A DNA stretch of 64,000 nucleotides from an uncultured Gemmatimonadaceae bacterium (GTDB lineage Bacteria > Gemmatimonadota > Gemmatimonadetes > Gemmatimonadales > Gemmatimonadaceae): contig CAVXGK010000001.1 in assembly GCA_963761305.1 (NCBI GenBank), positions 832,001 through 896,000 of the forward strand. Reading direction: 5' to 3'. Positions within the stretch are counted from its first letter, which is position 1. The number at the start of each line of letters is the position of its first letter. The notes beneath the pieces are model-generated. The model worked only from the letters and a program-made list of their open reading frames with translations. It had not been told where the DNA came from and did not search any database. The position numbers were made by a program, and so were the translations under genes. Positions 1 through 64,000 of the stretch are shown here, piece after piece.

Positions 1-974
1 TCTACGCCGAAGACGCGGACTCGCTGGCGAGCCAGGGGCAATACATCACCGCGGTCGAACCGGAGATGAGCAAACAGTTACAGGTTCAATATCAAGGGTA
101 CAATACCAGCTCGCACGTCATCGGCACGACGCCGAACTATCCCGACGTGAAGCGCTACACGATGGCTACGGGCGTCATGTTCACGAAGGCCGACGACGAC
201 GGGCGGCGTCGGGCCGCGGTACTCGGGGCGACGGTCGTGGCGAATCTCCACGTGACCGCCGGCGCGCTGGTCGATTCGACGATTCGCATCGACGGCATTC
301 CGTTCACCGTGATCGGCGTGATGGCGCCCAAGGGCGGCGCCTCGGGCTTCGGCGACCCCGACGACGAGATTCTGATTCCGCTCCAGACGGCGCGTTTTCG
401 TGTGATGGACACGCGGCAGATCCAAACGATCGGCGTCCTCGCGCCGACCGAGGATCTGATTCCGAAGACGATGGCGAACATCGAACGCGTGATGCGCCGT
501 GTCCATCACATACTTCCCGGCCGGCCGGACGATTTTCAGATCCGCAACCAGGCGGACTTTCTCAACGCGTTCGCCGAGACGACGCAGTCGTTCACTCTGT
601 TGCTCGCCGGCATCGCGGCCGTCAGTCTTCTCGTTGGCGGCATCGGCATCATGAACATCATGCTGGTGTCGGTCACCGAGCGAACGCGCGAAATCGGCAT
701 TCGCAAGGCGCTTGGCGCGACGCGCCGAAATGTGCTGCTTCAGTTTCTCGTCGAGGCGGTGGTGCTGTCGCTGCTGGGCGGCGCCGTTGGCGCACTGCTC
801 GGACTTGGGGGGGCCGAGGTGATGCGGCTGTCGGCGCACTGGAACGCCACCGTGAGTCCCTCGTCGATCCTGATGGCGTTCGCGTTCTCGGCGTTCGTCG
901 GGGTCGTGTTCGGCGTCTGGCCGGCCAACCGCGCGGCCCAACTCGATCCGATCGAGGCGCTGCGTTACGAGTGA
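1..974 (+). CDS. MacB/FtsX-family ABC transporter permease (5'-truncated by window edge)
   Basis: Frame is open from position 3. Signature GGIGIMNIMLVSVTERTREIGIRKALGA and C-terminal PANRAAQLDPIEALRYE. Confidence 0.95.
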   Translation, partial: YAEDADSLASQGQYITAVEPEMSKQLQVQYQGYNTSSHVIGTTPNYPDVKRYTMATGVMFTKADDDGRRRAAVLGATVVANLHVTAGALVDSTIRIDGIPFTVIGVMAPKGGASGFGDPDDEILIPLQTARFRVMDTRQIQTIGVLAPTEDLIPKTMANIERVMRRVHHILPGRPDDFQIRNQADFLNAFAETTQSFTLLLAGIAAVSLLVGGIGIMNIMLVSVTERTREIGIRKALGATRRNVLLQFLVEAVVLSLLGGAVGALLGLGGAEVMRLSAHWNATVSPSSILMAFAFSAFVGVVFGVWPANRAAQLDPIEALRYE

Positions 975-978
975 CGCC

Positions 979-1072
979 CGCGAGAGTGCACGACTGACTC
1001 TCGCGTTTGTGCGGGTCGATTCCTGCCATGTCGATGGCTGACCTCCCGGTCTGCCTCGTCGCGAGACGAGGC
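979..1072. terminator. Hairpin cluster between convergent genes (probable bidirectional terminator)
   Basis: CGCGAGAGT-N9-ACTCTCGCG (979-1005) followed by TTTGT; GCCTCGTC-GCGA-GACGAGGC (1053-1072). Confidence 0.6.
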
Positions 1073-1080
1073 CTCGAACG

Positions 1081-3498
1081 TCATCGCGACGCTGTTGGTC
1101 CGGGCATCGGCGTCCAGCCCGCGAGAACGGCGGCAGCCGTGAAACGCGCGGCGTCGGTGTCGCTCAAGACGCGTCGCGCATCGCTGTGAATGGCACCCGG
1201 GCCTTTCGTTCCGTATTCGGCGAAGCGCGCCGACGACGGCTCGTACCACACGCGCGTGCCGGTCGAGTCGACCGACGACATCCGATCCCAGCCGCGCTCG
1301 CCGATATGGTCGTCCATCCGGCAATCGATGAACGCGACGCTGGCGACGGCGCGCGGGTTGGCGAACGGGTGCCACGGCCTGCCGAGCGTCACCGAGTTGG
1401 GCGCCATCTCGGGATGCTCCTTCTTCAACCGGCTATGAAGAAATAGAAAGCCGAACGACTGGCCGGCGTCGGTGCTCGCCGCGGTGACATAGCCGTTGTT
1501 CGTCTTGCTGCCGCGGTCCCGCGACACGATGTCACAATCGTCGAACACGGCTTGGCCGGCGCCGAAGATGAAATCGACGTGGCCCCACACCTCGCAGCGC
1601 GCGAAGTAGCTGCGGCCCGAGTTGGGAAAGAGCGTGTCTTGAAAGCCGGTGATCTTCACGTTGACGAACGTCGCGCGATCGGAGCCCAGGTCGAGCATCA
1701 GCGCCACGGCTTGCATGTTCTTGAGCTTCGTCTTGTCGCTGTCCGGCTTGGCGACGTTGGCCGGATAGTCGAACGCGTTCTCGATCGTGAGGTTGTCGGC
1801 GCGGAAATCCGGCGCGACGATTCGCAGGGTGAAGCTGCCGCGCGTGCCGTACGTGCCGCCGCCCGGGTTCGGCGTGTCGGCGGCCGCGTCGTATGTGAGA
1901 ATCGTGCTGTCGCGATTCTCTCCAACGATCGAGACATACGGCCGATCGACGGTCAGCTTTTCGTGGTAGCGGCCGTTCTTCATGAGAATCGCCGCGCGCC
2001 CCACGCCGTTCGGCGGCAGCGCCGTGAGCGCGGCGCCGAGTGAGCGGAACGTCGGCGTGCCGGTGGCGCTGTCGCCGTCGGTGCCGTGGAACTTCGCGTC
2101 GACGATCGCCGCGTAGTGCGCCGCGCCCGTCGTCGACGACGCCACCGGCATCGGGACGAACTTGCCCGTGCACGGATTGGGCGGCGCGTCGGACGTGGTG
2201 CCGGTCGCCGCCACGTCCTCGCCCGATACGGAAAGATTCGACGGCCCGGGGCCGCGCGTGAGCTTCACGTGCTGCGCGACGAGCACGATCGCGCGAGGAT
2301 CGTCGAACACGACGTTGTTGAACGCGATGTCCAGCCGCCGCGCGGCGTCGTACCCGTCGAGCGTGATCTTGCCGCCGTCGAGCACGCGGACGTCGGCCAG
2401 CCGAATGTCGCGGTATTCGGGAATCAGCGTGCCGGTCGTCTCCGGCGACGCCGTATAGTGCGTGTCCATCAGGATCGGTTCCTTCGTGCGCCGGATGCAC
2501 ACGTCGCGATACTCGACGTCGTGCACCAACCCGCCCCGGCTCGCGTTCGACTTGATGCGCAGCCCGTTGTCGGCGCCGTCGACCGAGAGATCGAAGACGC
2601 GAATCGCGCTCGCGCCGCCGTCGGTTTCGCTGCCGATCGACATGCCGTGGCCGCGATAGAAATGGTTGTGCGACACGGTCATGTGCGTGCTGGCGATCTT
2701 CCCAGCCTTGACGGCGACGTTGTCGTCGCCCGTGTTGATGAAGCTCCGCGTGATGGTGACGTTCTCGGCGCTCGTCGGATCGATGCCGTCGGTATTGCGC
2801 GCGCGCGGATCGCGCGTGTCGATGCGAATGCCCCACACGGTGAAGCCCGACGCGCGCTCGAAGACGACGTGGAAGTTCCCGGAGTTCTTGAGCGTCACAT
2901 CGTACAGCGTCGCGTCATTCGACTTGGTCAAGACGATAAGGCGCGGGCAACTCTGGAAGAGATTGCGCACCTTCGCGTCCTGGGCGAGGTCCCACCACGA
3001 CACGTTCTTGCCGAGCACCTTGGCCCACCCGCGGCCGTCGATGGTGCCGGGGCCCATGATGCCGACGCCGATCGCGCCGGTCGCGGAAATGAGCGGCTTG
3101 CACCCGTGCCCCTTCCCGTCGACGGTGCCGCAGCGGCCGTCGATGTCGTAGACCTTGGCGTCGCGCGAGCCAAACAGAATCGCGCTTGTATCGACGACGA
3201 GCGTCACGCCGCGCGCGAGCGTCAGCGGACCGGTGAGGAACGCGCGCTTCGCGCCGTTCGCGCGCAGCACGACGGCTCGCCCGGCGCCGCAATGATCGAT
3301 GGCCGCCTGAATGCGGGGCGTGTCGAGCTTGGTCTCGTCGGCGTCGGCGAGCGTCGTGTCGGCGACGGGCGTCAGCTCCGCGGTGAGCGACGCGCAGGCC
3401 GGCGGCCGCTTCGGCTCGATCACGTTTCGCGTGTCCTGGGCGGGCGAGACTCGCGCGACGAGACACGCCAGCGCGGCGACGACTGCTTGGCGCCTCAT
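1081..3498 (-). CDS. Secreted bifunctional polygalacturonase (GH28) / pectin methylesterase (CE8) fusion
   Basis: Signal peptide MRRQAVVAALACLVARVSPA. GH28 motifs NTDG, GDD, GHG, RIK. CE8 motifs GRYHE, QAVAL, QDTL, DFIFG, LGRPW. Start overlaps the upstream stop (ATGA). Confidence 0.92.
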   Translation of the reverse strand: MRRQAVVAALACLVARVSPAQDTRNVIEPKRPPACASLTAELTPVADTTLADADETKLDTPRIQAAIDHCGAGRAVVLRANGAKRAFLTGPLTLARGVTLVVDTSAILFGSRDAKVYDIDGRCGTVDGKGHGCKPLISATGAIGVGIMGPGTIDGRGWAKVLGKNVSWWDLAQDAKVRNLFQSCPRLIVLTKSNDATLYDVTLKNSGNFHVVFERASGFTVWGIRIDTRDPRARNTDGIDPTSAENVTITRSFINTGDDNVAVKAGKIASTHMTVSHNHFYRGHGMSIGSETDGGASAIRVFDLSVDGADNGLRIKSNASRGGLVHDVEYRDVCIRRTKEPILMDTHYTASPETTGTLIPEYRDIRLADVRVLDGGKITLDGYDAARRLDIAFNNVVFDDPRAIVLVAQHVKLTRGPGPSNLSVSGEDVAATGTTSDAPPNPCTGKFVPMPVASSTTGAAHYAAIVDAKFHGTDGDSATGTPTFRSLGAALTALPPNGVGRAAILMKNGRYHEKLTVDRPYVSIVGENRDSTILTYDAAADTPNPGGGTYGTRGSFTLRIVAPDFRADNLTIENAFDYPANVAKPDSDKTKLKNMQAVALMLDLGSDRATFVNVKITGFQDTLFPNSGRSYFARCEVWGHVDFIFGAGQAVFDDCDIVSRDRGSKTNNGYVTAASTDAGQSFGFLFLHSRLKKEHPEMAPNSVTLGRPWHPFANPRAVASVAFIDCRMDDHIGERGWDRMSSVDSTGTRVWYEPSSARFAEYGTKGPGAIHSDARRVLSDTDAARFTAAAVLAGWTPMPGPTASR

Positions 3499-4670
3499 GG
3501 CCGAGCCTCGATCGTCACCGTGAGCGGTGTCGCGAGGCGACGCGCCTGGTCGTCCAGATACGCCCACCAATCGCGCACGTCGTGGAAATCGCCGCTGGCC
3601 GTCCACCCGGCGCCGATATAGTAGCTCACCGGCTCGCCGGATTTCGCCCGCGACAGCGCCAGGTAGTGATCGCTCGTCTCTTTCCAATCGACGACCGCGT
3701 CGCGCGGAAGCAGAATGCCGATCCCGAGGTCGCCGTGCCCTCCGTCCTTCGGCACGATCGGGCCCCACTCAGTGAGCCAGGCCCATGCGTTCGCTTTGCT
3801 CTCCGATCCCACCACGTGGGGGCGTTTGACGATGCCCGTGACCCACGGGATCTGCGCCGACGAGTTGTCTGTTTTGAAGATGCTGACGACGTGGTTCAGG
3901 TTGTGGCCGGCATCGAGCGCGATGCGCTTCGTCTCCGACACGCGAAGGCCGGCGGCGTCCCACGGTTGGTATTGCAGCTCGAAGATCGCGCGCACCGGTC
4001 CCGGAGCAATCACGCGCCAGCTCTTGAAGTTCAGCGCGCGGTAGAGCTTGTCGCCGCGCAGAATTCCCGTTCCGCCCGCGCCGAGCGACTCGCCGACGTC
4101 GAAGAAGTCGGCGCCTTCGCCGTTGTCGTGGTGGTACTCGTCGTGACCCTTCGCGTACCACTTGTCGACGATCGGGTCGCGCACGCGCTTGACCCAGACG
4201 TCGACGCCGCTGCTGTTGAGCGAATCGACCTTCCAGAGTCCCTGCCCGTAGATGCGATAGGCGATGCGATCGCTCTCCCACGCCACGTCGTCGCGCGGGT
4301 CCTCGTGGACCGCGTAGGCGCGCAACTTCGGCGGCGCGAACCCCGGAGCGCCACCTTCTATAAGAAAGCGCTTGGCTTCGCCCGGGCCGAACGACGACTG
4401 GAAGATCAGCTCGTCCATCGTGCCGTCGCCGTCGTTGTCGACGACCTGGGACACGACTTCGTCGCCGGCGCTCGAGCGCACCCGGACGGCGCCCGGCGCG
4501 GCGTTGGGGAGCTGCGCTCGGACGTCGCTCCACCGCACGCCGATCGTCTCGTCCGGACGGGGAACCGGCAGCGTGTTCTGCACCCGGACCGCGAATCCCG
4601 TGGTCTGCGCCGCGCCGGCCGACGCGCCGAGCACACCCGCGACCAACGCCAACCCGATGTGACGAATCAT
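3495..4670 (-). CDS. DUF4861-family exported protein
   Basis: Signal peptide MIRHIGLALVAGVLGASAGA. Motifs DDVAWESDRIAYRIYG, SGVDVWVKR, YHHDNGEGADFFDVGESLGAGG. ATGA overlaps at both ends. Confidence 0.8.
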   Translation of the reverse strand: MIRHIGLALVAGVLGASAGAAQTTGFAVRVQNTLPVPRPDETIGVRWSDVRAQLPNAAPGAVRVRSSAGDEVVSQVVDNDGDGTMDELIFQSSFGPGEAKRFLIEGGAPGFAPPKLRAYAVHEDPRDDVAWESDRIAYRIYGQGLWKVDSLNSSGVDVWVKRVRDPIVDKWYAKGHDEYHHDNGEGADFFDVGESLGAGGTGILRGDKLYRALNFKSWRVIAPGPVRAIFELQYQPWDAAGLRVSETKRIALDAGHNLNHVVSIFKTDNSSAQIPWVTGIVKRPHVVGSESKANAWAWLTEWGPIVPKDGGHGDLGIGILLPRDAVVDWKETSDHYLALSRAKSGEPVSYYIGAGWTASGDFHDVRDWWAYLDDQARRLATPLTVTIEARP

Positions 4671-5491
4671 TTGAGTTCCCTCATGTCGACGGCTTGCATG
4701 TCCGCGAAGTCCTGATTCTCTCCACCCATTGCCCAGCAGAACGAGTACGCGGCCGTACCGCAGCCGGAGTGAATCGACCACGCCGGTGAGAGCACGACCT
4801 CCTCGTTCCGCACCACGACGTGGCGCGTCGCTCCCGGCTCCCCGAACAGGTGAATCACCACCTCCTGCTCGGGCACGTCGAAGTACAGATAGACCTCGGT
4901 GCGGCGGACGTGACGATGGCTGGGCATCGTATTCCACACGCTGCCCGCGGCGAGCGTCGTCACGCCCATGAGCAGTTGTGCCGTCTCGAGCCGGGCGGGA
5001 TGGATGTACTTGGCGAGCTGGCGGCGATTCGCGTTGGCGTCGCCGCCGAGATCGGCCTTGTCGGCGTCGTCGCGTGAGACGCGCGTCGACGGATGCGACG
5101 CGTGCGCCGGATAGCTCACGAGGTAGAATCGCGCCGGATTCGTCGCGCTGGCGCTGCCGAACGACACGTCGCGCGTGCCGCGCCCGAGGTAGACGACGTC
5201 GCGCGGCTGCACGTCGAACGGCTGGCCGCCGGCCCGAACGCGCCCCGGCCCGCCGACGTTCAGCACGCCCATCTCGCGCCGCTCGAGAAAATGCTCGGCG
5301 GCGAGCCACGCCGGCGGGTCGAGCGTGATCGGCGCGTCGAGAGGGACGGCACCGCCGAGAATGACGCGATCGAGATCGACGTGCCGCAGCGTGAGACGGC
5401 CCGGCGCGAACAGGCCGCCCACGACGAACGCCGCGCGGAGCTCGTCGGAGCTCATTGTCTTGGCGCGTTCGGCGTCCGGGAGATAGTGCAT
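4667..5491 (-). CDS. kduI: 5-dehydro-4-deoxy-D-glucuronate isomerase
   Basis: FLERREMGVLNVGG, WNTMPSHRHVRRTEVYLYF, SPAWSIHSGCGT, WAMGGENQDF. Alternative GTG start at 5500. Confidence 0.95.
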   Translation of the reverse strand: MHYLPDAERAKTMSSDELRAAFVVGGLFAPGRLTLRHVDLDRVILGGAVPLDAPITLDPPAWLAAEHFLERREMGVLNVGGPGRVRAGGQPFDVQPRDVVYLGRGTRDVSFGSASATNPARFYLVSYPAHASHPSTRVSRDDADKADLGGDANANRRQLAKYIHPARLETAQLLMGVTTLAAGSVWNTMPSHRHVRRTEVYLYFDVPEQEVVIHLFGEPGATRHVVVRNEEVVLSPAWSIHSGCGTAAYSFCWAMGGENQDFADMQAVDMRELK

Positions 5492-5499
5492 CGTTGTCA

Positions 5500-6267
5500 C
5501 TAGCGAGCCATCCAGCCGCCGTCCACGACGAGGACGTGACCGTTGACGTAGTTCGAGGCGTCCGACGCGAGAAACACGATCGCGCCGGCGAGATCTGGCG
5601 GCTGGCCCCAACGACCTGCGGGGATGCGCGCGTCGATCTGTGCTACGCGGGTTGTGTTCTGGCGAAGGCGCTCCGTGTTGTCCGTGACGAAGTAGCCCGG
5701 CGCGATCGCGTTCACCTGCACATTGCACGACGCCCACTCGTTGGCGAGCGATTTGGTGAGTCCGGCGATTCCGTGCTTGCTGGCAGTGTACGCGGCTACG
5801 TTGAGGCCGCCGCTGAACGACAACACCGACGCGATGTTGATGATCTTCCCCTGACCGGCGGCGATCATTTCAGCGCCGAACCGTTGGCTGAGCAGCCACG
5901 CGGCGTCGAGGTTCGTGCGCAGCACGCGGTCCCAGTCCTCGCGCGGGAAGTTTTCGGCGGGGTATCGTGCGATGCCGCCGGCGTTGTTGACGAGTATGTG
6001 CAAGGAGATGACCTGGCGCTCGACCTCCGCGGCCATTGCTTCGACCGCGTCGCGGTCGGCGAGGTCCGCGTGGAACGTCCACGCTTCTCTGCCCAGAGCC
6101 CGGATGCGCTCCGCCGTGTCGTCAGCGCCGCCAGGACGCGAGCTGGCGCAGGCGACGTCGGCTCCCGCCTCGGCCAACGCGATGGCCAGCGCGCGACCTA
6201 ACCCTCGGCTCGCACCCGTGACGAGCGCCGACTTTCCGGCGAGCGAAAATGTTTCGAGAACGCTCAT
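5500..6267 (-). CDS. kduD: 2-dehydro-3-deoxy-D-gluconate 5-dehydrogenase (SDR)
   Basis: TGASRGLG, NNAG, YTASK, LANEWA, RIPAGRWG, VDGGWMAR; adjacent to kduI. Confidence 0.92.
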   Translation of the reverse strand: MSVLETFSLAGKSALVTGASRGLGRALAIALAEAGADVACASSRPGGADDTAERIRALGREAWTFHADLADRDAVEAMAAEVERQVISLHILVNNAGGIARYPAENFPREDWDRVLRTNLDAAWLLSQRFGAEMIAAGQGKIINIASVLSFSGGLNVAAYTASKHGIAGLTKSLANEWASCNVQVNAIAPGYFVTDNTERLRQNTTRVAQIDARIPAGRWGQPPDLAGAIVFLASDASNYVNGHVLVVDGGWMAR

Positions 6268-7451
6268 CGTCCGAGCTCGATCGCCGCGAGGAGAAAGGCC
6301 CCGACACCCTTGTAATCATCGGCGACGACCGGTTCGCTCACGTAGTACTCGTACGAGCCGTCCCGCGGCGGATCCCCGCCGAGACCGGCGACTTTGCAGA
6401 TGCCGCGGATCGACACGAGGCCATCCTCGCCGGTCGTCACGAACTGTTTGATCATGCCGTCGAATGCACGCGCGGCAAGCGAGTGGTACTTCGGCGCGAG
6501 GTAGCCGAGCCGCGCGCCTTTGGCGAACGAGTAGGCGAACATCGCCGACGCGGATTCCTCGAGGTAGTTGCGCGGGCGACTCGGCTTGTCGAGCACCTGC
6601 CACCACACACCGGTCGAGTCCTGCACGCGCGCCACGGCGTCGGCGAGTTGCTGCACGATTCGAATCAGTGCCGGCCGATCGCGGTGATTCGGCGGCAGGT
6701 AGTCGAGCACGTCGATCGCGGCCATCAAGTACCAGCCGACCGCTCGCCCCCAAAAATTCTTCGATCGTCCCGTGACGGGATCTGCCCACGGTTGGCGGTG
6801 CGCAGAGTCCCAGGCGTGGTAGTAGAGGCCAGTCGCCGAATCGCGCAGTTGATGCGCGACGATCAGGAATTGGTGCGCGACGTCGTTCATCGCCGCCGTG
6901 TCGGCGTGGCGGGCGGCGAATTGCGCGTAGAACGGCTCGGCCATGTACAGGCCGTCGAGCCACATCTGCTGCGGGTAGATCTTCTTGTGCCAGAAGCCGT
7001 CGTTCGCCGTCCGCGGCTGCTTGTCCAGTTGCGCGCGCAGGCGACCGGCGGCGTGCGCGTAGCGTGGATCGTGGGTCGCGTCGGCGAGCGCGAAGAGCAC
7101 GCGGCCTTCGTTGATCTGGTCGAGATTGAACTCGGCCTGTTGGTACGTTCTGATCGACCCGTCAGAGCTCACGAGCGAGTCGATGCTGCGTTTCACGTAG
7201 TCGGCGTATCGCGCATCGCCGGTCGCGGCAGCGAGCCGCTGCATTCCGAGAAGGACGAGTCCCGCTGTGTAGTCCCACTTGTCGAGCACCGCCGGCGGAC
7301 TCCGGCGCATGACCGACTCGGCGATTCGCACCGACCAGGTTCGGTCGGCGGCTGCGCGATGCGTGGACGCGTCGCGTCCCGGCGTCTGCGTCTGCGCAAG
7401 CGCAGGCAGCGCGCCGACGGCGACGGCGACAGCGAGCGCGCGATGCCTCAC
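6264..7451 (-). CDS. GH105 unsaturated (rhamno)galacturonyl hydrolase (YteR/YesR-like), exported
   Basis: WDYTAG, FWHKKIYPQQMWLDGLYM, GLYYHAWD, FWGRAVGW, YLEESASAM; signal peptide. Confidence 0.9.
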   Translation of the reverse strand: MRHRALAVAVAVGALPALAQTQTPGRDASTHRAAADRTWSVRIAESVMRRSPPAVLDKWDYTAGLVLLGMQRLAAATGDARYADYVKRSIDSLVSSDGSIRTYQQAEFNLDQINEGRVLFALADATHDPRYAHAAGRLRAQLDKQPRTANDGFWHKKIYPQQMWLDGLYMAEPFYAQFAARHADTAAMNDVAHQFLIVAHQLRDSATGLYYHAWDSAHRQPWADPVTGRSKNFWGRAVGWYLMAAIDVLDYLPPNHRDRPALIRIVQQLADAVARVQDSTGVWWQVLDKPSRPRNYLEESASAMFAYSFAKGARLGYLAPKYHSLAARAFDGMIKQFVTTGEDGLVSIRGICKVAGLGGDPPRDGSYEYYVSEPVVADDYKGVGAFLLAAIELGR

Positions 7452-8878
7452 CGCACCGGCGCTCCGTTGATCGTCGTGCCGGTCGTGTCGAGACCGGTCA
7501 CGTGCTCGAGCACGTTGCCGTTCTCGACGCCGCCGAAGTGACAGTCGGCCACCCGTATCCGTTCGATCGGCGCGTTCGCGAAGCCTTTGAGATAGAGGCC
7601 GTATTTGCTCTCGTGACTGCTGACGTTTCGCAGGACGACGTCGCGCGCAATCGGTGTGAACGGCCCCTTGGCGCCTTCTTCATACGTGAAGTCGATCGAG
7701 AGCACGGCGTTCGCCAACTGCCCCACCGTGACATCGCGCATGTAGATATCGTGGACGACGCCGCCCCGCATCGCGTTGTTCTTGATGCGCAGCGCATTGT
7801 CGAGCCGCGGACTGTCCATGCGGCAATCGAGCGCGAACACGTTCCAGCACCCGCCGGAGATCTCGCTCCCGATCGTCACGCCGCCGTGACCGTCGCGCAT
7901 CTCGCAGTTGCGGACGATGATGTTCTCGCTCGGCACTTTCACGCGCCGTCCGTCGGCGTTGCGCCCCGATTTGATGGCGATGCAGTCGTCGCCGGTGTTG
8001 AACACGCAGTGTTCGATCAACACGTCGCGACACGATTCCGGATTGCAGCCGTCGTTGTTCGGCCCGAGGCTGGAGATCTTCACGCCGCGAACGGTGACGT
8101 TCTGGCAGAGGACGGGATTGATCTCCCACATCGGCGAGTTCGTGATCGACACGTTTTCGATCAGCACGTTGCGACAGCGGTACGGCTGGATGAAGGGCGG
8201 TCGCAGATAGTCGCCGGCGCCGAACGTGCGCCGCTCGACGGCCTCGCCGCGTTCGGCCATCTCGAGAAGGCGCTGGCGCGATGCGTTGTAGTTCGGCGCG
8301 CCGTGAACCCATCCGAAGTCGGCGCTTCCCTTCCACGGCCACCAATGCTCGCGGTCGGCCTGGCCGTCGAGCGTCCCTTCGCCGGTGATGGCGACGTTCT
8401 GTTGGTCGTACGCGTAGATAAAGGGCGAGTAGTTGAGCAGCTCCGTCCCTTCGAAGCGCGTACGCACGGCGGGCAAGTAGCGACGCGGGTCGCGGTCGAA
8501 GAGCAACGTCGCGTCGCGCATGACGTGCAGCTCGACGTTGCTGCGGAGATGAATCGGCCCCGTGGCGAATCGCCCCGCCGGAATCACCACGCGCCCGCCG
8601 CCTTCGCTCACACACGCCGCGATGGCGCGGCGGACCGCCTCCGTGGCGTCGGTGCGGCCGTCGCCGACCGCGCCGAAGCGCGTGACGTTGAACTCGCGGC
8701 TGGGAAATCGCGGCGGCGTGATGCGCGCGAGAATCTCCGGCACCAACGCCCAACCTCGCTCGAGCACCGGCGCTGAGGTCGCGACGCGCGTCGTGTTTCC
8801 GCATGCCGCCACGCCGAGCGGGGAAACCGCCGCCGCGCCCACGCCCATCGCTTTCAGGAAATCGCGCCGGGTCGTCAT
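7448..8878 (-). CDS. GH28 (exo-)polygalacturonase with Tat/lipoprotein signal
   Basis: MTTRRDFLK twin-arginine signal, VAAC lipobox-like; NNDG, GDD, GHG, RIK motifs; ATGA overlap with exuT stop. Confidence 0.92.
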   Translation of the reverse strand: MTTRRDFLKAMGVGAAAVSPLGVAACGNTTRVATSAPVLERGWALVPEILARITPPRFPSREFNVTRFGAVGDGRTDATEAVRRAIAACVSEGGGRVVIPAGRFATGPIHLRSNVELHVMRDATLLFDRDPRRYLPAVRTRFEGTELLNYSPFIYAYDQQNVAITGEGTLDGQADREHWWPWKGSADFGWVHGAPNYNASRQRLLEMAERGEAVERRTFGAGDYLRPPFIQPYRCRNVLIENVSITNSPMWEINPVLCQNVTVRGVKISSLGPNNDGCNPESCRDVLIEHCVFNTGDDCIAIKSGRNADGRRVKVPSENIIVRNCEMRDGHGGVTIGSEISGGCWNVFALDCRMDSPRLDNALRIKNNAMRGGVVHDIYMRDVTVGQLANAVLSIDFTYEEGAKGPFTPIARDVVLRNVSSHESKYGLYLKGFANAPIERIRVADCHFGGVENGNVLEHVTGLDTTGTTINGAPVR

Positions 8879-10215
8879 GCGAGTGACGCGCGTTGGAGTC
8901 GGGGCGCGAGCAAGTGAATCACGGCCAGCGCGGCGACGTACGCCGTCCCGCACACGAAAAAGATCGGCGTGTAGTTGCTGCCGTTGTGCTGCAACACCCA
9001 CCCCGTGCCGCGCTGAAACAGCGTGCCGCCGATGGCGCCGAAGAATCCGCCGATTCCGACGACCGACCCGACCGCGTACTGCGGGAACATGTCGCTGGCG
9101 AGCGTGAAGATGTTCGCCGACCACCACTGATGTGCCGCCGCCGCGACGCCGACGATGACCACCGCGACCCACATGTTCGACGCCGTCGGAGCGAACATCG
9201 TCGGCACGATGACGAGCGCCGCGACGAGCATCGTCGTCTTGCGCCCGGCATTCACCGACCAGCCGCGCTTGATGAACGCGCCGGACAAGTAGCCGCCGAA
9301 GACCGAGCCCACGTCGGCCAACACGTAGATGACGATGAGCGGCATGGCCACCTGCGACAGCCTGATGCCGTATCGCGAGTCGAGGAATTTCGGCAGCCAG
9401 TACAGATAAAACCACCAGATCGGATCGGTCATCAGCTTGCCGATCGCGAATGCCCACGTCTGACGATGGCGCAGCAGCTGCATCCATCCGACGCGCTTCG
9501 CCGGCTCGAGCGGTTCGCTCGTGATGTGCGCGAGCTCGGCGGCGCCGCACTTCGGATGCTCGCGCGGCGGCCGATAGATCAGCAACCACGGAATCAACCA
9601 CAGGAATCCGAGCGCACCCGTGGCGATGAACGCCGGACGCCATCCCCAATTCAGCGCGATCCACGGCACGAGAATCGGCGTGATGATCGCGCCGACGTTC
9701 GACCCGGCGTTGAACACACCCGTCGCCAGCGCGCGTTCGCGCGATGGGAACCACTCGGCCACCGTCTTGATCGAAGCCGGAAAGTTTCCCGACTCCCCGA
9801 GTCCGAGTGCGAACCGCGCGATGCTGAATCCGCTCGCGGTTCGCGCCAACGCCATTCCCATCGCCGAGATGCTCCACACGGTGACGGAGCCGGCGAAGCC
9901 TCGCCGCGTGCCGAAGCGGTCCATGATTCGGCCGGCGAACAGGAATCCGATGGCGTAGGCGATGGTGAACCACGAGACGACGTCGGCGAACTGCTGCTCG
10001 TTCCACCCGAGATCGCGCTGCAGCGTCGGCCCGAGAATGCCGATGACCTGGCGATCGATGTAGTTGATCGTCGTGGCGAAGAAGAGCAGCGCGCAGATCG
10101 TCCACCGATAGTGACCGATCTTGGAGAGCGCGCCGCTCGTCGCGAGCTCGGTCGCACCCGCGGCCGTGAGCTCGGACCTCGTCGCGTCGCGCGTCGTGTC
10201 GGTCGGTGTCGCCAT
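8875..10215 (-). CDS. exuT: MFS hexuronate transporter
   Basis: RWTICALLFFATTINYIDRQ, ESGNFP, DPIWWFYLYWLP, AAHQWWSANI; operon context. Confidence 0.88.
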   Translation of the reverse strand: MATPTDTTRDATRSELTAAGATELATSGALSKIGHYRWTICALLFFATTINYIDRQVIGILGPTLQRDLGWNEQQFADVVSWFTIAYAIGFLFAGRIMDRFGTRRGFAGSVTVWSISAMGMALARTASGFSIARFALGLGESGNFPASIKTVAEWFPSRERALATGVFNAGSNVGAIITPILVPWIALNWGWRPAFIATGALGFLWLIPWLLIYRPPREHPKCGAAELAHITSEPLEPAKRVGWMQLLRHRQTWAFAIGKLMTDPIWWFYLYWLPKFLDSRYGIRLSQVAMPLIVIYVLADVGSVFGGYLSGAFIKRGWSVNAGRKTTMLVAALVIVPTMFAPTASNMWVAVVIVGVAAAAHQWWSANIFTLASDMFPQYAVGSVVGIGGFFGAIGGTLFQRGTGWVLQHNGSNYTPIFFVCGTAYVAALAVIHLLAPRLQRASLA

Positions 10216-10227
10216 GATTCGCCGCCG

Positions 10228-11256
10228 CTACCGCTTGACGCGACCGCTCGCGTCGCCGGCCATCAACGCTTCGACTTCCGCGACGCTCACGCGATTGACG
10301 TCGCCAAGGATCGAGTGCTTGAGACACGACGCCGCCGTCGCGAACTCGAGCGCCTTCTGGTCGTCTCGATACGCGCGCAATCCATAGATGAGGCCAGCCG
10401 AGAACGAATCACCCGCGCCGACACGGTCCACGATGTCGCCGATTTCGTACTGGCGGCTGTTGAGCATCTCCTTCCGATTGTGCAGCACCGCGCTCCAGCC
10501 GTTGCGGTCGGCGCTGTAGCTCGCGCGCAGCGTGATGGCGAGCTTCTCCAACCGCGGAAACGCCGCCAACACCGCCTCGGCGAGCGCACGGTACTTCTCG
10601 TGCCCCAGCTCCCCGCGCTCGACGCTCACGTCGGCCTCGATGCCGAGTGCGTTCTGGCAATCTTCCTCGTTGGCGACGCCGACCGTCGCGAAGCCGACCA
10701 ATTCCTTCATGACCTCGGGCGCGCGCTTCCCGTACTTCCACAAATTCTTCCGATAGTTGAAATCGCACGACACGGTGATTCCGCGCTCGCGCGCCGCTTT
10801 CGCCGCCGCGATCGACAAGTCCGCCGCCGCCGCGCTGATCGCCGGCGTGACGCCGGTGATGTGGAACCAGTCCGCGCCGGCCAGAATCGCGTGCCAGTCA
10901 AACTCCGACGCGCGCGCAACCGAGATCGACGAACCCGCGCGATCGTAGGTGACGCGCGACGGCCGCTGGTTCGCGCCGTTCTCGAGGAAGTAGACGCCGA
11001 GCCGTTCGCCGGCGCGGCGCACGAACGACACGTCGACGCCGAGCGCACGGAGGGACGCGAGGCACGCGTCGCCGACGTTGTTGGCCGGAACGGCGCTCAC
11101 GAATCGCGCATCGACGCCGAACTGCGCGAGCGACGCCGCGACGTTGGCTTCCGCGCCGCCGAACGTCGCCTCGAGCATCGGCGACTGGAACAGCCGCTCG
11201 AATCCAAGCGACTTGAGCCGGAGCATGACTTCACCAAGCGTGACCACACTCGTCAT
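10228..11256 (-). CDS. kdgK: 2-dehydro-3-deoxygluconokinase (PfkB family)
   Basis: [34 protein letters not shown]. Confidence 0.93.
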
Positions 11257-11930
11257 GCAAACACCCCCGCCGGCGGCACCGGCCCGCGCCCTCTCGCGGT
11301 TTCCGCGGCGCGCAGGGATGCGTCGCGGATGCGGTCGAATCGCTTTTCGGCGATCCAGTCGGCGGGCGCCATCCACGATCCGCCGCACGCGACGACGCGG
11401 TCGTACGCCAGGTACTCTCCGACGTTGGACGCGCTGATGCCGCCGGTGGGCATGAAGTTCACGCCGACGAATGGCGCCGCGATCGCCTTGAGATACGTGA
11501 GCCCGCCCATCGGTTCGGCCGGGAAGAACTTTAGCGTTTTCAAATCCAGCTCGAGGGCCGACTCGACCTCGGTCGGCGTCGCGATCCCGGGGTAGACAGG
11601 CAGCCCGAGCGACAGACAGTGCTCGACGACACGGCGGCTGAAGCCGGGCGCGACGATGAACCTGGCGCCGGCTTCACGCGCGGCGTCGACCTGTGCCGGC
11701 GTGAGCACCGTGCCGGCGCCGGCAAGGAATTCAGGCGCCTCCACGGAGATGCGTCGAATCGCGTCGGCGGCGCGCGGTGTCCGAAACGTGATCTCGGCGC
11801 ACGACAGGCCGCCGGCGGCGAGCGCGCGGGCGAGCGGAACGGCGTTGTCCGGGTCGTCGATGGTGATGACGGGCACCACGCGCGCCGCGCGCAATTGCTC
11901 GGTCATCGAAGGAGGCTTGGGAGTCGTCAT
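11253..11930 (-). CDS. eda: KDPG/KHG aldolase
   Basis: [32 protein letters not shown]. Confidence 0.95.
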
Positions 11931-13463
11931 GTGAGCGTCACCGATTCCGTGAGCTGGGCATCGAGCGCTGAAGCTACACCTTGCCTGCAGATTCGCATGA
12001 GGTGTTCAGCCACCAGCGTCGAAGAACCCGGGAATCCCGGTGAGGTCCGTGCCCCACAGCGTGCCGTCGGCGCAGATACACCGCGCCAGCTCGACGAACT
12101 CGTCGTCCGACCGAGGCGCCAGCGACTGCCACGTCGCGCGCAACCGTTCTCCCTCCGCGTCCGGCGGGACGGCGAGACCGGCCGCGCGCCGCTCGGCGTG
12201 CACTTCGCCTCGCATGAACGCGAGAAACGCCGCGAAGCCGAAGGCCAGCGCCGCCGGCGGACGCGCATTCTGCGACGCGAACGCCACGATCGACGGCACC
12301 ACGCGGACGCGCATCTTCGTCGTGCCGTGGAGCGTGATGTCGATCAGCGCGTGCTCGATGTACGGATTGTCGAAGCGGTCGAGCACCTCGGCGGCGAACA
12401 CGTCGGCGCGCGGAGCGTCGAGGCTCGGGGCGATTTCGTCGAGCATCGCGCGACGCAGGAACGCACCGACCCGGCGATCGCGCACCGCGTCGCGCACTGT
12501 GACGAGACCGGCCAGCAATGCCACCGGAACCACGATGGTATGACCGCCATTGAGCAGCCGAATCTTGCGCTCGCGATACGGACGGATGTCGGGCGCCACG
12601 ACGATCCGCGCGTCATCGCCCGGAAAGCCGAGCCGGGCGCGCAGCGCATCGTCGCCCTGGATCGCGAAGAGGGCGTAGCTCTCGCACGACGTCAGCATTC
12701 CGTCGCGGTACCCATGCAAGCGCTCGAAGCGCTCGGTCTCGCCGCGCGACGGCGCGCCCGGCACGATGCGATCGACGAGCGTGTTGCAGAACACGACGGC
12801 GTCGTCAAGCCAGGTGGCAAATCGCCGATCCAGCTTCCACGACGCGGCGAGCCCGCGAACCAGGCGCTCCAACGTTACACCATTGTCTTCGATCAGCTCG
12901 CACGGCAAAACGACGAGCCCACGTTTTGTATCGAAATCGAAGGCCGTCCCCCGCTCGGACAAGAAACGCGTGAGCTTGGCCGGAAACGAGGTTGGCGGGC
13001 TCGCATCCGGCGAATCGTCCGGGCTGAGCGTCAGCCCGACTTCGGTCGTATTCGAGACGATCAGCTCGACGTGCGGATCGCGCGCCAGCGCGAGAACCGC
13101 GTCCCATTCGCGGGTCGCCGAGAGTGCACGACTCAGCGCCGAGACGACGGTGTGTCGCGGATGCGCATCGTGGCCGTTGCCCCCTTGGATCGAGAGCGTG
13201 TACAGGCCGTCCTGCGCATTGAGGAGCGCGTCGCGCTGACTGACGGTGGACGCGATGGCGACGATCGACCCGTCGAAGCGGCCGGCCCGATTCGCCTCGT
13301 CGATGAACCACGCGGCGAATCCGCGCAAGAACGCGCCGGTGCCGAACTGCACCACGCGCTCCGGCAGATCGAGAATGGTCGCCGGCGGCACGTCGATGTC
13401 GTCGCGCCCACGCATCGGCGGCGACGCGACGAGCGCGCGCGACAACCTCGGCAAGCCGCTCAT
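11927..13463 (-). CDS. uxaB: Tagaturonate (altronate) reductase with a 1-nt frameshift near 12015; as read it stops at 12006
   Basis: QFGTGAFLRGF, SNTTEVG, SFPAKLT, PCELIEDNG, NTLVDRIVPG, RLLNGGHT. The expected C-terminal helix (VAEHLMRICRQGVASAL) lies in another frame, ending at 11927 and overlapping the eda ATG. Confidence 0.9.
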
Positions 13464-15026
13464 CTAGAGCGTGACTCCGTCCTTCCAGATCGCAATCTCG
13501 CGGTAGTCGTTCGTTTCGTTCTTGGCGAGACGAGACCCGGATGCGACGTCGAGCACGAACGCGAACAGCTCGTCCTCGAGCTGCGCCGCGTTCGTTCCGC
13601 CACCGAGCAAACGGCCGGCGTCGAAGTCGATCCAATGTGGCTTCCGCGCGGCGATGTCGCTGTTCGACGAGACCTTGATCGTCGGCACGGGAAAGCCGAG
13701 CGGCGTGCCGCGCCCCGTCGTGAAGAGCAACAGCGTCGCGCCGCTCACGACCATCGCGGTGGACGACACCGCGTCGTTGCCCGGCGATTCCAGCAACGCC
13801 ACGCCGCGTGAATGCGCCGGCAACGGCTCGCCATACCGGAGAACGCGCGTCACCGATCCGCGCCCGCCCTTCTGGATCGCGCCGAGCGATTTTTCCTCGA
13901 GCGTGGTGAGTCCGCCTGCCTTGTTGCCCGGCGACGGATTCTCGTAGATCGCCTGGCCGTGGCGAATGAAGTACTGCTTGAAATCGTTGATCATCGCCAC
14001 GATGTCGCGGAACACGTCGTCGCTCGCCGCGCGGTTCATGAGCAGTTGCTCGGCGCCGAACATCTCCGGCACTTCCGTGAGGATCACGCCGCCGCCGAGC
14101 GACGTCATGCGATCGGCGACGCGCCCGAGCAGCGGATTCGCGCTGATGCCGCTGAATCCGTCCGAGCCGCCGCATTTGTGGCCGAGCACGAGGTCGGTCG
14201 CCGGACAATCGACGCGGCGATCCTCGCTCATGCGCTCGACGAGCTTCGCCACGGCGCCGGTGCCCTCCTCCAGCTCGTCGATCACGTCCTGCGTGTTGAA
14301 GAACGCGAGACGACTGCGGTCGACGTCGCCGGCGAGTTGGAGCAGCGAATCGAGCTGGTTGTTCTCGCAGCCGAGGCCGAGGATCAACACGCCGCCGGCG
14401 TTCGGATGTCGCATCAGGCCGGCGAGCACGCGTTGCGTGTGCGAGAGATCGTCGCCCAGCTGGCTGCATCCATATGGATGCGCGAACGCATGGACGCCGT
14501 CGATCGCGCCGCGAAATCGTTCGGCCGCTTGTCGCGCGATACGCTCGGCCGCGTGGTTGACGCAGCCGACTGTGTTGAGCACCCACAGCTCGTTGCGCGT
14601 GCCGACGCGGCCCCCCCCGTTCGGTCGCCGATAGCCCTTGAACGTCGGCATCGACGGCGGGGCGCGATGCGCCGCCGTGGACGCCGGCCGATAGACGTAG
14701 TCCACGACGCCCGAGAGCGCGGTGCGAAGGTTGTGCGTGTGAACCCAGTCGCCGGCTGCGATCGGTTCCGTCGCGACGCCGATCGGAACGCCGAACTTCA
14801 CCACGACATCGCCGACGGCAATCGGTACGAGCGCGATCTTGTGGCCCGGACCGATCTCGGCGCGCGCGGCGACCGCCGCCCCGTCGACCGCAACACGCTC
14901 GCCGGGAGATATCGCGCGCAACGCGACCGCGACATTGTCGTCGTCGGAGACCCGAATCGCCGACAGCGCGCCGTCGGGAGCCGCGACGTGCGGCCCTCGC
15001 TGCGCGCGCTCGGCTCCGATCGTCAT
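13464..15026 (-). CDS. uxaA: Altronate dehydratase (SAF + GD_AH domains)
   Basis: GHKIAL, WVHTHN, VGTRN, HPYGCSQLG, KCGGSDG, ENPSPGNKAGGLTTLEEKSLG, FTTGRGTP. Confidence 0.95.
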   Translation of the reverse strand: MTIGAERAQRGPHVAAPDGALSAIRVSDDDNVAVALRAISPGERVAVDGAAVAARAEIGPGHKIALVPIAVGDVVVKFGVPIGVATEPIAAGDWVHTHNLRTALSGVVDYVYRPASTAAHRAPPSMPTFKGYRRPNGGGRVGTRNELWVLNTVGCVNHAAERIARQAAERFRGAIDGVHAFAHPYGCSQLGDDLSHTQRVLAGLMRHPNAGGVLILGLGCENNQLDSLLQLAGDVDRSRLAFFNTQDVIDELEEGTGAVAKLVERMSEDRRVDCPATDLVLGHKCGGSDGFSGISANPLLGRVADRMTSLGGGVILTEVPEMFGAEQLLMNRAASDDVFRDIVAMINDFKQYFIRHGQAIYENPSPGNKAGGLTTLEEKSLGAIQKGGRGSVTRVLRYGEPLPAHSRGVALLESPGNDAVSSTAMVVSGATLLLFTTGRGTPLGFPVPTIKVSSNSDIAARKPHWIDFDAGRLLGGGTNAAQLEDELFAFVLDVASGSRLAKNETNDYREIAIWKDGVTL

Positions 15027-15028
15027 CG

Positions 15029-16507
15029 CTAGCTCCGCGCGGCCGCGAGCGAACGCCGAGCCGCCGGCTGGGTCGCGGGAGCGATCCGATACGTGTCGCG
15101 CGCGAGATCGTACGCCATGGCCCGCGCGAGCACGTGCGCGTCCTCGAGCTCCACGACGTGCCGCGCGACCAGACCGCCGAGAAAGTTCGCGTCCACGCGG
15201 CGCGCGAGGTCGTGTCGCGCAGGAATGGAGCAGAACGCGCGTGTGTCGTCGTTGAATCCGGCGGTGTTGTAGATGCCCGCCGTCTCGGTGACTTGCTGCC
15301 TGTACCGCGTCATGCCTTCGATCGAATCGTGGAACCACCACGGCGGCCCGAGCCGCAACGCGGGATAGTGTCCGGCGAGCGGCGCCAGCTCGCGCGAGTA
15401 CGCCGATTCATCGAGCGTGAACAGTACGAGCGAAAAGCGTTCGTCGTTGCCGTACGCATTCAGCAACTCGGCGAGGTTCCGCGTGTACTCGGTCGCGACC
15501 GGAATGTCGCCGCCGCGATCCGCGCCGAAGCGCTCGAAAACGGCGCGGTTGTGATTGCGCAGCGCGCCGGGGTGGAGCTGCATGACCAGTCCGTCATCGA
15601 CCGCCATGCGCGCCATCTCCATCAGCATGTGCGCCTCGAACCGGCGCTGATCGTCGGCCGTCGCCTCTCCGCGCAGCGCGCGAACGAAGATCGCCGACGC
15701 GTCGTGCAACGAGAGTCGTGACGCGAACGGCTCGACGACCGCGTGATCGGTCGCCGTCGCGCCGAGCGACTTGAAGAACGCCCGGCGGCTCTCGAGCGCG
15801 GCGACGAACGCCTCGTAGTTCGCGATTGACGCGCCGTTCGCCTGGCCGAGGCACTCCAGCTCGGACGACCACTCGGCCGCCGCGATGCGAAAGACGGCGT
15901 CGGGGCGAAAGGTGGGAATCACGCGTCCGCCCCACCCGGACGCGCGGATCGCGCGATGATGCTCGAGCGAATCGCTCGCCGCGTCGGTCGTCGCCAACAC
16001 CTCGATGTTGAAGCGCTCGAACAACCGGCGAGGCCTGAACTCGGGAGACGCGAGTCGTTCGGCGATCTGATCGTACACGTACTGCGCCGAGTCGGCATCG
16101 AGTCTGACCTTCACGCCGAACACGTCGTGCAACTCGTGGTCGAGCCAAACGCCGGTCGGCGTGCCGTGAAAGAGGTGCGCGTTGTCGCCGAAGGCTTGCC
16201 AGATCCGCCGCGGATCGGTCTCGACCGGCGTGCCGTCTCGCGTGGGAATGCCGAGGGTCTCCATCGGCGCGCCGCGCGAGTAGAGCATGCGGACGATGTA
16301 GTGGTCCGGGACGACGATGAGCGACGCCGGCTCCGGAAACGGGTCGTCGTTGGCCAGGAGGGCCGGATCGACGTGGCCGTGCGGACAGATCAGCGGCAGC
16401 GCGCGCGTTTCCTCGTACAGGCTGCGCGCCGCACGCCGGATTTCCGGGTCGGAATCGAAAAACCGGTCGGCGTGGAGGACCAGCGCCCGACTCGTGCCAC
16501 GCCTCAT
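15029..16507 (-). CDS. uxaC: Uronate (glucuronate/galacturonate) isomerase
   Basis: PHGHVDP, PDHY, MQLHPG, YSRELAPLAGHYP, WWFHDS, GFNDDTRAF. Confidence 0.95.
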   Translation of the reverse strand: MRRGTSRALVLHADRFFDSDPEIRRAARSLYEETRALPLICPHGHVDPALLANDDPFPEPASLIVVPDHYIVRMLYSRGAPMETLGIPTRDGTPVETDPRRIWQAFGDNAHLFHGTPTGVWLDHELHDVFGVKVRLDADSAQYVYDQIAERLASPEFRPRRLFERFNIEVLATTDAASDSLEHHRAIRASGWGGRVIPTFRPDAVFRIAAAEWSSELECLGQANGASIANYEAFVAALESRRAFFKSLGATATDHAVVEPFASRLSLHDASAIFVRALRGEATADDQRRFEAHMLMEMARMAVDDGLVMQLHPGALRNHNRAVFERFGADRGGDIPVATEYTRNLAELLNAYGNDERFSLVLFTLDESAYSRELAPLAGHYPALRLGPPWWFHDSIEGMTRYRQQVTETAGIYNTAGFNDDTRAFCSIPARHDLARRVDANFLGGLVARHVVELEDAHVLARAMAYDLARDTYRIAPATQPAARRSLAAARS

Positions 16508-16551
16508 GGTTCGCTCGGCTGTCGGGTGGGAGACTTGAAGCGAAGCCGCAT

Positions 16552-16570
16552 TTGTTCAAATTACGAACAA
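16552..16570. promoter_or_regulatory. Candidate ROK operator in the divergent uxaC/ROK promoter
   Basis: AT-rich inverted repeat TTGTTC-N7-GAACAA in an otherwise GC-rich spacer. Confidence 0.55.
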
Positions 16571-16699
16571 TATCGGCGATTCGTTAGGCCCTCCCCCGGT
16601 CCCGCGCCGGCTTCCGTCCCCAATTGAGCGGAATCCCGCGGGCGGCGGGGCGGCTTGGCGAGCTATTGTCCCTCTACCCAACCTCGGCGGCCGTCGCCC

Positions 16700-17920
16700 G
16701 TGCGCAAGATCAATACGCGAAGCTTCATCATGGCCACGCGGTCCACGCCGCGGGAGATCAATCGGCAAATCGTGCTGAACCTCGTTCGCGAGCACCAGCC
16801 GATCTCCCGCGCCGACCTCGCGAGGCGAATGCGCGTCGGCCGAGGCATGGTCACGTCGCTGGTCAGCGAGCTGCTCGCCGAAGGCTCGATCTACGAGGGC
16901 GCCACGGTCGAAGCGCCGCGCGGCCGCAAGCCGATGATGCTCTACGTGCGCACGCATGACCGGCTCGTCGTCGCGGTAGACGTGCGCTTCAGCCGCACCT
17001 TCCTGCAGCTCGCCGACTTCAGCGGCGCGGTCATCTCGGTCGAGACGTTCGACACTGTCGTCGAACCGAAGGCGCTCACCACCGGATTGGCCAAGCGAAT
17101 CGCCCGCCTGCTCAAGACGCATCGAGCCGCGGGCAAGTGCAACGGCATCGGACTCGTCGTCCCCGGCATGGTGGAACAGACCACCGGCCGAGTGCTCAAC
17201 GCACCGCAGCTCGGCTGGCGCGACGTCGACATTCGCGACGACTTGGCCCGGGCCACCGGTCTCGCCGTGCAGATCGAGAACGCGCCGATCGCCTGCGCCC
17301 TCGCGCAGATGTGGCTCGGCCAGCGCGGCGGTGACGCGCCGCGGGACTTCACCTACGTGACCGTCTCCGACGGCGTCGGCGCCGGCATCGTCATGAACGG
17401 TGAAGTCGTGCGCGGACACAACAACACCGCCGGAGAATTCGGCCACGTGGCAGTCGATCCGCGCGGACCGCAGTGCCTGTGCGGCGCGCGCGGATGTCTC
17501 GAGGCCTACACGTCCAACCTCGCGACGCTCTCCCGCTACCTTGGCCATCCGTTCTCGCCGACCGACACTCGGCGATTGCTCCAGGAATCGGGGCTCACGA
17601 TCGAAGACGTGATCGCGCGCGCACGCTCGGGCGAAGTTCGCGCGCGCAACGCACTCGAGGAGACGGCGCGCCACCTCGGCGGCGGCCTCGCCATCATTAT
17701 CAACACGCTGAATCCGGCGCAGATCTTCGTCGGCGGCGAGATCACCGAAGCGTGGGACCAGATCGTGCCGGTGATGACGAGCGTGATTCGCGAGCGCGCG
17801 CTCACCGCGCTGGCGGCGGAGACGCCGCTCGTGCCCGAACCGGCGAGCAGCTACCCGAGGCTCAGAGGCGCGACGGCCCTGGTGGCGGCGCCCGCGTTCG
17901 CAGCGCCGCAGGTCGCGTAG
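16700..17920 (+). CDS. ROK-family transcriptional regulator (NagC/XylR-like)
   Basis: HTH ISRADLAR, GRKP, GVGAGIV, AGEFGH, CLCGARGCLE. GTG start chosen; ATG at 16729 is also possible. Confidence 0.92.
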   Translation: MRKINTRSFIMATRSTPREINRQIVLNLVREHQPISRADLARRMRVGRGMVTSLVSELLAEGSIYEGATVEAPRGRKPMMLYVRTHDRLVVAVDVRFSRTFLQLADFSGAVISVETFDTVVEPKALTTGLAKRIARLLKTHRAAGKCNGIGLVVPGMVEQTTGRVLNAPQLGWRDVDIRDDLARATGLAVQIENAPIACALAQMWLGQRGGDAPRDFTYVTVSDGVGAGIVMNGEVVRGHNNTAGEFGHVAVDPRGPQCLCGARGCLEAYTSNLATLSRYLGHPFSPTDTRRLLQESGLTIEDVIARARSGEVRARNALEETARHLGGGLAIIINTLNPAQIFVGGEITEAWDQIVPVMTSVIRERALTALAAETPLVPEPASSYPRLRGATALVAAPAFAAPQVA

Positions 17921-18554
17921 ATCCCGAGCGTTTGGCCTTCGCTCGGCGCGGCGGAATGAGGCTGTCCTGCGGACTGCCTTGCACGAAAGCGCCGGAGAAG
18001 GTGACGAGTGAGTCGAGGCGCTTGATGAACGTCGGCCCGATGCCGCTCACTCGGCGCAGTCCGTCGAGGCTGAGAAACGGTCCTCGCCTCATGCGATCGG
18101 CGGCGATCCGTTTGGCGATCGCGGGAAGGATGCCCGGCAGCGAATCGATCTGTGCCGCTGTCGCGACATCGAGGTCGAGCCTCCCGTTGATGTAGCCCGG
18201 CCGATCGAGCGCGCCGGCGCCCCACTTTCGCGACGGGGTGGGGGTGCCTTGTTCGGAATCGTGGACCGGCCACCGTCCGCCGGAGTCGTTCGAGAGCGCA
18301 GTCGAGCGCCCGTCGAATCGCCGACCGCCGGGTCCGCGTCCCGAGCCGCCTCGTCCGAGCGAACGACGCGAGGCGGATGACGCGCGTCCCGCGCTGGCCG
18401 CCGAGTCCGCCGACGCCATCTGATGATCGAGTTCCTGCTGCGAGCCGGGCGCGGGAGTTGAACGGGACGCGGCTCGTGTGACTCGTACTCCCACGCCGAG
18501 GATGGCGGCGGCGCCGAGGAAGACGAGCGCTTTGTGATCTGGTCGGAGTGACAT
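17862..18554 (-). CDS. ComEA-like helix-hairpin-helix DNA-binding protein with N-terminal membrane anchor
   Basis: LDLDVATAAQIDSLPGILPAIAKRI, GPFLSLDGLRRVSGIGP; N-terminal hydrophobic segment. Confidence 0.8.
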   Translation of the reverse strand: MSLRPDHKALVFLGAAAILGVGVRVTRAASRSTPAPGSQQELDHQMASADSAASAGRASSASRRSLGRGGSGRGPGGRRFDGRSTALSNDSGGRWPVHDSEQGTPTPSRKWGAGALDRPGYINGRLDLDVATAAQIDSLPGILPAIAKRIAADRMRRGPFLSLDGLRRVSGIGPTFIKRLDSLVTFSGAFVQGSPQDSLIPPRRAKAKRSGSTRPAALRTRAPPPGPSRL

Positions 18555-18729
18555 GGCGCCGAAGGTACGGGCGGACTTCGCACCCAGCGTCATCATTTCT
18601 TTTCCGACGAAACCATTACATCCCGCGTTGCTGACGAACGGAACCGGGCGGGGTAAAAATCGCGTAAGCCCGCTAACACCTAAGGTTTTGGGCCATTAAC
18701 GTTCCACGAATCTTCGACCGGAATCGCTC

Positions 18730-20454
18730 ATGAAGTCGTCCCGTGCTTTCTCGATTTTCTTCCTGTTCCTCGCTGCGTGCGGAGCGCCGAGCACCGTCGC
18801 GACGCGCCCCGCGCCGACCGCGCAGCCGGCGCCGCCGCCAGCGGCAGCGATGCCGGCACCGGCGGTCGCGCAGCCGACGAGCGTCGCGCCGGTCACCCTC
18901 GCCGAAGCGCCGCGCAACTGGCAGCTGCTCGACGAGTCGATCGACCACATTCCCGGTGTCAGCTCGGAGCGGGCGATGAACGAGCTGCTCGCCGGCAAGG
19001 CGCCGAAGAAGCGAGTGCTCGTGGCGATCATCGACAACGGGATCGACACCGCGCACGTGGACCTCAAGGCGAACCTCTGGGTGAATCCGAAAGAGACGCC
19101 GGGCAACCACGTGGATGACGACCACAACGGGTTCATCGACGACGTTCATGGCTGGAACTTCATCGGCGGGCGCGACGGGCAGGACGTGCACTTCGACACG
19201 TTCGAGGTCACGCGCGAGTACGCACGTTGCCACGGCGGCGCGGCGGCGAGCGGCTCTCCGGCGATCACCGATGCCGCGCGCTGCGCCGAGATCACCGCGG
19301 CGTTCGAGAAACAGCGAAACGAGATTCAGAGCTCGGTCACGAACTACGAGAGCGCGCTCGAGGCGATACACCAGATCAATCCGATCCTCAAGACGGCGAT
19401 TCTCGCCGACACGCTACTCCGGCGGCACCTCGGGCGCGACACGCTTTCCGTCGACAACGTCCGCGCGCTGACGCCGACGACGCCGCAGCTCACCCAGGCT
19501 CGACAGATCTATCTGCAGTTGGCCGGCGAGGGAGCAACGGAGACGGTCCTCAGCGACGGCCTCAAGTCGCTGCAGGGCCAGCTCAAGAACGGACTCAATC
19601 CCGACTTCAATCCGCGCACGATCGTCGGGGACAACTACACCGATTGGCACCAGCACGACTACGGCAACAACGACGTGATGGGCCAGGACGCCAAGCACGG
19701 CACGCACGTGGCCGGCATCATCGGCGCGGTGCGCGGCAATGGAATCGGCGTCGATGGCATCGCCAACGACGTGTCCTTCATGATGATTCGCACGGTGCCC
19801 GACGGTGACGAGCGCGACAAGGACGTGGCCAACGCAATCCGCTACGCGGTGGACAACGGCGCGCAGATCATCAGCATGAGCTTCGGAAAAGGGTACTCAC
19901 CGTACAAGGCTGCCGTCGACGAAGCCGTGAAGTACGCCGACGCGCACGGCGTGCTGATGGTTCACGCCGCCGGCAACGACGGTGCCGACCTCTCGAAGGC
20001 GAAGAACTTCCCGACCCCGACGTACCTCGACGGCGGACACCCGAACCTCTGGATCGAGGTCGGCGCGTCGTCGTGGAAGGGCGGTGACAAGCTGCCGGCG
20101 GAGTTCAGCAACTACGGCCAACAGCAGGTCGACCTGTTCGCGCCGGGCGTGGACATCCTCTCGACGGTGCCGGGCAACCAGTACGAGCGCGACAGCGGCA
20201 CGAGCATGGCCGCCCCGGTCGTCACGGGCGTCGCCGCGCTTGTCATGAGCTACTACCCGAACCTGAGCGCCGCCGACGTGAAGAAGATCCTCATGGCGTC
20301 GACCAGCAAGTATCCGAACCAGATCGTCGTGCGCCCCGGGGATGCCAAGGACAAGGTGCCGTTCGGAACGCTCTCGGTCACGGGCGGGATCGTGAACGCG
20401 TACAACGCGCTCCGAATGGCGGACGACGTGTCGAACGGCAAGGCGAAGCCGTAA
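18730..20454 (+). CDS. S8 subtilisin-like serine protease, lipoprotein
   Basis: LAAC lipobox; triad IIDNGID, HGTHVAG, GTSMAAP; oxyanion AAGND. Confidence 0.95.
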   Translation: MKSSRAFSIFFLFLAACGAPSTVATRPAPTAQPAPPPAAAMPAPAVAQPTSVAPVTLAEAPRNWQLLDESIDHIPGVSSERAMNELLAGKAPKKRVLVAIIDNGIDTAHVDLKANLWVNPKETPGNHVDDDHNGFIDDVHGWNFIGGRDGQDVHFDTFEVTREYARCHGGAAASGSPAITDAARCAEITAAFEKQRNEIQSSVTNYESALEAIHQINPILKTAILADTLLRRHLGRDTLSVDNVRALTPTTPQLTQARQIYLQLAGEGATETVLSDGLKSLQGQLKNGLNPDFNPRTIVGDNYTDWHQHDYGNNDVMGQDAKHGTHVAGIIGAVRGNGIGVDGIANDVSFMMIRTVPDGDERDKDVANAIRYAVDNGAQIISMSFGKGYSPYKAAVDEAVKYADAHGVLMVHAAGNDGADLSKAKNFPTPTYLDGGHPNLWIEVGASSWKGGDKLPAEFSNYGQQQVDLFAPGVDILSTVPGNQYERDSGTSMAAPVVTGVAALVMSYYPNLSAADVKKILMASTSKYPNQIVVRPGDAKDKVPFGTLSVTGGIVNAYNALRMADDVSNGKAKP

Positions 20455-20459
20455 AGCGG

Positions 20460-20491
20460 GTGGACGGGTGGACGCGTGGACGCGTGGACGG
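20460..20491 (+). repeat. 4 x 8-bp GTGGACG(G/C) tandem repeat just after the S8 stop
   Basis: gtggacgg gtggacgc gtggacgc gtggacgg. Confidence 0.9.
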
Positions 20492-21147
20492 GGCACGTGG
20501 CGCCTCGTGAGGCGACTGCGGCGGGCAGCAAAGGGGCTGCGTCGCGACGCCTGGTGAGAGAATCCGGCGACAGGTCGGCGGCGGCGAACGTCGAGACTTA
20601 GGATCACGTCGCGCCGACCGTGCCGCCGGCCCGCGCGACGAGTAGGCGCGGGTTGTTCGTCTTGGTGCCCCTGTGAGCGCGAAGAAATCCGGGACCTGAC
20701 GGAGCTGCGCCGCGAGGACCGTGCGGTCGGTCGCACGTGGTCGAGCTCGAGCGCAATGCGGAGGACGCGATCGTCGGCCGGGTCGACAGCGCGATGCGCT
20801 CGCACGTCGTCTGGTTGATGGCGCCGCAGCTGAACATCGACGCGATGTCGTCGAGAATGGCGCTGTATGGCGACCGGTTGAGGGCGTCGAATGGATCGCC
20901 GTTCCGGTCGAGGACGCGTTGCCCTTGGCTGATGGTGCCGAGCACTGGGGAATGCGAAGGTCTGCTCGAGCGCCTGTCCGCGGAGCGGGAGACGCGGTGA
21001 TGGAGGCGCGGGGCGTCGTTCGGTGAGCAGAGGAATGGGTCGGTGTGCGAGTGGCTCGAGCGTCAGTGGCGAAGCGCGTCGTGGAGTCGGTGCGCGAGAA
21101 GAGGACGGGACGCGTGGGGTTCGCGCGCGTATTGCGGTCGGTCGGAG

Positions 21148-21315
21148 TCGGACTTCCATCCGGTGCTGTCGGACTTTGATCCGTTGCTGTCAGACTTCGA
21201 TCCGTTGCTGTCGGACTTCGATCCGTTGCTGTCAAACTTCGATCCGGTGCTTCCGCAGTTCGATCCGGTGCCCGCGTACTTCGATCCGGTGCAGACGTGC
21301 TTCGATCCGTGGCGA
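21148..21315. repeat. 8 x 21-bp tandem repeat, consensus TCGGACTTCGATCCG(T/G)TGCTG, degenerating rightward
   Basis: Units start at 21148, 21169, 21190, 21211, 21232, 21253, 21274 and 21295; no spacers. Confidence 0.95.
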
Positions 21316-21874
21316 TCGTGCTGAGGCGCGGTGTCGTGTGGCGTCAGTGCGTTGCGACCGGAACGCGATCCGCGGCGCTGCGTGCGCGCTGCGGAGCGCT
21401 CTCGACGCGTGGCGACGTCCTCTGAACACGTGCGATTGGAATCGGACCGCGGCGCCGAGCGTACGCGACCTCGATGATCGAGAGTTCGGCGCGGGGGATC
21501 GTCGTCGTGAGACCGCGGCTCGACGATCGTGGAACGAGCCCAATCGGCTGCACGGGCGGCGAGCCGCTGGTACGCGACGGTTGCTGTCGGTGGGTGGCGG
21601 TCACCTCGCGTTGGAGTGACCGATGTCGCGACGGGACCGGTGTCGGCGACGAACGAAATGACGAGCAGGGTGATCGTGACGGCGTGCAGAGCGATGGATT
21701 GGGGAATGGCGGCTGATGCCCCGGGTGCTCGGCGACAGAGCGTGGCCAATGCGAGGCTCTCTATAGGTGAATCGCGACGAGGCCGGTTTTGCTACGCGGT
21801 GTCCGCTCGGGTGGACATCAGCGCCAGTCGTGTGGTGGACCAGTGGCCCAGAAAGGCTGACGAGCGAGTGGATG

Positions 21875-21954
21875 TCTGAAATCAGACTTCTGACGTCTGA
21901 CCTCTGACTTCTCGCTGGTCAGCTGTCCGCCCGTCCACCTGTCTACCCGTCCAC
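21875..21954. repeat. 5 x 7-bp TCTGACN-like array (21875-21909) plus 4 x 8-bp CCGTCCAC-like array (21923-21954)
   Basis: tctgaaa tcagact tctgacg tctgacc tctgact; ctgtccgc ccgtccac ctgtctac ccgtccac, the reverse complement of the 20460 unit. Confidence 0.85.
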
Positions 21955-21956
21955 CC

Positions 21957-22971
21957 CTACTTCACCAGCGTCACCGCCACATCCCCCACAATCTGCAGGC
22001 TCTTCGCCGACACCTTGTCGAACGTGTCCTGCATCGTGTGGTGATAGTTGGGACTCGACGGCGTGAACGCGTCGTGGATCGTCGGCAGCGGACCGTACTG
22101 AATGTCCAGCACGTCGATCACGCGAAGACCCTTGTTCAGCAGCGGGACGTGGTCGTCGGTGATCTGCTGCCCGACCTGGCTGATGAAATACTTGGAGTAG
22201 CCGAGGTCGGACGCCGTCTGCCACACTCGGCCGACGACTTCCGGCGCGCTTCTGCACAGAGTTGGCTTCCTGGTAGAGCTGTAGGTCGGCGTCGCCGATC
22301 ATGTCCCAGAGCACGCCGTAGAGCGGCTTGTAGTCCGGCGACGGCAAATGGTTCGCGAAATACTGCGAGCCGAAGAGCGCGTCGGGATAGTTGCCGGAGC
22401 TGTCGGAGTCGAACGCGCCCCAGTCTTCGCCGTCGACGAACAGCAGGTCCACGCCGACCGACGGCGGGGTCTTCTTGAAGACGTCGCCCAGCGCCATGAA
22501 CAGCCCTACGCCCGACGCGCCGTCGTTCGCGCCGATGATCGGACGCGCCTTGTTGCCGAAGTTGGGATCGTCATCCGCCTTGGGACGCGTGTCCCAGTGC
22601 GTCACGTACAGCACGCGCTGCGTCGCCGAGGGGTTGAATCGCGCCAGGATGTTCTGGAGCTGGAGCTTCGTGCCATTGGCTGTGGTCTGCGTCCAGCGCT
22701 GCACGGTGACGCTGTCGGTCCGCTGCTTCATCTGCGCGACGATCCACGCGCCGGCCGAGTCGTGCGCCGGCGTACCGGGCGCGCGAGGACCGAACGCCAG
22801 GTGTGCCTTTACGTACCCGAGCGCCGCCTCGCCGTCGAACCCGGTCTTCGGGCCGCCGAACGGGTGGTCGCACGCGCTCAGCACGACAATCGTGGCCGCA
22901 CAGAGAAGGCTGATCATTCGCACGCGGGAATCTCGTCGCTGAATAGACTGCACGTTAGCGGGATTGGTCAT
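21957..22971 (-). CDS. M28-family peptidase / glutaminyl cyclase-like lipoprotein with a 1-nt frameshift near 22250
   Basis: LSAC lipobox, HWDTRP, GANDGASG, DGEDWG, DMIG. C-terminal DDHVP and HHTMQDT lie in the second frame (ORF 21957..22226). Start could be 22917. Confidence 0.88.
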
Positions 22972-22998
22972 ACGTTGGAGTTTCGCGGCCATCTGCGA

Positions 22999-25900
22999 TC
23001 ATTTGCCGGCCCCGAAGAACTGGAACTGCAACACGGTGGACAGCACCGTCTGCGCGAACCGCCGGTTGAGATTGTTGTCGAACGTCACGATGTGCGAGGC
23101 CTGGAGCGTGAACACCAGACCGTCGCTCAGATTCGTGTCCGCCGCCAGGTTGAACGCCTGGCGGCCGTTGTCGGCCAGCCGGCTCTGGAACGCGCCGGCC
23201 GAGTCGAGAACGAACGTGGTGTTGTGAGTTTCCTGAAATCCGATCCGCGTCCGCAGGTCGCTGCGCAAACCCAGCCCCAAACTCTCGGGTATGTGGAACG
23301 CCCGGCCCGCATCGAGCGAAAGCTCGTCGCCGCGCGACCGGGCGAGGCTCCCCGGCAAGCTGTCGATGCGCCGCGTGAGACTGTACCGCGCGCTAGTGCT
23401 CAAGGATCCGCGGCCGGCCCAGATGATCGACCCGCTGAACGGATAGGTGTCAGAGTGGCTCTGCCGTATTTCCGGCGAGTCGCCGACGTCGATTCCCGGA
23501 AGCGAGATCGACGCCGTCGTCCGGAGATACCCGGCGCTCGCGTCCATGCTGGTGAACAGTCCGCCCGGCGCGGGATGAAACGCCCAACGCAACGCGACGT
23601 CCGGAAATCGCGTCTGCGTTCCGTTGGCCTCGGCCTGTGACTGCGTCGAGTCGGGGCGCGCTATCCAGTTGGCCGTCGTGATGTGCTGATAGCGCGCGTC
23701 GATCGCCGTGCCGGCGAGGAGACGCACGCTCGTCGAGGCGTTCCACGTTCCCGTCTGCCCGGCCGTCGTCGCCGGAATTCCGTTCACGAACCGGAACGAC
23801 GACGGGCCGCCGAGCGCCAGCTCGAATGGCAGCGGCGGCGCGGTCGTCGATTCGTCGACGTCGCCCAGCAGGCTCCGCGAGTACGACACATCAATGGGCG
23901 AAAACGAGTTGCCGAGCCGGCGCGCGACGCTCGAGTCGCGCGTGTACGGCGCGAACGCGCGCGCGACGTCGATGCTCGTGCCGGCGCTGACCGTCTGCGC
24001 GGCGGTCATGCGTCGCGGCAGCAGGCGGTCGAGCGCCGCGAGGGAATCGTTCGCCGCGAGCACGCTGTCCACGCCGATCACGCCCGGCAATGTCGCGAGC
24101 GAGCGGACGTTCGGGTCGCGCAGCATGTCGTACTGCGTGCCCAGATCCGCGCGCGGCCGGAACCACGACGAGAACGACGGCGTGAACGACGCGCTCGCCG
24201 ACATCGACCGCTCGCGTTCGAAACCCGGCCCGACAGCCACGGGCGGCAGGTCGATGCTCTCACCCGTCGTGTCGCGATAGTCGCGGAAGTCGCGAAGCGA
24301 TTCGATCTCCCAACGGAAGGCCGTTCCGGGCGTCGGCTGGAATCCGATCGCGCCCGCGTTGCGCCACAACCGGGTCGACGCCGTGCTCACCGTCGGATCG
24401 TCGGGCACGTCGGTGCTGGGATTGAGGTACGACACTCGGCGGTCGGTGCCGCGGACGATGCCGGTGCTCACGCGAAACTCGGTCGGATTCCAGCGGAATG
24501 CACTCGCCCGCAGCGCACCGATCGGACCCGCCTGGAGGAAATCGGGTAACGCGCCGAGCGCGCCGTTGGCCCAGCCCGGCAACGCCGTCGTGAGCGGCGT
24601 GCTGCCTGCGACGAGGTAGTCGAGCCCGGCGGTGAGCGTGTTCGTGTTCCCGTCCTGGAATTCGGTTCGATCCACGCCGGTCGTGTATGTGGAATTGAGC
24701 GACAGGTTGTCGATCAGCGGGCCGAACAGACCGCCGAGCGGCGCGGATCGGCGGGCCGTCAGGCTGTAGGTGGTGAGGTCGTTTTTCGGTTTGCGCAGAC
24801 CGGGAATTCCCTTTCCCGAGATGTCCGATTGGTCGAGGTAGAGCGGATCTTCCGCCAATGAGAGTCTACTGATCGTGAGCGGCAGCGCGACGCCCGCCGA
24901 CGCCGGCAGCAGCTTCTCGAGCCGCACCGTCGCGGTCATGTCGATGTTGCGCTGCGTGTCGAACGTCGGTTGCTCGCCGAGCTGCCGGAAGTTCGGATCC
25001 TGATTGCTCATCGTCGCCTGAACGTCGGCGAAATCGCTGATGTTGAACCGCCCGGTCACCGCCATGGCGGTGCCGCCGGTGTTGAGCTGCTGGTCGAGTC
25101 GTATGTCGTCGACCCACAGCTCGAGCGTATCCGTCGGGCTGATCGTGGGAGAGCCGGCGAGACCGGTAGTCGCCACGCGCACGATGCCGACCGCCATCTC
25201 CTGCACGGCGTGCAAGTCCGGCGCGGTGACCGCGGGGTCGAGCGTATAGACCATGTAGCCGTCCTGGCACGCGGCGAATCGACGGCTCACGGTACCCGTC
25301 GGCAGCGGCGACGCGACGATGATCGCCGAGTCGACGCCGGTACAGGCGATCGACGTCGTGCCTCCGGCGAGATACGCCGTCTGGATCTTCTTGCGCAGAT
25401 TGATGAATTGATTGAGGTCGATCGCGAAGTCGCTCCACGCGGCGGCTGTCTGCCCGTCGTTGGCCGGCGTGCGGTACATGTAGAAGTTGTTCTCGTCGCG
25501 CCCGACCTTGATGTACATCTGGAGCTCGCCACTCTGGCCCCAGCCGTGTCCGCGGCCGCGCCCCCAGACGTTGAGCCGCTGAAACGCCATGAAGTACTGC
25601 GGCCCGGCCGGAAAACGGAAGTACGCCTCGGCGCGGTGATAGAGCGACAGATTTCCCGTTTGCAGGCGCAGCGAGCTCTCGTTGGTCGTCGTGAGCGTTC
25701 CTTGAAACTGCGCGCCCTTGAGCGCCGCTTCGTTCACGATCCCCGGCGGCGGCTGATATACGACCGACGCGCTGGAGTCCGTCGTGCCGATCGTCGACGT
25801 GATCACGAATCCGGCGCCCGGGCTTATTCCCGCGATTCCCGCGAGCGTCTGATTGCTCCGGTCGAGCCACGGTGCGCCGGTCACCTGTAGCTCGGCGATC

Positions 25901-28900
25901 GGCAATTGCACCGGGACCTCGGCGTCTTGCCCCTGCGCCGACACGATGGTCAGCCGGAGCGCGCGCAGCTTGCGGCGATTCACGTCGTTGAGCGAATCGG
26001 TGGGCGTCTTGAACGGCACACGCACGAGCACCCAGTTGCGCGTGCGCGGCTGCGGCACGCCGCGCACGTAGATCGTGTCGGTGAACTGGCCGCCGACCCG
26101 CGTGTACGCGTTGGCAGCGGTCAGGTCGACGACGTAGCGAAGCAGTCGCTCGCTCTCGCGCTGGGCGTTCGAGAAGTTGAGCGCGTTGTCGGCGTCGATG
26201 TCGTATTCGTCGAGCTTGTTGTTGGCGATCGTGCAATTGGTGCGCGGGTCACCGATCACGTCGAGCGCACCGGGAGCAGCGCGGCAGGTGCGCACGTTGG
26301 TGACCCGATGCGCGCCCGACGCGTCGACGGCGACGATCGTATCGGCAACGTCACCCGGCAGGCCGGTGTCGTTGATCGCCGCGTTGAACGAACGCGAGAA
26401 GGGATCGCGCTCGGTGGCGGGCACCGGGTTGTCGAAGCCGGCGAGTCGCTTGCCGCTGAACGTCGTGTCGACGCCCGCCGATCCGCTCGTGACCTTGAGC
26501 GTGTCCGGCGCAAAGGCCACCGAGTTCTCGGAGACGTCGCCGAAATCGAGGATGAGCGTCGGGTTCGCGGCGCGCGAAACCCCCGACGTGTCGAGCAATG
26601 TCCAGAACTGCAGGAACTCGCCGCGCGTGAGGTCGAGGCCCGCAGGGCTGAGCACCGTGCGAATGCTGCGAAAGCGGCGGGACGCGGTGGCGCCGACGCT
26701 GTTGTCCGTCCACTTGTAGGCGCGCGTGGACGGATCGTACCGGCCCACCTGGTCGAGCGGCAGCAGCGTGAGCCAGAGCATCGGCTCGGCCAACTGGAAG
26801 CCCGAGCCGGTGAACACGAGCAGCGGATCGATCTCCTTCGGCCGTGATGGCGAGGCGTCGTCCGCCGGGACTCTGCACGTTCGTCTGCCATACGAGCGTC
26901 GCCGCGTGCGACGGTTCGAAGAACATGCCGCCGAAAGGCGCCGCCAGCGAGTTGCCGTAGGCCGGAAGGCTGCTGTACAACCACGCCTGGTCGGAGAGCG
27001 CGATCGACGTGCCGCCGTTGGCGTCGAACGTTTCGACGTAGGCCGTGCCCTGGTTGCGCGCGAGGAACTGCGGATTGCTGTGCGCGACCTCGGCGGTGAA
27101 CGCGAAGCGTGAGGGCGTCTTCGATTGCCCGAACGGCAATCGGCTGGCGAGACTCGTGAGGCCGGGCAGGTCCCAGTTGAACCGGCCCGTGACGCCCGTC
27201 ATCAACGTCGAATTCCCCTGAAGCCCGAGCTCCGGACGCGTGAACGACGTGCTCTGCGACTGGTTGATGGCGAGAAAATCGAGCGTGCCGTGCGACACCG
27301 GCAACTCGGAGAGAAACCCGGCGAGCGTCGTCGGGGCCTGGCCGAACGAGACGTTCTCCTCGTAGCGCACGTCGACGTGCCGCTCCGCCGTGAGGAGCGT
27401 GTCGGGCCGCATGAAGTCGATCCGCCCGATGTCGTAGTCGATGCGGTAGTCGAGGTCGCGCACGAGCTGCCGGCCGTCCATCACCACTTGCTCCGAACCA
27501 GGCCGAATCGATCCGGCGCCGATCGTTATCGCGCCGCCGGTCTCGGTGCCGACGGTCTGATAGCGTACGCTCATCCGATACAGCGACGCCGGATGCTGCG
27601 GCGAGTAGATGTATTCGCCGGGGATGTTGTAGATGTCGTCGTTCGTCGGGTTGCCCGGCACGACGAGCCCGGAGTCGCGCGCGCTGAACGGGTGCAGCGA
27701 CGGAAACACGAGGAAGAAGTCGCGGATCGCGAACGCGGCATCCAGCGTACCGCCGTTGCGGATATCCGCCGCGCCGGCGCCAAGATTGAAGATCGCGTCG
27801 CTGCGCCGCGGCCAGAGACGATTCTCGGCGTCGAACTCGGCGGGATTCGCCGACTGGGCGAGTCCGAACATCTCGAGGAACGTCGCGTCGCGTCCCGCGA
27901 TGGGATGCTCGAGGCGCCCGCTGCCGGCGACGACTCGAATCGTCGCCGACTCACGCGCGAGGTTGCTTCCAGCGATGCGGTAGACCGAGCGAATCTCGTT
28001 GCGGAACGCGGCCGACGTCGGGCCAACCGTCGGGTCCATGACGAGGTTGGCGACTTGGTCGCGGCCCGGGATGTATTGGAGGTCGGGCGTGCCGCCGGTC
28101 GTCGCCCAGACGGTGTCCTTGCCGTTGACCTTGACGTTGTAGGCGACGACGAGCCGCTCGTTCGTCTCGTTCAGCGGCCTGACGAGCGCGAACCAGAGGA
28201 GCGAGCGATCGATGACATAGTCCACGCCTTCGCGCAGAAGGTCGTACACCGCCGTGCCGTTCGTCTGACCGCCCCGCACACGGAAACGCGGCCCGCTGGG
28301 ATTCTGCGGCTGCGTTCCGAACTGAAGGCGGTAGAGGCGAACGTTGGTCGGCCGCAGCGTGTCGGGCAGCGACCGCCACAGCGCGTCGAGCTGCGAGTGG
28401 TTCAGGATGTCGATGTTGGGAAACGCCCGGCCGCCGCCGAGGAGCGCCGGATCGACCGTGAAGAAGAACCGCAGCCGCTCGATCTGATAGTCGTCGATGT
28501 CGCGGGCATTGGCCTGCGCCGCCTTGCTGCCGATGGTGAACTGTCGCGTCTGGCCGACGTTCCCCTTCTGCTGGGCGAAAATCGACTGGAATCGCAACGG
28601 ACCGAATTGGTTCGTGACCTGGAGGCCGTAGTTTCCGGTGGGGAGATTCGTCGACAGAAATCGCGACGGCGGAGGCGTGAACGTCACGTTGCCGACGTCC
28701 ACGCGCTGCCATCGCGAGTCGGGAGCTCCCTCGTAGTAGAGCGAGAGTGTGTTGGACGCGTCGAACTCGCGCTGCATGTCATAGTCGACGTTGACGTGCC
28801 AGCGGTCGGCGATGACGCCGGAGCTTTTGATGCTGACGGTCGGCTGAAGCTGCCAGGGCAGGAATCCGGCGTTGCAGCCGGAGACGGCGCTCGTCTGAAT

Positions 28901-29167
28901 GGCCTCGAGGGAGGTGCACACGAGGTTTTGGTCGCGTTCCTTCTTGCCTTCGACGCGCAGGTTCAGCTCGAGCGGCAACTCGAGGCCTGGGATGATCGTC
29001 GTTCCGGGTGGGAGCGGCGGTCGCCGAATGGAATCGGTGTCCGCGGCCGGCCGAGCCGGAAGCACGGGAGTGGGAGGCGTCTGCGAACTCGCCGGTGGAC
29101 CCCAAGCGAGTCCAACGGCGAGCGCGATCAGAACAGCTCGCGTCGCAGAATACAGGGGTCGCACCAA
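22999..29167 (-). CDS. sprA: SprA/Sov-like very large outer-membrane beta-barrel (T9SS translocon homologue), ~2050 aa, 1-nt frameshift near 26841
   Basis: Signal peptide. SprA-like blocks FDASNTLSLYYEG..VDVGNVTF, GSEQVVMDGRQLVRDLDYRIDYDIGRI, NDTGLPG, KVGRDENNFY, LWVDDIRL; amphipathic C-terminal strands. ORFs 26351..29167 and 22999..26817 join on removing one base (ACG g CCG AAG GAG ATC GAT CCG). Confidence 0.8.
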
Positions 29168-29377
29168 ACCCTAACGGTGGGGTAGGAACCCGCCAACGGC
29201 TCGTGTCGTGGACCTGCTCCGTTCGCTCTCCGGACGCCGGCGGTTCCACGTCGAAGAAGCCTTGAAATCGAGCTGGCGGTGGGTGGAATATATAGGCCAG
29301 CCACGGCCGTACAACCCTGTGGAGTGCTTGAAGTTCCGCAGCAGCACGACCGATCGCGCCCCACCCAATAGAACCAC

Positions 29378-31234
29378 GTGAAGAGAATCAGCCGCTACGT
29401 CCTGAGAGAGCACGTCGGGCCGTTTGTTTTCGCCCTGTCGGCGCTCACGTCGTTCATGCTGCTCCAGTTCATCGCGCGAAAGTTCGGCGACCTGGTTGGG
29501 CGCGGCCTTTCGTGGCAGGTGATCCTGGAGTTCTTCGTCCTGTCGATCCCGCTCACGGTGGCGCTGACGCTGCCCATGTCGGTGCTCGTCGCGGTGCTCT
29601 ACGCGTTCAGCCGCCTGGCGTCGGAGAACGAGATCACGGCGCTCAAGGCGAGCGGTATTTCGACGCGATCGCTCCTGCGGCCGGTGCTCGTCGCCTCGGT
29701 GTTCCTCGCGGTCTTCATGCTCTGGTTCAACGACCAGGTGCTCTCCAGCGCGAACCACGAGCTGGCGACGCTCCAGATCGCGATCTTCCGCACGAAGCCC
29801 AGCTTCGCCCTCAAGGAGCAGGTGATCAATCCGGTCAAGGAGGGGCAGCTCTACCTGCGCGCGGGGTACATCGACCGTGACCAGTCGGGCCACATGCGCG
29901 ACATCACGATCTACGACGTCTCCAATGCGATGCGCCGCCGGACGATCTTCGCCGATCACGGCACGCTGTCGTTCGCCAGCAACAAGACCGACCTGATCCT
30001 GCACCTGTTCGACGGCATGATGATGTCCGCGCCGTCGAACCAGCCGGAGCAACTCGACCGGATCTATTACAAGCAGGATGACCTCAAGGTCAAAGACGTC
30101 GCGAGCTCGTTTCAGTCGATCGACGCCGACACGACCTCGAAGGGCGATCGCGAGATGTCCGTGTGCGAGATGCAGTCCGAGTACGAGAAGCGCAACGCCG
30201 CGCTCCAGAACGCGTACACGGACAGCCTGATCGCCGTGTGGCGGGTAATGAAGGAACGCGGGCAGAACGGGGTGGAACCGAAGCGCAAACCGGTGCCGAA
30301 GGCCGGCGGGATCGGTGCGATGTACTGCACCCTGATCACCAAGTACCTCCACATCAATCCGCTCGCCCCGAAAGAGGCGCAGGCCGCCGAGCCGTCGATG
30401 TTCTTGCGACGTCTGGCGCAGGACACCACGCACAAGACCGACACGACCAAGCGCGACACGACCAAACGCGACACCACCAAGCGCGACACGACGAAAAAAT
30501 CGGCGCCGGGGAAACCGCTCGTGCAGTCCGAGTCGGTGATGGTGATGGTCAACAGCATTCTGAAGAAGGTCCCGCGGAATGCGATTCCACCCGGCGCGTT
30601 CATCCCCGAGACCGCCGCCGCGCACATGACGGTTCCACCGAACGGAGCCTCGCCTGTCGGCAATCGTCCCGTCCCGGCGGTGATCGGACAACCGAATCCG
30701 CCGCCGGTCGTCGGGACTCCGGGCGGGGCCATCAATCCCAACCCGGCCGCGCGCGTCGCGACGCCGCCGCCGTCGAGCGGCGTGTCCAATCCGGACGCCA
30801 ATCTCAAGTCGGTTATCGCGAGCGAGGTGGCCGACGCCAAGATTCGCCTCGACGACGCGCGCCACTGGCGGAATCGCTACGCCATCGAGATCCAGAAGAA
30901 GTTTTCGTTGGCCGCGGCGTGCTTCGTTCTCGTGCTCGTCGGCGCGCCGCTCGCGTTGCGATTCCCGCGAGGCGGCGTCGGTCTGGTGTTGATCGCCAGC
31001 TTCCTGATCTTCTCGGTCTATTACGTCGGCCTCACGGCCGGCGAAGCGCTGGCGAACCACAACCTGCTCTCGCCGTTCTGGTCGATGTGGGCCGGCAACA
31101 TCATTTTCGCGCTCATCGGCATCGCGCTCATCACGCGCATGGGTCACGAGACGGCGACGGCGCGCGGGGGCAACCTCGGTGAACTGATGGATTCGGTGCG
31201 CTTCTGGCTCGACCGGCGCCGCAAGGGCAAATAG
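29378..31234 (+). CDS. lptF: LPS export ABC permease LptF with a long low-complexity insertion
   Basis: LPMSVLVAVLYAFSRLASENEITALKASGIS, IEIQKKFSLAAAC, MWAGNII. Confidence 0.88.
   Translation: MKRISRYVLREHVGPFVFALSALTSFMLLQFIARKFGDLVGRGLSWQVILEFFVLSIPLTVALTLPMSVLVAVLYAFSRLASENEITALKASGISTRSLLRPVLVASVFLAVFMLWFNDQVLSSANHELATLQIAIFRTKPSFALKEQVINPVKEGQLYLRAGYIDRDQSGHMRDITIYDVSNAMRRRTIFADHGTLSFASNKTDLILHLFDGMMMSAPSNQPEQLDRIYYKQDDLKVKDVASSFQSIDADTTSKGDREMSVCEMQSEYEKRNAALQNAYTDSLIAVWRVMKERGQNGVEPKRKPVPKAGGIGAMYCTLITKYLHINPLAPKEAQAAEPSMFLRRLAQDTTHKTDTTKRDTTKRDTTKRDTTKKSAPGKPLVQSESVMVMVNSILKKVPRNAIPPGAFIPETAAAHMTVPPNGASPVGNRPVPAVIGQPNPPPVVGTPGGAINPNPAARVATPPPSSGVSNPDANLKSVIASEVADAKIRLDDARHWRNRYAIEIQKKFSLAAACFVLVLVGAPLALRFPRGGVGLVLIASFLIFSVYYVGLTAGEALANHNLLSPFWSMWAGNIIFALIGIALITRMGHETATARGGNLGELMDSVRFWLDRRRKGK
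30440..30499 (+). repeat. 4 x 15-bp in-frame repeat encoding DTTKR/K within lptF
   Basis: GACACGACCAAGCGC-like units, preceded by DTTHKT. Confidence 0.9.
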
Positions 31235-31236
31235 CG

Positions 31237-32322
31237 ATGCGCCTCTTCCGGCCATTGGACCGCTACGTGTTCACCGAGTTCTGGCGGATCTTCACGATCA
31301 CCGCCCTCGGGTTCCCGTTCCTGCTGGTGATCATGGATCTGACGGATCACGTGCAGGGCTACCTCGACCAGCGGATCCCGGCGCGCGACATCGCGCTCAG
31401 CTATCTATTCTGGATTCCTGATTCGATGTTCTTGGTGCTGCCGGCGGCGGTACTCTTCGCTACGGTGTTTTCCATCGGCGGGTTCACGCGCCATTCCGAG
31501 GTGACGGCGGCCAAGGCGTCGGGCGTGAGCTTTCATCGGCTCGTCGTCCCGATCCTGTTCGGCGCGCTCTTCGCGTCGGTGCTCGACCTCGGACTCGGCG
31601 AGGTCGTGCCGATCACGAACCAGCACCGGAGCCACCTGCTGCACCAGGACAAGGCGCAGGTCGGCACCAGCCGGTTCAACTTCGCGTTCGCGAGCGACTT
31701 CGGCCGCGTGTACAAGGCGATGGAACTGCGTACCGACTCGGGGCAGATCCGCCAGCTGCAGATCGAGCGCAAAGGAAAAGGCTCTGCCTATCCGACGTAC
31801 CTGCTGACCGCCGACTCGGCGTCGTTCGATCCGCGGCGGAACAGCTGGACGCTGAGGCGCGGGCACCTGCAGGTCGTGAGCGACCGCAACGCCAGCTTCG
31901 CGGTGGCATTCGCGTCGGCCAGGGACACGCTCTTCACCGAACGCCCGGCCGACATGATGGCGAAGCCGCGCGACCCGCAGGACATGCGCTACAGGGAGCT
32001 CACGCACTTCATCACCGCGCTCGAGCGGTCGGGCGGCGACGCCAACGTGCTGCGCGTGGAGCGGGCGCTCAAGATCGCCATTCCGGCCACGTGCATCATC
32101 ATCGCGCTCTTCGGCGCGCCGCTCGCCACCAGCACACAGCGCGGCGGGTCGGCCTACGGCATCGCGATCAGCCTTGCCACGACGATGATCTTTCTTCTCA
32201 TGATCCAGCTGACGCGGGCCATCGGTGGCAAGGGCGTGATTCCGCCCGACCTCGCCGCATGGCTTCCGGGAGCGTTATTCGGAGTGATCGGGCTGGTTCT
32301 GCTCGCCCGGGTACGGACTTGA
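31237..32322 (+). CDS. lptG: LPS export ABC permease LptG
   Basis: LDRYV, LPAAVLFA, RHSEVTAAKASGVSFHR, LAAWLP; follows lptF. Confidence 0.88.
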   Translation: MRLFRPLDRYVFTEFWRIFTITALGFPFLLVIMDLTDHVQGYLDQRIPARDIALSYLFWIPDSMFLVLPAAVLFATVFSIGGFTRHSEVTAAKASGVSFHRLVVPILFGALFASVLDLGLGEVVPITNQHRSHLLHQDKAQVGTSRFNFAFASDFGRVYKAMELRTDSGQIRQLQIERKGKGSAYPTYLLTADSASFDPRRNSWTLRRGHLQVVSDRNASFAVAFASARDTLFTERPADMMAKPRDPQDMRYRELTHFITALERSGGDANVLRVERALKIAIPATCIIIALFGAPLATSTQRGGSAYGIAISLATTMIFLLMIQLTRAIGGKGVIPPDLAAWLPGALFGVIGLVLLARVRT

Positions 32323-33173
32323 CGGGGCCGCGCCCGTCGCAGTCGATCGCACGCGAAACCCAGACCTATCCGGTCGTCCAACGCACGTCGATCCGGTTCT
32401 TCCGGCGCGTCACGCGCTACTGGATCAACGTGTTTCGCGACGTCGGGCAGCGGACGTACTTCCTGCGCGACATCGCGCGCGGGTTCGGCGATCCCGCGAC
32501 GTACGTGCCCGAGACGATTCGCCAGATGAAGAACATCGGCGTCGACTCGGTGCCGCTCACCGTGATCGTCGCCGCGTTCATCGGCGGCGTCATCGCGCTG
32601 CAGACGCGGTATCAGCTGTTCCCCGGCGTCGAGCTGTCGATCATCGGACTCGCGAGCCGGCTCATGATCGTGCTCGAGCTCGGGCCCCTGCTCACGGGTC
32701 TCGTGCTCACGGGCCGCGTCGGCGGTCGCATGGCCGCCGAGATCGGAACGATGCGCGTCACCGAACAGATCGACGCGCTCGAGACGCTCGCCTACGATCC
32801 TGTTGCGTTCCTGATCGTGCCGAGATTGCTCGCGGCGATCTTCATGTTGCCGACGCTCGTCGTCCTGGCCGACGGCATCGGCCTTACAAGCGCGTACGTC
32901 GTTTCGGTCCATTTTACCGATGTCCCGGCCACCGACTTCATCACTGGGCTGCGGCTCGGCTTCGGAACGTTCCAGGTCGTCTACAGTCTGCTCAAGGCGA
33001 CGATGTTCGGCGCGGCGATCGCCTTGGTCTGCGCCTATGAGGGTTACATTTCCGAGGCTGGTGCCGAGGGCGTCGGGCGGTCGACGGCGCGAGCGGTCGT
33101 CATCACGTCGGTGACGATTCTCGTGCTCGACGCACTCACGGCGGGCGTGCTCGCTCCCTTCCTCCAGACATGA
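32319..33173 (+). CDS. mlaE: MlaE-family ABC permease
   Basis: ELGPLLTGLVLTGRVGGRMAAEIGTMRVTEQIDALE, GAEGVGRST. TTG start overlapping the lptG stop is assumed. Confidence 0.88.
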   Translation: MTGPRPSQSIARETQTYPVVQRTSIRFFRRVTRYWINVFRDVGQRTYFLRDIARGFGDPATYVPETIRQMKNIGVDSVPLTVIVAAFIGGVIALQTRYQLFPGVELSIIGLASRLMIVLELGPLLTGLVLTGRVGGRMAAEIGTMRVTEQIDALETLAYDPVAFLIVPRLLAAIFMLPTLVVLADGIGLTSAYVVSVHFTDVPATDFITGLRLGFGTFQVVYSLLKATMFGAAIALVCAYEGYISEAGAEGVGRSTARAVVITSVTILVLDALTAGVLAPFLQT

Positions 33174-34087
33174 AGCGTCGCGACGAAGTCACCGTCGGCA
33201 TTCTCATCACGGTTTCGGTCATCGTCCTGCTCCTGGGGACGCTCTGGCTCGTGCGTGGTGGTTTGCGGTCGGGCTATCCGCTCTACACGCGCTTTGCCTG
33301 GGGACAGAATCTCAAGCAGGGCCAGCCGGTGCTGCTGGCCGGCGTGAACGTCGGATACGTCGGCGACGTCACGCTGCGCCGCGACGGCTACCTCGACGTG
33401 ATGCTACGCATCAACGACCAGTACTCGATCCCCAAGGGCTCGAACGCGGCCGTGAAGCCCGTCGGCATCTTCGGCGACGTCGCGATCGCGCTCACGCCGC
33501 CGATTCCACTGACGGCGGCGTCGTACGCGTCGGGCGACACAGTGCCCCCGGGTCCTCCCGCGGCGGATTTCAATCAGATCCTGACCCGCATGGATACCAT
33601 CGGGCAGACGATCTCGCTGCTCACGCGCTCACTGCAGACGCAGGTGGTCGAAGCCGGCACGCTCAAGGACGTGCACAAGATCATCCTGTCGGCGGCGGCG
33701 CTCTCGGCGCAGCTGACGGACCTCGCCGCGCAGCAGAACAAGAACATCACGGCGACGCTGGAGACCTTTCGAAACACCATCGGCCACGTCGACAGTACGA
33801 TGGCCCACGTCGCCAGCGTGGTGGACACGGCCAAGATCGCGGCGACGCTCTCCAATGTTCGCACGACCAGCCAGAACCTCGCGCGGATCTCGTCGCAGCT
33901 CGACTCATCGACGACGCAGCTCCGCGTCTTCGTCGACAAGATGGAGAACGGCAACGGCACGATTCAGAAGCTGATGACCGACTCGCTGATGTACACCGAC
34001 GCCCGGCATCTGCTGCAGACGATGGATTCGCTTGTCGCCGACTTCAAGAAGAACCCGAAGAAATACATCAGCGTCAAGATCTTCTAA
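33170..34087 (+). CDS. MCE/MlaD-family protein with helical extension
   Basis: N-terminal TM, LKQGQPVLLAGVNVGYV MCE motif, GNGTIQKLMTDSLMY, NPKKYI tail. Confidence 0.88.
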   Translation: MKRRDEVTVGILITVSVIVLLLGTLWLVRGGLRSGYPLYTRFAWGQNLKQGQPVLLAGVNVGYVGDVTLRRDGYLDVMLRINDQYSIPKGSNAAVKPVGIFGDVAIALTPPIPLTAASYASGDTVPPGPPAADFNQILTRMDTIGQTISLLTRSLQTQVVEAGTLKDVHKIILSAAALSAQLTDLAAQQNKNITATLETFRNTIGHVDSTMAHVASVVDTAKIAATLSNVRTTSQNLARISSQLDSSTTQLRVFVDKMENGNGTIQKLMTDSLMYTDARHLLQTMDSLVADFKKNPKKYISVKIF

Positions 34088-35503
34088 TCAGTCTCCCGGC
34101 GACGGCGCGCGTCTCGACTCGAGCGCGGCACCGGGCGTGCGGCCCACCGTCGCATAGTAGATCGGGATGCCGAGCGCGATGACGCCGAAGATCGCCAGCG
34201 TCGGCCAGCGGCTGCTCGGGTCGATCAGCGCATTGGCGAGCAGGTAGATCGTCGCCAGCACGAACAGGATCGGCGCCACGGGATAGAGCGGCGCACGAAA
34301 CGCCGGCTTGTAGTCGGCGCGCCGCCTGAACGCGAAGATCGACGCGACGCCCAACGCGTAAAACGGCAGAATCGCCGTGACGAAGGTGTCGGCGAGTTGT
34401 TCGAACGTTCGCATCAGCACGAAGATGATGCCGAGCACCGCCGCCAGCGTGATCGCCACATAGGGCGTCTCGTAGCGCGGATGCACGGCCGCGATCTTCC
34501 GGAACAGCAGACGGTCCGCCGCCATCGCGAAGAACACGCGCGGATTCGTCAGGATCGAGCCGTTCAGCGTGCCGAGCGTCGACAGCATCACCGTGATCGA
34601 CACGAACGTCACGCCGACGGGACCGACGACCCGCAGCGCGACGTCGGCCGCGACGAGCTTCGAGTGCCGGATCTCGTCGACCGACATCACCCCGAGATAC
34701 GCGATGTTCGCCAGCAGGTACATCACGATGACGGCGCACGTGCCGAGGATGAGCGCGCGCGGCAGGTTCTTCTCCGGATTCTTCACTTCGCCCGAGATGA
34801 ACGCGAGGTCGGCCCATCCGTCATACGCCCACAGCACCGACACGAGCGCCAATCCGAAAGGTGCGATCGAGAAGCTTCCCGCGGGAGCCGGCGGCGTGAA
34901 ATGTCCTCCGGTCTTCGGAATACCAACGGCGATGGCGACGATCACGATGAACAGCAGTCCGAAATACTTCGCGATGGTCGTGATGTTCTGAAGCAGCGAG
35001 CCCCACCGCACGCCGACGTAGTTCAGCGCCGCGATGACGGCGATCGCGAGGGCCGCGACGTAGTGCACCCAGCCGTCGTACGGCGCGACGGTCGGATCGA
35101 AGCCGAGCACGCGGAGCAGGTACTCGGCGAACGTCGTGGCGATCGCGCCGAGCGCCGCGGCGCGAATGATCGCCAGCTCGGACCAGCCGAACAGAAACGC
35201 CGGCAACCGACCCCACGCGTTTCGAATGAACACGAAGATGCCGCCCGTCTCGGGAAACGACCCGGCGACCTCGGCCAGCGTGAGCGCGCCGCACAGGGCG
35301 ACCACGCCACCCGCGATCCACACGCCAAAAAGCGGAAGCGGACCAGGCAGTCGATTCGTGACGCTCGCCGGCGTGCGGAAGATTCCCGAGCCGATCGTAA
35401 TCCCGATGACGACGGCGATGGCGCTCCACAATCCGAGGCGCCGCGGGAGTTCCGCGGGCGCGCCGGCGGCGGGAGTCGAGGGGGCGGGAGGGGGGGGCGT
35501 CAT
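34088..35503 (-). CDS. APC-family amino acid permease (LAT/SteT-like)
   Basis: IGSGIF, PETGG, WAYDGW, GEVKNPEKNLPRA. Confidence 0.93.
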   Translation of the reverse strand: MTPPPPAPSTPAAGAPAELPRRLGLWSAIAVVIGITIGSGIFRTPASVTNRLPGPLPLFGVWIAGGVVALCGALTLAEVAGSFPETGGIFVFIRNAWGRLPAFLFGWSELAIIRAAALGAIATTFAEYLLRVLGFDPTVAPYDGWVHYVAALAIAVIAALNYVGVRWGSLLQNITTIAKYFGLLFIVIVAIAVGIPKTGGHFTPPAPAGSFSIAPFGLALVSVLWAYDGWADLAFISGEVKNPEKNLPRALILGTCAVIVMYLLANIAYLGVMSVDEIRHSKLVAADVALRVVGPVGVTFVSITVMLSTLGTLNGSILTNPRVFFAMAADRLLFRKIAAVHPRYETPYVAITLAAVLGIIFVLMRTFEQLADTFVTAILPFYALGVASIFAFRRRADYKPAFRAPLYPVAPILFVLATIYLLANALIDPSSRWPTLAIFGVIALGIPIYYATVGRTPGAALESRRAPSPGD

Positions 35504-35687
35504 TCCATAGGATGGTAGCGCCAGCGTGGCATCGCGGCGAGCCGAGCATGGCTAGCGGGTCCATCGGCATGACCAATGCGGTGTCAGTGGCCCCCGCCCC
35601 CACGCTGCGACACAGGTCGATTGATTCACCGGTCCACCGATTCACGTCGCGCGTGCGGTGGTAGTTCCACACGAGCTCGAGGACGAC

Positions 35688-36236
35688 ATGTACAACCGGA
35701 ACGGCAGTCTGACATCGCGAACGATCGGTCGTCGCGCGATCACATTCGCTGGAATCGTCGCGGCGTTTTTCATCGTCGCCTGCGGCGGGGGCGAAAAGAA
35801 AGCGGGAGGCGAATCGACGGCTGCGGTCCCTCCCGGCGGCGCGGGTGCGACGGCGGCGGCCGGCGGTGCGGCACCTGGCGCCGCGCCCGGTGCGCTTCCC
35901 ACGCCCGCTCCAGGCGCTCCTCCCGCGGGTGCGACGGTGGCGATGCTCGCCGAAGGCGACAGCATCTTCCACGGGATGAAGGCCGGCGGTCTCTGTCAGA
36001 CGTGCCACGGCCCCGATGCCGCGGGCACCCCGCTCGCGCCGCCGCTCGCCAACAAGCAGCAGTGGCTCACCGGCGACGGGAGCTATGACTTCATCCAGAA
36101 GCGCGTGACCACTGGAATGCCCACGCCCACGCCGCCGTATTCGAGCCCGATGTTGCCGATGGGCGGAGCGCAACTGACGGCGGATCAGATCAAATCCGTG
36201 GCCGCATACGTGTACTCGATCAGTCACAAGAGCTGA
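35688..36236 (+). CDS. Monoheme c-type cytochrome lipoprotein
   Basis: IVAC lipobox, Ala/Pro/Gly linker, CQTCH heme motif, distal MLPMGG. Confidence 0.88.
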   Translation: MYNRNGSLTSRTIGRRAITFAGIVAAFFIVACGGGEKKAGGESTAAVPPGGAGATAAAGGAAPGAAPGALPTPAPGAPPAGATVAMLAEGDSIFHGMKAGGLCQTCHGPDAAGTPLAPPLANKQQWLTGDGSYDFIQKRVTTGMPTPTPPYSSPMLPMGGAQLTADQIKSVAAYVYSISHKS

Positions 36237-36338
36237 GCAGCAAAGATCGATGTGGTGGCTGGCGCGCCGGCGCTCCAACGAGCGTGTTCGGCGCGCTAGC
36301 TTTGGGTGGTCGCAGGTTCTTCCGCCCAACTCACGCGC

Positions 36339-36617
36339 ATGGTCAATCGTTTCGTCGACGCGATCTTCTGGATCGCCGTCGCGTGTTGTCTCGTCGCGCA
36401 GGTGGCGATCGTTCGATCCTCGCTCGTTTCTCCGGCGCAGGCGCCGACCTCGGACGATGGGGGGAGAACGTCCGCCGGTCGCCGCGCGCTCGAGGTGTGC
36501 TGGGCGGTCATTCCCGGGATAGCGCTCGCGCTCCTGTTCGTCGCCACATGGCGCGCCATGCACGGCGCGTCGGCGTCGGCGTCGGCGATTCTGAATGTGA
36601 TGTCGGCGACGCGATGA
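36339..36617 (+). CDS. Small 2-TM protein resembling the cytochrome c oxidase subunit II membrane domain
   Basis: Two hydrophobic helices; LEVCWAVIP resembles the CoxII LE.IWT.IP motif; ATGA overlap with ctaA. Confidence 0.65.
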   Translation: MVNRFVDAIFWIAVACCLVAQVAIVRSSLVSPAQAPTSDDGGRTSAGRRALEVCWAVIPGIALALLFVATWRAMHGASASASAILNVMSATR

Positions 36618-37597
36618 AGACGGTGCGCCGGCTGTCGCTCGTCGCCCTGGCGACCGCGTGCCTTCACCTCGTGTTCGGCGCCATCGTACGCATCTCCGGT
36701 TCGGGGATGGGCTGCGGGAACAACTGGCCCAAATGCTACGGCTACTGGTTTCCGCCGTTCAGCCGGCCGGATCTCGTCGTCGAGGTGACGCACCGCTATC
36801 TCGCGTCGATCCTGCTCACGAGCGTCGCGCTCATGACGCTCGCCGCGTTTCGGCATCGGGAGGAACGCGGTGTCGGCGGAAGCGGCGGCGTGTTGCGTTC
36901 GTCGGGCGGTGCGCTCGGCGCCGTATTGTTCGCCGCCGCCCTGGGCGGCGTGACGGTGAAATTCGGCAACGCCCCGTGGGCGACGGTCGCCCATTGGCTC
37001 GTCGCGATGACCGTCCTCGCCATGGTCGCCACGACCGCGGTGCGCGCCGGTACACTCGGCGGCGCGAGCGCGAGTGTGCAACGCGGTACCGCAAGAGCGG
37101 CGCGCTCCGGGCGAGCGGCGGCGATCCTCGCTCTTTTCGCCGTCGCGCTCGGTGGGTTGACCGCCAAGATTCCCGGCGCGTCCGTCGCGTGCACGAGCGT
37201 CCCGCTGTGCGGCCGCAACGCCGCCGTCGACACAGCCGCCGCGGTCGTGCAGATGACGCATCGCGCGATCGCCGTGCTCCTGCTCCTGCATCTGATCGGC
37301 GTCGTCGCGATGGTGCGCCGGCACCGTGCTGACGAAGCGCCGATCGTGGTGCGCGCGGCGCATGTCGCGCTGGGCATGGTGCTGCTGCAACTCGCCGTCG
37401 CGTCGTCGATGGTGCTGCTGCACCTCCCCGCCGTGCTTCGCTCGCTGCACGAAGCGACAGGCGTCGGCATCTGGCTCAGCTGCTTCCTCCTCGCGTATCT
37501 CGCCCGTCGCACCGCACCGGCCGCCGTTCATGAACCGGCCGAGGTGCCGCGGGCGGCCGGCGCGCGCGTTCAGCCGCTCCGGGCCACCGAGTCATGA
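36614..37597 (+). CDS. ctaA: Heme A synthase (COX15/CtaA)
   Basis: GSGMGCGNNWPKC, EVTHR, AHW, MTHR, SLHEA histidine pattern. Confidence 0.88.
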   Translation: MKTVRRLSLVALATACLHLVFGAIVRISGSGMGCGNNWPKCYGYWFPPFSRPDLVVEVTHRYLASILLTSVALMTLAAFRHREERGVGGSGGVLRSSGGALGAVLFAAALGGVTVKFGNAPWATVAHWLVAMTVLAMVATTAVRAGTLGGASASVQRGTARAARSGRAAAILALFAVALGGLTAKIPGASVACTSVPLCGRNAAVDTAAAVVQMTHRAIAVLLLLHLIGVVAMVRRHRADEAPIVVRAAHVALGMVLLQLAVASSMVLLHLPAVLRSLHEATGVGIWLSCFLLAYLARRTAPAAVHEPAEVPRAAGARVQPLRATES

Positions 37598-38505
37598 CGG
37601 ACGCCGTCGCTCTCGGACAGACGCGCTCGATCTGGCGCGACCTCGTCGCGCTGACGAAGCCGCGCATCATCTCGCTGCTTCTCGTCACGACAATCGCGCC
37701 GATGTTCGTCGCGGGGCGCCCGGGGTGGACGCTCGTGCTGGCGGTCTTCGCCGGCGGCTATCTCATGGCCGGGGGCGCGAACGCGGTGAACATGTACATC
37801 GACCGTGACATCGATGATCGCATGGCGCGCACTCGACTGCGTCCGATCCCGAGCGGACGGATGCATCCGCGGCAGGTGCTGGCGTTCGGCGTGCTCCTCT
37901 CGACGGCAGCCACGTTCCTGCTCGGCTATGCGGCGAACATGTTGACCGCGGCGCTCGCGCTCGCCGGCTTCTACTTCTACGTGTTCATCTACACGCGTTG
38001 GCTCAAGCGCAGCACGCCGCAGAACATCGTCATCGGCGGGGCCGCCGGCGCGTTTCCGCCACTCGTGGGTTGGGCCGCGGTGACGAACCGAATCGACCTC
38101 CTCGCCGTCTACCTGTTTCTCATCGTGTTCTACTGGACGCCGCCGCACTTCTGGGCGCTCGCGCTCCTCAAGCAACGCGACTACGACCGCGCGCACGTCC
38201 CGATGGCGCCGCTCGTCTGGGGTGAGCGCGAGACCAAGCGCCAGATGCTCTGGTACACGCTCGTGCTCGTGCCGCTCACGCTGTTGCCGGTGGCGTTTCA
38301 CGCACTCGGCCTCGTGTATCTCGTGGCCGCGGTGATCCTCGGCGGGAAATTCGTCGCCGAAGTCGTGCGCGTGATGCGAGCGACCGAATGGAGCGCGCCG
38401 GCGTGGCGCCTCTACAAATACTCGCTGCTCTACCTCGCCTTGCTCTTCGCGGCCATGGTGGCCGACCGCTTCATTCCGCTCGGAACGTCCGCGACTTCCG
38501 TCTGA
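37594..38505 (+). CDS. ctaB: Protoheme IX farnesyltransferase (heme O synthase)
   Basis: LTKPRII, DRDIDDRMARTRLRPIPSG, NIVIGGAAGAFPP, WTPPHFWALA. Confidence 0.95.
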   Translation: MTDAVALGQTRSIWRDLVALTKPRIISLLLVTTIAPMFVAGRPGWTLVLAVFAGGYLMAGGANAVNMYIDRDIDDRMARTRLRPIPSGRMHPRQVLAFGVLLSTAATFLLGYAANMLTAALALAGFYFYVFIYTRWLKRSTPQNIVIGGAAGAFPPLVGWAAVTNRIDLLAVYLFLIVFYWTPPHFWALALLKQRDYDRAHVPMAPLVWGERETKRQMLWYTLVLVPLTLLPVAFHALGLVYLVAAVILGGKFVAEVVRVMRATEWSAPAWRLYKYSLLYLALLFAAMVADRFIPLGTSATSV

Positions 38506-39335
38506 CGCGCAGGTGTCGCCGGCGCTCCGCCGGGGCCCTCGATCGTCAGGTTTGTCGTCTGCCGAGCGGAAATCTGAACCTGCCGTTCGATCGGCTTCTC
38601 GAGATCCGGCCGCCAGATCCTGATGGTGTAGCTCCCCGCCGGAACCGAGTCGAGGGAAAATCGTCCGTGCTCGTCGGTCACGGCGAAGTACGGATGATCG
38701 AACACGGCGATCGTCGCGTGCGTCCACGGATGCAACGTGCAGGTGACGTCCACGAAGCCCACACGTTTCGTCAGACGCTCGCTCGCCACGATCTGGCCCG
38801 TGTTGAAGAACGGCATCGTGACCGTGCTGTCGACGGGCGCTCCTTTGAACACGAGCCGGTGCAACGCGGCGTCGTCGTTGTAAACGTTGATGGTCGACCC
38901 GACCGTCGTCGCGACGATGCTCGGGTCCAGACCGCAATCTTCGCTCGACAGATCGGCTCGCTTCTCCTCGGGAAGCGACTTGCCGGTCTTGAGGCCGTCG
39001 ATCCAGACGAGAGCGGCGCGCGAGCGTGGAGGCGTCGCCCTGCCCGTCTCGCACTCGTGCGTGGACTCGTCGATCGCCGGAAGCGAACCGTAGTCGACCG
39101 TGCCGACGACGGTTCCCAGTTCCGACGTCGCTGACGGCCGGTACGCCGTAGCGACGAGCTCGAATCCTTCGTGCGGATCGGACGCCACGGCGACGCGCTG
39201 TGGCTGGCCGCCTGCCGACGAGGAGTCCTTCGAGCAGGCCGCGGCGCCGAGAACCATCACGGCGGCAATCGCAAAGCGTCGTACGCAGCTTTGCCGGGAC
39301 AAGGACACCTCTGGATGAGTCGACAGATCCGGCAA
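38430..39335 (-). CDS. Lipoprotein with cupredoxin-like and carboxypeptidase-regulatory-like domains
   Basis: AAAC lipobox, CTLHPW, HPYFAVTDEHGRFSLDSVPAGSYTIRIW. Start uncertain. Confidence 0.75.
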   Translation of the reverse strand: MPDLSTHPEVSLSRQSCVRRFAIAAVMVLGAAACSKDSSSAGGQPQRVAVASDPHEGFELVATAYRPSATSELGTVVGTVDYGSLPAIDESTHECETGRATPPRSRAALVWIDGLKTGKSLPEEKRADLSSEDCGLDPSIVATTVGSTINVYNDDAALHRLVFKGAPVDSTVTMPFFNTGQIVASERLTKRVGFVDVTCTLHPWTHATIAVFDHPYFAVTDEHGRFSLDSVPAGSYTIRIWRPDLEKPIERQVQISARQTTNLTIEGPGGAPATPARQTEVADVPSGMKRSATMAAKSKAR

Positions 39336-39376
39336 GAATGCCGGACCTCAGAGGTACGACCGCAACGAGCGGACCG

Positions 39377-40555
39377 CTAGACGATCAACAGCTCGCGCTG
39401 ATAGTCGCGAGGCGTGACAACCGCCTCGCCCGGCACGACGTAGACGTTGACCTCGCTACGCATTCCGACCTTGCCGGCGATGTAAATGCCCGGCTCGATC
39501 GAGAATCCGATCCCGGGAACGAGCAGACGCTCTTCCCGCGTCTCGAGGTTGTCGAGGTGGGGGCCTGATCCGTGCAAATCTCTCGGATCGATCGAATGCC
39601 CGGTGCGGTGCGTGAAGTAGTCGCCGAAGCCGCGCGACTGGATGACGCGTCGCGCCGCGTCGTCCACCTCGGCGCCGCGCGTCGCCACGTTCGCCTTGGC
39701 GCGCTCGCGCACGAGCGCGATCGCCGCGTCGCGCGCATCGCGCACTGCATTCCAGATCTCTAGCGACTCGGCCGACGGCTTCCCAAGCGAGGCCATCCAC
39801 GTCTGGTCCGCGTAGACGCCGCCCTCTTCCTTCGCCCAGAGGTCGATGAGCAGAATCTCACCGGGACGAATGACGCGAGGTTGATCGGCCGACGGTTCAT
39901 AGTGGGGATTCGCCGCGTTCGCGCCGGCCGAGACGTTCGGGCCGTGGTCTGTGTAGAGTCCCGCACGCTTGAACTCGTCCTGAATCCAACCCATGAGCTC
40001 GTGCTCGGCGAGCGGCTCCGCACCGCGCGCACGCGTGCCCGCGAGCTCCATCGCCTTGCGAGCGATTCCGGCGATCACCTCGGCCGCGCGCTCGTGCGAC
40101 GCGATGTTCTCCACGGTCCACGAGGCGTAGAAGCGCGTGACGAGCTCCCCGGACGAGAACACGGTCGCTCCCGACGCGCGCACCATCTCGATTACGCCGG
40201 CGGGCACGCGGTCGAGATACGGCACCGCGTCGCCGGCCGAGTATTCCATCGCCACGCGCTTGCCGCCGACGTGCTTGGCGAGCAGTGCCTCGAGGCTCCG
40301 CCACGACGCGTAGACCTCTTTCTGCCATTCGCCAGGCCAGCGCCGCCACGGTCCTTGCTCGATCGCGTGCGTGAACGCGACCGGCAGTCCGCGCGCCGGC
40401 ACGAAGGCGAACGCACGCCGCGTCGTCATGCCCTCGAGGCCGACCAGCTGCGCGGCGATGGGGTTCAATCCGCGAAAATCGTAGAGCAGCCAGCCGTCGA
40501 GGTTTGCGTCGATCAGGGCGCGCTGCAATTCGAACAACGTATCTGTGGTCAGCAT
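39377..40555 (-). CDS. M24 aminopeptidase P-family protein
   Basis: ANPHY, LIDLWAK, YADQT, HRTGHSI, SIEPGIY, GMRSE. Confidence 0.93.
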   Translation of the reverse strand: MLTTDTLFELQRALIDANLDGWLLYDFRGLNPIAAQLVGLEGMTTRRAFAFVPARGLPVAFTHAIEQGPWRRWPGEWQKEVYASWRSLEALLAKHVGGKRVAMEYSAGDAVPYLDRVPAGVIEMVRASGATVFSSGELVTRFYASWTVENIASHERAAEVIAGIARKAMELAGTRARGAEPLAEHELMGWIQDEFKRAGLYTDHGPNVSAGANAANPHYEPSADQPRVIRPGEILLIDLWAKEEGGVYADQTWMASLGKPSAESLEIWNAVRDARDAAIALVRERAKANVATRGAEVDDAARRVIQSRGFGDYFTHRTGHSIDPRDLHGSGPHLDNLETREERLLVPGIGFSIEPGIYIAGKVGMRSEVNVYVVPGEAVVTPRDYQRELLIV

Positions 40556-40564
40556 CCAGGAAGT

Positions 40565-41203
40565 TTACCCCAGGCCGGCAGTTCGATCGACCGCGCGCCA
40601 GTCGGCACGCCACTCGCACGTGCCTTCTCCGCGCGCCGCACAGCGCACATGCTCCACCGCGCCGATGCTGCCGATCAGCCGTTGGAGTAATTCTCGCACC
40701 GATGCTTCGTAGTACGTGCAACCCACGCTGCCCGGCGCCGTGCCGAGCGTAATGGAACGGGGCACGTCGATCATCAAAAAGCTGCCCACCTTGCGCACGT
40801 TGCCGCCGAGGTACCGCGCGGCGATTTTCTTGGCGTAGCGAAAGGCCAGGGGCCGCGCGACGGCCGCCGGCAGGAGCCGCATCAACTGGCGGTTGATGGG
40901 CGAGATGGTCTGATACGATTGCCGCGCAGTGTAGCGGCCCGCGGCGCGAAACACCGCTTCGGCGTCCGGGCGGCGACCGATCAGCTTGGCGAGCCCGATA
41001 ACCTCATCGGAACCGGTGCGCTGACCTTTTCGCACCGCCTCGCTGTGTCGCTTGATCTGGGTGTAGACGGTGTCGCTCAGCCCGAACCGCTTGTTGCGAA
41101 GCTCGTCGACGTACTCGGTGTCGAGTTGATCGATCGGCGTGTCGACGTTCCGGACCGCTTCTAAAAGACTCAACGGAAACAGAGCATCAACAGTGGCGAG
41201 CAT
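40565..41203 (-). CDS. Hypothetical protein with V4R-like C-terminus
   Basis: CTYY...VEHVRCAARGEGTCEW cysteine pattern; typical codon usage. Confidence 0.7.
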   Translation of the reverse strand: MLATVDALFPLSLLEAVRNVDTPIDQLDTEYVDELRNKRFGLSDTVYTQIKRHSEAVRKGQRTGSDEVIGLAKLIGRRPDAEAVFRAAGRYTARQSYQTISPINRQLMRLLPAAVARPLAFRYAKKIAARYLGGNVRKVGSFLMIDVPRSITLGTAPGSVGCTYYEASVRELLQRLIGSIGAVEHVRCAARGEGTCEWRADWRAVDRTAGLG

Positions 41204-41286
41204 GAGCCTCGATGTAAGTCGGGAACCGGCGGGCGGTTGAAAAGCGAAGCTAGCCGCGCGTCCTTGCCCCTTCAAGACGCACGCTG

Positions 41287-42099
41287 ATGGGCGCGCGCGC
41301 GGCAATCGGCTTGCTCATCGCGGCGATCATCGCCACGCTTGCGCGACGCACCCGATCGCTGTCGAGAAGCGGCGCCGTTGCCGCGACGGGGCTCGGCGCG
41401 CTCGCGACCGCGGCGGGCTATCCATGGGCGATCCTCCTCGTCGTCTACTTCGCGTCATCGAGCGCGCTGTCGCGGCTCGGCTCGACCGAGAAGGAGCGCC
41501 TGACCGGAGGCATCGTCGCCAAGGGCGGCCAGCGCGACGCACGGCAGGTGTTGGCCAACGGCGGGGTCTTTGCCGTCGCCGCACTCGGCATGCTCCTCCA
41601 GCCCGGGCCTTGGTGGACGTCGCTCGCCGCGGGTTCGCTTGCCGCGAGCGCCGCCGACACCTGGGCCACGGAGATCGGAACGCGCTTTGGCGGCGTCCCA
41701 CGATCGATTTTATCGGGAAAACCGGTCCCGGTGGGAACGTCCGGCGGGGTCACGGTGATTGGAAGCCTGGGTGCGCTCGCCGGAGCCGTATTCGTGGCGG
41801 GCGTGTCCCTGGCGATCGGGTGGACGCGTCTCGCCGCACTGTCGGCCCTGGCCGGCGGCATCGTCGGCGGGCTTGCCGATTCGCTGCTCGGTGCGACGCT
41901 GCAGGTCCGGCGGTGGTGCGACGCGTGCAGTCTCGCCACGGAGCGACCGAGACACGATTGTGGAGCGGAGACTCGCGTGACGGGCGGAATCGTGGGATTC
42001 GACAACGACATGGTGAATCTGTTCAGCGTGATCGCCGGCGGTGCGTCGGCAACGGGACTCTTCGCGGCGCTCGTTTCGGGATCGACGGCTCTTCGATGA
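41287..42099 (+). CDS. DUF92 (TMEM19/VTE6-like) membrane protein
   Basis: GGQRDARQVLANGG, ADTWATEIG, VPVGTSGGVT, DSLLGATLQ, DNDMVN. Confidence 0.92.
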   Translation: MGARAAIGLLIAAIIATLARRTRSLSRSGAVAATGLGALATAAGYPWAILLVVYFASSSALSRLGSTEKERLTGGIVAKGGQRDARQVLANGGVFAVAALGMLLQPGPWWTSLAAGSLAASAADTWATEIGTRFGGVPRSILSGKPVPVGTSGGVTVIGSLGALAGAVFVAGVSLAIGWTRLAALSALAGGIVGGLADSLLGATLQVRRWCDACSLATERPRHDCGAETRVTGGIVGFDNDMVNLFSVIAGGASATGLFAALVSGSTALR

Positions 42100-43307
42100 A
42101 CGCCGACGTCCTCGTCGTCGGCGGAGGTCCGGCCGGCTCGTCTCTCGCCGTGGCGTTGGCTCGCAAAGGCGTGGACGTGTTGCTCGTCGACCGCGCGCGA
42201 TTCCCGCGACCCAAGCCGTGCGCCGAGTATCTCAGTCCCGAGGCGTCGCGCGTGCTGGCGTCGATGGGCGCGCTCGAGCGCGTCGAGCGCTCGGGCGCCG
42301 CGGCGTTGTCGGGAGTTCGCGTGCGCGCCCCCAACGGCCTGGTGATCGCCGGCGATTTCGTAGCGCCGCACGGGTTCCGCGCCTACGCCGACCGCGGACT
42401 CTCCGTGCGGCGCGAAGTGCTGGACGAGATCCTGTTCGACTGCGCGCGAGAGGCCGGCGCGCGCGTCGTCGAAGGGTTGCGAATCGCCGACGTACTGCGC
42501 GACGCGTCCGGACGAATCATCGGCGCGCGGCCGCAGGGCGATGGCGCCGAGCCGATTCGCGCGCGATTCACCATCGCCGCCGACGGACTTCGCTCCGTCG
42601 TCGCCCGGCGACTCGACTTGACGAAGACGAAACGCTGGCCGCGCCGGCTTGCCCTCGTGACGCACTTCACCGGCGTGCGCGACGTGGGCGAACACGGCGA
42701 GATGCACGTCGAGCGCGACGGATACGTCGGCATCGCCGACGTGGGACACGGCGCGACGACGGTGGCGCTCGTCGTTCCGGCCTCGCATGCCAAAGCGATC
42801 TCGGCGAATCGCGAGGGTTTCCTCGATGCGTGGCTCGTCGCGCACCCGCACCTCGCCGAACGATTCATGCTCGCCGAGCGCGTGTCGCCGGTCGTCGTCA
42901 CCGGCCCCTTTGGCGCCTACAGCCGGCGCGCGTGGGCGCCGGGCGCAGCGCTCGTCGGCGATGCGGCGGATTTCTTCGACCCGTTCACCGGCGAAGGGAT
43001 CTATGCGGCGCTTCGCGGCGGGGAGCTGCTCGCCGACGCGCTCGTGGCCGGCCTTCGGGCTGACGACGGCGGTGAGGCCGCGTTGCGCGAGTACGATCGC
43101 GCCCGGCGCCGCGAGTTCGGCGGCAAATGGATCGTCGAACGCGTCATCGGCGCCGTAGTCGGATCACCGGCGCTGATCAATCGCGCCGCCAAGCGGCTGT
43201 CGGCGCGCAAAGACCTCGCCGATCTCCTGATCGGCGTCACCGGAAACTTCGTGCCGGCCAGCGAGGTCGTCCGGTGGTCGTATGTTTGGAAGGTCTTCGT
43301 CGGCTGA
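42096..43307 (+). CDS. FAD-dependent oxidoreductase/monooxygenase (geranylgeranyl-reductase-like fold)
   Basis: DVLVVGGGPAG, FPRPKPCAE, AADG, LVGDAA, DPFTGEGI; ATGA overlap. Confidence 0.9.
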   Translation: MNADVLVVGGGPAGSSLAVALARKGVDVLLVDRARFPRPKPCAEYLSPEASRVLASMGALERVERSGAAALSGVRVRAPNGLVIAGDFVAPHGFRAYADRGLSVRREVLDEILFDCAREAGARVVEGLRIADVLRDASGRIIGARPQGDGAEPIRARFTIAADGLRSVVARRLDLTKTKRWPRRLALVTHFTGVRDVGEHGEMHVERDGYVGIADVGHGATTVALVVPASHAKAISANREGFLDAWLVAHPHLAERFMLAERVSPVVVTGPFGAYSRRAWAPGAALVGDAADFFDPFTGEGIYAALRGGELLADALVAGLRADDGGEAALREYDRARRREFGGKWIVERVIGAVVGSPALINRAAKRLSARKDLADLLIGVTGNFVPASEVVRWSYVWKVFVG

Positions 43308-43311
43308 ACGG

Positions 43312-43788
43312 ATGGATTCTGACACTTTTCGCAGCGTCCTTGGGCGGTTCGCCTCGGGCGTCACGATTCTCACAGCCCGCGACACGACGGGCGCCGATCA
43401 CGGGATGACGGTGAGCGCCTTCTGCTCGCTGAGTCTCGAGCCGCCGCTCGTTCTCTTTTGTGTCGACCACGCGGCATCCATGCACGAACTGCTCGTGAGC
43501 GACCCGCCGCCCGTCTGTGGTATCAGCATTCTCTCGTCGGACCAGGAGGCCTGGTCGCGACGGTTTGCCGACGAGACCGAACAGCGGTTCGACGGCATCG
43601 CGTACTCGCGGGGCGAACACGGCGTCGTCCTCCTCGACGACGCGCTGGCGCATCTCGAGTGCACGATCCTCCAGCGCATCGAAGCCGGCGATCACACAGT
43701 GTTCATCGCGCAGCTCGAGCACGCGACAGCGCTCTACGGACATCCTCTGCTCTATTATCGCGGCGGCTATGCCCAAGTCGAGCGATGA
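43312..43788 (+). CDS. Flavin reductase (HpaC/RutF-like)
   Basis: FRSVLGRFASGVT, SLSLEPPL, GDHTVF, PLLYYRGGY. Confidence 0.93.
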   Translation: MDSDTFRSVLGRFASGVTILTARDTTGADHGMTVSAFCSLSLEPPLVLFCVDHAASMHELLVSDPPPVCGISILSSDQEAWSRRFADETEQRFDGIAYSRGEHGVVLLDDALAHLECTILQRIEAGDHTVFIAQLEHATALYGHPLLYYRGGYAQVER

Positions 43789-43813
43789 CGAAGACGACGC
43801 GCGGACTTGCACC

Positions 43814-44524
43814 GTGCTGACGCCGGCCCGCCGGCGCGGCGTCGAGCTGCTCGACGACCCGCGCGTCGATCCCGCCGACCGTCACGCGGCGCAGGACGAC
43901 ATCCGTCGCTCGAACGTGTGGCTCGGTGGACTGCGCGCCGCGCTCGCCGAGCTGCGCGCCGTCATCGCACCGCAGGACAACATGATCCTGCTCGACGTCG
44001 GCACAGGCCTCGCCGACATACTCACTGAGGCGGCGCGCGAGGTACGGAGAGCGGGGGGCACGCTGACCACGATCGGCGTCGACGGCTCGATCTCGCTGCT
44101 CACCGCCGCACGCGATTCGACCACCGGCATGGTGTGCGCCGACGCCCTCACGCTACCGTTTCGCGACCACAGCGTCGACGTCGCGATGTGCTCGCAGCTG
44201 CTCCATCATTTCGCCGACGCGGACATCGACCGTCTGTTGAGGGAGTTGCACCGTGTGTCGCGCCGCGCCGTCGTCATCTGCGATCTGCGGCGAAGCTGGC
44301 TGGCCGCCGCTGGATTCTGGCTGGTGTCGTTCCCGATGCGCTTTCACCGCATCACGCGTCACGACGGCGTCGTCTCGGTGCTGCGCGGCTTCACCGCCGC
44401 CGAGCTCCGCCGGCACGTGAGGGCTGCGACCGGCGCGTCGCCGCGCGTGAAACGCCGGCTCGGTTTTCGGCTCACGGCGCGATGGACGCCCGCCAACGGG
44501 TCGAACATCGCGAGCGTCTCGTGA
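43814..44524 (+). CDS. Class I SAM-dependent methyltransferase
   Basis: ELLDD, LDVGTG, LLHHF, DLRRS. Alternative start at 43769. Confidence 0.88.
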   Translation: MLTPARRRGVELLDDPRVDPADRHAAQDDIRRSNVWLGGLRAALAELRAVIAPQDNMILLDVGTGLADILTEAAREVRRAGGTLTTIGVDGSISLLTAARDSTTGMVCADALTLPFRDHSVDVAMCSQLLHHFADADIDRLLRELHRVSRRAVVICDLRRSWLAAAGFWLVSFPMRFHRITRHDGVVSVLRGFTAAELRRHVRAATGASPRVKRRLGFRLTARWTPANGSNIASVS

Positions 44525-45090
44525 ACGACGCCCCTCCGCACGACCTTGGCCCAATGCCGACCAACCGCTCGCTGCGGACGGTCGACGAGCGCATCGTGAA
44601 AGCGCCGCCGAGCCGTATCTTCACGCTCGCGGCGGACGTGGAACGATGGCCGGCGCACTTGCCGCACTACCGCTTCGTGCGCTTCAACGAGCGACGGCGC
44701 GACGGCGGTGGTACGGTCGAGATGTCGGCGAACCGGCCGTTCGGTCCGGTGGACTGGCCCACTTGGTGGATGTCGCTGATGTCCGTGACCCCCCCGTCGA
44801 GCTCGACTCGAGGCTCGATTCGGTTCCGGCACGTTCGTGGCGTGACGAGCGGCATGGAAGTCGAGTGGACCTTCGACCCACACCAGGTCGGAACCTTGGT
44901 TCGCATCGTACATGTCTGGAACGGGCCTCCGTGGCCTCTGATTGGTGGATTGGCGGCGCACGCGGTGATCGGGCCCGTGTTCGTGCACGGCATCGCGTCG
45001 CGAACTCTTGCCGGCCTCGGCCAAGCGGCCGAACGTACCGGCGAGTTTGGAAACGGCGTTGGCTCATCGAGAGAGGTGTCGAGTGGATGA
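44521..45090 (+). CDS. SRPBCC/START-fold polyketide cyclase/aromatase-like protein
   Basis: IFTLAADVERWPAHLPHY, IRFRH, GMEVEWTF; GTGA overlap with the methyltransferase. Confidence 0.82.
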   Translation: MNDAPPHDLGPMPTNRSLRTVDERIVKAPPSRIFTLAADVERWPAHLPHYRFVRFNERRRDGGGTVEMSANRPFGPVDWPTWWMSLMSVTPPSSSTRGSIRFRHVRGVTSGMEVEWTFDPHQVGTLVRIVHVWNGPPWPLIGGLAAHAVIGPVFVHGIASRTLAGLGQAAERTGEFGNGVGSSREVSSG

Positions 45091-46324
45091 TCGTCGGCGG
45101 GTCGTGGTCACCGGTATCGGGGCGGTCACGCCGATCGGCATCACGCGCAGCGCGATGTGGGACGGCTTGCTCGCTGGCCGCTCCGCCGTGCGTCCCGTCA
45201 CGCGGTTCGACGCGTCGATCTATCGCAGCCAGATCGCCGCCGAGATCGACTTTCATCCGACGGATTTCATCGAGGAGCGGAAGGTCAAGCGTCTCGATCG
45301 CTACGGGCAATTCACCGTCGCGTGTTCGCGGCTCGCGATCGAGGACGCGCACCTCGACATGAGCGTCGAAGATCACGAGCGCGTCGGCTCGACGATGGGA
45401 AGCGCGCTGGGCGGCGTCGGGTTCGCCGAAGAGCAGTTCGGCGTCTTTCTCACGCAGGGCATCAAGAACGTCGCGGTCTCGTTGGCGACGAACGTCTTCG
45501 GCGGGGCGGCGAGTTGCAACGTCGCGATCGAATTCGGCGCGCAGGGGCCGAACAGCACGAACGCGATGAGCTGCGCGTCGGGCACCATGGGCATCGGCGA
45601 AGGGTTTCGCCAGATCCGCGACGATTACGCCGACGTGATGATCTGCGGCGGCATCGAGGCGCCGCTCAACCAGCTCTGCTTCGGCGCGTTCGCGTTGATT
45701 CGCGCCATGTCGACGCGCAACGACGACCCGGGCCACGCGTCGCGCCCGTTCGACCGCGACCGCGACGGATTCGTCATGGGTGAAGGCGCCGCGGTGCTCG
45801 TGCTCGAGGAATACGAGCGCGCCAAATCGCGCGGCGCGCACATCTACGCCGAGGTCTGCGGCTACGCGTTCTGCAACGACGCGCACCACATGACCGCGCC
45901 GCGTCCCGACGGCTCGCAGGCCGCGCGCGCCATTCGCGGCGCGCTCAAGGACGCTCGGGTCGAGCCACACGAGATTCAATACGTCAACGCCCACGGCAGC
46001 AGCACGCCGCTCAACGATCCGACCGAAACGCGGGCGATCAAGACCGTGTTCGGCGACCACGCCGCCAAGCTGCAGGTGAGCAGCACCAAGGCGTACTACG
46101 GACACGCGCTCGGCGCGTCCGGTGCCATGGAGGCGGCCATCTGCGCGATGGCGCTCGAGCACGAATGGCTTCCGCCAACGCTCAACCTCGAGGACCCGGG
46201 CGACGGCTGCGACCTCGATTACATCCCGGGCGTGGGTCGCAATTCGCGCGTCGACTACATCGTCAGCAACTCCTTCGGGTTCGGCGGCATAAACGCCGCC
46301 TTAGTGCTGAAGCGCGCCGACTGA
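45083..46324 (+). CDS. FabF-type beta-ketoacyl-ACP synthase
   Basis: RVVVTGIG, SCASG (Cys), SRPFD, GEGA, NAHGSST, GHALGA, SNSFGFGG. Confidence 0.93.
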   Translation: MDDRRRVVVTGIGAVTPIGITRSAMWDGLLAGRSAVRPVTRFDASIYRSQIAAEIDFHPTDFIEERKVKRLDRYGQFTVACSRLAIEDAHLDMSVEDHERVGSTMGSALGGVGFAEEQFGVFLTQGIKNVAVSLATNVFGGAASCNVAIEFGAQGPNSTNAMSCASGTMGIGEGFRQIRDDYADVMICGGIEAPLNQLCFGAFALIRAMSTRNDDPGHASRPFDRDRDGFVMGEGAAVLVLEEYERAKSRGAHIYAEVCGYAFCNDAHHMTAPRPDGSQAARAIRGALKDARVEPHEIQYVNAHGSSTPLNDPTETRAIKTVFGDHAAKLQVSSTKAYYGHALGASGAMEAAICAMALEHEWLPPTLNLEDPGDGCDLDYIPGVGRNSRVDYIVSNSFGFGGINAALVLKRAD

Positions 46325-46357
46325 GGGGCGAACGGACGCCGATGATGGTATAGTTAC

Positions 46358-46390
46358 AGCGCCGCGGGGCCGGACTCCGCGGCGCTTTTT
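46358..46390 (+). terminator. Intrinsic terminator of the DUF92-to-KS operon
   Basis: AGCGCCGCGG-N9-CCGCGGCGCT followed by TTTT, 34 nt after the stop. Confidence 0.75.
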
Positions 46391-46420
46391 CGTCCTGCAC
46401 CCTCAGCTCGGAACCCATCA

Positions 46421-47125
46421 ATGAAAGACACGTGGCGCCACTTCGTGGCCGAATTCGTGGGGACGTTCGCGCTGGTGTTCGTCGGTGGTGGTACGATCAT
46501 CACGAGTCCGCTGGTGCAATCGCAGGCGACGGTGTTGAGCGTCGCGCTCGCGCACGGCCTCATCCTCGCGCTTCTCGTCAGCGCGACGATGAACATCTCG
46601 GGCGGACATTTGAATCCGGCCGTCACGACCGGCTTCCTCGTGACCGGACGCATCGATCCGATGATGGCCGTGATTCACTGGATCGCGCAGTTCCTCGGAG
46701 CGATCATCGCCGCGTACGCGCTCAAGGCGCTGTTCCCATCCGCGGTCGCCACCGTGACGATGCTCGGCGGCCAGCGTGTTTCCGCCGACACGACGTTCAT
46801 GCAGGCGATCGGTCTCGAGGCCATCGCGACGTTCTTCCTCGTTTTCGTCGTCTTTGGAACGGCCGTCGATCCGCGCGCGCCCAAGCTCGGCGGCATGGCG
46901 ATCGGCCTCACGATCGCCGCGGACATTCTCGCGATTGGCCCGCTCACCGGCGGGTCGATGAATCCGGCGCGTTCGTTTGGGCCGGCCGTCGTTTCGCACG
47001 TTTTCGAGGGTCAGATGGTGTACTGGATCGGACCGCTCCTCGGCGGAATCGTCGCGGCGCTGTTGTACGACCGGCTGTTCCTGCGGAACGGCTCGCCCAG
47101 CGCGGCGGGCGCCCCAGCCGCCTGA
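46421..47125 (+). CDS. MIP-family aquaporin
   Basis: SGGHLNPAVT and SMNPARSFGP. Confidence 0.95.
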   Translation: MKDTWRHFVAEFVGTFALVFVGGGTIITSPLVQSQATVLSVALAHGLILALLVSATMNISGGHLNPAVTTGFLVTGRIDPMMAVIHWIAQFLGAIIAAYALKALFPSAVATVTMLGGQRVSADTTFMQAIGLEAIATFFLVFVVFGTAVDPRAPKLGGMAIGLTIAADILAIGPLTGGSMNPARSFGPAVVSHVFEGQMVYWIGPLLGGIVAALLYDRLFLRNGSPSAAGAPAA

Positions 47126-47161
47126 TCGGCGGTCGGCGCGCGCGGCCGGTATCTTCCCGGA

Positions 47162-47818
47162 ATGACGGACGCACCGCTCTCCGCCCTCTCGCGCGCTCGC
47201 GAACAGAAGATCAGCGAGCTCTCACAGCACTTCGCAAATGACGATCTGTCGCTCGACGACCTCGAGCGACGGATCGAGCGGGTGTACAAGGCGGCGAACC
47301 TTTCCGAGCTGGACGCGATCACGTCCGACCTGCGCGCGCCGCTCCTGGCTCCCGCCAACGTCATCGTGCCGTCGTTGGCGCCGATGACGAACGCGACGTC
47401 CTATTCGGACGAGGGCGTTCCGACGCGGCGTACCCGCATTCTCGCCGTGATGAGCGAGTCCAAACGGACCGGGCGTTGGCTCGTGCCGCCGCGCGTGGAC
47501 GTCGTGTCTCTGATGGCCGATACGAAGATCGACCTCACGAGCGCCGTGCTCCCGCCCGGCGGCGCCGAGTTTCATGTGCGCTCGATCTGGGCCGCCTGCA
47601 AGATCATCGTCCCGCCGGAGATGCGCGTGATCAACGAGATGCACGCGATCATGGCAAGCGTGACGAGCAAGGCCGACGAGATGGATGCGGAGGGAACCGT
47701 GCACCGCGGGCCGACGCTGCGCCTCACCGGGACGGCGTTCATGGCCGAGGTGAAGGTCGTCGTGCGCCGCCGCGAGGAAGCACTCGCCGAGCTCTCGGAC
47801 GACGACGACGACGACTAG
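47162..47818 (+). CDS. DUF1707 (SHOCT-like) domain protein with LiaF-like C-terminus
   Basis: REQKISELSQHFANDDLSLDDLERR..ELDAITSDL; KIDLTSA..KIIVPP. Confidence 0.8.
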   Translation: MTDAPLSALSRAREQKISELSQHFANDDLSLDDLERRIERVYKAANLSELDAITSDLRAPLLAPANVIVPSLAPMTNATSYSDEGVPTRRTRILAVMSESKRTGRWLVPPRVDVVSLMADTKIDLTSAVLPPGGAEFHVRSIWAACKIIVPPEMRVINEMHAIMASVTSKADEMDAEGTVHRGPTLRLTGTAFMAEVKVVVRRREEALAELSDDDDDD

Positions 47819-47885
47819 CGCGCTCGGTCAGGGGAGCAACACGCCGGCGATGCGCACCAGCCAGCCGAATCGTTGATCTCACTGC

Positions 47886-48106
47886 CGGCCACTCTGAGGT
47901 CCGTCGCCTGGGTGGTTCGGCTGCGGGGTCGACGACGGTGGCAGCCATCAGACCGCAGACATCGGTTTCGGCGTGACACGGCGGAGCTGGCGGGACGATG
48001 ACGACGGTCTCGGCGAGCGCTGGTCTGATTTCCGATGTCGGAGGTCGGCCGTCAGTCGTCGAGCGAACCACGTGGCTTAGTGGCCACTCGACGCTCAGAG
48101 TGGCCG
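47886..48106. repeat. 221-bp non-coding segment bounded by 13-bp perfect inverted repeats (MITE/REP-like)
   Basis: CGGCCACTCTGAG (47886-47898) and CTCAGAGTGGCCG (48094-48106); internal TCnGnnn heptamers. Confidence 0.55.
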
Positions 48107-48131
48107 AGCCCCCATCACGGCTCGCTGGCGT

Positions 48132-48674
48132 TCACGGCCCCAGGCGCATGTACGCTGCGTCGTACCTGGCGATCGAATCGGCGATCACTTTCATGGCTTC
48201 ATCGCTCTTCGCCCAGCCTTCGATCTGCACGCGCTTTCCTTCGAGATCCTTGTAGGTCGAGAAGAAGTACTGGACCTCGGTCAGCACGTGCCGCGGAATG
48301 TCCGCAATGTCGAACACGTCGTCGTAGTAGGGATCTTTCAGCGCCGCCGCGAGAATTTTGTCGTCCGGTTCTCCGCGATCCCGCATGCGCAGCACGCCGA
48401 GCGGGCGCACGTCGATCATGCAACCGGGGAACGTCGGTTCCTTCACGAGCACGAGCACGTCGAGCGGATCGCCGTCCTCGTGCAGCGTGCGCGGAATGAG
48501 GCCGTAATCGCCCGGATAGTGAACCGCGGAGTAGAGCACGCGGTCCAGCTTCATGATTCCGGTTTTCTTGTCGAGCTCGTATTTGTTGCGGCTACCCAAC
48601 GGGATTTCGATGACGGCGGTGACTTCTTCCGGCGGGTGCGGACCCGGCGGAAGGTCATGCCAATAGTGGATCAT
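48132..48674 (-). CDS. ppa: Family I inorganic pyrophosphatase
   Basis: IEIP, NKYE, YPGDYG, DGDPLD, DDK, YKDLE. Confidence 0.95.
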   Translation of the reverse strand: MIHYWHDLPPGPHPPEEVTAVIEIPLGSRNKYELDKKTGIMKLDRVLYSAVHYPGDYGLIPRTLHEDGDPLDVLVLVKEPTFPGCMIDVRPLGVLRMRDRGEPDDKILAAALKDPYYDDVFDIADIPRHVLTEVQYFFSTYKDLEGKRVQIEGWAKSDEAMKVIADSIARYDAAYMRLGP

Positions 48675-49721
48675 GACGCCCGCGAGGCCACGCCGTCCCG
48701 CGTCATGGTGCCTTTGTACGCCATCGGCGGCTCTTCGACACCGAAGTTTCCCGTCGCCAATTCGGCGACCCGCTCCATCTCACCGGGAGTGAGATCCGGC
48801 GCATCGCTCGCCGCCGCGAACTCGGCGAGCTGCTCATCGTCGTAAACGTTCGGCAGCGTGGTCACGACGCGGGGTTCGGCGAGCAGCCACTTGAGCGCCG
48901 CCTGGCCGAGCGTCATCCGCTTCGCGAGGAAGTCGAGCGTTTTGACTTTCTTGATGCCGTTGACCAGCCAGGATCGCGGGCGATGCCGCCGGTGGTCGTG
49001 CTCGGGGAAGACCGTGTCTTCGGTGTACTTCCCTTCGAGCATGCCCGACGCGTGCGTCACGCGGATGTTGAAGCAGCAGTTCGGGGCATGCCGCTTCGCC
49101 GCCTCGATCATCGCCGTGCCCGGATGCTGCTCGAGCACGTTCCAGATCATCTGGATCGTGTCGATGTCCGGCTCGCGCTCCACAAGGTCCGCGGCTTCGT
49201 ACAACCAACCAATGGCCGGACCGAACGCGGCCCCCCACGCCCGAATCTTCCCTTCCCGCTTGAGCTGCCGGAACGTGTCCCACAGCTCGCGGTCGTGCAC
49301 ATGCTCCATCTTCGCGTTGTGCAGCTGGAGCACGTCGATGTAGTCGGTCTCGAGGCGCTCGAGACACTTGTCGACGGCGAAGCGCAGGAACGCCGGATCG
49401 GTTCGCATCGGCAGCTCCGACTGCCCGCGGCGAGCTTTCTGCGCCGCCTCGTCGTATATGTCGTAGCCGACCTTGGTCGCGATCACGACTTCATTGCGAC
49501 GCCCGCGAAATGCCTCGGCGATCTGGCGCTCGGCGCGGCCGTTGCCGTAGGCATCCGCCGCGTCGAAGAACGTCACGCCGTGATCGTCGAGCGCGCGGCG
49601 CAGCATCGCCACGGCGTCGGCGTCCGTCTTCTCGCCCCACCAGCCGGTGGAGATGGTCCACGTGCCGAACCCGACTTCGCTCACGCGAATGTCGCGTGCC
49701 GGGAAAAGTCCGGTATCGCAT
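48671..49721 (-). CDS. Aldo/keto reductase with a 1-nt frameshift near 49695
   Basis: Likely true start MRYRTFPGT in one frame, continuing as DIRVSEVGFG, DAADAYG, IATKVG, LETDYIDVLQLH in the next. Confidence 0.9.
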
Positions 49722-49788
49722 GCCAAGAAGTCTAACGGGTGGCTGACGGGTACGTTTGCGTTGCATCTTTGTTCAGCCTCACCCCGCC

Positions 49789-52671
49789 ATGGCGATCACC
49801 GACCACCAAGCGAAGTACTTCGCCCACGAGCTCACCCGCCGGTTCCCGTCGGATTCCGAGGCGCGGCTGGCAGGCGCCCTCGTCGACGCCGTCGTCGACC
49901 TTAACCCGCACCAGGTCGACGCGGCGCTGTTCGCGTTTCGGTCTCCCCTCGCGAAGGGCGCTCTTCTCGCAGATGAGGTGGGACTAGGCAAGACGATCGA
50001 AGCCGGGCTCGTCATCTCGCAGCGCTGGGCTGAAAAGCGCCGGAGGATCCTGGTTGTCACCCCCGCGAACCTGCGCAAGCAGTGGTTTCAGGAGCTGACG
50101 GAGAAGTTCTCGCTGCCCTGCCGCATCCTCGAGGCGCGTTCGTTCAATCAAGCGCTGAAGGACGGGAAGATCCGGCCCTTCGATGGACCGGACGTCGTTA
50201 TCTGCTCCTACCAGTTCGCTCGGAGCAAGGAAGCCGACGTCGCGGCGACCCCGTGGGACCTCGTGGTCATCGACGAAGCCCATCGCCTGCGCAACGTCTA
50301 CAAGCCGTCCAACGTCATCTCGAACTCGCTCAAGCGCGCGTTCGGATCGTCCAACAAGCTACTGCTCACGGCGACGCCGCTCCAGAATTCGCTGCTCGAG
50401 CTGTACGGGCTCGTGAGCTTCATCGACGAGCACACCTTCGGCGATGTCCGCAGCTTCCGTGAGCAGTTTCTCGACGCTCGACGACGACGCCGTCTTTCGC
50501 GCGCTGAAGGAATCGTCTGCTACCGATCTGCCATCGCACCCTGCGGCGTCAGGTCGCGCCGTATATCTCGTACACCAAGCGTCGGCCGATCGTCGAAGGA
50601 TCGTTCACGCCGGACGACAGCGAGGATCGCCTCTACGACGCCGTCTCGGAGTATCTGCGGCGACCGAAACTCTCCAGCCCTGCCAGCGCAGCAGCGGACC
50701 CTGATCACGCTGGTTCTCCGCAAACTGCTCGCGTCGTCCACGTTCGCCATCGCGGGCGCGCTGCGATACCATGGCGGAGAACCTGAGAGCGAAGTTTCGC
50801 ACGGCGACTCCGAAGGAGCCGGTCGAAGACGCGCTCGGCGATGACTACGAGGCCCTCGACGAGTCCGCCGATGAGTGGGAGGCCGACAGCGGCGCCGACG
50901 AGGTGACCAATGGCAACCGAACCGCGATCGAAAAGGAGATCGCCGACCTCGACGCCTTCGCCGCGCTGGCGGGCGAGAATCCAACACAACGCAAAAGGCC
51001 GTGCGCTCCTCACGGCTCTGCAAGACGGCTTTCAACGAAAGCACGGAAGCTCGGCGCCGCCGGAAAAGGCGATCATCTTCACGGAATCGCGGCGCACGCA
51101 GCAATACTTGCTCCGCGTGCTCGCCGACAGGCGGCTAGCGTCCGAAGACATCGTCCTCTTCAACGGCTCGAACACCGACGACAGCTCCAAGGCGATCTAT
51201 GCGTCGTGGGCTGGCGCGGCACGCCGGCACGGATCGCGTCACGGGCTCTCGTAGCGCCGACATGCGCTCGGCGCTCGTCGACCAGTTCCGCGAGCGACGC
51301 GCAGATCATGATCGCGACCGAGGCCGGCGGCGGAGGGAATCAATCTCCAGTTCTGCTCATTGGTCGTGAACTACGACCTGCCGTGGAACCCGCAGCGCAT
51401 CGAGCAGCGAATCGGCCGCTGCCATCGCTACGGGCAGAAGCACGACGTGGTCGTCGTGAACTTTCTCAATCGAAAGAACGAAGCCGACGAGCGCGTGTTC
51501 GAGCTGCTCTCGGAGAAGTTCCAGTTGTTCGACGGAATCTTCGGATCGAGCGACGAGGTTCTGGGCGCGATCGAATCGGGCGTGGATTTCGAGAAACGCA
51601 TCGCCGACGATCTATCAGGACTGCCGGCATCCCGACGATATCAAGGCGCATTCGACAAGCTGCAGCTCGAATTGAGCCTAGAGATCAACGAGACGATGAC
51701 CGACGCGCGACGCAAGCTGCTCGAGAACTTCGACGACGAAGTGCGCGAGAAGCTCAAGATGAGAGCACGACGCAGTCGCAGGAAGAACGGGGCCGGTTAG
51801 AGAGAGCTCTTGATGACAGCTCACTCGCTATGAGCTGACGTGACGTCGCCGACTTCGGAACGGACGGCGGCTTCGATGCTGAAGGCGTCGCTGAGTCCTA
51901 GCGACGACTCGCGCGGGAAGGTACGAGCTGCCACGCGCAGCGGGGGAATAGACACCTCTATCGGCTCGGCCACGCTGGCAGAGTGAGGTGCTGTCGCGGG
52001 GCTAAGCAACGACGTTGCGCGGCGTAGAGATCGAATTCGACGGCGGTCCGGCTACGCGGGCAAGAACACACTGCTCGATGGGTTGGTCGGGAAGTCTGGT
52101 TGGATGTCGGCGTCGCTCTTTTAGGTAGAGTCCTTCGACAGGCAGGAAGATCACGTGATCTCGTCGCTCGGCTCGACGACGGAACGTCGTTGACGCCAGC
52201 GTATTGCCGCGCGATGCTCCGTGAAAGGAGCGCCTCCGCCGGCGATGTCGTGAGGCGCCAGAGATTGATTCGGCGCTTCGGTCGGCAGTTCAGCGGCGCG
52301 GCGCGGACATAGAGCTTGGCATCTCGGAGCGGAACGCTTCGGTTTTTCGAGGACGAAGTCGACGAAGCTCGACGGCTGGGCGGACGACCTGAAGCTGGCG
52401 CTCGAGCGCGAGCTGAAGGAGCTCGAGAAGAAAGATCAAGGAAGTGCGACGCTCGGCGTCGGGCGCGCTGACGCTCGAGGAGAAGCTCGCGTTCAGAAGG
52501 TAGGTGAAGGCGCTCGAGGCGCAGCGCAACGAGAAGCGGAAGCGGCTGTTCGACGCGCAGGACGACGTCGACCGCCGGCGCGGGGAGCTGATCGAGCAGA
52601 TCGAGGCGAAGCTGCGGCAGGAAACTGCGTTCGAGGAACTGTTCACCATCAGATGGTCGCTCTGCGCGTGA
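49789..52671 (+). pseudogene. SNF2/RapA-like helicase (type III RM-associated), 10 or more frame changes as read (decay or read errors)
   Basis: [69 protein letters not shown], coiled-coil tail ending LFTIRW, spread over several frames. Confidence 0.88.
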
Positions 52672-52696
52672 GCGGCTCTATCGAGGACATACGTCG

Positions 52697-54319
52697 TTGA
52701 GCAAGAAGCAGAAGCTGGAGTTGACGTGGGTCGGGAAGGATCAGCGACCGAATCTCGAGCTGAGGATTCTCATTGAGGATCCGACGTTTGTCATATCATG
52801 CGCCGCATCGTTCGAAGAGTGACCAGTTTTAACCGGCTTGTCTTCGGAGACAATCTTCTCGGCCTCAAAGCGCTCGAACACGAATTGGCTGGTCGCGTCA
52901 AATGCGTGTTCATTGATCCTCCGTATAACACGGGTAGCGCGTTCGAACACTACGATGATGGCGTCGAGCATTCGCTCTGGCTATCAATGATGAGTGATCG
53001 ACTAGAGCTGCTGCGCTATGATACTCTCAGAAGATGGCTCGATCTGGATCACACTCGACGACAACGATGCATGCACTACTGCAAGGTGCTTTGCGACGAG
53101 ATTTTTGGGAGCTCGAACTTTGTAGCTAACGTGATTTGGCAGAAGCTCCACGCGCGAAACAACTCGGCGCAATACCTCTCCGTCGATCACGACAACATTC
53201 TGGTATATGCGAAGGACTTGACATCGTGGGTCCGTAACAAGATCGGTAGAACGGAAGCGAGCGATGCAGACTTCTGGAATCCGGATAATGACCCTCGCGG
53301 ACAGTGGCGACGCTCGCATCTCACCGCGGCAAAGCCATACGCGGATGGCAAGTTCGAGGTAATCGGTCCACACGGCGACACTTTTCGACCGCGCGACAAC
53401 CGCTGGTGGAGCATCTCAATCGAGACATTCCGCGACTTGCAGGCTGATGATCGCGTCTGGTGGGGAAAGACCGGTCGGACCTTTCCTTTTCGCAAGCGTT
53501 TTCACTCGGAACTTGGTCAGCTTGTGCCGACAACTTTTTGGTCCAATGAGGACGTCGGCAACAACCGAGAAGCGAAACAAGAAAGCGCGAGCATCTTCGG
53601 CCGAGATAAGATCTTTTCGACGCCGAAACCGGAGCGTCTTCTCAACCGGATCATTCACATCGCCACAAACCCGGGCGACCTCGTTCTCGACTCCTTCGCC
53701 GGCTCCGGCACCACGGGCGCCGTCGCCCACAAGATGGGCCGCCGCTGGATCATGATCGAAATGGGCGAACACTGCCACACGCACATCATCCCGCGCCTGA
53801 AGAAAGTGATCGACGGCCAGGACCCAGGCGGCATCACCGAAGCCGTCGCGTGGAAGGGCGGCGGCGGCTTCCGCTACTACAATCTCGCCCCGTCGCTCAT
53901 CGACCAAGGACGCCTGGGGCAACTGGATCATCAACAAGGAGTACAACGCCGACGATGCTCGCCGAAGCCCTCTGCAAGCTCGAAGGGCTTCACCTACGCG
54001 CCGAGCGACACCGATCTACTGGCAGCAGGGCTGCTCCACCGAGCGCGACTTCCTCTACGTCACCACCGCCAACCTCGGCGCCGCCCAGCTCCACCAACTG
54101 AGCGACGACGTCGGCACGAGCCGCACGCTGCTCGTCCTCTGCACCGCCTTCCGCGGCGATACGGCCGAATTCTCAAACCTAACCGTCAGAAAGATCCCCA
54201 AGCACGTGCTCGACCGGTGTGAGTGGGGCCGCGACGACTACAGCCTAGCCGTCGCCAACCTCCCGCCCGCCCCGCCACCGCCGGGTCAGCAGGACCTCTT
54301 CGTCGAGGAACGGGCGTGA
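52697..54319 (+). pseudogene. mod: Type III-like DNA amino-methyltransferase (Mod, beta class), several frameshifts as read
   Basis: KQKLELTWVGK, GDNL, IDPPY, TPKPERL, LDSFAGSGTT, WKGGGGF, EWGRDDYSL. Confidence 0.88.
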
Positions 54320-55365
54320 CCGACGCCGAGTCTCCGCCGCCCGGCACGGAGATCGTCCTCTACCGAACGGAGCGTGGAATCCGGATCGACGTCCGGCTCG
54401 ACGACGGCACCGTCTGGATCACCCAGGCCCAGATGGCCGAACTCTTCCAGACGACGCTGCAGAACGTAAACGCCCACCTCCTGGCCATTTACGACGAGCA
54501 GGAGCTTCCGGAAGAGGCAACTATCAAGTCCTACTTGATAGTTCGAACCGAAGGAAAACGGCGTGTAACCCGCTCGGTCCGGCATTACAACCTCGAGGCC
54601 ATTCTCGCGGTGGGCTATCGCGTACGATCGGCGCGAGGCACACAGTTCCGCCAGTGGGCGACGGCGCGGCTCCGGGAATACCTCGAGAAGGGCTTTGTCC
54701 TCGACGACGAACGGCTCCGAAATCCGCCCGCAGCCGGCGTTCCCGACTACTTCGACGAGCTCCTCGAGCGGATTCGCGACATCCGCGCGAGCGAGCGCCG
54801 CATGTATCTGCGCGTCCGCGACATCCTCGCACTCGCGGCAGACTACGATCCCTCCGTACCGGAGACACAGCGCTTCTTCCAGACCGTTCAGAACAAGCTC
54901 CACTTCTCCGTCACTGGCAAGACGGCTCCGGAACTGATCGCCGCGCGCGCCGACCACGTGCTTCCCAACATGGGTCTGACGACATGGAAAGGGGACGCCG
55001 TGCGAAAGAGCGACGTCACCGTCGCCAAGAACTACTTGAACGAGGACGAGATCAGAGAACTCAATCTCATTGTCGTAATGTTCCTCGACTTCGCGGAGGA
55101 CCAGGCTCGGCGCCGAAAACACGTCTTCATGCAAGACTGGTCGGCTCGGCTCGACGACTTCCTGCGCTTCAACGAGCGCCGCGTGCTCGACAACTCCGGC
55201 ACGGTCTCGCGCGAAGACGCTGGGCGCCGCGCGCACGACGAGTACGGCAAGTTCCAGGAGCGACGGCGTATCCAGGCGGACGAAGAAGCGGAGCGCCGGC
55301 ATCTCGAGGAGATCCGGCGCACGATTCAATCGCTGCCGCGATCGGCCACCGGGAAAAGCGAATGA
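54316..55365 (+). CDS. Virulence RhuM-family DNA-binding protein
   Basis: VWITQAQMAELF, YNLEAILAVGYRVRSARGTQFRQWAT, RDIRASERR, QNKLHF, AKNYL; GTGA and ATGA overlaps. Confidence 0.92.
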   Translation: MTDAESPPPGTEIVLYRTERGIRIDVRLDDGTVWITQAQMAELFQTTLQNVNAHLLAIYDEQELPEEATIKSYLIVRTEGKRRVTRSVRHYNLEAILAVGYRVRSARGTQFRQWATARLREYLEKGFVLDDERLRNPPAAGVPDYFDELLERIRDIRASERRMYLRVRDILALAADYDPSVPETQRFFQTVQNKLHFSVTGKTAPELIAARADHVLPNMGLTTWKGDAVRKSDVTVAKNYLNEDEIRELNLIVVMFLDFAEDQARRRKHVFMQDWSARLDDFLRFNERRVLDNSGTVSREDAGRRAHDEYGKFQERRRIQADEEAERRHLEEIRRTIQSLPRSATGKSE

Positions 55366-58055
55366 ACCGCTACGTCAACGCGATCGCCGGCAGGTTGAGT
55401 CTTCGCGAGCCGCAACGAAAATCGCTCGAGATTCTGGACCACGTCGTGGAGATCGTGCCTGCCTCGAAGTCGGCTGATGTCACGGCGGCCCTGCGCACGA
55501 TCCAATCGGAGTTCCCGACGGTCACGGACTTCGAGCGCGACTTTCCTTCGCTGTGCTTCGCGCTCGCCACCGGTGTCGGCAAGACCCGACTCATGGGCGC
55601 GTTCATCACCTATCTACATCTGGCGCACGGGCATCGACAACTTCTTCGTTCTGGCGCCGAACCTCACGATCTACAACAAGCTGATCGCCGACTTCACGCC
55701 GAACACGCCGAAGTACGTGTTCAAGGGCATCGCTGAGTTCGCGACACATCCGCCGGAGATCATCACCGGCGACAACTACGAGGCGGCGCGCGGCGACGCT
55801 CTTCGATCAGATGCGTGCGCTGCAAGGTCAACATCTTCAACATCTCGAAGATCAACAGCGAGGTCCGCGGCGGCAAGGTCTCCGCGCATCAAGCGGCTGT
55901 CCGAGTACATCGGCGAGAGCTACTTCGAGTACCTGGCCGAACTTGACGGACCTGGTGCTGCTCATGGACGAGTCGCATCGCTATCGGGCGTCGGCCGGCG
56001 TGCGGGCGATCAACGAGTTGAAGCCGATCCTGGGCCTGGAACTGACGGCTACCCCGCAGGTCGAGGACGCGCAGCGGCGCAGTGCCATTCAAGAACGTGA
56101 TCTACAGCTATCCGCTCGCGCAAGGCCATGACGGATGGCTTCGTGAAAGAACCGGCGGTCGCCACGCGCAAGAATTTCGACGCCGCGGGCATACCGGACG
56201 ACGCGCTGGAGCGGCTCAAGCTCGAGGATGGCGTCCGCCTGCACGAGAGCGTCAAGGTCGAGCTGGAGATGTACGCCCGCGAGACAGAGCGCCGCGGTCG
56301 TGAAACCGTTCATGCTGGTGATCGCGAAGGACACGACGCACGCGGCCCAGTCTGGTCGCAACTGATCGAGTCCGATGCCTTCTTCGAGGGCCGGTATCAA
56401 GGACCAGCGTCATCGAGGTCCACTCGAGTCAGCACGGGCGACGAAGAGGACGACGATGATCGAGCAGCTGCTCACGGTCGAGGACGCCGACGAACCGACC
56501 GAGATCGTCATCCACGTCAACATGCTGAAGGAAGGCTGGGACGTCACCAACCTCTACACGATCGTCCCGCTGCGGCGCTGCCAACGCGCGCACGCTCGTC
56601 GAGCAGTCGATCGGCCGCGGACTGCGACTGCCCTACGGCAAGCGCACCGGCGTGGCGGCGGTGGACCGGCTCAACATCGTCGCGCACGATCGGTTTCAGG
56701 AGATCATCGACGAAGCAAACCGCCCGGACTCGCAGGTGCGGATGGCGACGGTTCTACTCGACGTGAGCCAACTTGCGGAACGAACGGAGAGCGTCGCGGC
56801 GCCGAGTCGCCTGGACATCGCTTTGGGCGCCGCGCCCGGGCCGTCGCTTGCCGGCGCGTTCGTCGTCGCGCCGGAACTCGTGTTCTCCAATCCGGAAGAG
56901 CAGCGCGTCGCCACAATCGCTAGCGCGGTTATTGAACGGCTCGCCTCGAATGCAACGGTTCTCCCGACATCCCGATATCTGTCGCAGCCGGAGGTTCAAG
57001 CCGAAATCGCGCGCGCGGTGCAAGCGGAGTATGAGCCCGCGCAGACGGAGCTTGCCATCGACGTTCGGTATCCCGACATCGCGGCGGTCGTGGCGAAAAC
57101 GGCTGCAGTCATCGAGAAGGAGACGATCGATATCCCGCGCATCCTCGTGGTGCCCAGAGGCGACATTCGCGCGCACTTCGAGCCGTTTGCGCTCGATCTC
57201 TCAGCGCTGCGCTACGCTCCGGTGTCGGAGGACCTCTATATCCAACACCTGCGGACCGGCAGGGTCGACGAACTAGCCGTGAGCGGCGGAGGCATCGAGG
57301 AGCAGAGTCTCGAGGCCTACGTCGTAGGCGGCCTGGTCGCGTTCGACGACGTGTCCTACGACGACAACGCGGAGCTTCTCTACGATCTCGCTGGGCAGGT
57401 CGTGAGTCATCTTCGCAGCTATTTGTCGGAGGAAGATACCCGTCGGGTGCTCCGCTATCACCAGCGCGAGATCGCACGATTCGTCCACGCCCAGATGCAG
57501 CCGCACTTTCACGAAGATGCCGCGAGCGGGTACGAGGTCGTGGTAAGCCGGGGCATCACACCGCTCAAGCCGAGCGCGTACACGGCGACGGTGTCGGCCG
57601 GAGTGCGCGACTATCGTTTCTCGCCGGACGACAAGGCCAACATCGCGAAGTACTTGTTCGGCGGGTTCACGAAGTGTCTCTACGACGTTCAGAAGTTCCA
57701 GTCCGACCCTGAGCGCGTGATGGCGTCTATCCTGGAACGCGACGCCCGGAAGTGGATGCGCCCGGCGAAGGGTCAATTCCAGATGTACTATCACTCGGGG
57801 GCGAACCACGCCGAGTACCAACCCGACTTCGTGGCCGAAACGGACGACTCGGTGCTTATGATCGAAGTGAAGGCGAGGGCCGACCTCGGCGACGCCGATG
57901 TGATCGCGAAGGGCGAAGCCGGGCGCGAATGGTGTGAACGGGCGACTGGGTTCGTGACCCGGCACAGCGGCAAGCCGTGGGAGTACGTGCTCATCCCGCA
58001 CGACGCCGTGTTGCTCAACTCGTCGCTCGCAAGCTTGGCGCAGCGCTTTGGCTAG
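55362..58055 (+). pseudogene. res: Type III-like restriction helicase-endonuclease (Res), multiple frameshifts in 55630-56580
   Basis: RLSLREPQ, LATGVGKT, MDESHRY, LTATP, MLKEGWDV, EQSIGRGLRLPYG; C-terminal PD-(D/E)xK YQPDFVAE..IEVK. Confidence 0.88.
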
Positions 58056-59843
58056 TAGCGAGCAGGTTCTGTCGCCGCGACAGGCGCAATGGTCGATCGA
58101 TGACCACTCGCTAGAGCGATTTGTCCGGGCCCTCTCACAGCCGGCGTCCTCCGACGAGTGGTTTCGCGTCCGGCGCTCTGCCGAAGAGTTGGCGCTATTA
58201 CCAGGATTCGACACGCTGATCGCACTCGACCACAATCGCATCGAAGAGTTGCCGCATCAGATCGACGTCGCCATGCGGGTGCTACGCCACATGGGCGGCC
58301 GTGCCCTGCTCGCCGACGAGGTTGGCCTTGGGAAGACGATCGAGGCTGGCCTCATTCTCAAAGAGTTGGCCGTGCGCGGCCTCGCGCGCCGCATCCTGAT
58401 CCTCACGCCCGCCGCGCTAGTCGATCAGTGGTGCGGCGAGCTCGAATCGAAGTTCTTCGAGGAGTTCGAGACGCCGCACGATCCCGACGATTGGCGGCGC
58501 GCGAATCGGGCGATCGCCTCCTACAACCTTGCCGTGCAGAAACGGCAGCAGGAGGCGATTCTCGCGGAGCCGTGGGATCTCGTGATCCTCGACGAAGCTC
58601 ACAAGGTCAAGAACGCTCAGGCGGCCACTTACAAGTTCATCTCGCAGATCCGCCGCAACTACATCCTGCTGCTCACGGCCACTCCGCTCCAGAACGACCT
58701 CCGAGAGCTCTACAACCTGGTCACGCTGCTGCGCCCGGGCCAGCTCGGAACGTGGAAGAACTTTTCTGTCAAGTATCTCGTTCGTGGCGATCGGCGGCGC
58801 GTGAAGAATCCGGCTTTGCTCAAGGACCTCACGTCGCAAGTGATGGTTCGCACTCGGCGGTCCAGCGTGGCACACACGCTGGCGCTCCCGAAACGGCTGC
58901 CACGACATCCGCAAGTCGATCTGACGCTGGAAGAACGGACGCTGTACGATGCGACGGTGGGGCTGCTGCGCGATCTCTACGCCCGAGGCTTCATCCAGAT
59001 CACGCGCGCGGAGGCCGAGGAGGACGCCCGGCGGCGCAATCGACGCACGGGCAAAGGCATCATGAGCCTGGAGATCATCCGCCTGTGCCAACGCCTCTGT
59101 TCGTCCTCGGCCGCGTTGAGCGACTCGCTGCACCACCTCGCTCAGGGTGAGCTCGTCTCGCCGCAGTATCGCACGAAGTCGCTGGAATTGGCGGCGAAGG
59201 CCAGGGCGACACGGGAGCATGGAAAGATCCGTGCGCTCCAACGCGTCCTCGAGGAACATCGTGAACACGTCATCGTGTTCTCGGAGCACCTGCCGACGCT
59301 CCATGTAATCCGCGAACATGTGATGCAGCACGGGCGCCAGCCCATCGTCTACAAGGGAGGATTGTCGCGGGCCGAGCGCGCGAAGCAGCTCAAGCTCTTC
59401 GAGCAATCAAGGAACGGTGTGCTCATTTCGACCGCGCGGGTACTGAAGGCTTGAACTTGCAGTTCTGCAACGTGCTCGTGAACTACGAGCTGCCATGGAA
59501 TCCGATGATCGTGGAGCAGCGCATCGGTCGTATTCACCGAATCGGCCAGAAACGCGACGCGCACATCATCAGCCTGGCGGCCGAGGGCACGATCGAGGCA
59601 CATGTGCTCACGCTGCTCGACAAGAAGATCAAATTGTTCGAGCTCGTCGTCGGTGAGCTTGACGTGATACTCGGCGATTTCGGCGGCGCGGAAACCATGG
59701 AACAACGCGTCACCGCCGAGTTCCTGAAGGCCAATAGTGAGCGCGAGCTCTCGACGGCGTCGATGCGATCGGCGATGACATCGCCCGCAGTCGGTCGCGG
59801 GTCTCGACCAAGAACGCCTCAACTCGGACGTGAGCGGCGATGA
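58048..59843 (+). CDS. Second SNF2/RapA-like helicase (YqhH-like), frameshift near 59433; C-terminus may extend to 60156
   Basis: [26 protein letters not shown], then [28 protein letters not shown] in the next frame. Start overlaps the res stop. Confidence 0.88.
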
Positions 59844-60156
59844 CAACGCGATGCGCCTCGAGCGGGAGTTCGCGCATCTGCCGATACCGGCTCGCGTCCG
59901 GCTCGGCTTCGGTACGAAACACCTGGACATCGTCGAAGGAATTCGCGCGAGACAGGAGACGCTGGTCATCGCCGCCGCGGAGATCCTCGAGGCACTCGAG
60001 GGCGCGGATGTTCGCGGGTCGCGGCAGTCCAGAGAGTATGGCTCGCTGGTTTGGATCCACGGCGTGACGAGGCGCGGACGCGGGATCGACTTTGAGGTTC
60101 GGGCGGATCGGTTGCCCATGCTGCTCGTCACGCTCAACGCGGCCCCCGCGGGATGA
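59830..60156 (+). CDS. Short hypothetical ORF, or frameshift-separated C-terminal domain of the second SNF2
   Basis: 108-aa ORF with normal codon usage; frame open from about 59779; stop overlaps the next ATG (ATGA). Confidence 0.55.
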
Positions 60157-62264
60157 CCGCGCCGACCTCGCAGATTCGCCAGATCGCCTCGGCGACCGAC
60201 CGTCGCATCCTGTCGCTTCTCGACGGATACGTGGCGCTCGCTGGCGGCAGCCTGACGCTGCTCGAGACTGATCTCTACCAGCTCAACGTTCCAAAGGGCG
60301 ACGAGGGACGATTCGGCGGGCGCTCGGTCGTGCGCCTGGCGTTCACCGTCGACGCGCTCGAGCTCGACGATCGCGCCGAGATGGCCATCGTCGGCGGCTC
60401 GTTCGTGAACGAATTGATCGACGCGATTCGCGGGCGCGGGTCGCGGCTTCTCGCCGGCTGGCTGGTTCCCCAGGCGGCGAGATCCGACGCCAAGACGCGC
60501 CTGCCGGTGCCGGTGAGGAATGGCGCCGTCTCGGAGGCGCAGTCGTCGCTGGCGCGACATCGCGTGGGTCGTCTCACGGCGCGCGTGGCTATTCGCGCGG
60601 GGACCGAGCTCAAAGAGCGGCTCGAGGATTCGAGTCTCTACGATCTGTGCAGTGGCATCGCGCTGCCTCGAGACGTCGCGGCCGCCTGCCCGTCGGCCCC
60701 GCCTCCGGAGGCGGTGACCGAGTACTGGCGGTCGATGGAGTCGGCACCGACCCAGAGGATGTCGGCTCTCGTCGAGAAGATGCTCGGCGATCTCGACGCG
60801 AGGCTGCGCTCGGAAATCGAAGAGGTGGCACGCGGCGCCGAGCGCTCGCTCGCGGAGGAGGTACAGCGAATCGACCGGTACTACACGGCGATGCTTCATG
60901 ACACTGGAGATGCGGACTCACAGCGCGCGATCGTGGCGGAGCATCGCCGCCGCGCGGAGGAAGAGCGGGACCGCCACGCGGTTCGCGCCGTCGTCCACCC
61001 GGTGCAGTTGACCGAGTGGGAGATGATCGCGGAGCGCGCGACTTGGAAGCTCAACACACGGACCGGTCACGAAGCGTACTTCACGGCGCAGCGGCCGCTC
61101 GCCGGGGCTGCCGTCTGGGTATTCGGCTGCGAGACGTGCGGAACGTCGTCGCCTCGGGGGCTCCACGTCTGTCTCCGTGACCATGTCGCGTGCGACGCCT
61201 GTTCTGCCGCGTGCGCAGTCTGCGCGCAGCACTACTGTCGTGAGCACGGCATCACCGGATGCCACGTCGATGGCAAGCCGGCCTGCGACGAACACGCCAG
61301 GATGTGCTCAGTCTGCCGCCGCGCGCACTGTTCGGTTCACGAAGGCACCTGCTCAAACGGCGGCCACGCTGCCTGTTCAAGCTGCCTTGGATCGTGCGCC
61401 ATCTGCGGTCGCGTCGTGTGCAACACTCACGCCTTGGAGAGCCGCTCCGACGCGCCGAAAGGCGCGCGCCGGTTCTGCCAGACGTGCGCGGTCTCCTGTG
61501 AAGGCGGCGTCGCCGAGATCGTTGGCCCTGATGAAGTCACGGACTGCGCGAGCTGCGAGCGTGTCGTTTGTGAGCGCCATCGATCCATCTGCGCCGTTGA
61601 CAGAAAGGTGCATTGTTCGAGGCACCTGCGGCGAACCGATCGATCGCGCCGGCTCGTCTGTGAGCACGATCGGGTGGCGTGCTCGCACGAAGCGAACGCC
61701 GTTTTCGCGCGAGACGAGGTCGCCGCGTGTGCCACGTGCGGACGCATCAACTGCTATGAACATCTGGTGAAGTGCGTCGTCGATGGGCTGGGCCATTGCC
61801 CCATGCATCTAGCCGCCGTCAGCGACAAGCCCGGGGCGTTCGTTTGTGACCCGCACCGCTCGAACTGCCACGTAGACGGTCGGCCCTACACCATCGAGGG
61901 CACGAGCACGTGTCCCTCCTGCGGGCGCCTGGCGTGTGCGCAACACAACCGCGAATGTGAAAGCTGCCGGAGGACCATTTGCACGATGGATTTCTCGGCC
62001 GGACGTCCGAAGCGGTGCGCGACCTGCGAGAAGCTCGCGCCCGAGTCTGACGCTCCTCGCGAAATCATCGCGGCGGCGCGGGCCCTGCGCGGAGAAACTG
62101 CCTCGCGGCCGAAGGCGTGGAGGATGGCACGCGATGCCCGGCATCTGGTCGCGGAGATCGAGCTTGGCTGGACTCGCCGGCTCGTCTTCGCCGTCCCGCA
62201 CGGGCAGGCTCGGGCCGAGCGGGCAGTAGCTCACTCTGCGCTCGGCTCGCGCGTCGTGCGCTGA
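60153..62264 (+). CDS. YqhG-like N-terminal domain fused to ~20 tandem Cys/His zinc-binding repeats
   Basis: Intact 703-aa ORF; helical segment EEVQRIDRYY..EEERDRHAVRAVVHPV; 15-aa C-x2-(C/D)-x4-C-x2-H repeats at 61128-62027. Confidence 0.8.
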   Translation: MTAPTSQIRQIASATDRRILSLLDGYVALAGGSLTLLETDLYQLNVPKGDEGRFGGRSVVRLAFTVDALELDDRAEMAIVGGSFVNELIDAIRGRGSRLLAGWLVPQAARSDAKTRLPVPVRNGAVSEAQSSLARHRVGRLTARVAIRAGTELKERLEDSSLYDLCSGIALPRDVAAACPSAPPPEAVTEYWRSMESAPTQRMSALVEKMLGDLDARLRSEIEEVARGAERSLAEEVQRIDRYYTAMLHDTGDADSQRAIVAEHRRRAEEERDRHAVRAVVHPVQLTEWEMIAERATWKLNTRTGHEAYFTAQRPLAGAAVWVFGCETCGTSSPRGLHVCLRDHVACDACSAACAVCAQHYCREHGITGCHVDGKPACDEHARMCSVCRRAHCSVHEGTCSNGGHAACSSCLGSCAICGRVVCNTHALESRSDAPKGARRFCQTCAVSCEGGVAEIVGPDEVTDCASCERVVCERHRSICAVDRKVHCSRHLRRTDRSRRLVCEHDRVACSHEANAVFARDEVAACATCGRINCYEHLVKCVVDGLGHCPMHLAAVSDKPGAFVCDPHRSNCHVDGRPYTIEGTSTCPSCGRLACAQHNRECESCRRTICTMDFSAGRPKRCATCEKLAPESDAPREIIAAARALRGETASRPKAWRMARDARHLVAEIELGWTRRLVFAVPHGQARAERAVAHSALGSRVVR

Positions 62265-62315
62265 GTCAACCCGCCTGAGCCACTGTGGCGTTCGCCGCCT
62301 CTGAAATCTGGCGCG

Positions 62316-63299
62316 CTACGCGCCGGAGTTGATCATCTTCGCGGCCTCGCGCGCGAAGTACGTGATGATCACGTCCGCGCCGGCCCGCCGAATACCCAGG
62401 AGCGAGTCCATCATCACGCGCTCCCCGTCGATCCAGCCGCGCTGCGCGGCCGCCTGAATCATAGCGTACTCGCCGCTCACCTGAAACGCGGCGAGGGGAT
62501 AGCCGGTCTCGTGCTTCACGCGATGGATGACGTCGAGGAACGGACCCGCCGGCTTTACCATCACCATGTCCGCGCCTTCGTCGATGTCGAGACGGACCTC
62601 GCGGAGCGCTTCGTCGGAATTGCCGGAATCCATTTGATAGCCGCGCCGGTCGCCGAACTGCGGCGTCGACTCGGCCGCCTCGCGAAACGGCCCGTAGAAC
62701 GGCCCCGCGAACTTCGCGGCGTAGCTCAGGATGGGCGTGTCGCTGAAGCCGTCGGCGTCGAGCGCCGCGCGAATCACGCGCACGCGCCCGTCCATCATGT
62801 CGCTGGGCGCCACGATGTCGGCGCCGGCGCGCGCGTGCGACACCGACTCGCGCGCCAACAGCTCGAGCGTCGCGTCGTTGTCGACGACACCGTCGCGGAG
62901 CACGCCGCAGTGGCCGTGCTCCGTGTACTCGCACAGGCACACGTCGGTGATAACGACGAGGTCGGGCACGTCGCGCTTGAGCGCGCGCACTGCCTGCTGC
63001 ACCGGCGCGTCGTCATTCCAGGCTTCGGATCCGGTCGCGTCTTTGTGATCGGGAATCCCGAACAGAATCACCCCGCCGATCCCCGCATGCACCGCCAGCC
63101 GCGCATCGATCACCAGCTCGTCGACCGACGTCTGAAACACGCCCGGCATCGAGTCGATCGAGCGACGGACTTTGGTGCCGGATCGGACGAAGAGCGGCAG
63201 CACCAGCTGCGACGCGCGAAGCGACGTTTCGCGGATGAGACGGCGAAGCGGTTCGGTGCGACGCAGCCGGCGAGGACGGAAGGCAGGAAACTCAGGCAT
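62316..63299 (-). CDS. hemB: Porphobilinogen synthase (Zn-type)
   Basis: [47 protein letters not shown]. Confidence 0.97.
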
Positions 63300-63333
63300 G
63301 GCGCCGAAAAGCTAACTCGGCAGCCGCCCGCCG

Positions 63334-63744
63334 TCAGAATGCCGCGAACCCGACCACGTTGCCGCCCGGCTCGCGGACGTACAGCTCGGTCGACCCGTAG
63401 AACGTCTTGTGCCGCGCTTTGACGACCGGCGCCGAGGACAGCGCGTTCTCCACCGCGTCGAGATCGGCGAGCGACGCGACCGTGAGGAACAATGCCACGC
63501 TGTGCCCCTCGAGCTCCGCCGCTTGCGCCGGGCTGTCGGCGACGACGCTCGCGCGCGTCTGGTACATGATCTCCACGCCGTCTTTCTTCACGCTGGCGAA
63601 GATCAATTTGCCGTCGGGTCCCGGCACCGCGTTCTCCTTGGCGAAGCCGAGGTTCGTCGCCCAGAAGTCGACGCACGGTTCGACGGCGTCGACGATGAGC
63701 ACGGGGGCGAGCGTTTGCATCGTGGGGGAAGCGGCGGTCATCAT
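63334..63744 (-). CDS. VOC/glyoxalase-family protein
   Basis: FWATNLGF, TFYGSTELYVREPGGNVVGF. Confidence 0.88.
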   Translation of the reverse strand: MMTAASPTMQTLAPVLIVDAVEPCVDFWATNLGFAKENAVPGPDGKLIFASVKKDGVEIMYQTRASVVADSPAQAAELEGHSVALFLTVASLADLDAVENALSSAPVVKARHKTFYGSTELYVREPGGNVVGFAAF

Positions 63745-63773
63745 GGAGCCCTTGTCCGTTGGGGTTGATGGCG

Positions 63774-63792
63774 CTAGTATAAATGATACTAG
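63774..63792. promoter_or_regulatory. Candidate PadR operator
   Basis: Perfect AT-rich inverted repeat CTAGTAT-N5-ATACTAG between the divergent VOC and PadR genes. Confidence 0.65.
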
Positions 63793-63845
63793 ACCGCCCG
63801 TCAAGCTCGAATCCGGAGCGCCTCCTGCCCAAAAAAACGTCCGCC

Positions 63846-64000
63846 GTGACATTGGCCGATCTCGTCGTGATGTCCCTCCTGTGCGAGGGGCCGCGCCACG
63901 GCTATGAGCTGTGGGCCGAGCTGGAGCGGCGACAGGTCGAGAAATGGGCGAGCATCTCCAGGCCGCAGGTCTACTACTCGCTTCGCAAGCTCGCCGCGGC
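63846..64000 (+). CDS. PadR-family regulator (3'-truncated; in-frame ATG at 63783 also possible)
   Basis: LVVMSLLCEGPRHGYEL...SISRPQVYYSLRKL; absent from the ORF track because it runs off the window. Confidence 0.85.
   Translation, partial: MTLADLVVMSLLCEGPRHGYELWAELERRQVEKWASISRPQVYYSLRKLAA

Follow-up and report, generated by a model that had tools for sequence, protein, structure and literature searches.

A probable two-module genomic island in an uncultured Gemmatimonadaceae bacterium: a type III-like restriction-modification cassette followed by a predicted split RapA-like motor pair

RapA-like helicases are core parts of the defence systems DISARM, BREX type 3 and ARMADA. Type III restriction-modification (RM) systems hemimethylate an asymmetric site, and their cleavage needs ATP and two inversely oriented unmethylated sites. 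RapA of E. coli (HepA; PDB 6BOG, 8SPG, 8T0L, 4S20) is an RNA-polymerase-associated Swi2/Snf2 ATPase. Its domain names and limits, including the N-terminal RNAP-interacting domain (residues 1-107), are used here as given in PMC8501970.

The window, a stretch of 64,000 nucleotides from an uncultured soil bacterium of the Gemmatimonadaceae, contains a gene block of 12.6 kb inserted between an aldo-keto reductase (AKR) gene and hemB (Table 1). ORF calls, Pfam and PADLOC agreed with the co-oriented arrangement between these two genes described in an earlier note on this DNA. The start and stop codons overlap where that note had placed them, with GTGA at 54316, ATGA at 55362 and 60153, and a TTG at 58048, eight bases upstream of the res TAG. 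The G + C content was 63.4% in the island and 66.7% in the remainder of the window. We consider it fairly probable that the region is a genomic island built from two modules that can be separated: a type III-like RM cassette, with an SNF2 gene as accessory and RhuM as cargo, and behind it a predicted split RapA-like motor pair.

Table 1 Features of the island and its flanks, with profile matches and frame breaks in the window.
Feature	Position	Strand	Description	Profile matches	Frame breaks
AKR gene	48671..49726	-	Left flank of island		
Module 1	49789-58055	+	SNF2-A, type III Mod, RhuM, Res		
SNF2-A	49789..52671	+	DrmD_b-like (RapA-like) SNF2 ATPase, ~960 aa	Pfam SNF2-rel_dom at 49747-50841, E 1.6e-32; PADLOC DrmD, 224.6 bits	23, plus 2 stops
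mod	52697..54319	+	Type III-like N6/N4 DNA methyltransferase, DPPY ... FAGSG	Pfam N6_N4_Mtase at 52777-54219, E 7.5e-36; PADLOC MTase_III, 451 bits	8
RhuM-family gene	54316..55365	+	Intact; cargo slot between mod and res	Pfam PF13310 at 54223-55362, E 4.8e-113; PADLOC PDC-S05	0
res	55362..58055	+	ResIII SF2 ATPase domain and C-terminal PD-(D/E)xK-like motif	ResIII/REase_III fragments at 55399-58052 (Pfam, PADLOC)	13, within 55629-56576
Module 2	58048-62264	+	SNF2-B and Zn protein, two genes rather than three		
SNF2-B	58048..60156	+	SNF2 ATPase, 704 aa in relatives	Pfam SNF2-rel_dom (second in block) at 57958-59451, E 2e-33	3, at 59434, 59748, 59795
Zn protein (Cys/His)	60153..62264	+	703 aa, intact		0
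Zn protein, N-terminal part	residues 8-293		Resembles RapA 703-967 (model)		
Zn protein, array	residues about 320-630		Cys/His array, six CxxC-x4-CxxH motifs, 47 conserved ligands		
Zn protein, C-terminal part	residues 633-700		Small alpha+beta domain		
hemB	62316..63299	-	Right flank of island		

The insertion site could be recognized in relatives. In 21 of the 30 other genomes of the genus, AKR and hemB are neighbours on a single contig, with 17-160 nt between them, and the block is inserted between them in three of 31. It fills the interval in G000 and in G023 (C29), the latter having also an empty site (C23). In G007, AKR is followed by SNF2-A on one contig, and the Zn protein gene by hemB on another. 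The first codons of AKR differ from those of the empty-site alleles. In a more distant genome, G061, the six genes recur at a different location, all except SNF2-A as single intact ORFs. The six-gene order is common to G000, G023 and G061, and to both ends in G007, with a protein identity of 50-83%. Its presence in two different insertion sites indicates that the block moved as a unit; it is a real, co-directional and tightly packed unit, behaving as one island.

The first module is well recognizable. The best profile for SNF2-A was DISARM_DrmD_b, and in G061 the gene is likewise split into two ORFs. Mod belongs to the beta class, with motif IV (DPPY) before motif I (FxGxG), and matched PF01555 with E 7.5e-36 in the window and 6.4e-44 in G061; frameshift-aware alignment put the real mod start near 52697, not at 52798. 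RhuM was far over the profile cut-off (377 bits vs 33.7 for PF13310; 513.8 bits for PDC-S05). Res forms one 900-aa ORF in G061, in which a ResIII match (E 7.7e-20) identified an SF2 ATPase domain, and the PADLOC profile REase_III (PDLC03648) matched every window fragment of Res. PF01555, PF13310 and ResIII were each found on single ORFs in G061. The motifs DPPY, FAGSG, GVGKT, DESH and IEVK were legible in the window translations. The C-terminus of Res gave only a weak Hjc-like Pfam match (E 0.0026-0.003), its PDF...IEVK motif being read by eye. The type III-like assignment of the earlier note, from DPPY and FAGSG in Mod and DExH and PD-(D/E)xK in Res, agrees with the MTase_III and REase_III matches, the nuclease being a putative one.

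As in type III RM systems of the EcoP15I type, a beta-class Mod adjoins a Res with a ResIII ATPase and a putative PD-(D/E)xK-like C-terminus. Here, however, there is an SNF2 gene upstream, and mod and res are separated by a RhuM gene. Res scored 28.7 bits with the curated type III Res model, whose cut-off is 564, pointing to a distant "type III-like" branch. A matching layout occurs in cassettes on plasmids (NZ_CP072872.1, NZ_CP117699.1, NZ_CP092195.1, NZ_CP016951.1, CP036351.1), from Rhizobium, Salmonella, Deinococcus, Cupriavidus and Planctomycetes. The string SNF2-(cargo)-MTase-(cargo)-DEAD/DEAH helicase, headed by a homologue 46-50% identical to SNF2-A, was present in all five plasmid loci, from four phyla, with identical gene order and variable cargo in the slots. 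They differ from our locus by a small HTH gene in first position (four of the five), by other cargo (DUF262, Abi, AIPR, VapC, AAA), and by having neither an SNF2-B nor a Zn protein gene. The literature searched gave this cassette no name. SNF2-A, Mod, cargo and Res are thus a common cassette, and the RM part is ordinary.

With class 1 DISARM (DrmD), ARMADA (ArmA) and BREX type 3 (BrxHII) the locus shares a RapA-like SNF2 gene adjoining an adenine methyltransferase gene. We took the defining parts of these systems, among them a YprA-like helicase with DUF1998 (DrmA/DrmB or ArmC), from 10.1101/2025.09.15.676423 and PMC13463889. No YprA/DUF1998 helicase, DrmC, PglX-type methylase or PglZ was matched by Pfam or PADLOC on the ORF pieces of 49747-62261. 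The two SNF2-A ORFs of G061 reached 305.2 and 384.8, together 690 bits, with the class 1 DISARM DrmD model (NF038318), vs a cut-off of 950. For Zorya, ZorD matches had 52-83 bits vs a cut-off of 1500, and ZorA/B had no PADLOC match in the locus. No named PADLOC model covers the full content, and the earlier note had recognized its second SNF2 plus zinc-repeat module in no named system.

The second module consists of two genes. The earlier note had counted a "short ORF" (59830-60156) as a separate gene behind SNF2-B, which we rejected. SNF2-B is a single 704-aa ORF in two relatives (L010:9535-11649; L017:7825-9939) and contains the "short ORF", which is its C-terminus severed by the three frame breaks in the window. 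This C-terminal domain is restricted to the family of ~700-aa SNF2 proteins to which SNF2-B belongs. The best profile matches of SNF2-B were DrmD_b, DrmD, DpdE and BrxHI. SNF2-B of G061 also matched the RapA profile (NF003426) over the ATPase core, with 180 bits vs a cut-off of 576. The alignment covers only profile positions 120 to about 630; residue 33 falls on position 120, the ATPase core has only ~60 residues in front of it, and, by the RapA domain limits, SNF2-B has no N-terminal domain. A canonical RapA was not found in the 61 relatives searched.

The Zn protein had no match in the Pfam or PADLOC libraries. It belongs to an unnamed, conserved family of at least 144 proteins, none with a Pfam domain, found mainly in Gemmatimonadota. 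Its AF2 model (mean pLDDT 89.0) gave RapA for all top five Foldseek matches (E 5.2e-6 to 3e-3). In VIA-align, model residues 8-293 superposed on RapA 703-967, a region comprising part of the Spacer, Linker 3 and the CTD (Z 8.3, rmsd 7.1 A, 246 aligned residues; borderline by the tool's own note); other matches each covered at most 80 residues. The identity in the structural match was 10-12%, and the sequences gave it no support: the hhalign probability of the Zn protein profile against SNF2-A-like proteins was 0.5%, and the best PDB sequence match had E 0.85. The array has 37 Cys and 10 His that recur in at least 90% of the 21 sequences compared, and it likely holds about 12 (about 12-14) predicted zinc sites.

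By these models the pair resembles a RapA-like motor cut in two, with ATPase and tail on separate genes. It would differ from RapA by this division, and by the Cys/His array (~300 residues) and the small C-terminal domain of the Zn partner, both absent from RapA.

SNF2-B lies directly upstream of the Zn protein gene in 66 of 67 informative loci. mod and res are absent from 64 of these 66 and present in two. In the stand-alone pairs we found a conserved TATATTG, 20-33 nt upstream of the start in most of the loci having it (range 20-47); RM-linked loci are without this element. Judging from gene order and upstream regions, the pair is a self-standing two-gene unit with its own promoter-like element. 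The Zn and SNF2-B trees are concordant on the main clades and place the proteins of all loci with the block in one cluster. The RM-linked clade of the Zn tree (SH-aLRT 98) contains also the RM-less L015, and the SNF2-B tree joins L016 and L017 as sisters (support 92). The pair was found in 24 of 401 genomes of the phylum (13 of 146 genera), and also on contigs binned to other phyla, a patchy distribution more typical of an accessory or defence gene than of a housekeeping gene. The earlier note had considered that the pair might be syntenic core genes beside hemB in relatives lacking mod and res. It is indeed conserved without mod and res, but it is neither core nor tied to hemB.

In the first module, Mod would methylate host sites and, together with Res, cleave incoming DNA that is unmethylated, following ATP-dependent sliding in the manner of EcoP15I. 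SNF2-A would act as an accessory translocase comparable to DrmD or BrxHII. In the second, the Zn protein would likely supply in trans the Spacer/CTD part absent from SNF2-B, and we regard a complex of the two proteins as quite probable. Together they may act as one ATP-driven translocase, whose array of ~12 zinc sites might bind a target, either nucleic acid or protein. In the RM-linked clade, the pair has lost the promoter-like element and overlaps or directly follows res, which makes co-transcription with res probable. A carried second module seems more likely than a subunit of the restriction enzyme. As to function, a transcription- or repair-type remodeller has a nearly even chance in our assessment, and a defence unit in its own right is a possible, less probable, role.

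A more specific reading takes the pair alone as a new two-gene defence or anti-mobile-element system, its position behind res reflecting ordinary clustering in a defence island. The patchy spread, the variable genomic contexts, the contigs of other phyla, the top profiles of SNF2-B and the capture of the pair in a mobile RM island all speak for it. However, profile searches found no nuclease, methylase or other effector domain in SNF2-B or the Zn protein, and the strong conservation of SNF2-B (69% mean column identity) does not suggest an arms race. The neighbours of the pair are mostly housekeeping genes of metabolism, transport or repair, and PADLOC matched only 4 of 86 neighbour proteins, all with generic domains. 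We hold this reading to be rather doubtful.

The earlier note had proposed a composite RM-plus-remodeller or back-up defence unit. Its observation of one co-oriented block with overlapping genes stands, while we found two separable modules, a common RM layout, and a pair mostly without mod and res. That the six genes form one integrated defence system, with the pair and Mod-Res as parts of a single machine (the pair serving, for example, to load or activate Res on foreign DNA, or as back-up if restriction fails), is in our view unlikely. Such a system would also be expected to show the preserved gene order, maintained over 50-70% protein identity at two insertion sites to which the block moved as one, and genes overlapping or nearly touching. 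The overlaps res/SNF2-B and SNF2-B/Zn in G000 and G023, the missing promoter-like element, and the small clade of RM-linked proteins (with L015 in the Zn tree) point the same way. Against it, nearly all pairs occur without mod and res, none of the five plasmid cassettes carries the pair, the slots of this cassette type are often filled with unrelated cargo (AIPR, VapC, Abi, DUF262), and in G061 res and SNF2-B do not overlap (7 nt apart). We give an equally small chance to the fullest version: a new two-protein motor, its RapA-like ATPase served by a regulatory tail on a separate subunit bearing an interlocked array of ~12-14 zinc sites, recruited in the RM-linked clade into the restriction operon, where it would boost Res or act when restriction fails, so that all six genes would together be a composite defence system of a new kind.

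The indels suspected by the earlier note were found: frameshift-aware alignment to the G061 proteins (ORFs of L017 and, for SNF2-A, of L099, both taken from one contig) gave 47 frame breaks in the block. If these are real, only RhuM and the Zn protein would still work in the window. The breaks are concentrated in the island, with zero in the controls rpoB, rpoC, hemB and AKR and almost none where ~8.2 kb of the downstream flank was compared with G007; they are not enriched in homopolymers, and SNF2-A is in two ORFs in G061 as well. However, in low-depth contigs (three runs, one study) the extra bases of the window were absent, or the missing ones present, at 11 places, among them 50474, 50509, 52787, 53021 and 56073, and one such contig of 224 nt had 1 substitution vs 5 gap letters. 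Most events (37 of 47) are +1 insertions; they form patches, next to which the same genes have clean stretches of up to 2.9 kb, and large deletions are absent. Res of the window and G061 are 71% identical (638/897), matching the 69% between the C-terminal parts of Res in G023 and G061, which indicates no substitution excess in the window copy. The breaks are probably assembly errors, and a dead, decaying island with real mutations, in which SNF2-A, mod, res and SNF2-B are pseudogenes, is improbable. As this window shows, false small ORFs can arise where frame breaks cluster within an accessory island.

The interest of the locus lies in the SNF2-B/Zn pair, an unnamed conserved family with an apparent RapA-like motor spread over two genes and an unusually large predicted zinc-binding array. 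Such a natural split form, found alone or welded behind a restriction enzyme, may offer a way to probe what the RapA tail does and whether motors of this kind help restriction.

The six genes that the earlier note had listed on the forward strand between the aldo-keto reductase gene (AKR) and hemB were present, and the stop/start overlaps at 54316, 55362, 58048 and 60153 agreed with its description. Its separate "short ORF" turned out to be the C-terminal domain of SNF2-B. In two relatives, SNF2-B was a single uninterrupted ORF of 704 aa that included this part: at L010:9535-11649 in G023, a relative from the same genus, and at L017:7825-9939 in G061, a more distant genome.

Genes of the island and its two flanks in the window, with the frame breaks counted in each island gene
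Gene	Position	Strand	Frame breaks	Description
AKR	48671-49726	-		aldo-keto reductase, left flank
SNF2-A	from 49789	+	23, plus 2 stops	SNF2-rel_dom, E 1.6e-32; top profile DISARM_DrmD_b / PADLOC DrmD
mod	from about 52697	+	8	type III-like methyltransferase; PF01555; PADLOC MTase_III, 451 bits
RhuM	54316-55365	+	0	RhuM family; PF13310, 377 bits; PADLOC PDC-S05
res	55362-58055	+	13	pieces matching ResIII and PADLOC REase_III
SNF2-B	from 58048	+	3	second SNF2 gene
Zn	60153-62264	+	0	Cys/His-rich protein, no library match
hemB	62316-63299	-		right flank

SNF2-B and Zn are a self-standing pair. The Zn family had at least 144 relatives of about 650–790 aa, all unnamed and with no Pfam domains, and nearly all labelled members came from Gemmatimonadota. 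The gene was found in six of 61 close relatives, and in 24 of 401 sampled genomes of the phylum (13 of 146 genera). From species-representative genomes we extracted 80 Zn loci, several of which duplicate loci of the G-numbered genomes, and 67 could be judged upstream. SNF2-B was directly upstream of Zn in 66 of these, two of them with a spacer of ~0.9 kb (L084:2699-3634 and L085:181-1051), which may hold an inserted small gene. The sole judgeable locus lacking SNF2-B was L015, where a solitary Zn gene (L015:9953-11974, family match beginning at residue 54) stood beside a MacB-like ABC permease gene. The genes mod, RhuM and res accompanied Zn in only two of the 80 loci, L016 (a duplicate of the G023 locus) and L017 from G061. 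The Zn and SNF2-B trees had their main clades in common. The copies linked to the restriction-modification (RM) genes formed one small clade together with L015, with L036 as its sister.

The genes flanking the pair varied widely by locus, and were mostly metabolic, transport, signaling or repair genes. The defence-island enrichment that the earlier note had proposed to look for was not found around stand-alone pairs: at E <= 1e-10, four of 86 neighbor proteins had PADLOC matches (a kinase, a UvrD-type helicase, an ABC ATPase and a WYL regulator), all to generic domains. A DNA-repair neighborhood was likewise rejected. Repair genes recurred near the pair, but mostly in related, syntenic loci, so that their association is weak and not independent evidence. 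These genes (MGMT, DinB_2, a UvrD-exonuclease fusion of 1226 aa and an ATP-dependent DNA ligase, in L056, L093, L094, L055, L047 and L030-L032) were partly divergent from SNF2-B. Nine Zn-family contigs (L019, L021, L022, L024, L035, L036, L048, L079 and L089) were binned outside Gemmatimonadota, as Myxococcota, Betaproteobacteria/Burkholderiales, Planctomycetia, Rokuibacteriota and actinomycetes, reflecting either mis-binning or horizontal transfer. The third-position GC of L019 was clearly above that of the Gemmatimonadota loci.

In the largest clade, stand-alone pairs had a conserved GATTCCCTATATTGCG element, located in most of the loci with it 20–33 nt ahead of the SNF2-B start. An AT-rich element, GATTCCCTATATTGCGACCCC, was seen in L018, L026, L030-L032, L047, L062, L067, L083, L093 and others, mostly 20–33 nt ahead of the SNF2-B start (20–47 nt overall). 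Exact TATATTG occurred in 24 of the 49 upstream regions listed. The AT-rich element probably represents a -10 box and a short leader. It was absent upstream of the RM-linked SNF2-B copies, which abut res.

The Zn protein had no match in Pfam, PADLOC or NCBIfam. When 21 members were scanned permissively against Pfam, 11 families came up, none of them in more than one member, and an Atlas search returned only unnamed Gemmatimonadota clusters. The AF2 model was confident (mean pLDDT 89.0, pTM 0.56), and E. coli RapA accounted for each of its top five Foldseek matches in the PDB (E 5.2e-6 to 3e-3). VIA-align placed residues 8-293 of the model on RapA 703-967, with 246 residues aligned, an rmsd of 7.1 Å and a borderline Z of 8.3, every other match spanning 80 residues or fewer. 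In the domain scheme shown in PMC8501970, this stretch of RapA covers part of the Spacer together with Linker 3 and the CTD. The likeness found no support at the sequence level, neither in a PDB profile search (best E 0.85) nor with hhalign of the Zn profile against SNF2-A-like proteins (probability 0.5%). The match of SNF2-B to the RapA profile was confined to position 120 to about 630, thus lacking both the N-terminal domain and the tail of RapA; its C-terminal 160 residues were found only in the SNF2-B family. We infer, with good support, that the pair is probably a split RapA-like motor. Canonical RapA was found in none of the 61 relatives at E <= 1e-40, leaving no complementary pattern with the pair to compare.

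The central part of the Zn protein (about 320-630) carried six CxxC-x4-CxxH motifs, together with 47 Cys/His residues shared by at least 90% of the 21 sequences, and its weak structural matches were assorted zinc-finger proteins. These ligands would suffice for about 12 zinc sites; about 12 more ligands came with an optional insert. Residues 633-700 formed a small alpha+beta domain.

The other four genes, SNF2-A, mod, RhuM and res, are a common cassette, and its RM part is of an already known kind. With the C-terminal SNF2-A ORF of G061 as query, a plasmid protein search gave 648 records, 44 of them with at least 80% query cover. In all five plasmid loci inspected (of 12 rows listed) there was a co-directional SNF2-methyltransferase-helicase string. 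Its order was an SNF2 gene (~950 aa), zero to four cargo genes (AIPR, VapC, Abi, IS256, an AAA gene), a site-specific methyltransferase, zero or one cargo gene (DUF262), and a DEAD/DEAH helicase or "type III res". The plasmids came from Rhizobium, Salmonella, Deinococcus, Cupriavidus and a planctomycete. In the window's cassette, RhuM fills the cargo slot. Another cargo slot was seen in G023, where a 227-aa ORF without a Pfam match, missing from the window and G061, separated SNF2-A from mod (L010:17031-17714, - strand). Mod of the window (52697-54319) was only 54% identical to that of G023 (L010:15365-17008), against 80–83% for RhuM, the C-terminal part of Res and SNF2-B, which suggests a specificity swap inside one island.

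We rejected a DISARM or ARMADA identity for the cassette. Pfam and PADLOC found no YprA/DUF1998 helicase, DrmC or PglX-type methylase, which are the defining parts in the available text of 10.1101/2025.09.15.676423 and PMC13463889, and the summed DISARM DrmD_b score of SNF2-A, 690 bits, was below the cut-off of 950. The literature searched on SNF2-Mod-Res cassettes, including PMC11232893 and PMC12839542, gave no name for the cassette.

Of 30 further genomes from the genus, 21 had AKR and hemB on a single contig, 17–160 nt apart. The island separated them in the window's genome and on contig C29 of G023 (L010, L104). The G023 bin also had an empty AKR-hemB site on contig C23 (L101), so either it mixes two strains or the population is polymorphic for the island. 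In G007, another genus relative, the junction of AKR with the following SNF2-A (88% identical) and that of Zn with the following hemB were on separate contigs. The opening codons of AKR at window 49690-49730 were unlike those of the empty-site alleles L100, L102 and L103, indicating that the insertion replaced the original first codons. Neither direct repeats nor att-like sites were found at the island ends, where matches were 12 nt long and at chance level; no integrase turned up when the locus was scanned with Pfam, and the promoters and terminators predicted in the island did not outnumber those in shuffled sequence. G061 likewise had the six-gene block, flanked there by a DUF2779 gene and a lactate permease gene. 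In this copy, mod, RhuM, res, SNF2-B and Zn were single ORFs, and SNF2-A was two overlapping ORFs (L099:10553-11707 and 11569-13452, on the same contig as L017), split at about position 310 of the DrmD_b profile. The split may be natural, or it may come from a true frameshift or an error.

A frameshift-aware dynamic programme, run with the G061 proteins (L017 ORFs and the SNF2-A ORFs of L099) against the window, gave 47 frame breaks in the island, 37 of them one-base insertions; one edge event each at the end of the res and Zn alignments was left out. The indel positions coincided in the DNA alignment of the window to G023. The breaks were restricted to the island: rpoB and rpoC were open in the window's genome, hemB and AKR were whole, and in the ~8.2 kb downstream flank, 74.5% identical to G007, gaps were in-frame or intergenic save one +1/-4 pair. 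At 11 island places, small indels separated the window from contigs, short and of low depth, that came from three sequencing runs in a single study. Among these places are 50474, 50509, 52787, 53021 and 56073, where the contigs lacked the window's extra base, and one read-run contig differed from the window by five gap letters and one substitution. The runs held only 6–21% of the sampled words, in short contigs at 2–4x depth, and are uninformative on uncovered parts. The frame breaks were not enriched in homopolymers. They are probably errors of assembly, in an accessory region with poor coverage; real decay of the island genes is unlikely.

In the proposed mechanism, Mod would protect host sites and, by analogy with type III systems, Mod-Res would restrict unmethylated DNA. 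SNF2-A may be an accessory translocase, a role like that supposed for DrmD and BrxHII, and RhuM would be cargo. Going by gene order, SNF2-B and the Zn protein would associate as one ATP-driven translocase, in which the Zn protein would supply the regulatory tail missing from SNF2-B and the zinc array would select the target. In the RM-linked clade the pair is probably co-transcribed with res. The earlier note had proposed one novel composite defence system; the pair is more likely a carried second module than a subunit of the restriction enzyme. No nuclease or methylase was recognizable in it, which leaves its general role between remodeller and defence unit. A transcription- or repair-type remodeller has close to an even chance, and a defence unit is a possibility of lower probability. 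Among the publications listed in our literature search, none dealt with the Zn family or with an SNF2 partner like it. The new part is the SNF2-B/Zn pair, of a putatively RapA-like SNF2 kind, and its fusion with the RM cassette is lineage-specific.
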